Position numbers and translations under genes: made by a program | Notes under the pieces: generated by a model | The model's database searches: none | Told to the model about the DNA's origin: nothing | The model's input: the letters and a program-made list of their open reading frames with translations, nothing else | Part shown: piece after piece, positions 1 to 64,000 of the stretch | Numbering within the stretch: the stretch's first letter is position 1 | How the letters are laid out: each line of letters begins with the position of its first letter | DNA from: Schmidtea polychroa | Lineage: Eukaryota | Assembly (NCBI GenBank): GCA_044892525.1 | Contig: CM097885.1 | Span: 139,190,001 to 139,254,000 of the forward strand | Length of the DNA: 64,000 nt | Direction of reading: 5' to 3'

Positions 1-3000
1 AATTTAATTTAATTTTTAACCAATCAAATTTGAATAAATTAATATTAATTTAAATAATTTCACAATTTGAAATGAATTTAATTTATTTTAATTTTTAACA
101 ATTCAAATTTGAATAAATTATTAATAATTTAAATAATTTCACAATTTGAAATGAATTTAATTTTTTTTTAATTTTTATCCAATCAAATTTGAATAAATTA
201 TTATTAATTTAAATAATTATACAATTTGAAATGAATTTAATTAATTTTTATTTTTATCCAATCAAATTTGAATAAATAATTATTAATTTAAATAATTTCA
301 CAATTTGAAATGAATTTAATTTATTTTAATTTTTATCTAATCAAATTTGAATAATTTATTATTAATTTAAATAATTATACAATTTGAAATGAAATTAATT
401 TATTTTAATTTTTAACCAATCAAATTTGAATAAATTACTATTAATTTAAATAATTATACAATTTGAAATGAATTTAATTTATTTTAATTTTTATCCAATC
501 AAATTTGAATAAATTATTATTAATTTAAATAATTTCACAATTTGAAATGATTTTAATTTATTTTAATTTTTATCCAATCAAATTTGAATAATTTAATATT
601 AATTTAAATAATTATACAATTTGAAATGAAATTAATTTAATTTAATTTTTAACCAATCAAATTTGAATAATTTAATATTAATTTAAATAATTTCACAATT
701 TGAAATGAATTTAATTTATTTTAATTTTTAACAATTCAAATTTGAATAAATTATTAATAATTTAAATAATTTCACAATTTGAAATGAATTTAATTTTTTT
801 TTAATTTTTATCCAATCAAATTCGAATAAATTATTATTAATTTAAATAATTATACAATTTGAAATGAATTTAATTAATTTTTATTTTTATCCAATCAAAT
901 TTGAATAAATAATTATTAATTTAAATAATTTCACAATTTGAAATGAATTTAATTTATTTTAATTTTTATCCAATCAAATTTGAATAAATTATTATTAATT
1001 TAAATAATTTCACAATTTGAAATGATTTTAATTTATTTTAATTTTTATCTAATCAAATTTGAATAATTTATTATTAATTTAAATAATTATACAATTTGAA
1101 ATGAAATTAATTTATTTTAATTTTTAACCAATCAAATTTGAATAAATTACTATTAATTTAAATAATTATACAATTTGAAATGAATTTAATTTATTTTAAT
1201 TTTTATCCAATCAAATTTGAATAAATTATTATTAATTTAAATAATTTCACAATTTGAAATGATTTTAATTTATTTTAATTTTTATCCAATCAAATTTGAA
1301 TAATTTAATATTAATTTAAATAAATTCACAATTTGAAATGAAATTAATTTAAATTAATTTTTAACCAATCAAATTTGAATAAATTAATATTAATTTAAAT
1401 AATTTCACAATTTGAAATGATTTTAATTTATTTTAATTTTTATCCAATCAAATTTGAATAAATTATTATTAATTTAAATAATTTCACAATTTGAAATGAA
1501 TTTAATTTATTTTAATTTTTAACAATTCAAATTTGAATAAATTATTAATAATTTAAATAATTTCACAATTTGAAATGAATTTAATTTTTTTTTAATTTTT
1601 ATCCAATCAAATTTGAATAAATTATTATTAATTTAAATAATTATACAATTTGAAATGAATTTAATTAATTTTAATTTTTATCCAATCAAATTTGAATAAA
1701 TTAATATTAATTTAAATAATTTCACAATTTGAAATGAATTTAAATTTATTTTAATTTTTATCCAATCAAATTTGAATAAATTAATATTAATTTAAATAAT
1801 TTCACAATTTGAAATGATTTTAATTTATTTTAATTTTTATCCAATCAAATTTGAATAAATTATTATTAATTTAAATAATTTCACAATTTGAAATGAATTT
1901 AATTTATTTTAATTTTTATCCAATCAAATTTGAATAAATTATTATTAATTTAAATAATTATACAATTTGAAATGAATTTAATTAATTTTAATTTTTATCC
2001 AATCAAATTTGAATAAATTAATATTAATTTAAATAACTTCACAATTTGAAATGAATTTAAATTTATTTTAATTTTTATCCAATCAAATTTGAATAAATTA
2101 ATATTAATTTAAATAATTTCACAATTTGAAATGATTTTAATTTATTTTAATTTTTATCCAATCAAATTTGAATAAATTATTATTAATTTAAATAATTTCA
2201 CAATTTGAAATGAATTTAATTTATTTTAATTTTTATCCAATCAAATTTGAATAAATTATTATTAATTCAAATAATTTCACAATTTGAAATGATTTCAATT
2301 TATTTTAATTTTTATCTAATCAAATTTGAATAATTTAATATTAATTTAAATAATTATACAATTTGAAATGAAATTAATTTATTTTAATTTTTAACCAATC
2401 AAATTTGAATAAATTACTATTAATTTAAACAATTATACAATTTGAAATGAATTTAATTTATTTTAATTTTTATCCAATCAAATTTGAATAAATTATTATT
2501 AATTTAAATAATTTCACAATTTGAAATGATTTTAATTTATTTTAATTTTTATCCAATCAAATTTGAATAATTTAATATTAATTTAAATAATTATACAATT
2601 TGAAATGAAATTAATTTATTTTAATTTTTAACCAATCAAATTTGAATAAATTACTATTAATTTAAACAATTATACAATTTGAAATGAATTTAATTTATTT
2701 TTATTTTTATCCAATCAAATTTGAATAAATTAATATTAATTTAAATAATTTCACAATTTGAAATGAATTAAATTATTTTAATTATTATCCAATTAAATTT
2801 AAAATAATTAAATAAAATTTAAATAATTTCACAATTTGAAATGAATTTAATTTATTTTAATTTTTTTCATATCAAATTTGAATAAATTAATATTTATTTA
2901 AATAATTTCACAATTTGAAATGAATTTAATTTTTTTTTAATTTTTATCCAATCAAATTTGAATTAATTATTATTAATTTTAATAATTATACAATTTGAAA

Positions 3001-6000
3001 TGAATTTAATTTATTTTAATTTTTATCCAATCAAATTTGAATAAAATTTGAAATTTGAATAAAATTTTGAACAATTTGAAATAAATTTAATTTATTTTAA
3101 TTTTTATCCAATCAAATTTGAATAAATTAATATAAATTTAAATAATTTCACAATTTGAAATGATTTTAATTTATTTTAATTTTTATCTAATCAAATTTGA
3201 ATAATTTAATATTAATTTAAATAATTATACAATTTGAAATGAAATTAATTTATTTTAATTTTTAACCAATCAAATTTGAATAAATTACTATTAATTTAAA
3301 TAATTTCACAATTTGAAATGATTTATTTTTTTTTAATTTTTATCCAATCAAATTTGAATAAATTATTATTAATTTAAATAATTATACAATTTGAAATGAA
3401 TTTAATTAATTTTAATTTTTATCCAATCAAATTTGAATAAATTATTATTAATTTAAATAATTTCACAATTTGAAATGAAATTAAATTTATTTTAATTTTT
3501 ATCCAATCAAATTTGAATAAATTAATATTAATTTAAATAATTTCACAATTTGAAATGATTTTAATTTATTTTAATTTTTATCCAATCAAATTTGAATAAA
3601 TTATTATTAATTTAAATAATTTCACAATTTGAAATGAATTTAATTTATTCTAATTTTTATCCAATCAAATTTGAATAATTTATTATTAATTTAAATAATT
3701 ATACAATTTGAAATGAAATTAATTTATTTTAATTTTTAACCAATCAAATTTGAATAAATTAATATTAATTTAAATAATTTCACAATTTGAAATGATTTTA
3801 ATTTATTTTAATTTTTATCCAATCAAATTTGAATAAATTATTATTAATTTAAATAATTTCACAATTTGAAATGAATTTAATTTATTCTAATTTTTATCCA
3901 ATCAAATTTGAATAAATTATTATTAATTTAAATAATTTCACAATTTGAAATGATTTTAATTTATTTTAATTTTTATCTAATCAAATTTGAATAATTTATT
4001 ATTAATTTAAATAATTATACAATTTGAAATGAAATTAATTTATTTTAATTTTTAACCAATCAAATTTGAATAAATTACTATTAATTTAAATAATTATACA
4101 ATTTGAAATGAATTTAATTTATTTTAATTTTTATCCAATCAAATTTGAATAAATTATTATTAATTTAAATAATTTCACAATTTGAAATGATTTTAATTTA
4201 TTTTAATTTTTATCCAATCAAATTTGAATAATTTAATATTAATTTAAATAATTATACAATTTGAAATGAAATTAATTTAATTTAATTTTTAACCAATCAA
4301 ATTTGAATAAATTAATATTAATTTAAATAATTTCACAATTTGAAATGAATTTAATTTATTTTAATTTTTAACAATTCAAATTTGAATAAATTATTAATAA
4401 TTTAAATAATTTCACAATTTGAAATGAATTTAATTTTTTTTTAATTTTTATCCAATCAAATTTGAATAAATTATTATTAATTTAAATAATTATACAATTT
4501 GAAATGAATTTAATTAATTTTTATTTTTATCCAATCAAATTTGAATAAATAATTATTAATTTAAATAATTTCACAATTTGAAATGAATTTAATTTATTTT
4601 AATTTTTATCTAATCAAATTTGAATAATTTATTATTAATTTAAATAATTATACAATTTGAAATGAAATTAATTTATTTTAATTTTTAACCAATCAAATTT
4701 GAATAAATTACTATTAATTTAAATAATTATACAATTTGAAATGAATTTAATTTATTTTAATTTTTATCCAATCAAATTTGAATAAATTATTATTAATTTA
4801 AATAATTTCACAATTTGAAATGATTTTAATTTATTTTAATTTTTATCCAATCAAATTTGAATAATTTAATATTAATTTAAATAATTATACAATTTGAAAT
4901 GAAATTAATTTAATTTAATTTTTAACCAATCAAATTTGAATAATTTAATATTAATTTAAATAATTTCACAATTTGAAATGAATTTAATTTATTTTAATTT
5001 TTAACAATTCAAATTTGAATAAATTATTAATAATTTAAATAATTTCACAATTTGAAATGAATTTAATTTTTTTTTAATTTTTATCCAATCAAATTCGAAT
5101 AAATTATTATTAATTTAAATAATTATACAATTTGAAATGAATTTAATTAATTTTTATTTTTATCCAATCAAATTTGAATAAATAATTATTAATTTAAATA
5201 ATTTCACAATTTGAAATGAATTTAATTTATTTTAATTTTTATCCAATCAAATTTGAATAAATTATTATTAATTTAAATAATTTCACAATTTGAAATGATT
5301 TTAATTTATTTTAATTTTTATCTAATCAAATTTGAATAATTTATTATTAATTTAAATAATTATACAATTTGAAATGAAATTAATTTATTTTAATTTTTAA
5401 CCAATCAAATTTGAATAAATTACTATTAATTTAAATAATTATACAATTTGAAATGAATTTAATTTATTTTAATTTTTATCCAATCAAATTTGAATAAATT
5501 ATTATTAATTTAAATAATTTCACAATTTGAAATGATTTTAATTTATTTTAATTTTTATCCAATCAAATTTGAATAATTTAATATTAATTTAAATAAATTC
5601 ACAATTTGAAATGAAATTAATTTAAATTAATTTTTAACCAATCAAATTTGAATAAATTAATATTAATTTAAATAATTTCACAATTTGAAATGATTTTAAT
5701 TTATTTTAATTTTTATCCAATCAAATTTGAATAAATTATTATTAATTTAAATAATTTCACAATTTGAAATGAATTTAATTTATTTTAATTTTTAACAATT
5801 CAAATTTGAATAAATTATTAATAATTTAAATAATTTCACAATTTGAAATGAATTTAATTTTTTTTTAATTTTTATCCAATCAAATTTGAATAAATTATTA
5901 TTAATTTAAATAATTATACAATTTGAAATGAATTTAATTAATTTTAATTTTTATCCAATCAAATTTGAATAAATTAATATTAATTTAAATAATTTCACAA

Positions 6001-9000
6001 TTTGAAATGAATTTAAATTTATTTTAATTTTTATCCAATCAAATTTGAATAAATTAATATTAATTTAAATAATTTCACAATTTGAAATGATTTTAATTTA
6101 TTTTAATTTTTATCCAATCAAATTTGAATAAATTATTATTAATTTAAATAATTTCACAATTTGAAATGAATTTAATTTATTTTAATTTTTATCCAATCAA
6201 ATTTGAATAAATTATTATTAATTTAAATAATTATACAATTTGAAATGAATTTAATTAATTTTAATTTTTATCCAATCAAATTTGAATAAATTAATATTAA
6301 TTTAAATAACTTCACAATTTGAAATGAATTTAAATTTATTTTAATTTTTATCCAATCAAATTTGAATAAATTAATATTAATTTAAATAATTTCACAATTT
6401 GAAATGATTTTAATTTATTTTAATTTTTATCCAATCAAATTTGAATAAATTATTATTAATTTAAATAATTTCACAATTTGAAATGAATTTAATTTATTTT
6501 AATTTTTATCCAATCAAATTTGAATAAATTATTATTAATTCAAATAATTTCACAATTTGAAATGATTTCAATTTATTTTAATTTTTATCTAATCAAATTT
6601 GAATAATTTAATATTAATTTAAATAATTATACAATTTGAAATGAAATTAATTTATTTTAATTTTTAACCAATCAAATTTGAATAAATTACTATTAATTTA
6701 AACAATTATACAATTTGAAATGAATTTAATTTATTTTAATTTTTATCCAATCAAATTTGAATAAATTATTATTAATTTAAATAATTTCACAATTTGAAAT
6801 GATTTTAATTTATTTTAATTTTTATCCAATCAAATTTGAATAATTTAATATTAATTTAAATAATTATACAATTTGAAATGAAATTAATTTATTTTCATTT
6901 TTAACCAATCAAATTTGAATAAATTAATAATAATTAAAATAATTTCACAATTTAAAATGATTTTAATTTATTTTAATTTTTATCCAATCAAATTTGAATA
7001 AATTATTATTAATTTAAATAATTTCACAATTTGAAATTAATTTAATTTATTTTAATTTTTAACAATTCAAATTTGAATAAATTATTAATAATTTAAATAA
7101 TTTCACAATTTGAAATGAATTTAATTTTTTTTTAATTTTTATCCAATCAAATTTGAATAAATTATTATTAATTTAAATAATTATACAATTTGAAATGAAT
7201 TTAATTAATTTTAATTTTTATCCAATCAAATTTGAATAAATTAATATTAATTTAAATAATTTCACAATTTGAAATGAATTTAAATTTATTTTAATTTTTA
7301 TCCAATCAAATTTGAATAAATTAATATTAATTTAAATAATTTCACAATTTGAAATGATTTTAATTTATTTTAATTTTTATCCAATCAAATTTGAATAAAT
7401 TATTATTAATTTAAATAATTTCACAATTTGAAATGAATTTAATTTATTTTAATTTTTATCCAATCAAATTTGAATAAATTATTATTAATTTAAATAATTT
7501 CACAATTTGAAATGAATTTAATTTATTTTAATTTTTATCCAATCAAATTTGAATAAATTAATATAAATTTAAATAATTTCACAATTTGAGATGATTTCAA
7601 TTTATTTTAATTTTTATCTAATCAAATTTGAATAATTTAATATTAATTTAAATAATTATACAATTTGAAATGAAATTAATTTATTTTCATTTTTAACCAA
7701 TCAAATTTGAATAAATTACTATTAATTTAAATAATTATACAATTTGAAATGAATTTAATTTATTTTTATTTTTATCCAATCAAATTTGAATAAATTAATA
7801 TTAATTTAAATAATTTCACAATTTGAAATGAATTTAATTTATTTTAATTTTTATCCAATCATATTTGAAATAATTTAAATTAATTGAAATAATTATACAA
7901 TTTGAAATGAATTTAATTTATTTAAATTTTTATCCAATCAAATTTGAATAAATTAATATTAATTTAAATAATTTCACAATTTGAAATGAATTAAATTATT
8001 TTAATTATTATCCAATTAAATTTAAAATAATTAAATAAAATTTAAATAATTTCACAATTTGAAATGAATTTAATTTATTTTAATTTTTTTCATATCAAAT
8101 TTGAATAAATTAATATTTATTTAAATAATTTCACAATTTGAAATGAATTTAATTTTTTTTTAATTTTTATCCAATCAAATTTGAATTAATTATTATTAAT
8201 TTTAATAATTATACAATTTGAAATGAATTTAATTTATTTATTTTTATCCAATCAAATTTGAATAAAATTTGAAATTTGAATAAAATTTTGAACAATTTGA
8301 AATAAATTTAATTTATTTTAATTTTTATCCAATCAAATTTGAATAAATTAATATAAATTTAAATAATTTCACAATTTGAAATGATTTTAATTTATTTTAA
8401 TTTTTATCTAATCAAATTTGAATAATTTAATATTAATTTAAATAATTATACAATTTGAAATGAAATTAATTTATTTTAATTTTTAACCAATCAAATTTGA
8501 ATAAATTACTATTAATTTAAATAATTTCACAATTTGAAATGAATTTAATTTTTTTTTAATTTTTATCCAATCAAATTTGAATAAATTATTATTAATTTAA
8601 ATAATTTCACAATTTGAAATGATTTTAATTTATTTTAATTTTTATCCAATCAAATTTGAATAAATTATTATTAATTTAAATAATTTCACAATTTGAAATG
8701 AATTTAATTTATTTTAATTTTTATCCAATCAAATTTGAATAAATTATTATTAATTTAAATAATTTCACAATTTGAAATGATTTCAATTTATTTTAATTTT
8801 TATCCAATCAAATTTGAATAAATTAATATAAATTTAAATAATTTCACAATTTGAAATGATTTCAATTTATTTTAATTTTTATCTAATCAAATTTGAATAA
8901 TTTAATACTAATTTAAATAATTATACAATTTGAAATGATTTTAATTTATTTTAATTTTTATCCAATCAAATTTGAATAAATTATTATTAATTTAAATAAT

Positions 9001-10670
9001 TTCACAATTTGAAATGAATTTAATTTATTTTAATTTTTATCCAATCAAATTTGAATAAATTATTATTAATTTAAATAATTTCACAATTTGAAATGAATTT
9101 AATTTATTTTAATTTTTATCCAATCAAATTTGAATAAATTATTATTAATTTAAATAATTTCACAATTTGAAATGATTTTAATTTATTTTAATTTTTATCT
9201 AATCAAATTTGAATAATTTAATATTAATTTAAATAATTATACAATTTGAAATGAAATTAATTTATTTTCATTTTTAACCAATCAAATTTGAATAAATTAC
9301 TATTAATTTAAATAATTATACAATTTGAAATGAAATTAATTTATTTTAATTTTTATCTAATCAAATTTGAATAAATTATTATTTATTTAAATAATTTCAC
9401 AATTTGAAATGAATTTAATTTATTTTAATTTTTATCCAATCAAATTTGAATAAATTATTATTAATTTAAATAATTTCACAATTTGAAATGATTTTAATTT
9501 ATTTTAATTTTTATCCAATCAAATTTGAATAAATTATTATTAATTTAAATAATTTCACAATTTGAAATGAATTTAATTTATTTTAATTTTTATCCAATCA
9601 AATTTGAATAAATTATTATTAATTTAAATAATTTCACAATTTGAAATGAATTTAATTTATTTTAATTTTTATCCAATCAAATTTGAATAAATTATTATTA
9701 ATTTAAATAATTTCACAATTTGAAATGATTTTAATTTATTTTAATTTTTATCTAATCAAATTTGAATAATTTAATATTAATTTAAATAATTATACAATTT
9801 GAAATGAAATTAATTTATTTTAATTTTTATCCAATCAAATTTGAATTAATTATTTTTACTTTAAATAATTATACAATTTGAAATGAATTTAATTTATTTT
9901 AATTTTTATCCAATCAAATTTGAATTAATTATTTTTACTTTAAATAATTATACAATTTGAAATGAATTTAATTTATTTTAATTTTTATCCAATCAAATTT
10001 GAATAAAATTTGAAATTTGAATAAAATTTTGAACAATTTGAAATAAATTTAATTTATTTTAATTTTTATCCAATCAAATTTGAATAAATTAATATAAATT
10101 TAAATAATTTCACAATTTGAAATGATTTTAATTTATTTTAATTTTTATCTAATCAAATTTGAATAATTTAATATTAATTTAAATAATTATACAATTTGAA
10201 ATGAAATTAATTTATTTTAATTTTTATCCAATCAAATTTGAATAAATTACTATTAATTTAAATAATTTCACAATTTGAAATGAATTTAATTTATTTTAAT
10301 TTTTATCCAATCAAATTTGAATAAATTATTATTAATTTAAATAATTTCACAATTTGAAATGATTTTAATTTATTTTAATTATTATCCAATCAAATTTGAA
10401 ATAATTTAAATTAATTGAAATAATTATACAATTTGAAATGAATTTAATTTATTTTAATTTTTATCCAATCAAATTTGAATAAAATATTATCTATTTAAAT
10501 AATTTTACAATTTGTAATGAATTTAATTTATTTTAATTTTTATCCAATCAAATTTAAATAAATTAATATTAATTTAAATAATTTCACAATTTGAAGTGAA
10601 TTAAATTTATTTTAGTTATTATCCAATTAAATTTAAAATAATTAAATTAAATTTAAATAATTTCGAATAT
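1..10670. repeat. AT-rich tandem satellite, 79-bp monomer (~135 copies in the window, open at the left edge)
   Basis: Consensus AATTTAATTTATTTTAATTTTTATCCAATCAAATTTGAATAAATTATTATTAATTTAAATAATTTCACAATTTGAAATG repeats head-to-tail with a 79-80 bp period. Monomers degenerate at ~10480-10670. Confidence 0.98.
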
Positions 10671-10746
10671 TTTAAGATTTTGCTCAACAATTTGACCGAA
10701 TTATTGAATTATTGACAAATTTATAAATACAGAAATAAAATTACTT

Positions 10747-11598
10747 GGGGGAAGATCGTCATGACAAACCGGACGATATATGAGAACTCAGAAAAGAAAA
10801 CGGAAGTAAAAAGAAATGAGAAATAAAAAACAAGAATGAAACAAATGAAATCAGACATGAAGACAAGTACAAAATGGAAGAGGAATTTCGAAATCGGGAA
10901 AATAGAAAAACAACAACACTTATCTAAACAGTAACAAAACAAATCTAAACGGGAACAAAACAAAAACAGGCCGGAGCCGCAAAAGGGAAAATTAGAAAAT
11001 ATCTCGACAGCTGTCAAAAATAACTCGGTCGCAGGGGAAATTGAGAAATCATGTTTGAGAAAAAATGGTAAATAAAAGATAAACTGAAATTGACGAGGTA
11101 TAAAAGGAAGTAGCACAGCAGAAGCAGGTAGAACGATAGAGAGAACAATTTAGAAAGAATTATGAGAACAAATGAGAAAACAATTTAGCGACCAGTTTGG
11201 AGGAACAAAATTTGAATGAAATTGCAGCAGAGAAATTAAAGAAAAAACAGAAATAAAGAGAAGCAGCAAGAGTTTATTCAATTGATAATAGAGTAAAGTT
11301 CGACGAGTAAATCCAAGTCGAATCAGAATACAACCAGTTAAAATTACCAATTATTACACTCCTCAGTTGTGAAAGATTTGTCAAATCAAGGTTATACGCA
11401 CGTGCCATTCCTCACAATAGTGTTGTAATAAACACTGTATAATCGATAGTTAGCTTGTTGAGCCAATTGTATCATTGTAAAAATATTTGTGATATTCAAT
11501 AAAGTTTCCAGTGTTAATTGTTGTTTGTGGATCAGTCAAAGACACGCTTGGAGTCAGAGTAAAAATTTTAATTTTATCACCAACCCAATAACCCAACA
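10747..11598 (+). mobile_element. Possible LTR / solo-LTR relic
   Basis: Purine tract GGGGGAAGA at ~10747, TATAAAAGG at ~11099, AATAAA at ~11498 and a ...CCCAACA end. No second LTR copy is present to confirm it. Confidence 0.3.
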
Positions 11599-12184
11599 GA
11601 ATTATTAAAGTAAGAAGATAGGATTACCGGATAGGAAATAAAGGAATCAAGTTAAGTCAAAGGATTAAAGAAAAGAGGGGATTATTGTTGTAGAACGTGG
11701 GGAACCAAAGCGGTCACATCGAGACTTCACATCCGAATCCAGTCGTTTAATTTGGTTTAAATATTCGGTACTTTATTTTATTAATAAAAAATGAAAATTT
11801 TGTTCAAAAAAATTAGCAAAAATTTATTAAAAAAATTACTTGTTTTCACTTTCTGGCCTGTTTTGCAAACTGGCGTCCGTCATTAACTGCGATATTAAGA
11901 TCAAGCAAATAGGGCAAAACTTTAATTCTAAATGTTCCAACTATTAAAGAAAATGATTTCTTTTCAATGAACATCAATTTAAATGAAAGACTCAATAAAG
12001 TTGAAGACATTGCATCATGTGCAGAGATTGTAGCTACAGGCTTAAAGAAGTTCGCCGAGTATATATTGACTATTAGACCAACTTTAACTGAGAAGTGAGA
12101 AGCTTTGGACTTGCATCACTTATTTATACCCAAAGAAATTGTGGATAAAAAAGCAGCTTCGCAGACTCATGGTAAATGAATATA

Positions 12185-14152
12185 CAGTCGAACTCGGTTA
12201 TTACGAACTCGGTTACTACGAACTCCTGCTTAAAGCGAACAAAAAAATCTTGGTTTGGTTCAAGTTATTTCAATATAGGATTTTCCTGCTTACAACCGGT
12301 TACAACGAACACATTTTTTTATTTAAAAAAATATTCTAAATTATTAAAACTTTTTTAATGTTCGATTTAAAAGTTCAAATATATTTTTTATTCAATCTCA
12401 ACAATTTAATCTTAGGAATAAATTAAAATTTTAAACAATTGTGCCATTTTATTATATTCTCAAATCAACTTCTATGAACATGGGTACAAACAAAAGAAAA
12501 ATCCTCTCAATTTAAGAAAAATTAGAAATTATTTATGAATTGGAAAGCGGAGATAAAAATTCACAGGTTTGTAAAAAATATAATCTTTCAAAATCAACAG
12601 TTTCAACATTTTGTAGAAATAAAGACACAATATTATTGGCATTAGAAACTAACGCTCCAAACTGAAAACAAATTTAAAACTTGTGAAAAAGTTGATGTTG
12701 ATCATGCATTAATTTTATTGTTTCAAGTGCAGAGAGATGCTGGATACCCAATTAATGGCCCAATTTTAAAGATTCAGGCAGAAAAGTTTGCCGAACAATT
12801 GGGTCATGAAAACTTAACTTGCAGAAATGGATGGCTAAAACGATTTAAAAACAGAAACAATATTGTTTATGCAAAAGTCAGCAGAGAAGTCTTTGTCAGC
12901 AAATACAGATCCTGCAATCGAGTGGACAAAATCAGTTTGGTCAGAGCTTTTAAAAAAGAGGATATCTACAATGCAGATGAAACAGACTTGTTTTTTAATT
13001 TAGTACCTGAAATGACTTTCAAATTCAGGGATGAGAAATGTGTTGGTGGAAAAAAAATTTGAAATGGGATAACTGTTTCAGTTTGTGCGAACATGACTGG
13101 AACAAACAAAAAGCAGCTTGTTGTCATTGGGAAATCTCTAAAACCACACTGCTTTAAAAATGTCAAAAACTTTCTGTTGAATATACAGCAAACAAAATGG
13201 CATGGATGACATCTGAAATCTTAAAAAATTACTTGTCAAGGTAGAACAGACATTTAATCACCAAAAAAGGAAGATTTTACTGGTAATTGACAACTTCCCA
13301 GCTCATCCAAAAATTCCCAGTCCAATCAACATTATGTTGGTTTTTCTACCATTAAATGCAACATCAATCTTGCAGCCAATGGACATAGGGGTAATCAGAA
13401 ATCTGAAAGATTATTTATTTCCGAAGATTTCTTGATTTTTTGTTGATTGAAAGTAAAGAAAATGGTAAAGATGACAAAATAAAAATTCGCCTGATAAAGG
13501 ATGCTTGAGACAGTGTCAAATCTTTAAATATCTCACTATTTTAATAAATCTGGTTTGAATCACGAGTCAGTTTTCACCTATCAATATTCTGAGGAGGAAG
13601 ATCTTCCCTTGTCGCAATGGTTAAAGGTAAAAAGAATAAACAACTTTTCACATGTTGAAGACTTGGATGACTTTGCTTCTATTGATGAGGATCTGGTCAC
13701 ATCTGGAATCCCCTTGGAGGAAGACATCCTTCAAGCTATTCTTCAACAAGAGGACAGTGAAGATGAAGATGAAAGTGTCGAAGAAATACTACCTATTGTT
13801 GTGTATTCACAAGCTCGAGCAGCTTTGGAGATTTTTACTAAATTTTCAGAGAACAACAACACACCGAAATCTGTTTCTACAGTACTCTCTGTCATTCGAG
13901 GGCACATTAGAGACATCAAATTGAATTCTATGAAGCAAACTAGTATTTTAAATTATATTTAAAAATGACCGAACAAAAAATTAAAAAACAATAATAAAAA
14001 CCCTTGCAAATCTTATCATTTTTGATGTTTTAATAATAATTTTAAAAAAATCGTTTTTTTCTACTTTTTTTATTTCCTGGTTATATCGAACCCCGGTTAC
14101 AACGAACCAATTTTTCTGGTCCCAAGCAGTTCGTTATAACCGAGTTCGACTG
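12185..14152 (+). mobile_element. pogo/Tigger-type DNA transposon, full length, decayed
   Basis: TIRs CAGTCGAACTCGGTTATTACGAAC / GTTCGTTATAACCGAGTTCGACTG, TA flanks at 12183-84 and 14153-54, and an internal transposase. Confidence 0.95.
12474..13962 (+). pseudogene. Tigger/pogo transposase pseudogene (CENP-B-like HTH + DDE_1)
   Basis: MGTNKRKILSI*EKLEII... N-terminal HTH, GYPINGPILKIQAEKFA, GWLKRFKNR, YNADETDLFF and an acidic C-terminus. Multiple stops and frameshifts. Confidence 0.9.
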
Positions 14153-15263
14153 TATTTGTACTTTGTATTTGTTTTTATAAAAAAATTTAATAATATAATA
14201 ATGCATTTTTGGTCCCAATCAGTCCCTATAATAGTCCCGAATCCCAAAACTGATGATAATAGTTCCGGTTTTTAAAATACTAGCTGTGTTACACGGAATG
14301 TGAAGTGTTCTGTAAAAAATTATCGAAATTAACATGATCCACATATAATTTGAACGTTGTGACCAACAAGTTCAAAAGATTTTTTGAATTAATTATTATT
14401 ATCAATTTTTATTAGCATTGTGTAAGTCGACTTTTTCAGAAAATTTAAATTTAAATTAAATAAAAATTAAATCTTATCTATGTGCAGATAATAATGAAAA
14501 TAAAGGAATCTTGAAAAAATGAGAACTCAAATATTTTTATTTTTGCTAATGTAATATTATTTCGAAAAGTTAATATTAACCTTTTATCATAGATAAGAAT
14601 TATCAATCAAATGATCAGAGTCATGAAGAAATTGAAATCACACAAGAAAATAATAAATTTAGTTTTCCTGATTATCGTAGCTATGAAAAACATTATAATT
14701 AATAACGTCTAAAATTTATTAAGTATAAAATTGTGATGTCGCGATTTGAATTCCATCTGAAGATAATAATGATTTGACTGCGATGCTGGTTCCGGATGAA
14801 AAGTTGCTTCTGAATTATCGGTAAAAATTTTATTGCTACGCCCCATCTCTTCTTTATCTTCTTGTTACTATTTATTTCAACCGTGCGTTTTTTCTTATTC
14901 TGATTATTTAAAAAAGTGTTTTTAATACTTTTATTTTTTATGTAGTACTTTTTAATTTATTATAATATAATATATCTATATAAATAAATATGTAAATATG
15001 AATAAAGTGGAGGCACTACACTAATAATTTTATGGAATCAACACCAATGGACTGTGAGAACAAACTATGATTTTTCTTAAATCTTTAAGCATAATTTTTG
15101 TTCTATATTTTTTTTAAAATAAATCAAACAACTTTTATTTTGAAATTTAATTTTGGAATATCAGTATGTCAATAATAGAACCAATACGTTTTTTAAATTA
15201 TAAATGAAAATAAAATAAAATTTTATTATTTATTTCAAAATAAAAACAATATAAATGAATTTG

Positions 15264-15994
15264 CTAGTCACAACTGAATACGATAAGAGTCAATTGTACC
15301 ATTATCATTAAAATTACTTGGCAAAGGAGATTCTCCATACATGATAATAATGCAATCTTTAGATCTTTGCCTGACATATACATTTTTACATGCCCAAACA
15401 TCCTGAAAACAACTTTTTTTAAAATTATATAGAAAGTATTGAAATAGTTTGGTCTTACTTCTGAGCGCAATCAAAGATCGATCCGGATTCCTGTTTCGTA
15501 TACGGTGTTATATAACGTTTTTCAATGACCAATTCATTTCTAATTAAGCTTATTGCTGATTTTATACGTGTCTCACTAAGTTCACAAATTATATGTGCTA
15601 GCGTTAAAGGACTGTTGCATAGAACAGATGTAAGTTTTTCATCATTTGATATATTCCACACAGCACAATTATTAAATTCATTTCTTTCCCATAGAATTTC
15701 TGGGGCGAAACTACCATTTGACCATTTCCATTGTTCATTAATATAAAATCTGTTGATACCTATTGGAGTGACTGCCGAATCATTAAGTTTCATTCTTAAA
15801 CTTTCATATCCTATCGACACAATTTGTCCATCATTTTCATAGCATAGCTCATTAATATAATTTATGGTCACATTACTGTGAAATCCCAAGTCCTTGATGC
15901 ACATTTCCTTATATTTATCAAAACCTAAATCACATTGACTTTTTGTTTGCCACACTTTATAAAATGCAATTAAAAATAAAAAAAATAGAATCAT
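15264..15994 (-). CDS. Secreted C-type lectin domain protein; exon 1 15994-15459, putative 56-nt intron 15458-15403, exon 2 frame uncertain
   Basis: Hydrophobic signal MILFFLFLIAF followed by CTLD motifs C..GF..Y..C, CYENDGQIVSI, PIGI, WKWSNGS, NCAVW, LC, ICE. A GTAAGA donor overlaps the ORF stop, and a TTTTCAG acceptor lies 56 nt downstream. Confidence 0.75.
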
Positions 15995-16192
15995 ATTTTT
16001 GTCAATTATTTTCACAATTATTCGCACGATTTATATTATAAATTCGACCAATCAAAATTAAAGATTCTTTAATTTAATATGATTAATAATTTTATACTTC
16101 TCGGGGGATGATGAAGCAAGTGTCAGAGCTTGGATGGCAGTAGCTGAATTAAAGAAAATGCAGAGGAAACGAATGAAAATCTGGACGTACAC

Positions 16193-16495
16193 TTGGGAAA
16201 TCTCATAACACTGATGGAACTCGTTGGGAAAGAACTAAATGGCTTGGTGAAGCTATTTTTCTTAAATAATTTAACACAGGACATAGCAATCCAAGTAAGT
16301 GCTAGGTTTGATCCCCTTTCAATCTCTTTGGAACAATTGGTAGAAAGAACAAAGTCTCTGTCAACTTTGACGAATCATGCTTGTGCTATTTCTAAAAGTG
16401 GACAAAATGGTCATGTAAGGTCTCAATGCAGGAAATTGAAATACCATAAGTATGGTAATCCTGGGCATTATTCAAGAAATTGTAAAGTCAAGTAA
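16193..16495 (+). pseudogene. Degenerate LTR-retrotransposon gag fragment with twin CCHC knuckles
   Basis: ...SGQNGHVRSQCRKLKYHKYGNPGHYSRNC matches two eroded CX2CX4HX4C motifs. Confidence 0.65.
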
Positions 16496-17711
16496 ACTAT
16501 ATGGTCAATCCGTCATCGTGACTGGATTCGGCTAATGTATGTTCGCGTGCCAATAATACTGTTGACGTCATAGGAGAAGTTTGCCTGATTCATTATCCTG
16601 ACTCAGAGAAAAGACGAACTTTCTGATGAAGTTTCCGCTAGGGGAAACGTTCTGTTGCTAGGTAATGCCTAGAAGACCAAACACGATTATTTCAAGGTAC
16701 CGACTGTATACCCGCGGGCGTGAAGAGCGTTGGTACTGTATACAGCGGCGGAAAGCGCGAGTAGAGATGAGCTAGTTTAATTCGACTGCTCGTGTCGCAC
16801 CTTCCTCAACAAACAGGACTGCCGATAGAAGGGCTTTCGTCTACGAAAATAGAAAATACACTTTGTACGAATAAACTAAAGGTAATTGAAGGATTCGGAT
16901 TTGCGATAAACGAAATACTAGTGGAAACAATACACTTTTTAATTCATTAAAAATATAAAAACTAAACATTTATTTGATTAAAGTTATCATGGGTATTAAT
17001 ACATTCTATTATCATAAAATATCGTCCATAAAAAATTTGGAGTCATCCAAGTCTGCATTACGATGTCTGTATAGCGCTGGGAGTTGCTGCATACTTGGCT
17101 GAGAGACAGTCGTCAGAGCTGGTGGAGGATCAAGGGTGGCTAGTCCGACTAGCCATTGAGCTTTGGCTCGTTGACGGCGCATTCAAGGAACCATCGTGTA
17201 TTGATTTCGTCTCGGATTTGGAGGATCGGCTGCGTTCGACCGACAGAAGACATGGGAGTGTTTACAGGAATTTGTTTTGGCTGTACAGAGAGAGGTTATG
17301 GTACTGGAATGGCACTGACCGAGTGCAAATCTTCGGGTAATTGGTGACTGGGATGGTGTTCATTTTCCATTATGCGTCACAGTTAAGTATTTGGGTCTCT
17401 AGTTCTTTTGTGATATCATTTTCAACAGCAGCTCGTGTTGATGACGAAAGACTAAGCGCTGAACTCAGCTTTCTGTTACGATTTCATCCCGAGCCCGTTC
17501 CAAATACGATGACGTAGATCGTGTACCTTCTCTGGGGCGAGCCAAGTGCCTCCAACCCGATTCAATTGTTTCTATTTTTTTGTTATCCAAACTTTCAGAA
17601 TATTCTGTAAATCGCGCTCAATTTAGTCTACCACTCACTAGAACTAGAGAATGGGTACCGCTACGCGAATTACTTCGTTATATATAAAACAAAAATCTAT
17701 TAAAAATACAT

Positions 17712-17864
17712 TTATGTGAAACAGGATTTTCTGCTATGACTGCAATGAAAACCAAGCATAGAGCTTTGGTGGACATTGAATCAGATCTTCGCCTTAAACT
17801 GACAAACATTGAACCCGATATTTCTTCTTTAGTTAATATTAAACAGGCCCAACCTTCTCACTAA
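17712..17864 (+). pseudogene. hAT Charlie/Buster transposase C-terminal fragment
   Basis: Translates LCETGFSAMTAMKTKHRALVDIESDLRLKLTNIEPDISSLVNIKQAQPSH*, the typical Charlie/Buster C-terminus. Confidence 0.85.
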
Positions 17865-18024
17865 CTATTTATTAAGTCATAATTATATAACTTTTTGTTA
17901 ACGCATTTGAAAAATCTGCCAACTCGAAAATAAAAGAATAATTAATAAAATAAATAATTAATTATATAAAAGATTAAGAATGATTATTGGTCGTATTTAC
18001 ATACGAATGACCATAATCAAATTA

Positions 18025-18602
18025 CCGTATATACTCGTGTATAAGCCGAGAAATTTTGGGCAATTTTTTAAGCTAATTTTTTCCATTCGGCTTATATAGG
18101 GGTAACAAAAACCAATATTTTTTGCAGCTAAAAAAAAAATTTATTTTAATTTAAAAAATCATATTTTCTACAATGAACTTTTTGACAATTAATCTGACCA
18201 TTCCAATTTTTGTAAATTATAATATATTTGTAATTATAATATATTTTCCTTTTGTAAATTATAATATTTATTGTTTGCAAAAAACTTTGGTGCAAACACT
18301 CGGTATTTCAAAATAATTATTAAAATGTGCATTAAATTATTATTTTTGAATTATTTACATATACTTTGAAATAAAAATTTTCCCAAAAAACAATTTTTTG
18401 TCTAACATGTTGCTCAATTGTGAATTTCTCAAATTGTGCACATGTCAAAAACAAGATTTTGTGATTATTTAAATAATTCTTCAGATTTTAGCGTTTTTAT
18501 TTACCTCGGCTTATATACGGGTACTTGATTTTGGACAAAAAATTGATTATAAAAACTCACTTCGGCTTATATACGGATCGGCTTATACACGAGTATATAC
18601 GG
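18025..18602. mobile_element. Tc1/mariner-superfamily (pogo-like) MITE, 578 bp
   Basis: Perfect 25-bp TIR CCGTATATACTCGTGTATAAGCCGA, TA on both sides, and internal TCGGCTTATATA repeats. Confidence 0.92.
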
Positions 18603-20566
18603 TAATTAGAGATGTTATGGCTCGTATTTACATACGAAGGAGCTATGGCAAAGAGTGCAAAATTTAAGAAAAAAAACAGGAATAATTTATTCAATAAAAA
18701 TTTCCATTAAAATTGATAAAGAAATAATAAAATGAAATAAAAAAAATAAAATTATTAATTTATTTGATTGTTTAGATCAATCGATTATATGTGAAATGCG
18801 TGTATGGGTCGTACAGTAAATCAAAATCACACGCATTCCGATTTGATATAATGGCAGCAAACACTTGGGCGGACAACTACAATCAATTTATATATACCGA
18901 TTGAAATTTTATTTAAAAAAACACTTTTTGCTAACTCGCTCTTAGTTTTTATTTCATATGAATGTTATGCAGTTGTGGTAAGTTTGTTTTGTGTAAATTA
19001 ATTTTTAAGTTAAATAAATTTTATTGTTCGACTTAATATTTTTTGTTCTTTTTATTATGCATATCTTTAAAATTTAACCATGTTTTCAGAGACAGTAAAA
19101 AATATAACAACCATTTGATGGGAAGAGGAACCTGTGGGAGCCTTGATGGTTCCTCGTTCGGGTTCGAAGCTTGCCAAGTGTGGCATAATAATAACAATTT
19201 GGTAGACTCATCTACTATTAGTCTAGTGGCGAAAGCGCGCGGGCCCATGTGATAAATAAAGTCGCCAAATGATAATAATAGTATGGTCCTGAAGTTTGTA
19301 AGGATCGGAATCCGGATGGAGCAGATACGAAGGTTCTATTCAGCTGCGTAATGACCAGTGCAAATGAACAACCCGTATGCGTAAAAAACGTGGTCGACCA
19401 GGCGGAAGAAACTACATTTACGACCCCTCTAGAACATTCCCATTTTAGTTAGTGGTAGAATGAATTAAAATCGCGCAGTAATACAATATTCGAAACTAAG
19501 ATAAAGGAAATCTGTCTCTGGAGGTAATATTTAGATCTCACATAGGTCAGAGTCAAAAATATAGACAGAGCCCTGCTGAAATACTTTAAAGATCATGCTG
19601 AATAACATCAATTATTATAGAAAATTTATTACAACATTTATGAACTGGGAAATAAGGGCGGATACCTGCGCAAATTTTCGAAAGTAAGATTGAATAACCT
19701 CCAGTAATGAAGAACATAACTAATTGAATAAGGAAGGACAATAATCTAAGCAAGGGATATAAAATGAAAAGTGACGTAGGACCTTCTATCTGCAGTCCAG
19801 AACTCGGAAATGAAAATCTAATGAGAAATAGTATTAGTAGTATAGCTCACCGGTTCATAAATCTTCAGCTACTGTGTGCATTACCAACATGGTTATTGCC
19901 ATGGGTAAGAAGATGGTATAAAGTAAAATAGTCATGAAGGCGTTTAGGAAAAAGTCGATGCCAAATCCATAGGTAACCCTAGAACATTTAAATGGCACTA
20001 CCCCTATGCTCCAACACTACAAATCCTTAGCCAAAGTTTACTGAACGTAAACTTTCTTTAAACGAATAATACTCATAATAAAAACTTTAATTTTTATTCA
20101 TTGACTAAAATTTCACATACGTTTACTTAATTATATTTATTGTATAAATGCATTTTTTTTAAACGCCTAATCACCCGAACGATTCAGGTAGTTTATCAAA
20201 ATATATATTCATTTTTCTTTTAAATAATATTTTAAATAATATTTTTATAATTTCTTTTAAAATTCAGAAAATAAAATTCATTTCATTTCATTTAAAATTA
20301 AATTTAAATTTAATTCCAAATAATGTATTAGATTTGACTTCTGTGTCATTTAATATTCCTAGTAACACATTAAAACTAAACACGCTGCAATATTTGTTTG
20401 TATAAAACAATTACACAGTACTTTCAAGGTTGGGAAAATTTATTTTAAATAAAACTCTCAAAATAAATCATTTTTAAATTTTGTTTTTTAATTGTCTTTT
20501 GAATTTATTTGCTAATAAAACTATAATTAATTAAATAATTAAATTTTAATGGGATCTGATTTTTAG

Positions 20567-21090
20567 ATGCAATTTATGCTGTTATTTAGTCGACAAGGTA
20601 AACTACGACTGCAAAAATGGTATACATCATATTCAGATAAAGTTAAAAAGAAAATTGCTAGAGACTTAATAACACAAATTCTTGCTAGAAAACCGAAAAT
20701 GTGTTCATTTCTAGAATGGAAAGATATGAAAATCGTATTTAAAAGGTATTAAATTACATAAAATTCCATTCTCGTGTTTAATATGTTTTGAAAAAAGGTA
20801 TGCAAGTCTTTATTTTTGTTGCGCTGTTGATAGAACAGAAAACGAACTAATAACATTGGAAGTTATACATAGATATGTAGAATTATTGGATAAATATTTT
20901 GGAAGTGTAAATGATTATTATTAATTATTTATAAATTAAGAAAATAATTTAGGTTTGTGAGTTAGATATAATTTTCAACTTTGAAAAAGCATATTTCATT
21001 CTGGATGAGTTTCTTATTGGTGGCCAAGTTCAAGAAACGAACAAAAAAATGGTTCTCAAAGCTATTTCAGCCCAAGATATGATACAAGAG
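20567..21090 (+). CDS. AP1S: AP-1 adaptor complex sigma subunit; exons 20567-20745, 20798-20906, 20953-21090; terminal exon not located
   Basis: Spliced product [19 protein letters not shown]...[16 protein letters not shown]...[37 protein letters not shown]...QE is clearly sigma-1 adaptin. Introns are GT-AG, 52 and 46 nt. Confidence 0.96.
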
Positions 21091-21549
21091 GTATTTAAAA
21101 CTAAATATCAAAAAGCAATAATGCTTAAAAATATATTCTTACATTATACAAATAAATATAAATTTAACAAAAATGTTCTGGAAATAATTTACATGTATAA
21201 CATGGATCTCATTGCAAGGACCGCACACAGCACACAGGATATGCCAATCACACACGCATACACTGACTCGTGTGTTTGTTTGTATTTTAATGCAATGTTG
21301 GCAATTGTGATTGATTTGATTTGTCAATCTTCAATTTGTCATTATTAAAATTTAACTTCGAAATTCCCCCGTTGCGATTAGTTATTGAGAAGTCTTGTTT
21401 AGCATTTCTAATTTATTAAATATTAAGTGTTAAAAATTTTTGATTTTTAATTATTTTTATATTTTATTGAAATTTATTATTTAATTTTTTTTAATAATAA
21501 TAATTATTATTTTAATTACTTTAATTCTTAATTAATATTTATTATTTTT

Positions 21550-21769
21550 ATATTTTATCACTATTCTTTATAAAATAATTATTATTAATTATATTATTAT
21601 TATTAATTGTTAAATAATTTTGACTTTTGATTATTTTAATTAATTTATGTTTTTTAATTATTTTTTTATTTTATTATTTTTAAAATTATTATTAATTATT
21701 ATTAAATATTATTTTTGATTTTTATCACTATTCTTTTTATATTAATATTATTATTAATTATATTCTTAT
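21550..21769. repeat. ~166-bp AT-rich tandem repeat interrupted by the Gypsy insertion (continues at ~25914-25975)
   Basis: TTTTATCACTATTCTTTT occurs at ~21554 and ~21720. ATTATTAATTGTTAAATAATTT(T/C)GACTT occurs at ~21599 and again just after the 3' LTR. Confidence 0.7.
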
Positions 21770-24700
21770 TATAAGTAATCTAATAATTAAATTACCTAAT
21801 TAATAATTATTGTGAATGGTTTGATGCGCGTGTATATTATAATAATTATTGTATGACTGAAACATCTCTCATATTTCATGTTAATATTTGCATACTAGCC
21901 TTCGATCCTAAAAAGATAAATACTTGAACTGTTATGCCGTAAAATAGATATTAGAAAATTCTAGACTTTGAATTATTTAACATGGCGACCACAAACAGGT
22001 TAGGAATATCCCAATTGTTGCAAAATATTCCTCAACCAAAAACGTACTCAATTGGCGAAGATCTTTGAGAATTTATCATGTCAATAAAAAACTAGTTTGA
22101 TGTGATGAAACTAGATGAACAACAAAGAAATGTTGTTTGAGCATTTCATGTTCATTAATATATTCTAGACGAGAAAGAAAAGGTGAAATAAGATGAAAAA
22201 TATGATTTGAAAACAATTTGGAAAAAATATATAGAAAGGTCTTTGAAGCACAAGATTAAGCGGAAGATTTAAAAAAACGCTTTCAGCTATAGAAAAACCA
22301 ATTTTAGCTGTCGTCGACTACATCATTACTATAAAAAAAGCTTGAGTATGTAATGCGGCACATTGGATTGTGAAGAAAAGAAACTCAGCGTTAAGAAATT
22401 ACAGAGGAATTAATTAAAGCGAAACTTTACAAAGAAGAAAGGAAAGTTGACAATGAAGAAGAACAGAGAGGTCCAACGCGAAGTAAATACGTAAAATGTA
22501 TTTTGAATGAAGTGAATGAAAATGTAGCTGTAATGAATAAAAGGACTTATGCGAAGGTGGTTCATAATAATTACAACCCAATGAAGACTAAACCTTTTAT
22601 AAGGATAATAATTTCCAAAATAAAAAATGAAATTTTCGATAGATCTAATCGATTTCAATGCCAAATTCAATGTTGCAAAGAAGAAACTCATATCAGACAA
22701 AAATGGCAAGATATTAAATCTTGCAATTGCAATGGAAACGCACATTTACAATCTCACTGTTTTGACAGACATGCTAGACGAAACGAATTAAATTGATTTC
22801 AAAGACCCAACAATAACATACATTGTCAATTTTAGAAATTTCAATAAAGAAAGAAATTTTAGAAATTATGGAAATTCTAATAATAAGAAAAGTAATGAAA
22901 ACCTTTGGGAAATCAACACAATGATTGAAATTACAAACAGCGTGTCACAGCTTTGGATGATAAGAATTTACTAATGGAGGATCGATTTAATGACGAGTTA
23001 GAAAACTATCAAGCTCCAATCAAAGGGGACGTGTTAGGAGCTCTCAATATAAAAATAAAATGAATATAAAAATAATTTTAAGGATTTTAAGGATAAATAT
23101 TTAAATTTAATTAACTATGGTAATTAATTAATGATGGTAGACCATTTATCAAGATTAAAATGAATAATATAGAATTCAATTGCTTCTTAAATGCAGGAGC
23201 TAAAATTAGTGTTTTAAGTAAAAGAGTACTTGAATAAAAAATAATATCAAGAGTGAACATTATAAAAAGATAAGTTGTGCTAATGGGAGCGAATCAAATA
23301 TAATTGGTTATGGAAATATTGAAATTAATTATGAAAAATTGATTATAATTACAAATTCTTACACTTTAAATGAAATTTACCCTGAAATTATTTTAGTCAT
23401 TGATATATTAAACGACATGAAAATCAGATTAATGGAATTACATAATTATAATAATGTGGGAACATTACAAATGAATGTTTACTAAGCTTGGAAAGGGATT
23501 TTGGAAATAAAAGAATTAATATAAATGAATTTGAAAAATTGATTAAAATGAAAGGTATTTTGCCGTTACATGAGTTAATAGATAATAAGGAGCTTTTCAG
23601 ATATATTTATGTGGAGAAAATGGGATATAGTATTTTAATTCCATTGATTTAGTAAACGCGTACTATCAAGTTGGACTTGGAGAAGAATCAAAAGAAAAAA
23701 CAAGTTTTTCAACAAAATATGGACAGTATTGTTTTAATAGAATACCATTTGGCATAGCTGCAGCTCCATCAACATTTCAAAAACTCATGTACAGGTATAT
23801 CATAGTTGGAGTTATGATGTGGAAAGAAGCACTGATATATTTACATGATATTCTAATTTTTTCCAAGACGAAACATAAGAAACGTATTGAAACTTTTTTT
23901 AAAATAATTTGGGATTCAGGGTTGAAAATCAATTTCGATAAATATAAATTTTTAGTAACAGAATTAAAATTTCTCGGATACTTGAACAATACAGGTATTG
24001 AAACTGACCCTGAAAAAATTAGTACTATGATTAATTTTAGAAAACCTCATTGTGTAAAACACATCCGTAGTTCTTTAGGATTAACCAAATAATACCGGAA
24101 ATTTATTAAAAACTATTCAAGTATATCTCGACCTTTAGAAAAATTAATTATGTCTACTATATATAAGATTCGATGGTCTGATGAGTGTGAAAACGTTTTT
24201 CACAAACTTAAATATCAGATGGTAAACCCACCAATGTTAGAATATCCGGATTTTTGAAAAGAACTCATCCTTGATTCGATATCATAGGTGCCGTAATATA
24301 ACAAAGAAATAGTTTCAATAACGAAAACGTTATAACTTATGGTTCTAAGAGTTTGAATACTCTCGAGATTGGTTATTGTATATCAAGAAAAGAATCGTTA
24401 TCTGTATTTCACTTTACACAACATGTCAACCACTACAATTATGGAAGAAAACTCACACTACGCACTGATCACAAAGCTATAACATTTATGATGACAACAA
24501 AGAAACCGATAACAGCCAAATTTCAATATTGGATCAACTTTGTGAGTAGTTTGAATATGAAACTAGAATATCGCAAAGGTGAATTACATTCCAATGGCGA
24601 TGCATTATTTAGAATGGATAATAGACCGTGCTCATAGTGTAACCTCAATCATCCAGATGCAAAACTGACGAAAATGAGTGGCAAAATAAGGAAGAAGAAA

Positions 24701-25913
24701 TCGAAAATATTAAAAATACAATACTATCGGGGGAACCAACCAAATATCTGCTAAGTGACAATTTGATTAAATAAAAAAATAAAATCTATATTCCGAAAGG
24801 AAAGAGTAAAACTTTTATAGAAGTAATTCAGAAAGACCTTTGTTACATAGGTATTGAAAAGACTAAAGTGTACATTAGAAATATATTTTTGGTTTCGTTA
24901 GTAGATGAAATCACTAAGATTGTGAAATTTGTCAAAAAGGAAAGGTTTTAACGTCAAAAATGCATGAAATAGTTTACATATTATCGTCATAGGAACCATT
25001 TGAAAGGGTTTTCATTGAGTTTTGTGGTCAACTTAAAATAACGTTTAATGGAAAAAGTATGTAATGGCCATTGATAATTATGGTCAAATATGCTGTTTTA
25101 GAGGCTGTTAAAGCCCAGTATGAGAGGACGGTATGTAACATAATCTACGTAGGAATTTAAATTACCGGCAACTGAACATAATATCAATTTAAATTTCTCG
25201 AGCCCATATCATCACCAGACAAATGGCCAGGTGGATAGACAATTTCAAAAAATTCGAGATTGGATACAGTGTTGTATTAATGCCAAGTTGTTAGAGAAGA
25301 TACACTACCACAAACAAAATATACATTAAATGCCACGGTTCAGAAAATTACTAAACATTTCCCAGCAGAATTTATATTTGGCAAACACATAGACAAACGT
25401 TGTTTCGTACAACGAGACATAACACAAAATAAAAACACCGAAATATATCGAAAATATCAATAGGAAGCAACAGCGAGTAATGTAAGAAATTAAAGAGCGT
25501 AATAACACCAACCGTTACGAAATTCATGAAATAATTCATAGAACTTTCAAAATTGGAGATAAAGTATTAGTTTAAATAGATTTACGAAATAAAGATGATA
25601 ATCGATACAGGGGTCTCATGGAAATAATAATGAAAATACATGAAAACTGTTATGAAATGTTGGATAATTCAAGTTTGGAATATTAAATGGTTAAAGCCTT
25701 GTAAAGCGGGGGGATATAAATTATCTAATAATTTAATTACCTAATTAATAATTATCGTGAACGATTTGATGCGTGTGTGAATGATATTGTATGTCTGAAA
25801 CATGTCTCATATTTCATGTTCATTATTACACAATAATCTTCGGTCATAATTATTATATTTGAACTATTGTCATAAAATAGATTTTAGAATTTACCAGACT
25901 TTGAATAATTAAT
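21770..25913 (+). mobile_element. Ty3/Gypsy LTR retrotransposon, complete but heavily decayed (5' LTR 21770-21982, 3' LTR 25715-~25913)
   Basis: Alignable ~200-bp LTR pair, PBS TGGCGACCAC at 21983 and PPT AAAGCGGGGGGA at 25703-25714. Internal order: gag knuckle remnants, protease (FLNAGAKISV), RT (IDLVNAYYQV, PFGIAAAPSTFQ, YLHD), RNase H (LRTDHKAI), integrase (SPYHHQTNGQV). Confidence 0.93.
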
Positions 25914-27412
25914 TATTAATTGTTAAATAATTTCGACTTATGATTATTGTAATTAATTTATATATTTTTTAATATTTTAATATTTTATTAATTTTATTAA
26001 TTTTATTTATTTTGTTTTATTTTTTTTTATAATAATTAATATTTTTACAATTATTTATTATTTGTAAAATTATTATCATTATTTTTTATTTTTATTATTA
26101 ATTGTATTTTTAATCATTATACTAATAGGATGAATTAGCCTGCACTATGTTTCATGATACTAGCATAGGATAGTGAGTTATTATTTAATAATATCTTTGG
26201 TGAAGGGTTTTAATATTAGTTATTGTGAGTTTTGGTAGTTACAATAATAATATATTAATATACCGCAAGTATTGTCCAAAAAATAATTATTTTCAAACAA
26301 TGTATTTATTTTTGGTTTTGATAAAATTCGACTGTTGAGTAAATTTTTTATTGATATAATTTTTAATCATATATTTTAATTCTAAAATCAGTTTTAGAGA
26401 TTATTTGAGTCATTTTATTAATGAGTTAATTAACTAATTAATGAGCTAATTAATTAATTTGTTTGAATAAAAATAGGACATGATATAAAAAGATTCTGTG
26501 AAGAAAATGACAAAATATCAGTAGATAGTTTTAGTTGGGAATTTAATATTTCTTCAGTTACATAAATATCAATCTAAATGCCATAATGGTGTTTAATAAA
26601 TGTTATATATTTTAATAAAAATATAGCCATGAAGAATCTTTATAAGGAATTCCTGGATTTCTGTAAGGAACATTAATTTTTACTAGAACTTTTTTACCAA
26701 GTCTTTTAACTGTAAGAAATAATTTGTTTTTGATTTTGATCTTTTCCCGCTAGTTTCTTTTGATCTTTGTATGTTCAATATTTTAGTTATAGAATCGTCA
26801 CTTTAGTTTTTTTTAAGTGAATGATGACTAATTTATTATTTTATATGTCAATCGATTATTTTAAGCATTTTATTTTTTATTTTATTTTATTGAAAAGTTT
26901 TAAGCTTTTTAATGAGATTATTTTTATTTATTTTTTCTAGTGAACATTTCTTTACAAAAATTGAAATATTAATTAAAAATATTTTAAATAAACATTTAAT
27001 AATCAATTTATTTAAATAAAAATAATTAAATATATGACTTTAATTAAAAAATTTTAAATTAAAAATGACATCTTTTTCATTAGATCTAATTTTTTTGTTC
27101 TTGGGTCAGGACATGTAATTTTCTGTGGAGAATAGGACCAGTTTGAAAACTATAAATGTATTACATACAATATACACCAACTTCATAAACGAAACACTTT
27201 GGCACACAGTAATACACATATTAAATCAAAGCTTCACTTGATTAAATAACCATATATCTAATAAAATCAAAACCTTCATCTTGACTGGCAAACGCTTTTG
27301 TATTACTTAAGATATTATTTACAGACCCACTGGCCTAAGACACGAAGCAACTTACATATGAAAGCACAATTAACTTGCATCATTCGACTTGAGTAACACT
27401 TAAAACATTATA

Positions 27413-27650
27413 TAAAACAATAAAGTGATAATTTAAGCCTTTTGCTGTGAATAATGTATTTAATGAAAAAATTTTCGACTATAAGATAGTCCTTGTCAAA
27501 TAGATTGTCAAATAGACTGAAATCGAAAAAATTAAACTTTATAAAAATTGTGTATGATTTGAATTTATTGATCTAGTTTTATCAAAATTAAGAGTGAATT
27601 TTATATTAAAGAAATTTATATTAAATTTTCTAGAATTTTGGACTGCTTAA
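27413..27650 (-). mobile_element. Penelope-like element 3'/pLTR relic carrying a variant hammerhead motif
   Basis: Shares ~85 bp with the copies at 39332 and 41884. The minus strand contains UUGACAA-G-GACUA(UCUUA)UAGUC-GAAA. Upstream frameshifted KILENL/INFFNIKFTLNFDK weakly resembles a PLE GIY-YIG C-terminal tail. Confidence 0.5.
27456..27506 (-). ncRNA. Putative minimal type-I hammerhead ribozyme, U3:A8 core variant
   Basis: Core UUGACAA (27499-27493), 5-bp stem II, GAAA (27476-27473), 2-bp stem III, UUC triplet with predicted cut at 27465/27464. Stem I is weak. Confidence 0.5.
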
Positions 27651-28333
27651 TATTTAGAGAAAAATAACTGAAACAAATACACTTCAAAATGGTTAAATAA
27701 ATAATGATAAAAAGTCATGTTACATGATAAAAACCATGACTTTTCTATTTCAGATAATTGTCATAAAATATTCATCCAATAATTTAATTATTATATTAAT
27801 CATTTATAATTTCACTTTTTATATTTAGTTAAACTATTTTCCATTTATATATGTACATTAAATTTTTTTTATATTTATATATGTATATTTTTATTAAGTT
27901 AAATTTATAAAAAAATAAGTTATTCCAACATATAGACTTATAATTAAAATTTAACTTTCTTGCTTATATGAAAAAATATCATAATTAAAGAATAAAAATA
28001 AATTACAAATAAATTTTAATTAATTCAGCCCTATCATGCATAAGTTTTCAAATTTTCATTGATAAGACCTCAAATGAAAAATGTTTGTAGACATTTATTA
28101 TTTATTTATTCATACTGTCACCTATTGAGATAATATAAAATTATTACATAAAATTACCTTGAGTATTCGATTGGGCGCATATATGAAAGAGGCAATTTTA
28201 TTTTTTGTTAAATTTTATTATTCAGGTTCCAAAAAGAATAACGAGTTTACGAAAATTTAATCGAATGCTTAAATATGACACTTTACTAAATAGGTATAGT
28301 TCTAGCATTTTAGTAAGTTGCATAAAAGACCAT

Positions 28334-28624
28334 TTAAATAAAATGACCAGAATTTTTTGACTTGAGAGCAATAGAAAGGATCGGAAAGTGCAGGTTATTA
28401 TGTACTCTACAAAAAATTATGTAATACAAAGAAAAAATTATTTCAATATTTTTATTTTCTTTTATAACGTTACAAAATTTTGCACATGTATACTGGAAAT
28501 TCACATTCATTGAAGTCACTGCTGAAAAGGTTTCTACCTTTATTCTGAATTTGTCAATCCTCAAGAAATCATTAATTATTGAAAATACTCTTTCAACTGT
28601 CACATTAGTACCAGGTAGGCACAT
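28334..28624 (-). pseudogene. hAT transposase C-terminal dimerization-domain fragment
   Basis: CLPGTNVTVERVFSIIN...KVETFSAV..VNFQYTCAKF matches the hAT dimerization motif. Confidence 0.8.
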
Positions 28625-29400
28625 TGTATATTCAACTGATAATTACAAATTTTTTGTAAGAATATACACATCTTTAAAATATTAGTTTATTTATATCCAA
28701 CGAAAGTTATTCTTTATTTTATTTTTATTTATTTCAATTCATTTTCCCATGCTTATTTGTCCAACATCAACGAGGAGTTCATTTTTATCAATAACAATTT
28801 CGTGATTTTCTACCACATAATGAATCAATCGTCTTAAAAATCTCCTCAATCTAATTTCTATTTCCTGTATCTCATCATTCTCTTTGAAATTCATATAATC
28901 TAATCAATAATAATTGATTTTCCTAATATTATCCAAAACTGTACAAGAAGTACACAACATTATACAAGCAGTACATAAAAATTGAGCAGCACAAACCAGC
29001 AAAATGAAGTACTGCACTTCAGAAAGAAGTACGTATGGACGCTTTAATTTAAGAGAATTACTGTTCCTTGAATTTGTTAAACTAATATTTGGAACTCTTA
29101 GTAAAATATATAAGATAAAATATTGTAATACTGTTTTTTATGTTGCGAGCTAAGTTAATAAATTTTAAAAATTAATCTGTTAAATGTTACAGTTTTCCTT
29201 TCAACATTCTCGTACATCAAGAATGCAAAAAATATAAAAGTCTGATAACATTCATTTCTTATATTACAGTTAAAATTATTGTATGTTTTTTTACTTAAAT
29301 GTCCGTATTCTTTTTAATACATGTTACGTGAATGTAAGCTCTCTTTTTCGCTAATAGTTTCCACAGGGAATTTTCTAAAGTAAATTATTTTTAAGTTTAA

Positions 29401-29620
29401 TCCTTTCAGTTCCAAACATACTTATGAAATAATTCAAATTTTTTCATATTTCATTTGTTTTGACAGGCTACGCATATTTATGATTACCAGTTATTTCTTT
29501 ACTAATAATGTAGTCTGGATTACGTATCTGCTGAAATAAAATTAGTTAAATAAATCTGGTTTACGTACACGGTTAAGATGTAATATGGGAACATATCTGT
29601 CTTTAATGGTTGTGAAAGGG
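29401..29620. mobile_element. piggyBac-like MITE, 220 bp
   Basis: TTAA at both ends (29397-400, 29621-24) and imperfect TIR TCCTTTCAGTTCC / GGTTGTGAAAGGG. Confidence 0.55.
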
Positions 29621-29806
29621 TTAATAAAAAATAATGATACTTGACAGCTTCATAGGAAACATAAACCATCATGCATCTTGACACTAAGCTGGCAAAAAAT
29701 AAAACCGAAGTTATCCGGGTCCGTGGTGGAGAACAAGTATTATCTCAAAGGGTTAATTACCAATTTTGATTTAAATTTTTATTTTCTTTGTAAAGAATTT
29801 ATAGTA

Positions 29807-30540
29807 CAGGTATCCCTCCTACAACACGGTATCCCACAACACGATTTCACTCTAACACGATTAAAAAAATTTCGGAAAACCTCTTATAACACGGTACTTC
29901 TACAACACTATTTTTTTAAAGAAAATTATAATATTGACATAAAATACAATTTGGGAATACCCTTATTTTATTATTTCAAGAATGCAAGTTTTAATTTATT
30001 TTTTGTGTATGTACACAAATTCGCTGTTTTAAAAAAATCTCAGTATGTTGGCTGGATTCCTAAATTTAAAAATTCTATGCAGGTGTTTTTTTATCCAATA
30101 GTTATGAATTCTTTTTGTAACATATAAATTTTAGCATTTTGTGGAGCCCATCGCAAGAGCGCAGACCATATTTTGTAAAATAGAAAAAAAGATTTTGTGT
30201 GGAATTGTTAAATAGTAAAAGGTAATTAATAAGGAGTTAATTTTTTGTAATTAAGTAAGACTATTTTTTGAAAAATAAATTTCAGTCCTAAACTATGTCT
30301 GGTGAAAATATAAAAACAATTCGGAAGAGAAAGTTTATTTCTTTAGAAGTAAAAATACAAATTTTAGATCGTCTGATAAAAGGAGAAAAAGCATGACACA
30401 TTGCAAAAACCCTAAATTTAAATGAGGCGACAGTCCGCACAATTAAGAAAAGTGAGAAGGAAATTAGGAGTGCTGTTGTTGCAGGATCTTCGAAATCCGT
30501 AAAGTTTTCAGCTCGTCCCCGTGTGCCAATAATTGAGCCT
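29807..30540 (+). mobile_element. Tigger-like transposon, 5' part only
   Basis: TA+CAGGTATCCCTCCTACAACACG terminus with CAACACG iterations. ATG at 30295 gives MSGENIKTIRKRKFISLEVKIQILDRLIKGEKA*HIAKTLNLNEATVRTI (CENP-B-type HTH). Truncated at ~30540. Confidence 0.85.
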
Positions 30541-31680
30541 TATTACAATTTCCAACCTCATGTAAAATAGCGATATATTAAAACATAAATGGCCAAAGAG
30601 TCGACCGCAATTTTATATTGCTGTTTAGGGTGCAAACTGGTTTTAATCTAGTAAATATCGGGATCTTGCAGTTTATCCACGTGGTGGGTTACAGGTAACC
30701 GAACTATACCCCTTAGTGCTGTTTGCAACGTAACCCACAATACCGCGTTGTTTTATCACTCTATACCCTTTGAGTAATCAACATTGGAACTGTATCTAAT
30801 GGGTGAATACTCGCAAAAAGTGAGCATACCTTTGTACACTATAATCGTCAAGCATTCGGCGGGTTCGTGGACTACCGTTAGAAGGTATTTGTCCGTTTTC
30901 ACTTGGATCCCTTAATAGAAAAAGTGCTTGTACGATTTGTAATAAACTCAAATTACGTTAAACTAATATTTATTAGCCATTATATTAAACAGCAGGGAAG
31001 TCCTATTTTGAATGCACGCATCGGAAGTTCTTTTGAATATTGCTTTCTCAACTTGACATCACTTCCGTCAGGTAGCTCTCGCCGCAACGGGTAGATTTCA
31101 TCATATACTGAAATTAACACAGGTTGAATAATTCTACTTATATTCCAACAAGAACACACGAAAATTCAAGCTATTTATTTATTCATACTATGGTTTTCGG
31201 ACATTTGAAAGTCTGGCAAAACCCGAATTCCCTGTTCCATAATTCGGCCATCCTTGCGGGCGCGCCGATTGGAACGCTCCTGTTTACTCGGCTTGCAGTG
31301 CTACTCTTGTTGATGGGTCGCGATTACTAACGCCGAAACCCGTTTGTTTCGATTTTCCACCGCGGCTGGAACTGCATCTGACTCGCCACGTATTGGTCCA
31401 CGTAGGCCTGGTTTGTCTGAGCTTCCAGTTGTCGGACTCAGATTTTATGACGCGTATCTTCAATTGGTCTTGGGAGTCTTGCGTTTGCAATTGCTCTATG
31501 AGTATCATCCTCTTCTGAATTTCTTCGGTGGAATCAGGTACCCTCTAGTTAGTGAGTTCACCCCTTGAGTTTTTCGATTCGAGTACGATAACTTTCTACC
31601 AACTGTAGAACAGTCTCCCGATCCGCCCACATATCTTCGTCCAGTTGGACCACTAAATATCAATAACACATTTAGGTATA
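30541..31680 (-). mobile_element. GC-richer decayed retroelement-like fragment (unassigned)
   Basis: Abrupt rise in GC that truncates the Tigger. Minus-strand KELPMRAFKIGLP is gag-like, and there is a possible PBS TGGTCCAAC at ~31650. Confidence 0.3.
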
Positions 31681-33099
31681 ATCTGGGAAATGACTAGGAG
31701 AATAATAAAAATTAATAATATTATTATAAGAACTTTTTTCAATTTTCACCTCTGATTTCTTCTTAATTGACATTGTATTTATTAAAAAATTGATAATAAA
31801 TCAGTAAAGATATCGATTTTTTTTTATATTGACGATTTTTTTCAAGTGTAATATATATGTAATGAAAATGTAGCGGGTGCCTTGATAGACTGAAATATTC
31901 ACCAAGCGGCTTTAATTAGATCGTTCCTTGATTTCACCAACCGACTTAAAAAGAATAATGTATAAGTCTTACAAATTTCAAACTAAGTTGAGAAAAAAAC
32001 CGGAAAAATCAAAAGATAAAACTGAAAAAGAACCAGAAAAGAAAAATGAAGCCAAAAATATTCCGATTAATCCGAATTTTAAGGAAGAAACTATAACCCC
32101 AATTATGTACACCCAAAACTAAGGAGAAATATTATGGAAAAAATTCATTAAAGAAATCCTAAAAGAAATAATTATTATTTAAATTATAATAATTATAAGA
32201 ATACCAAACCAGAACATTTTTAAACATGAAAAAGATTTTAATAATGAAAAGTATTTTAATATTAAAAATAATATTAAAAATATCGAAATTATAATTGAAA
32301 ATGAAAACGTCAGAAAATTATCAAAAAAAAAATTATCAGAAAAATATCACAAGGACAATGACAAAAATTTATGTTTTAAATTGATCAATTTTTTTGGGAA
32401 ACTAAAATAAAAACAAGTAAAATAATTTATGCCAATAAAAAAATGAAATGCAAATTTTCTTAATAAAACATTCATATTTTGTTTAATTTAATGAAGAATT
32501 ATACCTGAGAGAGGTTTTGCAATGGAGGTATGAAATTATATTATTACACAGTAATTATAATTGAAATTTATAAATTAGAAGCGTAAACATTATATTGTAA
32601 ATATCTAAGAATTTGCCAATGTAGTGAACTGCGTGTGTATCTCTGTGTTTATTGGATATTAAATGCGTTACAGTTATTATATTAAATCAAAATACTATGA
32701 AACAACAGATTTATCATATTTGATAACAAAGAAAATAACTTTATAAACTTTTAAAAATTCTTCATAAATTTAACATTAAATCAATGAGATTTTTTAAAAA
32801 ATTTTGTAATTTCTAAATTAATTAGAAATCGTTTTTATAAAATTCTTAATAAATAGTATAAAATACACGATGTTGATTTATTTTAGGCTTTTTTAATAAT
32901 TTTTTTTTCTAATAATGACATTTTACTTATTAATTCATAAAATAATAGAAAATATTTTTTTATATTTTTTTTATATTTTTTTAATAATTGCATTTTACTT
33001 TTTAATTCATATAAAAATAGAAAATTTACATCCAAATCCAAATCTAAATCTAAATATTTTTGTACAACTTCAGAAAGTATTGGGTCATAATTTATTATA

Positions 33100-33237
33100 A
33101 TTTTATTAATGTATATTAATGTATTAATGTATTTTATTAATGTATATATAATTTTATTAATGTATATATAATTTTTTTAATGTATATATAACTTATTAAT
33201 TTATATATAATTTATTAATGTATATATAATTTTATTA
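33100..33237. repeat. ~20-bp AT minisatellite (ATTTTATTAATGTATATATA)n
   Basis: Six to seven imperfect tandem copies. Confidence 0.8.
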
Positions 33238-33852
33238 CAAAAAATTTATAAAGAAATATATCTAAAATATTTTATTGTTATAAACTGTAAACCAATTGAA
33301 TCCAAATAGATTTTTGGATATAATTAAATACTCAACCCCGTCATATTGAGGAATACATTAAAATGCGGTTTTTTAGTAAAGTCTATTGGGGGAAAAATTT
33401 ATTTCAAAAATCAACAAAATTTTCAAAAAACTTATATTTATTTTATCTTTATTTTTTTTCATGAAATTTGAAATCTGTAAAATTGAATAGTTTTATCAAT
33501 TTGGTGTTAAATGTAAAATAAATAAATATTTACTGTCATTTAATTATTTCTACTGGCAATCTGTTGCTTAACAAATAACATATTGGGTAAAGTTTATATA
33601 CTTTCAATATTTATTTATTTTATATTTAATAAACTAAATTAATTAATTTCTATAATTTCTTACTTTGAATCGAAATTTGTGAAGGAATGAATAATTGTTC
33701 CATTTCTTTTTTCAATGTAACCAATTTTATGTATATATATATATATATATATATTCTTATATTCTTAATTTAATTTTCATATTTTAATAATATATAATAC
33801 AATAAAATTAAAATAATTTAAAGAGTGTTTTATACCTTGTCAGGGAATTTTT

Positions 33853-33994
33853 NNNNNNNNNNNNNNNNNNNNNNNNNNNNNNNNNNNNNNNNNNNNNNNN
33901 NNNNNNNNNNNNNNNNNNNNNNNNNNNNNNNNNNNNNNNNNNNNNNNNNNNNNNNNNNNNNNNNNNNNNNNNNNNNNNNNNNNNNNNNNNNNNN
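33853..33994. other. Assembly gap (N run)
   Basis: 142 N. Confidence 1.
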
Positions 33995-36632
33995 TAAGGG
34001 ATGCAATTATTTTATATACCTCTAATATTTTTCACTTGCGTCCTTTAGTAATTCAGAAATTATTTTCCTAATTCTATTACATTTACATAGAATTTGACAT
34101 TTCTGTTATATTTTCATAAGACGAATATATTAAAATAAAATAAACTCGTAAATGACTTAATACTGATATAGAAATAGAAAACAATCGAAATACACAAACA
34201 AAAATTACACAAAAAGTTAATTTATTATTTGTTTTTATAATTCAAAGTTTGACCGAAATTTACTTACTGTATTCAGCACACATTCAAATTTTTCCTGATT
34301 AAATTTTTTTTACAACATACTTGGTGAATAATCAATGAATTTCTGTATTTTTTTTCTTTATCTTTTTCACAATTACTATAAAATCTGCATTTGAATCATT
34401 AAAACATAAATGAGAATTGTTGAGAATTTGTTAACTACCCAGTTAATTATTTTTCATTCAACTTGCATTTATATAGAAAAATGCCCATTTTATCACACAA
34501 ATAATTCCCTGTCAAATATAAACCTAGAAAGTAATTCCCTAATTTCTTTATATCATAAAATAGTGGCGAGGTTATCTGATTTCCTTAATCATTTTGAAAT
34601 TTTCTTTTAACTAATTTGAATGAATGCGTATATGAAAGTTACCATGAATAATCTTCTGCATGAATTATATATGGGTTTCTTTTTGATCTTTAATTTATTC
34701 TTTGGCGAAATTATTCTTGTAATCCGGGATGAATTGATTTAGCGGGAGAATTAGACGAGCTTGAATGAAAGAAATAAGTGAAATGACAACTGAATATTAT
34801 ATTTTTTTGAAAAAATATTATTTTTTATTAACTATTGTAATGAAATTTTTTCTTATTTTATTAGTGAATATGATCAGGAAAATTCACTATTTTTAGTCGC
34901 ATTAAAATTTTAGCGTAAAACGTTGGAACTTATGAAAAAAGTGAAATAATTTAAAATAATTTAACAATGAAATTTATTAGTTTCAAATTAAATTAAAAAT
35001 TCATTTTGACTATGAATATCAAATTACATAAATATAATAAATTGTAAAAGTTAAAAATGAAAAAATCTGAGTAGATTTAATCTCATTGAATATTAATGTG
35101 TGTCATGGGAAATTTATTCATTAACAGCATCATACAAAGTTCTAAAGTAAAGGAATAAGAAAAAGTATATAAATCACAAAAACTTTTCTTTCTTTTGTTT
35201 TTTGTTTTTTCTTCTTTTTGATTTTTTATTCTTTTTTCTTTTCTTTTGTGGGTTTCATATTAAATCAAACGATCTCAACTAAAATATACTTCGAAGAATT
35301 GGATAATTTTACATGAAAAGATAAAATATTACATAGATGAACAAAAAATAAATTTTACTGCATATTGAAAACTTTACCCGAATAATTCTCGCTGCGTGAA
35401 TGGCTTCAAGCAAAGATTGATAAATTTTCAACATTTACAATTAAATGAAATTTTTATCATTTTTTTACAATAAATTTTATTTTTACAAATAGAAAAATGA
35501 TAACGGAAAAATCTTTAGATTGCAATAAAAAGTCGGAAATTCGTGTGAAATATAAAACAAAATATTGACATATAGTTTGAAATGAAATAAAAGCAAGGGA
35601 AATTGAAAATAAAAATAAATCAATTTTGTATAGGATAAAATATTTTACTGTTATTAAGAATTAAAGGATGAAAATGAGAATTTGTTAATGATTATTAATT
35701 AATTAGGGGGAGAACTGTTGTGATGTATGAACAAAAACAATTCAATTGAAGTTTTTGAGTTGGTCAATTTTTTTCATGAAAAAGAAAGAGCAACTTTATT
35801 GAATTTCAAAAATTCATGTAAAATTTTTTTAAATGTAAAATTTATTTAAAAAGGCATTCTTATTTATAAAAACTTTCTGAACATTTAAAACCTTTTTGAA
35901 AATGCTTGACACTCTTTTTCTTTCTGTCATAACGTGGGAGGAGGGGGAGGTAAATAGTTTAAAAAGTATCATTTACAGTATTTATAGGTTGCGGGGACTT
36001 ATTTTTGTAAAATTTCAGAACATTTCAAATACCTGAAAATTCAAGTTGGTTTATTAGCGGCATATTTTTTCCCCACTTTTTGTTCTTCTATTTAAGAATT
36101 TACAGAATTCTTAAAAAACAAATAATTCTTTTGCAATACTATAAATAGAAACCAATTTAAAAGCTATTAATTTGACGTATTTTATGTTTTAACCTATTTT
36201 GACAATACATGTAACACTAGGTCAGTGGTTCTCAACCTTTTGTGTTGGCAACTCTATTGATATTTGGATATATTGGATGGTGTACAGAAAGATTTTTGGG
36301 GGTACGGTCTAGATTTTGTCCTCATATGTAAAATCCTATTGATACATAAAATTTCTACTTTCTATTTTTTTAAATAATTTTTCGAATTTGTGAAAAAATA
36401 CTCGATGTTCACTTTAAATGAGAAAATTTTTTTATCTTGTATTTTTTTGGTAGTTTCCACTCATGTCGCTTTGTAAGTATGCTTCATATGGTTTTGAAAT
36501 CGTGTCATAGTCGGGAAACAGGGGCTCTTAATTCGAAAAATGCGACAGTCATAAATATTTTTAAAAATGTCAGAATATGGATTTGCATACAGAATATGAA
36601 AATAAAAAAAGGATATTTTTTTGATGTACAAG

Positions 36633-38018
36633 TAAAGATGTCAATTATCCGGACTTTCTGGTATCCGGATATCAAATAGCTTAAACATGAAATATCCGGA
36701 TATCCGGATACTATTCGGATATTTGCCAATTCTGAAATTTAGAAAAAAAAATCAAAATATTTTAGTTTTTAAGTTCATTTTATTTAATTCAAGAAAAAGA
36801 AAGTATATAATAATATAGTTTTATTATTTTTAATCATTATTAATTTATTATTCATTATTGAAATAATATTTCAAGAATACCAAAGCGTTCAACAATGGAA
36901 ACTGAAGTCTACTTTTTAATTTTGTTGAAAATGTACCAGCCACCGAGAAAACTCTCTCACTGCTAGTGGAGGTTGGTTGAATCGTATTAAGAGCATTCAA
37001 AAGTTTTTCTAAGTTGTGAGTTAGTTTTCCATTGCCTTCAAGAAGTTTAAATTCTTTTTGTAGAGTCAAAATTATTTTTTTGAAATTTTGTTGGATTTTC
37101 ACTGCTCATGGAAGCTATAGATTTTTTCAATTCCAAAACCAATGTAATCGGTTCGCAAATTTCATCCTCAGATCCGGACGAAGACACATGATTTTCATCT
37201 TCTGGAATTGCATACAATCGACTCATTGTATCTTTTGCATAGGCATAGATTGCTGGTTTCGAAGCATATGTAATATCATCAAAATTATCATCTCGGGAGA
37301 TTGATGAATTTTGTAGAAATTTCATCAAAGATACTACTTCTTTATTTCTTCGTTTTTAAATTTCTGTTTTTAATGACGTCAACATTTCATTGCTCAAATC
37401 TGAATCAATATCGTTTAATTTTTTAAACATAAATTTAAAAACACCTTCGCTAGATAAAAATGTTGCTTGTTCGTTACTCAACTCTTTTACACCTAATTCA
37501 AGTGGTTTTAAGATATTTAACATATTTTCTAGGATTACGAAATTTTGTTCACTGTAATATTCTTTTTCCGTTCCTAATAAGTCAATCAATGATTGTTTAA
37601 TACATTTTTTTAACTTTAGGAGTCGCTCAATCATAGGGACCAATGAGTTCCACCTGGTTTTGCAATCCAACAGTAAATGTAATTCTTTATAATATAATGT
37701 TTTTTTGATTTAATTGTTGTAAATGACTTTTTTAACTATAAGAAATAAAATATTTTATATAAATAATTCATCTACAAATATTTATAATAGTTTTTTTACT
37801 TATCAAAATACGGTGACACAATGTCAAAATTGGTTGACACATTGTCAAAATACGATGAAAAACCCTGTAAAATTCAAATTTTTGAAACGATAAAAATTTA
37901 CTTTTTCGAAAATAAAATATCCGGATAATTGATTCAAAATATCCGGATTTCGAATTATCCGTAATTCAGAAAATATCCGGATAATTCAAACCGATTATTA
38001 TCCGGATTGCCATCCCTA
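36633..38018 (-). mobile_element. hAT (Ac/hobo-like) internally deleted element, 1386 bp
   Basis: 8-bp TSD TGTACAAG at 36625-32 and 38019-26, TIRs TAAAGATGTCAA / TAGGGATGGCAA, and subterminal TATCCGGA arrays. Frameshifted transposase pieces DCKTRWNSLVPMIERLL and PTSTSSERVFSVAG. Confidence 0.93.
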
Positions 38019-39177
38019 TGTACAAGCTTTTCAATGACAATATTTTTTTCAAAAATAATTAATCTTTATCTTCTGTTAATTTATTATATCCTTTTTAAAA
38101 TTTCGTTGTCTGAGAACGTTCGAACCCAGAAATCAGACTACGTGATTTTATTTTTTTAAATAGATATTACGAATGATATAATTTTATGTAATTTACTTTT
38201 GAAAATTTATTATTTTGAATATAACATATTTTGAATAACATTGGTAAAATTTTTTTATTGCAGCTCCGTAATATTTTCTTTTGAATTTTATTTATTATTA
38301 TAGCTCCTAAGTTGAAAAAGGTTCCCGACCTATGAACCAAGTCAAGGGAAATTTGTCAAAATCTAATTTCTGGTGGTTAAATGACAATAGATCCTATAAC
38401 TCACTAAGATATTCATCATTTTAAATGACGCCTTGTTGCATTTTTTTGAATTGTCAGAATTTAGATTAAATTTAGTTTTTTAAATTATGTTTTACGTATT
38501 TAATTTTTGTATAAGCTGTAATGAAATTATTTAGCACTATAAACAACGAACTCAATAAATAATAAAATAATAATAAATTTATAGAAATAATTGAAAGATA
38601 GATTCAAAATCTTCTTTAATTTTATGAGTGAGGACAAAACAGGGTAACATTTGGTTTCAGAAATTTTTATTACAGAATTGGTTTATCAATCTTTGAAAGT
38701 GATTTCAATTTGTTATTGACAGTAGAAAAAGAAAAAGTTGAAAAATGATGAGACTCATGATAAAATTGATATAAAACTTTATTATAATTTTCGTAGATAT
38801 TATTACCTAGACTTCTAATTTTTAGTAATTCTTACCAAGATATTATCGAAACTTTATTTGCTTTTAAGATGAACGAAATATTTTCAATTTGAGCTGTCAA
38901 TCGACTTTTATGATATTTTAAAAATTTATTTGAAATATTTATTAAAATTATGCTGAAGAATATTTTGTTTTACTTTTTTTAAGATGAAAGTATTTTAAAC
39001 AAAATAATTTGCAAGAATAACATCAAGAGCTCCAATCAATTCATGAAGCATTCTGATCCATTAAATTCCCATTGAAATGAATGAAACCGGAAATGAATTT
39101 CCATTCTTATAGAAATTAAATTTTACAACTAAATTTAATAATCACTTGGTATTAAAATATGACAAATGAAAATTACT

Positions 39178-39331
39178 NNNNNNNNNNNNNNNNNNNNNNN
39201 NNNNNNNNNNNNNNNNNNNNNNNNNNNNNNNNNNNNNNNNNNNNNNNNNNNNNNNNNNNNNNNNNNNNNNNNNNNNNNNNNNNNNNNNNNNNNNNNNNNN
39301 NNNNNNNNNNNNNNNNNNNNNNNNNNNNNNN
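39178..39331. other. Assembly gap (N run)
   Basis: 154 N. Confidence 1.
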
Positions 39332-39470
39332 GTAGCAGCATTTATTAAATTTTAAAACAATTAAATGATAATTTAAGCCTTTTGTGGAGAATAATTTGTA
39401 TTAAATATATTATTCGCATCAAAAGGCTTATATTATCATTTAATTGTTTAAAAATAATAATAATAATAAT
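39332..39470. repeat. Fold-back (hairpin) copy of the 27413/41884 family followed by (TAA)n
   Basis: Arms 39350-39395 and ~39409-39454 are reverse complements (AAACAATTAAATGATAAT..TAAGCCTTTTG). Confidence 0.85.
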
Positions 39471-39728
39471 AGCCACTGATTTTTTTAATACTTTTTATTA
39501 ATGATATTTTAATTAATTACATCAAAAATTTGTTAATTGTAAACATTCAAATCAAAGCTTTATGAAAGCAATAAGAAAAACATTAAAATTCTTAAACAGT
39601 TGATTTAACAATTCGTTGTTTAAATCATCAAGATCTCACTTTAAATTTATTGAATAATAATGTTGAAAACATGTGAAAGGATTTATATTTAATATTTGTT
39701 GTAAAAATATAAAAATATTTATCTATAC

Positions 39729-39977
39729 AAGTGGTGGCCAACCCAAATCAATCGAAGGGTCAAATTTTCGGAAAAATACTATCACGGGCCACAATAAATT
39801 CATTTAAATAAATATAACTCGTTTTTACGATTTAAGTAAACTTAGAATCAATTTTTTAAATAAAAAACATGCTTAATTCGAATATGAATTCTAAAAAAGA
39901 CAATTGTTGATTTGATGTTTAAAATTGTGTCCGGGCCACATCAAAACGCTTCGCGGGCCACCGTTTGGCCATGGCTG
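39729..39977. mobile_element. hAT Charlie/Buster-type MITE, 249 bp
   Basis: TSD ATCTATAC on both sides (nnnTAnnn), TIRs AAGTGGTGGCCAA / TTGGCCATGGCTG, and internal CGGGCCAC motifs. Confidence 0.88.
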
Positions 39978-40959
39978 ATCTATACTATGGATTATATAGT
40001 CTAAAGAGAAATAATGAAGGAGAAAGTGAAAAACATACATAAATTAACGTTGAAATGAATTGAAAATTTCATTGATTATTTTGAAATTGTTTTTAAAAAT
40101 TTTAATTTTTTACAATTACAAGACATATTTATGCGTATTTTATTAATTGAAAATCGCAAATGAAAAGAAATAAAACAATTTTGATCATCAGATTTTGTTT
40201 ATGCCAAAATTTAAGAAGAATATAATAATTTTCTTTTCTTCCGAAGAAAAAGTGATGTAATTGTCACCAACATATTGAATGTATGTAGATCCCTAAGAAA
40301 TATCGTTATATATTTTATGGAATATATATAATGGAATATTTTAATATTTTTGGTTATAAATAACTACTGTCTATTATTTAAACAAACTGGTCATTCCTTT
40401 TACCGAGATCCACTTTTGATTAATAATTAGTCGAAAAAGTAATTCAATAATATCAGGTAGTTTTTTCAATTTTTTAAATAAATTTATTTAAGAAATTAAA
40501 ATTTGGCTACATAATTTAAACGACTTAAAAATCCTATAAAACAAGTCGAATATGAGTATTTATTTTAAATTTATTTCTTAGTCATATAATTCCGGCTATG
40601 TTTAATGTTTTCGCTTGTTTTGATAATTACTATTTATTTATATTTATTTTTAATTAGTATATTTGAGGAAAATATATTTTAACACATATGAGGTTGTAAA
40701 AGGGAGTAAGACTTTTAAAGACACGATGGAATAGTGGATTATATATTTTACACTGATATCTAAAACTATGTTAATTATTTTCGGTTAAAGTTCATTTTCA
40801 AAAAAAATATATTTTCCAAAGAAGCTAATAATTTTTCATTTGCCTTTTTTTGATATTCCAATCTTCACAAACCATTTTGAAATAGATTTACTAATTTATT
40901 TTTATTTATTTATTTTTTTTTATTTATTATTTATTTATTAATTTATAAATATTTATTGT

Positions 40960-41130
40960 TTCAATTAAAGTTATGATTGTTGTGATTAGAAAAGCATTAA
41001 TCACACAAAACCATTTTAACAAAAGATTAATTTAATTTTGTTTAAATAATTTAGAATTGTGATGAAAAAAATATTTGAATTTTGTTAAATCATTATGTCA
41101 AATGATAACATTGGCGACCACGCGGCAATT
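40960..41130 (+). mobile_element. LTR end plus PBS fragment of a Gypsy-type element
   Basis: ...TAACA followed by (T)TGGCGACCAC at 41112-41121, the same PBS as at 21983. The left boundary is a guess. Confidence 0.4.
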
Positions 41131-41883
41131 CAACAACAACCAGAAGTGGTTATTTCAGTGACTTGAAATGTGCACTATTACTACTAAACGGGTTTATTTT
41201 ATTTTCAGTTTCAAAAGATTTGAAGCACGTATATTTATGGTCTTTTATATAATTTGACCATAAATGTGATGTTTCCTTAAAAATCCCGAATTTTGTTATA
41301 CTTTGCAAATATATTAATTTCATCTGAGCATTATAGATAAAAATTTTAAGCATATAAGCTAAGCTTAAGAATAAATTCCTCATTGTAATTTGCAACTTCT
41401 TACATGACCCACCACTGTGTCAGAACTTACCCTTTTGCACCTGTGATCAAAATCATTCGTGATTAAATCGATAATAAATATTCACGTCTATTTAGTTATT
41501 TTAATTATTTCAAATCCTATGGAGAGTTAATTCTCTTTAAACAGTTAACCTGGAATTAAAAAAAATTATCAGTAAAATTCTTAATTATTTTGGTCCCCTT
41601 TGATCTGTTTGAAATTTAACATCTTTAATACTGGATTAAGACAACATCAAAAATTTGTGTTGAGTAAGATAAAGAATAGTTGATCTTTTGTCAAACTAAA
41701 ATTAAGATAAATTGGCCATTTTACTTAATTACTGAAAGAATAAGAACAATTATAGACAATTTTTGATTAAGATAGAATATAGAACCGCGATTAAATATTA
41801 TAAATGCACTCGGTTTCTTATATTCTTCTTTTTCTTCGTCATTATTATTATTATTATTATTAGTATAAAGTGATGATTTCTTG

Positions 41884-42060
41884 GTAGCAGCATTTATTAT
41901 TTAAAACAATAAAATGATAATTTAAGCCTTTTGCTGCAAATAATGTATTTAATGAAAAATTTTCGACTATAAGATAGTCCTTGTCAAGGACTATCTTATA
42001 GTCGAAAATTTTTTCATTAAATACATTATTTGCAGCAAAAGGCTTAAATTATCATTTTAT
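41884..42060. repeat. 152-bp near-perfect palindrome (41909-42060) of the PLE-like family, flanked by (ATT)n on both sides
   Basis: 75/76-bp arms around a single T at 41984, differing by one indel. (ATT)n runs at ~41841-41861 and ~42063-42105. Confidence 0.95.
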
Positions 42061-42061
42061 G

Positions 42062-42105
<44 letters not shown>

Positions 42106-43233
42106 TTTAATTATTATTCAGTTAAGAAGTAATACCTTTGTTTTACGAATTTATTACGTGAAGTCTTAACACTATGAATTCCAAAGTACACTAATTTCTT
42201 TATGAAACTGCAATATACTATGTAAAACATGTGAGTGACCTTGACATCACATGTTGACATACTTATAATTATTATCTAAGAATAGTTTCCGAACATGACG
42301 TAATCATGTTGAAATATACTCGTATATTTATTAGTAATTTGTATCTAAATGAATGAGCTGTTGATTTACACTTTATCTTTTACAAAGACTTCGATGTTTC
42401 TTCCTCTTTTCTTAATTATAGTTACCAAATTATTTACATAAATATTTTTTACTATATCTTACAATAACTTGAACATTTACAATAGTGAACATTTATTAAC
42501 TCATTTACTGTGAATAAAAATTAAACTAAATACCTAAAGAAACACATACTTTACAATCACTGTTTTTATAACTATTCCTTTTAATAATTATAAATTTAAT
42601 AAACTTATTTCCTAAGAAATTTTACATAGGTCAGTGATTCTTTTAATTGTGTTTAATTACGTCAATTTTAAAAGAATGTACGCTATTGTCATTTATTTTA
42701 GGATTTTTATGCCACAGAAATGACCAAGGTTGTTAAAGTAAGAATCACATTAAAACATAAGACCCTCATATCTACTTTTATGGACATTTTATTCAATTTT
42801 ATTGTCAATTTTAAAATGATTGAAAATTAATCAAATTGGTTCTTTCAAGAGTTCTAGATATCATATGATATTTATAAGGAAATCACAACTAAATAAAGAA
42901 ATTAACCAAAAAGACCCAAAGTCTAAATGTAAATGGGTCATGTGAAAGCTTGTACATACTAAAAATAAACGTATCTTTTATTCAATGCTAATTTTCGCAA
43001 TAAGTTTTTATTATTTTAATGCGCTCTTGAACAATTTATGACTCCATTAATGCAATTGTTATGAATTATTTATAGTTGACATTTGGTCAATATAAGCTAA
43101 AAACATTATAAAGTTTTTATTGAAAAATTCTCCATTATAAATAAATCTTAAGATGGACTTCCAATATTTGAAAATTAAAAAAAATATTAATTGGATTTTT
43201 CCTAAAAATACCTAAAGATATATCAAAAACATC

Positions 43234-43325
43234 GATATATTTACTGATTCATAGTCTCCAAGCTTTTTAATAAATACAATAGAAAAGTAATCAGTGGTGA
43301 AATTTGAAAAAAGTTCTTATAATAA
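43234..43325. repeat. Dispersed ~95-bp repeat, second copy at 57973-58070
   Basis: GATATATTTACTGATTCA...AATAAATACAAT...AATCAGTGGTGAAATTTGAAAAAAGTTCTTATAATAAA occurs in both. Confidence 0.75.
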
Positions 43326-44699
43326 AAATACTTTATTTAAATATATTTAAAATGGCTCTTTGTAAATAAATTATGAAATTAGAAATTTCTAATTTTCTTT
43401 ATTCAACTTCTTTTGATAAATATATTTTAATATTGGGTCGAATTGGAAATGCTTATTTTGAATACCCAAGGGAATGTTTTCTCTTCTAATATTAATTTCT
43501 ATTATTAAAAAGTTTCATTTTCCATAAATATTATAAATGGCTAAATAAATACTGTCTCTTCTGAGATTTTCATTTGAATAAAGCTATTATATTTATAAAT
43601 TTTTCTTTATATTTAATGAAATTTATTATATTGAAACAGTCACGGTTTCATTGAAAGAAAATTTGTGTCTAACTGAATATACAATCACAATGAGACTCTG
43701 TAATTTTAATTAATGTTTTTTGTAGTGTTTTAATGATAAATAAAAGTATTTGTTCATGAAAGCAAAAATGTGAGACTTCCTTGAATATGAAGTAATCATT
43801 TTCTAACTATTGTATTGAATGCGGAGATGAGAAAGATACAAATGATAATTTTTATGAGAAGTTAAATTAAAAAATTTCAAAATGCAGAAAGTATAATATA
43901 CCACATTCTTTCAAGGTGCTGATGCTCATTCTTTATTATAATAAAATCACATTGCAACAATTTTACATTGTAATATTAGCTTAAAACATACAATAAAAAT
44001 ACGTCTTTATTTTGAAACTTTCATTCCGTTAGTCCGTGTGATTTTAACATTTTTATTGTAATGTCGGATTAAAATTAGGTTACTATGAAGAATTTATAAA
44101 CTCATTTTTTTGATGTTGATCAAAACATTTAAATAGCGACTGCCATCAATTTAATTAACTTATTTCCTTTCTTAGATTTTGATAATTGAATTACTATTCA
44201 TATAGGCAGCTATTTGATTAGTTTCAATAATTTTGAAAGTACGTATCATATTATCATTATATTCTTTTATAAATTAAATTTTGATCTTAGTAGTTTAATA
44301 AGATACTTATTCAAACCAAATTGTAAAATAAATACGTTTCGAATTCAAAATACATTATATATTATCCTTAAAATCTTTTATCCTTTTCACTATCAATCTA
44401 TTTTTATTTTCAAATTTTTTTATATCGAAATTTCTGTTAAATTAATACAAATATTGTTTTAATGTTTGAAAATAAATAAAGATAAAACAAATTTACATTA
44501 CATAATACTTCACATTAAAATGTATTAAATAGTTTTTTGTATGAGGAATATTAATTTATTAATTAATATTTTAATTTAATTATTTTCTACCAATAAAATT
44601 TTATGCTTAATTTTTTCGTGCATCATTAATCCGAGATATTTAAAAAAAATAATTTCCTTTATGCCATTTTTTACGGATGAAAATTGATCATTATTAGAT

Positions 44700-47600
44700 G
44701 TTTGATTTCTTAAATTAATAACATCCATAATATTTCATAACAAAACTACATTTTCAAAAACAACATCTAATCTCTCTTATTTAAACAATCTCTGTTTTCG
44801 CAAGCATGAGTTAATTGAATAGGGAATATTCGTACACAAGCATTCAATAAATATTTTATACTTTAATTTTCAATCATTCTTAAATATGTTTAATTTATTA
44901 TTTTAATTATAATCTACTTTTACTATATTACTTAAATCTATTTACAACTGGAAATTAAATACTTATTCTATTTAATTACTTTCACTTCACCCTTTTTTAA
45001 AAAGCTTTAGCCACTCTATGTTTCTTATAAGCCTTTTTCCATTCTCAAATATATCCAATATATCTATCATCGTCTTTGTTGTTATCATTTCTTTTTACCA
45101 GCACTATTTCTCCTACTTCGAATTTTCTTTCTGTTATTGTGTTAAAACCCATATTCTCAACCGACATATTTGTAGACCATTCTTGATATATTCTTTTTCC
45201 AAAAACTCTTTCACTTGGCGTTTGTCTAATTGTTTTCTGAAATGTAGAATTTAACATAAACTCGAACTTCGACTTAACATAAACTCTACCCAATTCTTGT
45301 GATCTTTATCTTTTAGAGTGATATGGATTGTTCTGAATTGTCTTTCGATTAGGACGTTTGCTGAATGATGGTACGGGATTGAAAATATAATTTTTTATGT
45401 TGTGCTCCTTCATTAAATTATCTTATCCATTGCTTTGCTCTCAAATGCTTTACCCCTGCCACAATGTAGAAATCTCGGCGCATCAAATTTTAAAATCCGA
45501 TTATTTTGTAACATTGTTATAACGGTTTTTTCGTCTTGTGATTTCATTGCGTGTAGTGCCACATATTTACTAAAACTATCGATAATTCCTATTATATATC
45601 TCATTCCATACTGACTTTGTATTAGTGAACCACAAGAATCTCTAAATATTGTTTCAAATAAACCTGGTTCTGGCATTATGCAAATTTTCTCTCTAGTTCA
45701 TGTCGTTGTAGTTTTCCTCTTTTGACAATTTTCACAACTTTGAACTACGTCTTGGATCGTTCGTTTCATGTGTCTCATTGAAAAATTATTTGACACATAT
45801 TTCTCAATTTTTATTGGACCAGCATGACACAGTTTCTTATTATACTTTTTAATGAATTCAATTCTTTTTCATTCGGAATCCATATTTTATTGTTTTCTGT
45901 CAATATTACTCCATTCTTTATTATGAATTTGTTACCCTCCTTTTGTTTTATGTTGTTTATGATTTCTGTAATTTCTTTTGAATTCTTTTGCCATTCTTGT
46001 TCTGGGTTTTCTGTCATTATTGCCAAAAGTTTCGTTTTCAGTTTACCTGTCTTTGGATTAAGATGGATGGTTAGGCATTGAACGCATACATTCACTTCTT
46101 GACAATGCATCTGGATTGCAATGTTCTTCTTCTTTCCTAAATTGAAATTCTATTTTCAAACTAATTAAATAATTTATCCATGTCTGGAATTGTGGAGTGA
46201 TAGGTTTCTTTGTCTTCATCATATATGTTATGGTTTTATGATCCGTGCGTAGTATAAATCTTTTCCCATATAGGTGATGTTTAAGATGATTTTTGAAATA
46301 ATATATTGCTAAAAGTTCTTTTCTTGTTATGCAATAACCCACCTCGTGTTTCGACATAGCATGCGATCCATAAGCAATAACATTTTCCTTTCCAGAACTA
46401 TCTGTCTGTGACAAAACAGAGCCAATACGATTGAAGCTAGCGACCGTATTTAATATGAAAGTTTTTGTAAAATCAGGAGACCCTAATATTGGTGTATTAA
46501 CCCAGATAAATCTACTGTCCTTTTAAAAGGACAGTAGGTAATCTGTTACAAATTAAAATATTTTATCATATGAGAACATTATTTTTGATACAATTTTTTA
46601 TTATGGCGAGACTAGATGGTATAGTAATGACAATGCATATTTTTTTTATTAGTTGGCATTGGGCTTTTGTACCAATATAACCTAAGAATTTGTAAAAATA
46701 TTATCAAATATAAGAAAGAAATGTTTCAGGAATAACTGGGTTAATCAGTTTCGTAAATGCACTTTCACATTCTTCTGTCCAAATCAACTTCTTTTCTTTG
46801 CTTGCACAAAACTTTTCTAAATGTTTTGAATCTTCTGTATAATCCTTTATACATTTTCTATAGTAATTGGTTAATCCTAAAAAGCTTCTTAATTTCTTAA
46901 CACGTTTGGGTCTTTCAAATTCTTTGACTGCTTTAATTTTTTCTTCTTCTGTTTTTACTCCATCGTTGCTGATTATATGTCCGAGAAACTTTACTTCATT
47001 TTTCAAGAATCGACATTTTGATGGACTAATTTTCAGTCCTGCCTGTTCTATTTTCTTGAAAACATTTTCGATATTTTCGTAGTGTTCTTTTAATTCTTTT
47101 GAAAATATAAGGATATCGTCCAAATACACTGTCGCTATTTTCCAATTAAGTTCGCCTAATACCATGTGCATTAATTTTTGAAAGGTTGCCGGAGCTGCTG
47201 CTATTCCAAATGGCATCCGGTTAAAACAATATTGTCTGTTTTTAGTAGAAAATGCTGTCTTCAGTCTCGATTTTATATCAAGATATACTTGGTAGTACGC
47301 ATTACCTAAATCAATTGTGCTGAAATATTTTGCACCTCCCGACGTATCTAATAATTCATTTGTATTTGGGATTGGAAATATCGGTCGTTCTGTGACATTG
47401 TTTAGTGCTCTAAAATCCAGACAAATTCGTACATCATTTTAATCTTTTTTCTTTACACACACTAAAGAAGTGTTCCATAGTGATTTACATTCTTTAATGA
47501 TTTCAAATTTTTCCATTTCTTTTATATTTTCATCAATCTTTCTAATCAAATGGGCTGTCTGTCGCCTTGGATTAATCACGATAGGTCTTCCTGATGTTAG

Positions 47601-49000
47601 AATATCACGAGTTATTAAATTTGTCTTACCAACATCCCATTTGTGTTTCATAAAACTTGACTCAAATTTTCTGCATAGCTTTCTAACATTACCACCTTTA
47701 CATTGGTTACATTCACTCAATTCTTTCACGTTTTTTATTCAAGCAATAGTTACATCGTCATTTAATAAACTGCCCTTCATCTTTAATATTATTTCGAATT
47801 TTCTCAAGGAGTCTATTCCTCCAATTACCTTTGATGAATTCTCTTTGGCCGCAATATATTCAATTATTCTCGTCTCTTTCGTTCCCACTATTTGAACTGC
47901 AATATTTACCTTTCCTACTATAGATTCCGGTGACTCATTTGCACATCTTAAGTTAACATAAAATGTCTAAATTAAACTTTCCTATCTTTTCTAATACATT
48001 TTCATCAATAACACTGATATTTGCTCCTGTATCTAATAAACAGCATACTTCATTCTCATTGATCAATAATGTGACACTTGGTCTACCATTTAATTTATTA
48101 TATTTAATTATATTATTATTATAATTTATATCATTAATATTACAAACATACTCTATAACATTTCCAAAACCATCTAACCTCAATCCATTATTACACCAAT
48201 CACTATAAATATCTGCATCGGAGACGCATTTACAATTACCATCATTACTTATGTATTCACATTTCTCATTATTTAATACATGTAAATAATCATCATACAA
48301 ACAGTCATCATTCCCCATTCAACATATAACTCATACTTACTGCAGTGCTCCGATTACCTCCTCTTGGGTATTGATTTTCCTGTTTTTCTTCTATTGCCGC
48401 AACTAATATTGTAGGTTTCTGAAATTTCTGCCATTTCCTTGGAATTTTCCTCGTATGTTTTCTTGTTCATTTTCTCTTATATCTCTGAAATTGTTTCTTA
48501 ATTGAAAGCACTGGTGTTTGAAATGTCCTGCTCTGTCACATTGATAACATTTAACATTTGGAAATTCTGCTCTTCTATGGCCTTCTTCATGACATACCCG
48601 GCATCTGAACTTTGGCCTATTGTTTCTTTGGAATTCTTGATTATCAAAATTAGATTGTTTGTTCGGATATTCTCGATTCTGTTTTGGTTCGCTGAATGTA
48701 TTTCTTCTAGGCATATCGTTATGTCTGTGTAATATTGGTCTTACTGGAATATTTACAGCTTTTTTTACCATATCCGCGTATATCGTTTCAGTTCCCACAA
48801 CTGCCATCGAGTCACTGTTTCGATTTAACTCTTTTACTTAGTTTTTCGTGTTTTTTAATTCTCTTTTTCATTTCGTTCACTGATTTATATTCATTTAATC
48901 TCAATGAAAGCTCTTTTTCATTTAACTCGTGTTTCAGAATTCGTTTTGATAATTTCTTAATTATTGGAAAATATGAACTTTCACATTATCATTGATTTCT
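44700..49000 (-). mobile_element. Ty3/Gypsy LTR retrotransposon, decayed, 5' LTR not found
   Basis: gag with twin CCHC (CYQCDRAGHFKHQC), protease LLDTGANISV, RT PFGIAAAPATFQKLM/YLDD, RNase H LRTDHK and integrase IIDSFSKY/GRGKAF. PPT AAAAAAGGGTGAAG at ~45000-44987. The LTR extent on the left is approximate. Confidence 0.92.
46501..46740. mobile_element. TTAA-flanked 240-bp MITE-like insertion inside Gypsy pol
   Basis: TTAA duplicated at 46497-500 and 46741-44, with CCCAG...CTGGG ends. Removing the insert restores the KLIN-TPILGSPDF reading of pol. Confidence 0.8.
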
Positions 49001-49080
49001 TGTGACTAAAATTCTATGAAAATTACATATTTGTTCTTGATGTTAAATTAAGTAATTATATCCTTTTTCGTTATGAATAA

Positions 49081-49460
49081 TTAAACATACATGGCAACGA
49101 TTTAATTATAGGAAAGTGGCCACTCAAACATTCGTTTCACTATATATATTTCGACAGTTTTCCTGTCATCATCAGGTAGGATATAATAACTATAGAATTT
49201 ATAGATTTTTGAACAAATTATATCAAATTTTTAATAAAAATATTTTATTCTTTAAAAATTATAATTCAAACAACACACTATAAAATTTTAAAATATTGAA
49301 ATTTAATTTAATAATTTAATAATTATTTAATTTAACATCAAAAATACATACATACAATATACAAAAAATTATTTAATTATTTCAAAACACAAGTATTTAC
49401 TGCATTTTGCACATTAATTTTCGGATTCAACGATTTCAATTCATTCAAATCATTTATCCA
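49081..49460 (-). mobile_element. Penelope-like element 3' relic (endonuclease tail + pLTR)
   Basis: Minus-strand LKSLNPKINVQ resembles the PLE GIY-YIG C-terminal L.P.LN.Q tail, and a minimal hammerhead lies ~220 nt downstream. Confidence 0.6.
49138..49180 (-). ncRNA. Minimal type-I hammerhead ribozyme (canonical core)
   Basis: CCUAC-CUGAUGA-U-GACAG(GAAAA)CUGUC-GAAA-UAUAUA-UA/GUG. It has the complete core, a perfect 5-bp stem II, a palindromic stem III and an AUA triplet. Stem I is only 3 bp. Confidence 0.75.
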
Positions 49461-49772
49461 TTATGTAGTCGATTTTCCATTTAAAATAATTTGTTTTAAT
49501 TTTTAAAGTCATGTGGAAAATACTTTGTACGTAAAATGATGAAAATTCGAAAGATTTATTTCAGTCTTAGGTATTTGATTTACGATCATTTTTTTAATTA
49601 TTTCCCATTGATTGTCTGATTGTTCTTAATTGATATATTTTCAATGCTAAGAAAAGTCCATTTAGAAAACAATGAAATTTGATTAAAGTATAATTAATTG
49701 AAAAATATTTTTTTCATTTACAATTAAATTTTTTCTTTTAAGTTTTTTTTCTCATAAAATATGTATTTACAT

Positions 49773-49919
49773 NNNNNNNNNNNNNNNNNNNNNNNNNNNN
49801 NNNNNNNNNNNNNNNNNNNNNNNNNNNNNNNNNNNNNNNNNNNNNNNNNNNNNNNNNNNNNNNNNNNNNNNNNNNNNNNNNNNNNNNNNNNNNNNNNNNN
49901 NNNNNNNNNNNNNNNNNNN
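49773..49919. other. Assembly gap (N run)
   Basis: 147 N. Confidence 1.
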
Positions 49920-50561
49920 TCAAATTTCGTTTTTTAATTCTGATTACTATTTTATTTATTCTTTTTGATCTTTAAAGTTTTAATTACTTTTACTTTTATC
50001 CATATTATTTTTACCTTTACTTTATATTTTTAGAATCTTTTATATAATGTTTTTCAAAAAATTAAGGAAATGTCTAAGAAACTAAACTTAAAGATATGGA
50101 TTAATGTCATCACAATTTGCAATTAAGGAATAGACTAATGGAAAATTAATAGATTTAATGAAAGTATAAGTTTTTTATGAAAATAATATCAAAATCAATT
50201 GATTAAGATAATTAAACGTTTAAATGGATTAAATAAATGAAAAGAATTTTTGGTTTTACGCCTTTTGATTTATATATGAGTTGCTTAAGTGTTGTAGAAG
50301 TTCAAACTAATATGCCTAACAACCATCACGCAGAACTCAAGAAAGGCAAGATCCACAGCTTTATAATTAAACAAAATTATTTTCAATTTTTAATACATTT
50401 GATAGCTACAAATACTATATCTAAGAAAATGATTAACTGCTTAATTGTATTAAAAAGACCCTATTTGTTAAATAAATAAAAGACAAGAGAAGTATCAAAT
50501 AGTTGTGCAAAATATAGCATGACATTCCATATTTTTTTTATAGAGTCATTTTAACAGTTAA

Positions 50562-50778
50562 CCGTTTGCGGACGGAATTAATTTTAATAAGTAGTATATA
50601 TTTTAGCATAATTTTTTAGTATACGAATACCCGATATTGTGGTATGATTGTTTTAAAGTTTGGCCATTATACATTGCAGAACGTCTGGAACAAAATTCGT
50701 GGCCAGCATTGCAGGCCTACCATCCGCTATCGTATAAGCCATTTAAGGCCGGTGTGCTGGCCTGCTGTCCGCAAACGG
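50562..50778. mobile_element. piggyBac-like TTAA MITE, 217 bp
   Basis: TTAA + CCGTTTGCGGAC ... GTCCGCAAACGG + TTAA (perfect 12-bp TIR). Confidence 0.9.
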
Positions 50779-52261
50779 TTAATTTTAAAATATCTCTGAA
50801 TACTCGTAATAATAAAAATTACTTTATATTAATGATTATATAAATAAAAATTTAAATGTAGTAATTTAAATGTAGTAACATAAGTATTGAATTTATATTA
50901 TATTTTACATTAATGTTTGTAATAAAACAAATATGCGTAACAGTTATAATTAAAATACCAACTAAAACTTATATAAAGTATGTTTTGTCGGTATAAAATT
51001 TAAAAGAATCATTAAACCATAACTCAATGAAAATCACATGCAGTGATCTTCGAGTTTGTAAATTAGTAAACAAATCTTAAATAAAAAGCTGTGCCGCAAA
51101 TTCGTGATAAATAAACAAAAAATTAATTTATAATCTCAAAAATGATAATAATTAAAATAATTAAAATAATAATTAAAATAAAAATGACTAATAATTAAAA
51201 TTTTTGAATTAGTGAATTATTTTTATGTGGATATTAATGAAAAAGTGCACTGCTTTTATATTTAACAAAGAATGCAAAAAAAAAATCTTTAAAATAAAAA
51301 CATCAATGCAGTTTCTTTGAAACAAAGGGTTTTTTTATATTTTATAATTCTTTCTCTTCGAAAGTTTGTTATATCACAATTTCGAACGTGATTGAAAATT
51401 TGTGAAAACTAATGAAGTATTTTACCTAAGTTCTTATTCTTATGATAAATATATTATAGGATGACACTGTTAAATATAGTAAAAAAATATTCAGTAATTT
51501 TCAAATGATTTACTAAGAAAAACTCACCAGTCAAATGGTTTATGTAATTGACAGTCATGTCGAAAAGTTTACATAAACAGATTCATTAAAATCTTTTTAC
51601 TTCACCGTCGATCTGTTTTCATTTACAATTTCCTTTATCTATAGACCGAAAGAATGAATAAATAGTATCGAAATTTTTTTTAAATTATTTTATTATTTTT
51701 GTTTCAGATAACAAAAAATTAAACTCAAACACAAATTTTTTTTCAATTTTCATTCTTTTATTGAAACTATATTTTAAGTGATATGATGATTATTAATTCT
51801 CAATTTCTGTCTATAATAAAATGTTTTAATTTATTGCGAAAAAACCGTTACCTCAATTAATTAATATTTTACTAAAAAAATTTTTTTTAATTTTTATTTA
51901 TTTGTTGCTATTAATGAAACAGTTGGAATTCTCGGTAAGAATTATTTATTAAATATAAATGAAATTCTTTTATTTTAATTTCATTACTGTGACTTTTAAA
52001 GATTAATTTCATTTTTTATTCAATTAATTTAGAGTTTCCTTTTTTATCGAATCCAAATTAATGTTCAATTAATTTTTTTTTGAATTTTATGAACACCAAA
52101 TTTATTACCTAGGTTGATTTTTTTAATAATTTAAATTTATTCGATTCCTAAAATTCTGATAGAATTATTGTAATTTATTACATTACCATTGAAAGATAAA
52201 TTTACAATTTATTTTAATAATTAATCAGTTGTACGCTTTTTTGTAACACTTAGTTTTTTAA

Positions 52262-52426
52262 CCGTTTGCGGACGGTAGGCCAGCACTGCTGGCCACAAAT
52301 TTTTTTTCCTGGCATTCAACAATGCTGGTCAAACATTAAGAAAATCATACCATGATATCGGGCATCCGTATACTGAAAATGTTTATGCTAAAAATGTATT
52401 AATAAATTAGTTCCGTCCGCAAACGG
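52262..52426. mobile_element. piggyBac-like TTAA MITE, 165 bp, same family in inverted orientation
   Basis: Same TIR and TTAA flanks. The internal sequence is the reverse complement of 50562-50778 minus 52 bp. Confidence 0.9.
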
Positions 52427-54671
52427 TTAAATCCAGTTTTAGCCCTATTATGTATAATAATTTTAAAACAAGTTATATAGACAAGTCTTGCCACAGGGTT
52501 GCATTTTTAGACTCGTAGACAGTATTGGTTGTCCTTGTGATCTTGAAGTATAGCAAAACAGGAAACAGGTATACGCAGGAATAATTGTGAATATATTAGA
52601 ATTGAAATTAAAATCAACGATACATTTTTAAAAATAGCCTACTCTTTTTTAAATTATAATTGCTACAATATCGACACATTTTCGAATTTTCATTTGTCGC
52701 AATTATTTTTGACGTGTAAGTTTTAAATCGCATCCTAATTGTGTGATATTGTGTTTTACAATTTTCAGAAATTGAGAATTTATTTTTATCAAGAATATTT
52801 CGAAATCATGAAATAAAGTAAAACATTCGTATTTAAATTGTGTTTGGTGCAAACTATTGATGGCTTGTGTATATACACCTGGCTCCGTTTGATAAGAAAT
52901 TTGCAACGTGTATTGGATTGTCATACACTGCATGCCTAGAATTAATTTATGTTTATTGAATTTTTAATTTACTTTAAATAACATTTTTATATAAATTTAA
53001 ATAATAATTATTTTTAATGAATTTTTTTTTAATTATTTAGTCATGGTTTTTAGACATTGAATTTCATAAAATAATGAATAAAAAAATTATTATTATTGGT
53101 AAATAATATGATTTTTGAAAATTTATTTAATATTACAATTAAAGATTTCAAATTTCATTATATTAAGAAGTTAGTCAAAAAAAATACTCCAATTCCCATT
53201 ATGGAACGCAACGATTATTTTAATCACGATTTTGCTAGTGTCTTTTATTATATTAAATTTGTGGTGAGAGAAAATTTATTTTTCTTGTCTATTTCGAATC
53301 CTATAAAAAAACGTTCTCCAGCGTAACAAGATATATAGTGAAATCTATTTTTTTTATTTATTGAAAGGGTTTTCCAGTGGAATAGGGTATAATAATTCTC
53401 AATTTGATAGCTTATCTTTATTTTAAATAATAATATGAATCAGGCTTTGAATACCTTTTTATGCAGTTTTATTCTCTCTGAAATTTAGTATTATATATAC
53501 AACTTGTTGTTAAGGAAGTTTGAAGAATTCCCCGCAATCTTTAACGCCGTGAATATACATAATAGTATATGAATATGCAATCAAATTTTAATATTTTATT
53601 ATACATAAATACAAATGCAATAAGATTTGCATTTTCCGAATTAAATTGCAGTCAATTATTGTTACATAACCAATAAATTTTCTTTTTTACGGATTTATAT
53701 GAAAATGATCATTCAATTTGCTTAAAATATTTTGTCGGACAAAATTAGTACGCAATCAGGTACCGTATACTAATTTTTAATTTTCCACGTTGAAATAAAA
53801 ATGAATAAATATATTTATTTTATGTTATTCTCAACTATATATGTACATTAATTGTAACTTTATTTTTGTTCTATAAATAAAAATGTTTTAAAATATTATT
53901 CTTTTGAACTCCATAACCCATTTTCCTGTTCCTTGTTGCCTTCTCATGCAAATGGCCAATTATTATATGTTTGTTTATCAAAATAAAGTTTTTGCGTTAA
54001 CAAAAATATCCTTTATTTTGATTTCAATATGAGATCACTAAAGATTTTTCATTTAATTTATCATTATTCCTTCATCATTCATTGTTAATCGGAAGTCGTA
54101 TTGTAATTTTAAATTGATAATTTTTTAAAAGAAATGTAAAAACCTTTTTCGTTCAAAATTGTTTTTATGGATAACAAAACTAACTAGTTAATGAGATGGG
54201 TATTATGACAGTTTAAACAATAAAACTTTACTTTTACTAAGTTCTAAAAGTACAGAAGCTCTTTTAATTTTGAAAGAATCATATTTTTAAATTAAAATTT
54301 AAAAAGTATCGAAAAATTCCAAAGATCTGATATTATAATTCATTGTGTAACTTTCGGTAGATTTTGCAAAATAACACTTATCTAGAATTTTGTAAAATTT
54401 AAGATTAATCGCATTTTTTTCTATTGTTGTTTAAAAAATGTTTAAATGAATTGATAAGTTAATCAATTGAATAATTGTATATTACTGTTTTGAACTGTTG
54501 CAAACCTGTCGGTTATTAAATTACATTTCTTAATAAATGCTTTTTGGTTTAATAAGTTAATTCAAAATTAATTTAATTATGATGAAATAATCCATTTTCA
54601 ATTACTGGTATATAATTTTATATAACTAAATGTGATTAAAAAAAAATTGAAAAATTAATTTAATTTTTTAT

Positions 54672-54753
54672 TGACCCGCGTATAAGTCGAAGTGGCTATT
54701 TTGACTTGAAAATTTTTACGTAAATTTCTCGACTTATACGCAAGTATATACGG
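54672..54753. mobile_element. Right-end fragment of a MITE related to 18025-18602
   Basis: TCGACTTATACGCAAGTATATACGG+TA resembles the TCGGCTTATACACGAGTATATACGG TIR. Confidence 0.7.
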
Positions 54754-54833
54754 TATATTTAAAATAAAATACTAACTTCATGAATTTCGATTGTTGTAAT
54801 TAATTAAATTTATAATTAAATTTTTTACATTTA

Positions 54834-55992
54834 TTGGGCTGTCCAAAAAGTAATGAGCTTTTATTATCAAAAATACTTTATTTTTTTATGTTAGAAGAAA
54901 TTTTATAAAACTATATTTGTCCATCTTTCAGGTAATTTAAAGATTCCATAAGTATAGAACTGTACTGTTTTTGACTAAAAAACTCCTTCAGATACCTTTA
55001 ACATTAACACAATTTGTAAACGATGTTCCATACAAGGATCTCGGAATAAGTGGTTGTCTGATTGTTTAATAACTGGTGAGTATGGTGGTGAGGAGTAACA
55101 CATTTCAACCAAGCTCGTATAGCTTAGTTCGAGTTCTCGAGGGAAAATGAGTTCTCGTGCGTCTTGATAAAGGTTCGTCTTTTCTGTTTACCATTTCGAT
55201 CGTTTTTTTAATGTTTTGATTTATATTATCAAGTTTCCAGCAATAGACAACAGAATCAACTTTTTGGTACTGTGTTAGACGTTCATAATATACCACTACT
55301 GTATAATCCTATCAAACAGCATAAGTTTTTTTTTATGAATATTTGCCCATAGTGTGCATTATGGAGGATTATTTGAATGTCCCCAAGGTCTTTTATCATA
55401 GACTATCCACTTTTCATCTCCTGTAATACTTTGTCTTTGAAACGGTATGTCTTCATCTAGTTCTCTGAACATGTCGCAGACAAATTGTGAGAAATTGTAC
55501 AGGGAATCATATATCAGTTTAACCAAATGATCGTATATCGTGCTATATTTGGAACACCTATCTTCTCTGCTAATCCATGAGTAGTCAACCTTGGATTTGC
55601 ACATTAAAACATAACCTCAATCTATGTCTTGATCTTACTATCATCAACTGCGTTAGAAATCCCCATCGAAATCTCTGAATTTAACAAACCATCTTCTTAC
55701 TGTAGATTTATTAACCGCATCCTTTTCATAAATATTTGCAACTTTTCTCCTTGCTCCAGCTACGTTCTCACATTTTTATAGTAAAAAAAATATAATATGC
55801 CGAAAATGCATTCTTTGAAAGCTGAAAAATAATAATGATTTATTATTAATGTTGATAAAATATTTATAAAAAATTGATATGGACACTTTGTTATGGCATA
55901 CAGACTAGTCAATTTGTACTTGCGTACTGCGATCTAAACAGATTGTTGAAAACACTATATGCAAAACGTACATTACTCTTCGGACAATCTTT
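54834..55992 (-). mobile_element. mariner element, near full length, decayed transposase
   Basis: TIR TTGGGCTGTCCAAAAAGTAATG with a degenerate partner CATTACTCTTCGGACAATC. Minus-strand ITGDEKWIVYD, VYYE..L...DS..YC..LD and HTH STVRRWFVKF. Confidence 0.88.
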
Positions 55993-56499
55993 TAGTAAAG
56001 TTTGATTTTTTTTTAATATATTTCCAAGTAAATTGCCTTTTATATATATAAACAAAAAATCTTTTTAATATTTTATTAATAGTATTTACCGCTATTAAAA
56101 ATCATATCTAATGAATTTACGAGTCTGTTTTTCAGTAATTTATCATTGTAAGACAAGACATTTCCGGAATATGGTTAATTTTCTTTTCATTGTTAATTGG
56201 GAGATTTTTTTCTGTAAAATATTTTCTAAAATTTCTATATTGTGTATTAATATTTAGAAAAACACAGATTCTACTAGTTGGGTTTTATTTTTAATTTCTT
56301 TCAGTCCAGTCTGATCGCCTAGCATCAGACTGCTTGGAGACGGATTAAATGGCATTCTTTTTGTAATTGTACAATGCTTTACCATGCGGATTTCTCCTTG
56401 AATTACGCACAAATATTAATTTTGAAATCTATTTAAAATTGTAAATTATATTTTTATTTCATAATCTAATTTTAACTTTAATTGAATCCCTTTTGAAAC

Positions 56500-56527
56500 C
56501 AATAAATAATTAATAATAATAATAAAT

Positions 56528-56590
<63 letters not shown>
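56500..56590 (+). repeat. (TAA)n microsatellite
   Basis: More than 25 TAA units with one interruption. Confidence 0.95.
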
Positions 56591-56593
<3 letters not shown>

Positions 56594-56624
56594 TAAATGA
56601 TTTTGTATTAAATAAATATAAATA

Positions 56625-57327
56625 CATTAGACTCCCTATTATCCGAGTTAATAGTGGGGAGAGGCAGTACTGATAATCGAGAAACACGGATAATCTGAAC
56701 TATGTTTTTTTCTTTTCAAAATAATACATATTATACATTTCTAAAGTAGGCAATTATTTTAACCGGTTTCGTACTCATTATTTATTAAGGAAATTTGGAA
56801 TTTTGGTTTGTTTACAGGAATCTTTTAATGATTTTCTAATATCATTACGAATTTTCCTAAGAGCTATTATATATTTATATTTTTTATATTTTTATATTTT
56901 TTATTTTTCTTTCCTTTCGGCCTCATTCTCTTTCACTTCTGGTTGAATGAGATTGGAAATAATATCCGTGATACTCATTATTTGAAAACCTGGTTCACGT
57001 GAATTATAGTTTAAGTTTGGTTTTGTCACCGCGGTTAATCGAAAACCGAAAACCAAATTTACAATCACTCTTCAATATTTACCATATCAAGGTTTTCAAA
57101 GCAATGTAAATTTACTATTAGCTCACAGTTCAGATATTTCACTTGTTTCAGGGCTGAAAGAATCCAAAAAATCTTATTTTTATATTCGTTAGAATAATAA
57201 AAAAAAATCAATGCTTTAAATAAATTGTATAATTCGTAAATATGAAAGCAAGCTAATATTTTTAAAAAAAATACATGTAATTATTTTTTAAAATTAAATT
57301 CATGCACGTATAATCGTGAGTCTACTG
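56625..57327. mobile_element. Tigger-like MITE, ~700 bp, degenerate
   Basis: TA+CATTAGACTCCCTATTATCCG and CGTATAATCGTGAGTCTACTG+TA form an imperfect TIR pair. Confidence 0.6.
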
Positions 57328-57334
57328 TATAGAT

Positions 57335-57942
57335 CAGTGATTCCCAAACTTTTTTTTGTCGGCGGAACCACAACAGTTAAAAAGGTCAAAAATTAGAATT
57401 TAACCCTTTAATGTACGTGTATAGCCGTCATGCCTCTTACCACAACTTTTCAGTTGTAATGGGTGTCATGACGGCAATACACGTCAAAATGTGCATCATC
57501 ATTTTATGATTAGATTATTATAATTACTGCATTTCTTTCATTTTGCTGTTTTCAGAATTTCATTATCTTTAAAAATTTAAAAGATATGGCAAGTGACGTT
57601 CTGGGAACAGCAACTAAAAAAGTGCGTCCACGAAAGGGGTAAAATATAATTTTGTTTTAGTAGTTTTAATGAGCGGCATGACATTGACTTTCACAGCAAA
57701 TTTTGACAATTCTTGAAACACTGTTGTACAAAGCGATAAAATTATTTTGAAGCCAAAATTCGAATATCGAAAATCCAATATAAAAACTTTATATCAAAAT
57801 CCATTAAATGTAAAAGTTTAAATTTACCAAAAGTGTATTTATCTTTTTTTTAATACTCTTATTTTTAATAAATTCCTAAAATTTCTGATAATATCTAGTG
57901 TCAGAGCTCGAAATCTCGCGGAATCTCATTTGGGAATCACTG
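57335..57942. mobile_element. hAT Charlie/Buster-type MITE, 608 bp
   Basis: Perfect 14-bp TIR CAGTGATTCCCAAA and perfect TSD GTATAGAT (57327-34, 57943-50). Confidence 0.95.
57404..57638. mobile_element. piggyBac-like MITE nested in the hAT MITE
   Basis: TTAA+CCCTTT ... AAAGGG+GTAA, with an internal inverted repeat ACGTGTATAGCCGTCATG / CATGACGGCAATACACGT. Confidence 0.55.
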
Positions 57943-59769
57943 GTATAGATAAATAAAATTATCGATGTTTTTGATATATTTACTGATTCACAGTCATTCT
58001 TCTTAATAAATACAATGTCAATTGAAAAGAAATCAGTGGTGAAATTTGAAAAAAAAGTTCTTATAATAAATAAAATTATTAATATATATGTAATATAAAA
58101 AGTAGTAAAAACTAAATAAAGAAAATTTAAAAAAATAATTATTAATTAATTTTTCATTTTTAAAAAATAAATATTTATCAGAAAAACAACAAAGGAAAAA
58201 ATCAATAAATCGAATAGAAGCAGGATAAAATAATCAGTGGCTTGATACTGTTTGGGATTTGTGATGAGATTTCTAAGAGGCGTTGAGATTTCTCCATTGA
58301 TGAGACATTGAACAATTGAACAGCTGTTTAATTGGAGTCATTTAAATCCATCATTTCTGAAGGTTTTTAATTCGACATTGTAAATAGTAAATTTAATTAG
58401 TCGATTCGTGATTGGGAATTCACCACCCCCCCCCAACACATGCGCATTCGTTGGGCTTTGAAACAAATAATAAATTCTGTTGCTAATATTTCATTTTCGT
58501 TGTTCATTTGAAAGGAAAATAAAATTATGATTTCATTTTCCAACGTTTCGCCTGATTAAGAATTTTATTGGTATCTTTATTATGATAAGCAATTCGCTTT
58601 GGCAAATTCAATTAAAACAATTTGCATAATACTCTGATAATATATTATTATTGTCATAAATTCGAATCATTAGAGAAAATTTAATTACAAACTGTAATTT
58701 AAAAACAAGGAAAATTCGGGATTATGAATTCCAAAATGCGGTGGAAAGATTCATGGATAGCATTTTGACCTCTTGAGCCCATTTGTTGTGTCTTGAAAGT
58801 CTTATATATTTTGTGCATTTTATTATATTTTACGATATGTATTCAGTCAATGATTGTATGGTAAATTATTCTTAAATTTGCGACCCTCCAATTAAAGTGT
58901 TATGTCATACCAATATAGTCCATTAGTTTTTCTGAATAAGTACTTAGAACAATCCAAACTTTATTTTGTCAACTTTTCCTCCGATCAAGCTAGATATAAG
59001 ATTAATTGTCCTCAGTGTTCTCTATTTTTTCATATTTCCAATTATGTGTTATCATGAAATTGGTCCTTGAAGCACCAAACTATCTGTTCTCTATTTTGCT
59101 CTTTTTTTAATTATTTAATACCCATTTCTTGGTTTACCCTTTATTTCAATCAAATTGTTTACAAATCTATATGCACTATGTTTTTCTTCAAAATAAATTC
59201 CTTATATTTCTTTCATTCATTTTTTCATTATTTCTGTTATTTTTAATAACCCTTAAACGTTTTTTGGAAAATCTACAATTTCCCTGTGCTTTAAATTTGT
59301 TATTTGAAAGGGGAAAGTTAAAACTAATAATTAAATGCATCAAAAACATTCTGCAGTATAATATTTAATTTGCACTATAATATTTAAATACACTATATTA
59401 ATCAGGTATGCACTATAAATAACATTGTTACACTATAAAAATCTTTTAAATGCACTAACAAAATCTTTTATAAGCACTAAATTAATTTTTAAATTAAAAT
59501 TAAATTAAAAAATAATCTATTACTTTTAAATAGTTATTAAATTAAATTTTTTTTTAATTATTATAAATTACAAATATATTATTCAATTCACAATTAATTT
59601 ACAAAAAAAAATACAAATATAGTAATAGTATATATTGTCAGGCCCGGTTTTAGGCATAGGCGACGTCGGCAGCAGCCTAGGGCGCCGATTTACAAGCGGG
59701 CGCCAAATAGTTCTGCTTTTTTTATCAAGTAAATTAAATATTTTATAAACTTTCTATCTTTATATTGAT

Positions 59770-59971
59770 NNNNNNNNNNNNNNNNNNNNNNNNNNNNNNN
59801 NNNNNNNNNNNNNNNNNNNNNNNNNNNNNNNNNNNNNNNNNNNNNNNNNNNNNNNNNNNNNNNNNNNNNNNNNNNNNNNNNNNNNNNNNNNNNNNNNNNN
59901 NNNNNNNNNNNNNNNNNNNNNNNNNNNNNNNNNNNNNNNNNNNNNNNNNNNNNNNNNNNNNNNNNNNNNNN
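59770..59971. other. Assembly gap (N run) inside the hAT element
   Basis: 202 N. Confidence 1.
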
Positions 59972-60340
59972 CATCGTTGTTTTAGTCCGATACCGATTAC
60001 TTATTTCTTTTAAAATTTAAAAAAATACAACGGAAAATCGATTTAAAAAAATATTTTGCAAGTTCAAAAAAGTTAACTGAAAAGCGGTTTTAAAAAAAAT
60101 TTAGCATATAGCATGCTCTGAAATTTTTTTAAATTACGCAATAATTTTTAGTTTTATTTTAAAAGAATAAAGTCACATGCAGTAAAGTTTTAAAAGACTA
60201 AAGTAAATGTTAAAAAAGTTAAAAAATAAATAAACAGAAAGTGAAAAAAAAAATAAAATTTAATTAGTGCAGGGCTCAAATTTTTTTTATTTAAAGTATA
60301 TATAATTTCGGTCGTACTTCCAGTATAATTTTTACATATA

Positions 60341-60908
60341 CAGGGTGGCCCAAAAAAAATGGGAACACTAAATTTTTTAAATGAAATTAAAAAAATATAA
60401 AGAAGAAAAGCAAATATTTTAAAATTTAAATCTAACTTTGCAATGCGTTGAATTGAAGATCGCGAAATACCAGTTTCTTTTTGTATTTCTCTAGGACTTT
60501 TATGGCTGTGTGGATTATCTTCTTGACTACAAATCATCTCATTAACAACCTCGATATTTTCTGTTGTTCTAATTGATCTTGGTCTTCCACTTCCATGTTT
60601 ACGATTTAAAGTCGTATTGTTGTCAATTTTTCTAATTAAGCGACTAACAGTGGATTTACTCCACAGCTTATTTGGAAATTCATTTAGTATTTTTCTTGCA
60701 CCCCATCGCTTTTCTAGTCTTATAATTTTTATAAAAAATTTTATATCTTCAGGTGTAAGTTTTGTCATTAAGGATATTTTAAATATTTGAATTTATCGAA
60801 AAATAGAATAAAAAATCTTAGTATTATTTTATCAATATTATCATTCTGCATTAATTCATCATTTTTTTAATTAAATAAAAATGTTCCCATTTTTTTTGGG
60901 CCACCCTG
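60341..60908 (-). mobile_element. Tc1/mariner (maT/DD37D-like) internal-deletion derivative, 568 bp, encoding only the N-terminal DNA-binding region
   Basis: Perfect 28-bp TIR CAGGGTGGCCCAAAAAAAATGGGAACA(C/T) region with TA flanks. ATG at 60768 gives ...STVSRLIRK...GSGRPRSIRTTENIEVV..SQEDNP...SPREIQKETGISRSSIQRI. No DDD/E domain. Confidence 0.92.
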
Positions 60909-60999
60909 TATACAACACAGTAATTTAATTTATATTGGATTTTTCTACACCTATTATTAAATCTATTATATTCTATTAATTTTTACTTGAGGTAGCATA

Positions 61000-63650
61000 A
61001 TGGCAGATAGAAAAAAATTATCTGGCGCACAAAATAGAAAACGTAAAGCTGAAAAGAAAAATGAAGAAAAAAGCAAGAAGGTGCTTTTCTGAAATATATT
61101 TGTCGTCAACAATCACAAGATAAAAATCGAAATGAAATGACTCCGAGAAAACAAGTATACTGCAATTTGGAAGAGCAAATGGATAGGAACTCTACAACTA
61201 GAAATGCAGAGGTGCCTATTTTGACTGAGTTTCCACATACGAATGTGGAAGAAACTATAGAAGAAACTGAAGTTGAAACAATTGAAGAAACTGTTGAAGA
61301 ACCTATAGAAGAAATTGTATTAGAAACTTTAGAAGACACTGAAGAAATTTTAATTAATGAAACTTTGGAAATATTAGAAAGCGTAAATTCGAGTCTTGAT
61401 TATAGTGATCCGGCAACTTGGTTAAATTCACATGACTTACGTTCTGGCCGTTTGAGGCAAATTTTGGTTGAACACGGACCAGAACAAATTGAAGAATTTG
61501 ATTTTCCTCAAAATGAGAGCCATAGAAAATTTTCAATGAATTTTTATAGAAGGAGACTTGCAAATGGAGAAGAAATGCGGCGTCATTGGCTACAGTATTC
61601 CAAAACAACTAATTCGGCTTTCTGCTTTTGTTGCAAAATTTTTAATAATAACCAGCGTGTAATACATCTCTCCGATAAAGGATCAAGCGATTGGAAAAAT
61701 ATGTCTGTAATTTTAGAAAGACATGAGAAAAATAAGGATCATTTAATTAATTTTCAAACTTGGAAGGAGCTAGAATTGCGTTTAAAAAAGAATAAAACTA
61801 TTGACCAGGATAATTTGCGTCTCATAAAACAAGAAGAGAGACACTGGCAACAAGTCTTAGAGCGTCTTATAGGTCTAGTTAAAGTGCTTGCTACGCAAAA
61901 TATTGCATTTCGCGGAAGCAATGAAAAATTGTATTCTCCTGGAAATGGAAACTTCCTTAGCTTTGTAGAATATTTGGCCTCTTTTGATCCAATTATGGGT
62001 GAGCATCTTCGCAGAATAAAGAACAATGAAACACAAGTTCATTATTTGGGAAAAGATATTCAGAATGAGTTAATACAACTTTTATCTAAGAGTATTAAAA
62101 CAAAAATTTTAAAATCGATTTCCATGGCTAAATATTTTTCAATAATCCTGGATTGCACACCAGACGTTAGCCATACTGAACAAATGACGTTGATTATTCG
62201 TTTTGTCCATACAAATACAGAAAATTGTGATTTAGATCCCATATGCATAAGAGAACATTTTTTGGGATTTGTGAAACTAACAGATACAACTGGTGCTGGT
62301 ATGACCGATGAAATCGTTCAGATGTTAGCAGATATGTCATTACCTATTGAGAACTTGCGTGGCCAAGGATACGATAATGGTAGCAATATGAAAGGCAAAG
62401 AAAATGGCGTGCAACGGCGAATTCTGAATCTAAATCCACGAGCACTATTTGTTCCTTGTTCTGCGCATTCTTTGAATCTGGTTGTTAATGACGCTGTAAG
62501 CTGTTGTTTAGATGCTACATCATTTTTTATGTTAGTGCAACGAATATATGTCTATTTTGCCGCTTCAACACGTCGATGGGAAGTTTTAAAACGTCATGCT
62601 TCAAACTTGACAGTGAAGCCATTGAGCGATACAAGATGGGAGAGCCGAATCGATGCCCTTAAACCTCTACGCTATCAGCTAAGTAAAGTTATTGCTGCAC
62701 TTATTGATATTTTTCAAGATACTTCTCAAACAGGAGTTTCTGGTAATACTTCACGTATAGAAGCACAGGGCCTTGCTAAAGCTATTTCGAATTTCGAGTT
62801 TGTAGTTTCTGTTATTATCTGGTATGATATTCTTTTCAACATAAATATTACAAGCAAACAACTTCAATCTGAGAAAATTAATATTCAAGATGCTATGAAG
62901 CTACTAGAAGATACCAAAAAATTTCTATTCAACTCCCGAAATGATGAAGGTTTTGAAAGAATATTGGTAGATGCGCGAGAACTTGCTGAAGAATCAGAAA
63001 TTTCCCCAATCTTTAAACAAACTCAGCGTATCAGAAAACAAAAAAAACAGTTCGAATATGAAGCCAACGATGAGCCCATTCAGAACCCAAAAGAAAAATT
63101 TAAGATCAGCTTTTACTTCGCAGTTTTGGATAGAGCTTTAAAATCTGTTGAGCAAAGATTCACCCAAATGTCAACGATAAATTCAACATTTGGATTTCTA
63201 TACAACATACATAATTTGCAATATATTTCGTCAAAGAAAATATTAGAGGATTGTCTTAAACTGGAAAATTTTTTACGGCACGATGATTCTAAAGATATTG
63301 ATGGTACAGATTTATTGAACGAATTGATATTTATAGCTAGACATATTCCAAAAAACTTATTGCCGGAAGATGTACTTAATTATATTTGTAAAAATAATAT
63401 AGTGGACAGCGTTCCAAATATATTTGTTGCTTTGCGAATTTTATTAACCCTACCAGTTTCTGTGGCAAGCGGTGAACGAAGCTTTTCGAAGCTTAAACAG
63501 ATCAAAACATATATAAGATCTACAATGTCACAAGAACGGCTTGTGGGATTAGCAATATTGTCGATTGAACACGAAATGGCGCGTGATATAGATACGAAGT
63601 TGCTGCTTGAAGATTTCGCTAAACTAAAAGCACGAAAAATTAAATTTTAA
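61000..63650 (+). CDS. hAT transposase (TTF-type Zn finger, DDE, dimerization domain); 837-aa ORF 61137-63650, probable true start 61000 with one frameshift
   Basis: AFCFCCKIF/RHEK..H Zn finger, ILDCTPD, GQGYDNGSNM, CSAHSLNL, TRWESR and SVASGERSFSKLK. MADRKKLSGAQNRKRK at 61000 joins in frame if one base is added at the A6 run ~61068-73. Confidence 0.93.
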
Positions 63651-64000
63651 ATGGTTTTTGTTTTTATATATATTTTTGTGTAATAAATAAATGAAGTATA
63701 GTTATTTTATTTTCATTTACTTCTTTAATTATTGGGTTTGTTTCTAGACTAGAGGCGCCATTTTTTTAGTTTGCCTAGGGCGCCAAATACTCTAGCGTCG
63801 GGCCTGTATATTGTTAATAAGAAATAAAATAAAAAAATACAAAAAGAATATTGTATTAAATGCGAAGACAATTATTTATTAATTTGACAAGTTAAATAAG
63901 TTTTTAAGCTTTTTTTGAATTCAGTAGCATCTACCACTAGTGCTGCTGCTGTCAAAGTGGGTCTTCCTCGACTACGTTTTTTTTTCTAATGGTTTGTTGA

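Follow-up and report, generated by a model that had tools for sequence, protein, structure and literature searches.

Introduction

Nearly all known hammerhead ribozymes carry C3 and G8 at positions 3 and 8 of the core. These bases form a tertiary Watson-Crick pair and can be exchanged, as stated in the passage of PMC3884650 that cites Martick & Scott (2006), Przybilski & Hammann (2007b), and Nelson & Uhlenbeck (2008b). Minimal hammerheads have been described in the pLTRs of Penelope-like elements (PMC4209133; Cervera & de la Pena, 2014). Helix II measures 7-8 bp in those of S. mansoni and 6 bp in those of D. virilis; helix I measures 4-5 bp, except in D. virilis, where it has 2 bp. A U3-A8 covariant core gave approximately 1,300 matches in Schistosoma mansoni, and natural U3-A8 variants are present in the Penelope elements of Cercyon. 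Three further features, a nucleotide between 9 and 10.1, the pair G10.1-C11.1, and complementary 15.2-16.2, arose independently of the descriptor used in that work. Most of the motifs come from truncated elements and stand singly at dispersed sites, and some are paired, with one motif on each strand. Activity in vitro was low and confined to dimers; palindromic 15.2-16.2 and loop 3 allow a dimeric helix III to form. A U3-A8 core with a bulged base is therefore not new, having been in the literature since 2014 (PMC4209133).

The insertions of Penelope elements have been characterized separately (PMC8557442; Craig et al., 2021). They show strong 5′ truncation and a directly adjacent inverted copy that is also 5′-truncated, together with a tail of 30-40 bp at one end only, a bias towards microsatellites, and a hammerhead near the 3′ end.

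The window investigated here is a 64-kb stretch of Schmidtea polychroa DNA, for which an earlier note had proposed a ribozyme of the Penelope type. Both the published layout of the motif and the published architecture of the insertions are found at this locus, but a complete or working ribozyme is not supported, helix I being 0-2 bp. The sequences are probably very short, 5′-truncated 3′ ends of Penelope-like elements, inserted singly or head-to-head in ATT microsatellites and carrying an inactive relic of a U3-A8 motif.

Three copies of a short non-coding repeat

The repeat family consists of a non-coding unit of about 93 nt with the heptamer TTGACAA at its inner end, and blastn comparisons identified three copies in the window. 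Copy A is a single 93-nt arm on the minus strand (27407-27499), with 93-95 % identity to copy B. The homology stops exactly at 27499, so that the heptamer forms the 5′ end of the sense (minus) arm. When the sequence upstream of copy A was compared with the other arm of copy B and with the reverse complement of copy A itself, no second, decayed arm was found beyond chance, 56-59 % of shuffles scoring equally well or better.

Copy B (41902-42067) is a near-perfect palindrome of 166 nt, made up of two head-to-head arms that were recognized as inverted repeats. These agree over 62 nt at 95 % and over the inner 29 nt at 100 %. The centre of the palindrome is base 41984, which is core position 6 of the motif, and a 21-mer of the motif is present on both strands. 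The TTG of TTGACAA doubles as the palindromic complement of CAA; because the heptamer sits at the palindrome centre, T3 and A9, T4 and A8, and G5 and C7 are complementary. On the plus strand the heptamer reads TTGTCAA, with U at the invariant A6, and only the minus strand fits the core. This palindromic setting was absent from the earlier note.

Copy C (39332-39463, minus strand) is a shorter foldback with arms of approximately 55 nt that are 83 % self-complementary, and it does not have any of the hammerhead-like part. Its outer arms are the same as those of copy B, with some 67 central nucleotides gone. The last base of the antisense arm lies opposite A1.1, and the sense arm restarts about 7 nt later, in a place where the local sequence is self-complementary. 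Copy C has an (ATT)6 flank and abuts a masked run of N. There are four such runs, of 142-202 nt (33853-33994, 39178-39331, 49773-49919, and 59770-59971), one of which cuts the tail of copy C.

On one side only, copy B has a tail of about 35 nt (41867-41901, minus strand), lying 3′ of the sense arm; the tail of copy C has at least 41884-41901 in common with it. The outer end of the copy B tail (41867-41885) is an inverted 14/19 match of the outer end of the arm (42048-42066) and carries the CACTTTAT variant, as in copy A; the tail thus seems to include part of a further copy of the terminus of the arm.

An (ATT)n microsatellite lies on either side of copy B, at 41841-41866 and at 42063-42118 (TRF period 3, 18.3 copies), and the insertion of approximately 200 bp therefore sits within a single (ATT)n microsatellite. 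By a rough estimate ATT repeats make up about 1 % of the window, yet they adjoin two of the three copies, and the association is therefore a real one. Target-site duplications are unreadable at all three copies, the flanks being microsatellite in copy B, masked in copy C, and unmatched in copy A. Likewise, blastn revealed no larger repeat common to the three copies, homology being limited to the arm and, in copies B and C, the short tail. Copies A and B have a common inner boundary, which could mark the fixed end of an element or, equally well, a hot spot of truncation.

The hammerhead-like motif

Read directly on the minus strand from 27506 to 27456, the letters of copy A agree with those transcribed in the earlier note, and the layout given there, U3/A8, an extra nucleotide, a 5-bp stem II, GAAA, a 2-bp stem III, and UUC, is confirmed. 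The motif occupies 27465-27499 (U3UGACA8A9, an extra G, stem II, GAAA, helix III, and C17). It begins with the core heptamer TTGACAA at 27499-27493 and the extra G that follows A9 at 27492. The stem II hairpin, GACTA/TCTTA/TAGTC, is at 27491-27477 and has 5 bp, or 6 bp if the loop is reduced to 3 nt. There follow GAAA (27476-27473), A (27472), six T (27471-27466), and C17 (27465). On the same strand ATTAAATAC begins at 27464, immediately after C17. Helix III consists of two A/U pairs with a U4 loop, the triplet is UUC, and cleavage would be predicted at 27465/27464. The 12-bp duplication of the core that had been noted earlier is real; it comprises two tandem copies of TCTATTTGACAA (27516-27505 and 27504-27493, minus strand) and straddles the point at which the flank meets the element's inner end.

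A second motif had been placed on the minus strand near 41950-41987. It is present in copy B, running from 41987 to 41954 with its extra G at 41980, and is the same as that of copy A except for five T in place of six.

In both copies the hammerhead core is in order on the minus strand (U4 G5 A6, A9, G12 A13 A14, A15.1-U16.1, and H17), and positions 3 and 8 are U3 and A8, for which a Watson-Crick pair is possible. G10.1-C11.1 closes a perfect helix II of 5-6 bp, and both 15.1/16.1 and 15.2/16.2 are A-U pairs. The three motif-bearing arms are identical except for the length of the T run, with no covariation among these few arms.

The motif is like the minimal hammerheads of Penelope elements (PMC4209133) in its U3-A8 core, the unpaired nucleotide between A9 and G10.1, and the G10.1-C11.1 closure of helix II. 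At 5-6 bp, helix II is above the canonical 4 bp. Helix III is likewise tiny, with complementary 15.2/16.2, the cleavage site is of the UH type, and the occurrence as dispersed single motifs and opposite-strand pairs is also as described. It is unlike them in that helix I has 0-2 bp rather than 4-5 bp and loop 3 is a run of U rather than a palindrome. The motif is also placed at the truncated end of the unit, with no pLTR or ORF context and no covariation.

A further hammerhead-like motif, with a canonical core, is present on the minus strand at 49139-49175. It has CTGATGA, an extra T, a 5-bp stem II, GAAA, an 8-nt AT palindrome, and a 3-bp helix I. The 7-nt core, single extra base, 5-bp GAC...GUC stem II, GAAA, and A/U helix III are features that it has in common with copies A and B. 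It differs in having C3/G8, a perfectly palindromic 8-nt helix III segment, and the 3-bp helix I, and there is no sequence homology to the repeat family outside the motif. Its position, at 49175, is only 7 kb from the family, and its similar build shows that such elements exist in the region.

Frequency of the motif relative to chance

Both strands of the 64-kb window were searched with a descriptor modelled on the published minimal-hammerhead search, which specified NTGANNA, 0-1 extra nucleotides, a G-C-closed stem II of at least 4 bp, and then GAA. Three matches were found in the entire window, these being copy A, copy B, and the canonical CTGATGA site at 49175. In 200 dinucleotide shuffles of the non-satellite 53 kb, the U3-A8 form averaged 0.055 matches, any Watson-Crick 3-8 pair 0.105, and any NTGANNA core 0.28. 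No descriptor match was present in the reversed window, which keeps the hairpin content.

As members of a single repeat family, copies A and B count as one independent event, with p of approximately 0.05 per window. A15.1, complementary 15.2/16.2, U16.1, and C17 are all outside the descriptor and reduce the chance level further. The U3-A8 motif exceeds chance, though not overwhelmingly so for a genome-wide scan: at 0.055 per window, some tens of chance matches are expected over hundreds of windows, and the motif by itself is therefore no proof.

Rfam gave no hammerhead match, either at gathering score or at E≤10, in the whole window or in 161-nt slices. As the site at 49175 was also missed, in spite of its canonical core, the models are blind to the minimal class and this negative result is uninformative. 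The best Rfam match on copy B was the rhtB sRNA, at 31 bits, which reflects the hairpin only.

Helix I, folding, and expected activity

The weak stem I that had been pointed out previously is borne out by the sequence. In copy A, helix I has 2 bp (U2.1-A1.1 and A2.2-U1.2) followed by mismatches, and in copy B none of the first three pairs can form. The homology within the family starts at U3; the repeat as seen in the window is thus without the 5′ strand needed for helix I. By analogy with the D. virilis Penelope motif, which also has only 2 bp, copy A alone may be considered borderline for this helix.

Loop 3 of the motif is UUU or UUUU in these copies and is not palindromic, so that a dimeric helix III would consist of 2 bp, 3-4 U-U mismatches, and 2 bp. 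The sole perfect palindrome is AAAAUUUU, which could pair only at the expense of A13 and A14. When copy A was constrained to the hammerhead fold, the energy was +3.9 kcal/mol, as against -5.8 for the MFE fold, in which the core nucleotides U4, G5, A6, and G12-A14 are paired. Stem II of copy A did not form when it was folded in a longer context. Copy B RNA folds into a perfect 80-bp hairpin of -106.1 kcal/mol (z = -23). The hammerhead fold was never favoured in either copy, and self-cleavage of copies A and B would not be expected on the basis of these models.

Coding context and further copies

No RT or GIY-YIG ORF is present within several kilobases of copy A, B, or C, the nearby Pfam matches being to LTR-type RT/RNase H and to hAT only. 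The linkage of the family to a PLE RT/GIY-YIG ORF, which the earlier note had put forward as a check, is thus not seen at any copy in the window. The absence of a linked ORF is to be expected for short truncated insertions. Copies B and C are 2.5 kb apart and in the same orientation; the possibility that they bracket a Penelope ORF was rejected, since there is no ORF of at least 40 aa with a Penelope signal between them.

Neither the 21-mer nor the 23-mer was matched when metagenome and viral contigs were scanned for exact patterns. With the 19-mer there were 12 matches of 19-31 nt, all due to chance. Family copies were also absent from the 3-4 kb metagenome contigs that carry the hAT protein P0001.

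Origin of the repeat family

Architecture and motif together point to a Penelope ancestry. The family shows all four hallmarks of Penelope insertions, in that units are truncated at the 5′ end and accompanied by an inverted truncated neighbour, the tail is confined to one side, and the target is a microsatellite. The head-to-head truncated copies, the one-sided tail of about 35 nt, and the location inside or beside (ATT)n are as described for these elements (PMC8557442). The family departs from that description in that its arms are only about 55-85 nt, equal in length, and perfectly palindromic, with no full-length partner or ORF. In addition, the microsatellite bias reported there is towards (TA)n and (CA)n, whereas here it is (ATT)n. 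The points that stand against a Penelope origin are the lack of an RT/GIY-YIG ORF beside any copy, the failure to find further copies in metagenome and viral contigs, the lack of covariation among the only three copies in the window, and a loop 3 formed by a U run instead of the palindrome typical of Penelope minimal hammerheads.

If these are truncated Penelope-like 3′ ends, the unit would have been inserted singly, as in copy A, or as head-to-head inverted pairs, as in copies B and C, with ATT/AAT microsatellites as the preferred targets. Its inner end would retain the 3′ two-thirds of a U3-A8 minimal hammerhead, that is the core, bulged base, helix II, GAAA, mini helix III, and triplet. We infer that the nascent cDNA may snap back at the near-palindromic TTGACAA and copy itself, giving rise to a copy B centred on core position 6; the heptamer as snap-back point would explain why copy B is centred on the core. 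The centring on a quasi-palindromic U3-A8 heptamer hints that the core variant itself may promote snap-back of the cDNA. The antisense arm of copy C, which ends opposite A1.1, would be compatible with cDNA made on cleaved RNA. An end at this base has a probability of approximately 7 % by chance, and a near-symmetrical central deletion of a B-like palindrome would explain it equally well.

A different account places the family among foldback or MITE-type DNA elements, or among palindromic repeats of some other non-retro kind, the nested hairpins of which resemble a hammerhead by chance. Copy B would then be the complete element, copy C a derivative that has lost its centre, and copy A half an element. 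Long palindromes often lose their centre. The nearly perfect 166-nt palindrome of copy B, the shorter copy C with the same outer arms, and the common inner boundary at which copies A and B end would all be accounted for, as would the conservation within the family of the outer arm rather than the motif. The two termini of the copy B insertion are, moreover, inverted 14/19 matches, the window contains active hAT transposons, and a scan of many windows is expected to yield a few tens of chance U3-A8 matches. Like foldback elements and MITEs, the repeats are small, non-coding, AT-rich, and almost entirely inverted repeat. They are unlike them in their asymmetric tail, which is unique to one side in copies B and C and does not suit a TIR-bounded element, and also in the lack of any recognizable target-site duplication and of matching transposase termini. 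The series of heptamer, bulged base, G-C-closed hairpin, GAAA, A15.1, U16.1, and C17, correct in both order and spacing, is very unlikely to arise by chance, even in hairpin-rich sequence. This origin is regarded as less likely than a Penelope one.

Improbable, too, is a working ribozyme of the minimal type-I class, with a compensatory U3:A8 pair and self-cleavage after C17 (27465/27464). It would process the transcripts of a Penelope-like element and might act in dimeric form or with the aid of host factors. The core is canonical except at positions 3 and 8, which stay Watson-Crick, and the exchangeability of C3-G8 is presented as established by the work cited in that passage of PMC3884650. 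Natural U3-A8 cores occur in Cercyon Penelope elements, the D. virilis Penelope motif has a helix I of only 2 bp (PMC4209133), and the antisense arm of copy C ends opposite the first base past the predicted cut. In contrast, copy A has 2 bp of helix I and copy B none, there is no tandem partner for a dimer, in which the U run of the helix III loop would in any case introduce mismatches, and the favoured folds pair the core (copy A) or bury it in the 80-bp duplex (copy B). Even bona fide Penelope minimal hammerheads cleave poorly in vitro (PMC4209133). A related proposal, which we consider very improbable, is a working ribozyme in a short non-autonomous element dependent on Penelope. The A/U-rich 3′ end of one unit in a tandem array (…UUUUAAA) would provide the next with a 5-bp helix I, and the foldbacks would have formed by snap-back at the core (copy B) or at the self-cleaved 5′ end (copy C). 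Were this so, copies B and C would be a genomic footprint of minimal-hammerhead cleavage in vivo. It is also very improbable that the hammerhead likeness is irrelevant and that the 80-bp stem of copy B, if transcribed, feeds Dicer to produce small RNAs. The fold of -106 kcal/mol (z = -23) is in keeping with such a hairpin-RNA locus, as are weak, sub-threshold matches of the foldbacks to miRNA-type Rfam families, for example mir-208 on copy C (20.2 bits, E = 6.9). These matches are far under the gathering scores, however, and the content of the stem differs between copies B and C, so that there would be no conserved mature small RNA. A hairpin-RNA locus would also be compatible with either model of origin and so would not provide an alternative to them.

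As truncated Penelope-like 3′ ends, the copies would be a further family among the minimal hammerhead motifs scattered in their thousands by such elements through invertebrate genomes, and their value would lie mainly in annotation. Motifs that are cut in or just before the core and hidden in a long hairpin should not be counted as ribozymes unless helix I and a family consensus are present.

Surrounding sequence

The first sixth of the window (1-10664) is a satellite of 79 bp in approximately 135 tandem copies, with a 92 % match between copies and a GC content of about 10 %. Towards the other end (61137-63650, plus strand) there is an intact ORF of 837 aa for a hAT-type transposase, with DUF4371 and a hAT dimerisation domain. 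No record was found of this exact ORF sequence, the nearest match being P0001, an 883-aa protein that is 98 % identical and is encoded on contigs of 3-4 kb from JGI, ENA, and Logan metagenome samples. These contigs indicate that the hAT element is multi-copy and that the samples contain host DNA of this species or of one close to it. Broken pieces of LTR-retrotransposon RT/RNase H and a fragment of a hAT dimerisation domain are found at 23787-24637 (plus strand), 46704-47216 (minus strand), and 36848-37102 (minus strand), and the region as a whole is a transposon graveyard.

Follow-up and report, generated by a model that had tools for sequence, protein, structure and literature searches.

A short head-to-head insertion of a Penelope-like element in Schmidtea polychroa joined at a predicted hammerhead cleavage site

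The analyzed stretch, hereafter the window, comprises 64,000 nucleotides of Schmidtea polychroa contig CM097885.1 (assembly GCA_044892525.1, positions 139,190,001 to 139,254,000). Positions 1-10664 are occupied by 135 copies of a 79-nt satellite with a GC content of about 10%, each unit of which contains CCAAT and an internal inverted repeat. Gypsy-like fragments of reverse transcriptase (RT), RNase H and gag are located at 23631-24092, 46058-47438 and 48403-48837, and the regions 23643-24614 and 46096-47315 are related to each other in inverted orientation. A high-copy MITE-like element at 39729-39977 is bordered by an 8-nt target duplication (39721-39728 and 39978-39985), being hAT-like in this respect. 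The forward strand also carries an 861-aa open frame at 61065-63650, which we take to resemble an intact hAT-type transposase, and an exon at 20953-21348 presumably resembling the small (sigma) subunit of an adaptor complex.

The region 39332-39470, which is the subject of this work, contains an inverted repeat with 47-nt arms (39349-39395 and 39409-39455) that are 89% complementary, mismatch at 5 of the 47 positions and are separated by a 13-nt loop. The hairpin at 39349-39455 is a real feature: its DNA fold has an energy of -34.2 kcal/mol and a z-score of -10.75, and none of 200 shuffles equaled it. The parts of this copy and its two relatives in the window are listed in Table 1. The first-pass annotation had described the copy as lacking the hammerhead core, and no core is indeed present in 39332-39470. 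The (TAA)n run had been read there as the tail of the element; it is instead the target microsatellite at the end of the shorter arm, the element tail being located on the other arm. The copy had also been thought to border an assembly gap, but its own locus in the genome (L040) is continuous and contains no N.

Table 1 Parts of the hairpin copy and related copies found in the window
Feature	Position	Strand	Description
Tail-bearing arm	39332..39395	-	Element 3' end, beginning near +15/+16 (numbered from the predicted cut) and running into the tail; extends left beneath the N stretch; top score against old-subfamily references
AT microhomology, 2 nt	39394..39395	.	Head-to-head junction; overlap of 2 at genome locus L040
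Tail-less arm	39394..39455	+	Old-subfamily sense copy, from predicted cut +1 to the putative second priming site
Unpaired center, 13 nt	39396..39408	+	Belongs to the longer-reaching arm
(AAT)6 target microsatellite, not element tail	39453..39470	+	Six AAT units in the sequence; family flanks
Sister insertion, young subfamily	41862..42062	.	Both arms reach -35 and meet within the self-complementary TTGTCAA (41981-41987); carries the U3:A8 core used in the first-pass annotation
Third, partial young-subfamily copy	27407..27499	-	Sequence relative in the window

For the copy at 41884-42070, the 781-Mb genome contains 527 candidates, of which the 40 that were scored are 93-100% identical, and the genome holds about 1,027 short inverted copies with a gap of 24-116 nt, as well as kilobase-long inverted pairs up to 99.6% identical. 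One locus elsewhere in the genome, L247, has the layout pLTR-ORF-pLTR, preceded at the 5' side by an inverted copy of 345 nt, and contains an 856-aa frame with RVT_1 (2.1e-14) and C-terminal GIY-YIG (1.2e-5) matches, the hairpin copy itself being a non-coding stub. RT frames of the family contain a DKG motif and a linker with three Cys residues, and a 3' UTR of about 400 nt separates the end of the RT and GIY-YIG ORF from the ribozyme-like core downstream. The tail of L247 consists of the first codons of the ORF, the ATG of which lies at +61 from the predicted cut, and the tail-to-ORF junction gave 142 matches. Of 159 inverted copies, 152 have a tail arm that ends at +83 to +90 and 147 an opposite arm that ends at +45 to +61, the two ends differing by about 30-38 nt; the tail of 30-40 nt is one-sided except in a single copy which has both tails. 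Left and right flanks have strings of at least 11 nt in common in 20 of the 31 copies with non-microsatellite left flanks, while the hairpin copy sits in (AAT)n, so that its own target duplication is unreadable.

Judged by its predicted protein and repeat layout, the family is an endonuclease-bearing (EN+) Penelope-like element (PLE) with a single RT/GIY-YIG ORF, pLTRs, an inverted 5'-truncated copy, a target duplication and an AT-rich target. The copy at 39332-39470 is a new family member with a known layout, as had been recognized in the first pass from the inverted pLTR arrangement of Penelope elements. A MITE was rejected as the termini differ by the tail and the arm length is not fixed but varies from about 40 nt to kilobases. 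A non-LTR retrozyme was likewise rejected, the units being head-to-head and continuous with the 3' UTR of an RT gene rather than head-to-tail ribozyme units. A second, distinct Penelope-like family with RT and GIY-YIG was seen beside or inside copies at L009, L065, L183 and L220, and at L261-L270 a very short inverted stub, which begins at +34, spans the tail and enters the ORF by about 45 nt, is repeated within a segmentally repeated region.

Two subfamilies can be told apart around the predicted cut. The old one reads UUC/AUUUGUAUUAAAU and has 6 nt extra past this point compared with UUC/AUUAAAU in the young one. The sense arm of the hairpin copy aligns to the old subfamily from cut +1 over 62 nt with 3-4 mismatches, scoring 108-112 against old-subfamily copies and 88 against the young subfamily; both arms score highest against the old subfamily, and a 21-mer from the center of the copy has 1,347 matches in the genome at one mismatch or fewer. 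By these alignments the copy is a member of the older subfamily. The start of the sense arm had been set at 39400, where ATTAAATA is located (39400-39407), by comparison with the wrong subfamily, which put it 6 nt off; since the old subfamily has the 6 extra nucleotides after the cut, the start of this arm moves to 39394, which is cut +1, and the proposed coincidence of the turn with the predicted cut holds precisely. A young-type palindrome shortened by deletion between two of its ATT repeats was dropped as an explanation once the old subfamily had been found.

The motif of the family fits a minimal type I U3-A8 hammerhead in its core boxes and helix II and is a predicted ribozyme. The U3/A8 core is present in 189 of 196 segments, with variation at position 7, and the pairs of helix II are kept, pair 2 being A-U in the young subfamily but mostly G.U in the old one. 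In 168 of the 196 segments an A occupies position 2.1, opposite A1.1, which leaves helix I without its first pair; past this A.A mismatch, five weak pairs would be possible in the old subfamily and two in the young one, as read from the sequences. An Rfam scan of positions 10500-64000 returned five weak matches, none above the gathering score, and no hammerhead up to an E-value of 5.

As the first-pass annotation had suggested a histogram of fold-back points and 5' ends over all copies, in which a peak at UUC/A would support cleavage, the junctions were mapped across the family. The tail-anchored inverted copies comprise 75 with a gap of 24-54 nt (short), 184 of 55-85 nt (mid) and 768 of 86-116 nt (long), a few loci falling in two bins, and a far arm stopping at +1 can fall only in the first bin. 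Junctions were mapped in 71 distinct short, 60 of the 184 mid and 30 of the 768 long copies, of which 57, 37 and 22, respectively (116 in total), passed a clean-fit filter; the exact-match anchors favor young copies and under-sample old ones. The far arm starts at +1 in three of the 71 short copies (L032, L131 and L040), i.e. about 0.3% of 1,027, with L040 mapping to +1 yet failing the strict clean-fit filter, and in none of the 37 mid and 22 long copies mapped cleanly. It lies at -3/-4 in 31 of the 57 clean short copies (TTTT/AAAA microhomology; these arms include C17) and at -36 to -41 in 9 of the 37 mid and 16 of the 22 long ones. In a set of 87 arms not selected by length, which leaves out 14 arms chosen for a break at +1, 42 end at -1 to -35, 20 at -36 to -41, one at -42 to -91, 23 beyond -92 and one at +1. 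The 70 loci in which the ORF start is preserved have 52 distinct, widely spread 5' ends, of which a single one is at +1 and retains rearranged core sequence upstream. Nine of the 52 (L285-L287, L298, L299, L311, L315, L316, L327, L328) lie at +48 to +57, just before the ATG, at what would be the second priming site.

Old-subfamily arms were also searched for the loss of the C at -1. The 86 arms found are mostly point changes, and about 12 are true breaks at +1 (8 distinct among 30 loci read and about 4 by eye from 56 rows); in about five of these the partner arm crosses the cut to -18 to -37. True breaks at +1 amount to about 1-2% of an extrapolated 800 arms, compared with a per-base mean of 1.6% over -1 to -35 (15 of 27 arms in the unselected set), and apparent starts at +1 are also inflated where a C precedes an AT-rich run. 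A break control at -1 gave 20 matches with one or two true breaks, an unfair control as a start there depends on a rare match to C, and the young subfamily with a purine at -1 gave 44 matches with about 10 true breaks by eye, a count lacking a matched control and not used as a test. In summary of the inverted short, mid and long copies, the unselected arms and the ORF-bearing 5' ends, there is no peak at the predicted cut +1. The peak lies instead upstream of the core, which suggests that most templates were uncut, and the junction in the hairpin copy does not serve as the independent support for U3:A8 cleavage that had been seen in it.

The upstream limit of the short copies is sharp, with 20 of the 87 arms ending at -36 to -41 and only one in the next 50 nt. 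It coincides with a CCA that is conserved between the two subfamilies, and a CCAAT sequence kept in all five references is situated at -114, about 70 nt upstream of it. On this sequence context the limit at -41 likely marks the transcription start. A splice acceptor as the source of the limit is disfavored, as the CAG of the young subfamily is CAT in the old one, so that the candidate acceptor AG at -41/-40 is not kept there, unlike the CCA. A second cluster of 5' ends was observed at -104 to -127, near the CCAAT box.

The relative length of the arms bears on how they were made. Under self-priming of the cDNA, as assumed in the first pass, the tail-bearing arm should be the longer one in every copy. 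Of the 116 cleanly mapped copies, however, 54 have the longer arm on the tail side and 60 on the other, with 2 ties (p = 0.64 against 50:50), and in the hairpin copy, where the tail-bearing arm stops at +15/+16, it is the tail-less arm that reaches farther. Since either arm can be the longer one, the split speaks against simple self-priming and favors the end-to-end joining of two cDNAs, each primed at the target. The family shows target duplications around whole units and no strand bias, and its joins carry overlaps of 1-6 nt or short inserts.

We consider it probable that 39332-39470 is a short head-to-head insertion of the older subfamily made by two-ended priming in an (AAT)n tract, with the two cDNAs joined via the 2-nt microhomology and the join falling at the predicted cut by chance; coincidence is suggested by the near absence of sister copies with a join at +1. 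A staggered cut in the (AAT)n tract would provide two primers, from each of which reverse transcription would start at one of two sites in the RNA, and the two short cDNA ends may then be joined by microhomology end-joining, possibly with the participation of polymerase theta. The usual template would be uncut RNA, on which cDNAs could run up to the transcription start at about -41, and priming in the first pLTR of a transcript starting there would produce the mass of short stubs.

Alternatively, the U3:A8 hammerhead might have cut the template, applied here to the old subfamily, with the cDNA reaching the cut end and then folding back or being joined there. The exact start of the far arm at +1, the same endpoint in three further old-subfamily inverted copies (L032, L334 and L340), the core conserved in nearly all segments with helix II kept through the A-U to G.U change, and the weak 5-bp helix I that the old subfamily could form after the A.A mismatch are consistent with it. 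Cleavage should, though, leave a peak at +1, whereas one of 52 ORF-bearing 5' ends is found there, the dozen or so true old-subfamily breaks do not exceed the per-base average, about five of them have a partner that crosses the cut, and A2.1 facing A1.1 removes the first pair of helix I, which together make ribozyme cutting quite unlikely as the origin of this copy. A longer palindromic insertion that later lost its center, through slippage or cruciform repair at the 2-nt direct repeat, would predict the same microhomologies and the same lack of strand bias, and the copy is older and differs from the references at several sites; we nevertheless find it unlikely, because very young copies are already asymmetric (up to 345 nt vs about 3.1 kb in L247) and the sharp limit at -41 requires a template end and not random deletion.

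An assembly or chimeric-read artifact adjoining the gap is very improbable. In its favor, the check by reads that had been called for did not confirm the hairpin: none of the contigs from four runs spans it, and contig cover nearby is confined to the right flank at 39480-39756 in runs X1 and X2. Loose contig ends stand before 39394 in all four runs, with a consensus ending in TTTC, the family sequence upstream of the cut. The absence of a gap at the genome locus, the divergence of the arms, unlike that of a fresh fold-back chimera, and the roughly one thousand sister copies, many with target duplications, speak against an artifact.

We hold as an evenly balanced proposal that the thousand stubs are a genomic record of PLE integration, comprising two-site priming on uncut RNA, cDNAs extending to a start at about -41 (70 nt past CCAAT) and joining by microhomology. 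If true, this record would explain inverted pLTRs without self-priming and would show the hammerhead to be idle in transposition in vivo. Taken as first read, the hairpin would have pointed to cutting of the transposition template by a Penelope hammerhead in vivo, to which the copy-wide count lends no support. The young insertions of the family are numerous enough for a test between two-ended priming and self-priming and for a prediction of the RNA 5' end within a few bases. A literature search covering few subscription papers found no published account of a test of junctions at +1 or of twin-primed inverted Penelope copies.

Among known systems, the U3-A8 hammerheads such as that of Cercyon from Schistosoma mansoni, as described in the accessible part of PMC4209133, have the U3-A8 core in common with the present motif, including the extra base between positions 9 and 10.1, G10.1-C11.1, a long helix II and a palindromic helix III region. 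They differ from it in the base of helix I, where both subfamilies here have A.A, and from the copy at 39332-39470 in that the latter holds no core at all. The promoter of Penelope from D. virilis is also located in the pLTR, but it is TATA-less and internal and comes with an intron (PMC2377424, the portion available).

A biochemical parallel to the proposed pathway is offered by the purified protein of Poseidon, a PLE from Anolis carolinensis, which according to the accessible text of PMC11167929 cuts ATT on both strands and extends both of them. Synthesis begins at a pair of neighboring internal sites, which delimit the tail, and inactivation of the ribozyme leaves insertion unimpaired, cleavage not being needed. 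In the same source the main substrate is uncut RNA, as in the pathway proposed here, and no RNA-seq ends are reported at the ribozyme site. The Pen2, Pen2a and Pen3a elements of Adineta vaga, as far as the sections seen of PMC3846280 and PMC8557442 go, resemble the family in having a head-to-head 5'-truncated copy, a tail of 30-40 nt with the first codons on one arm, a target duplication that flanks the entire unit, joins with palindromes or microhomology, and AT-rich simple-repeat targets. Compared with those in the available part of PMC3846280, the present copy is a solo stub of about 150 nt without an ORF, at least about 1,000 of which are present. Self-priming was proposed for the inverted copies in that part, and the 54:60 split of the arms fits two primed cDNAs better. 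The stubs are also similar to animal non-LTR retrozymes, as characterized in the accessible portion of bioRxiv 10.64898/2026.07.22.740005, in being short, non-coding and related to hammerhead-bearing pLTRs, but they are the ends of a coding element and have no head-to-tail ribozyme array.
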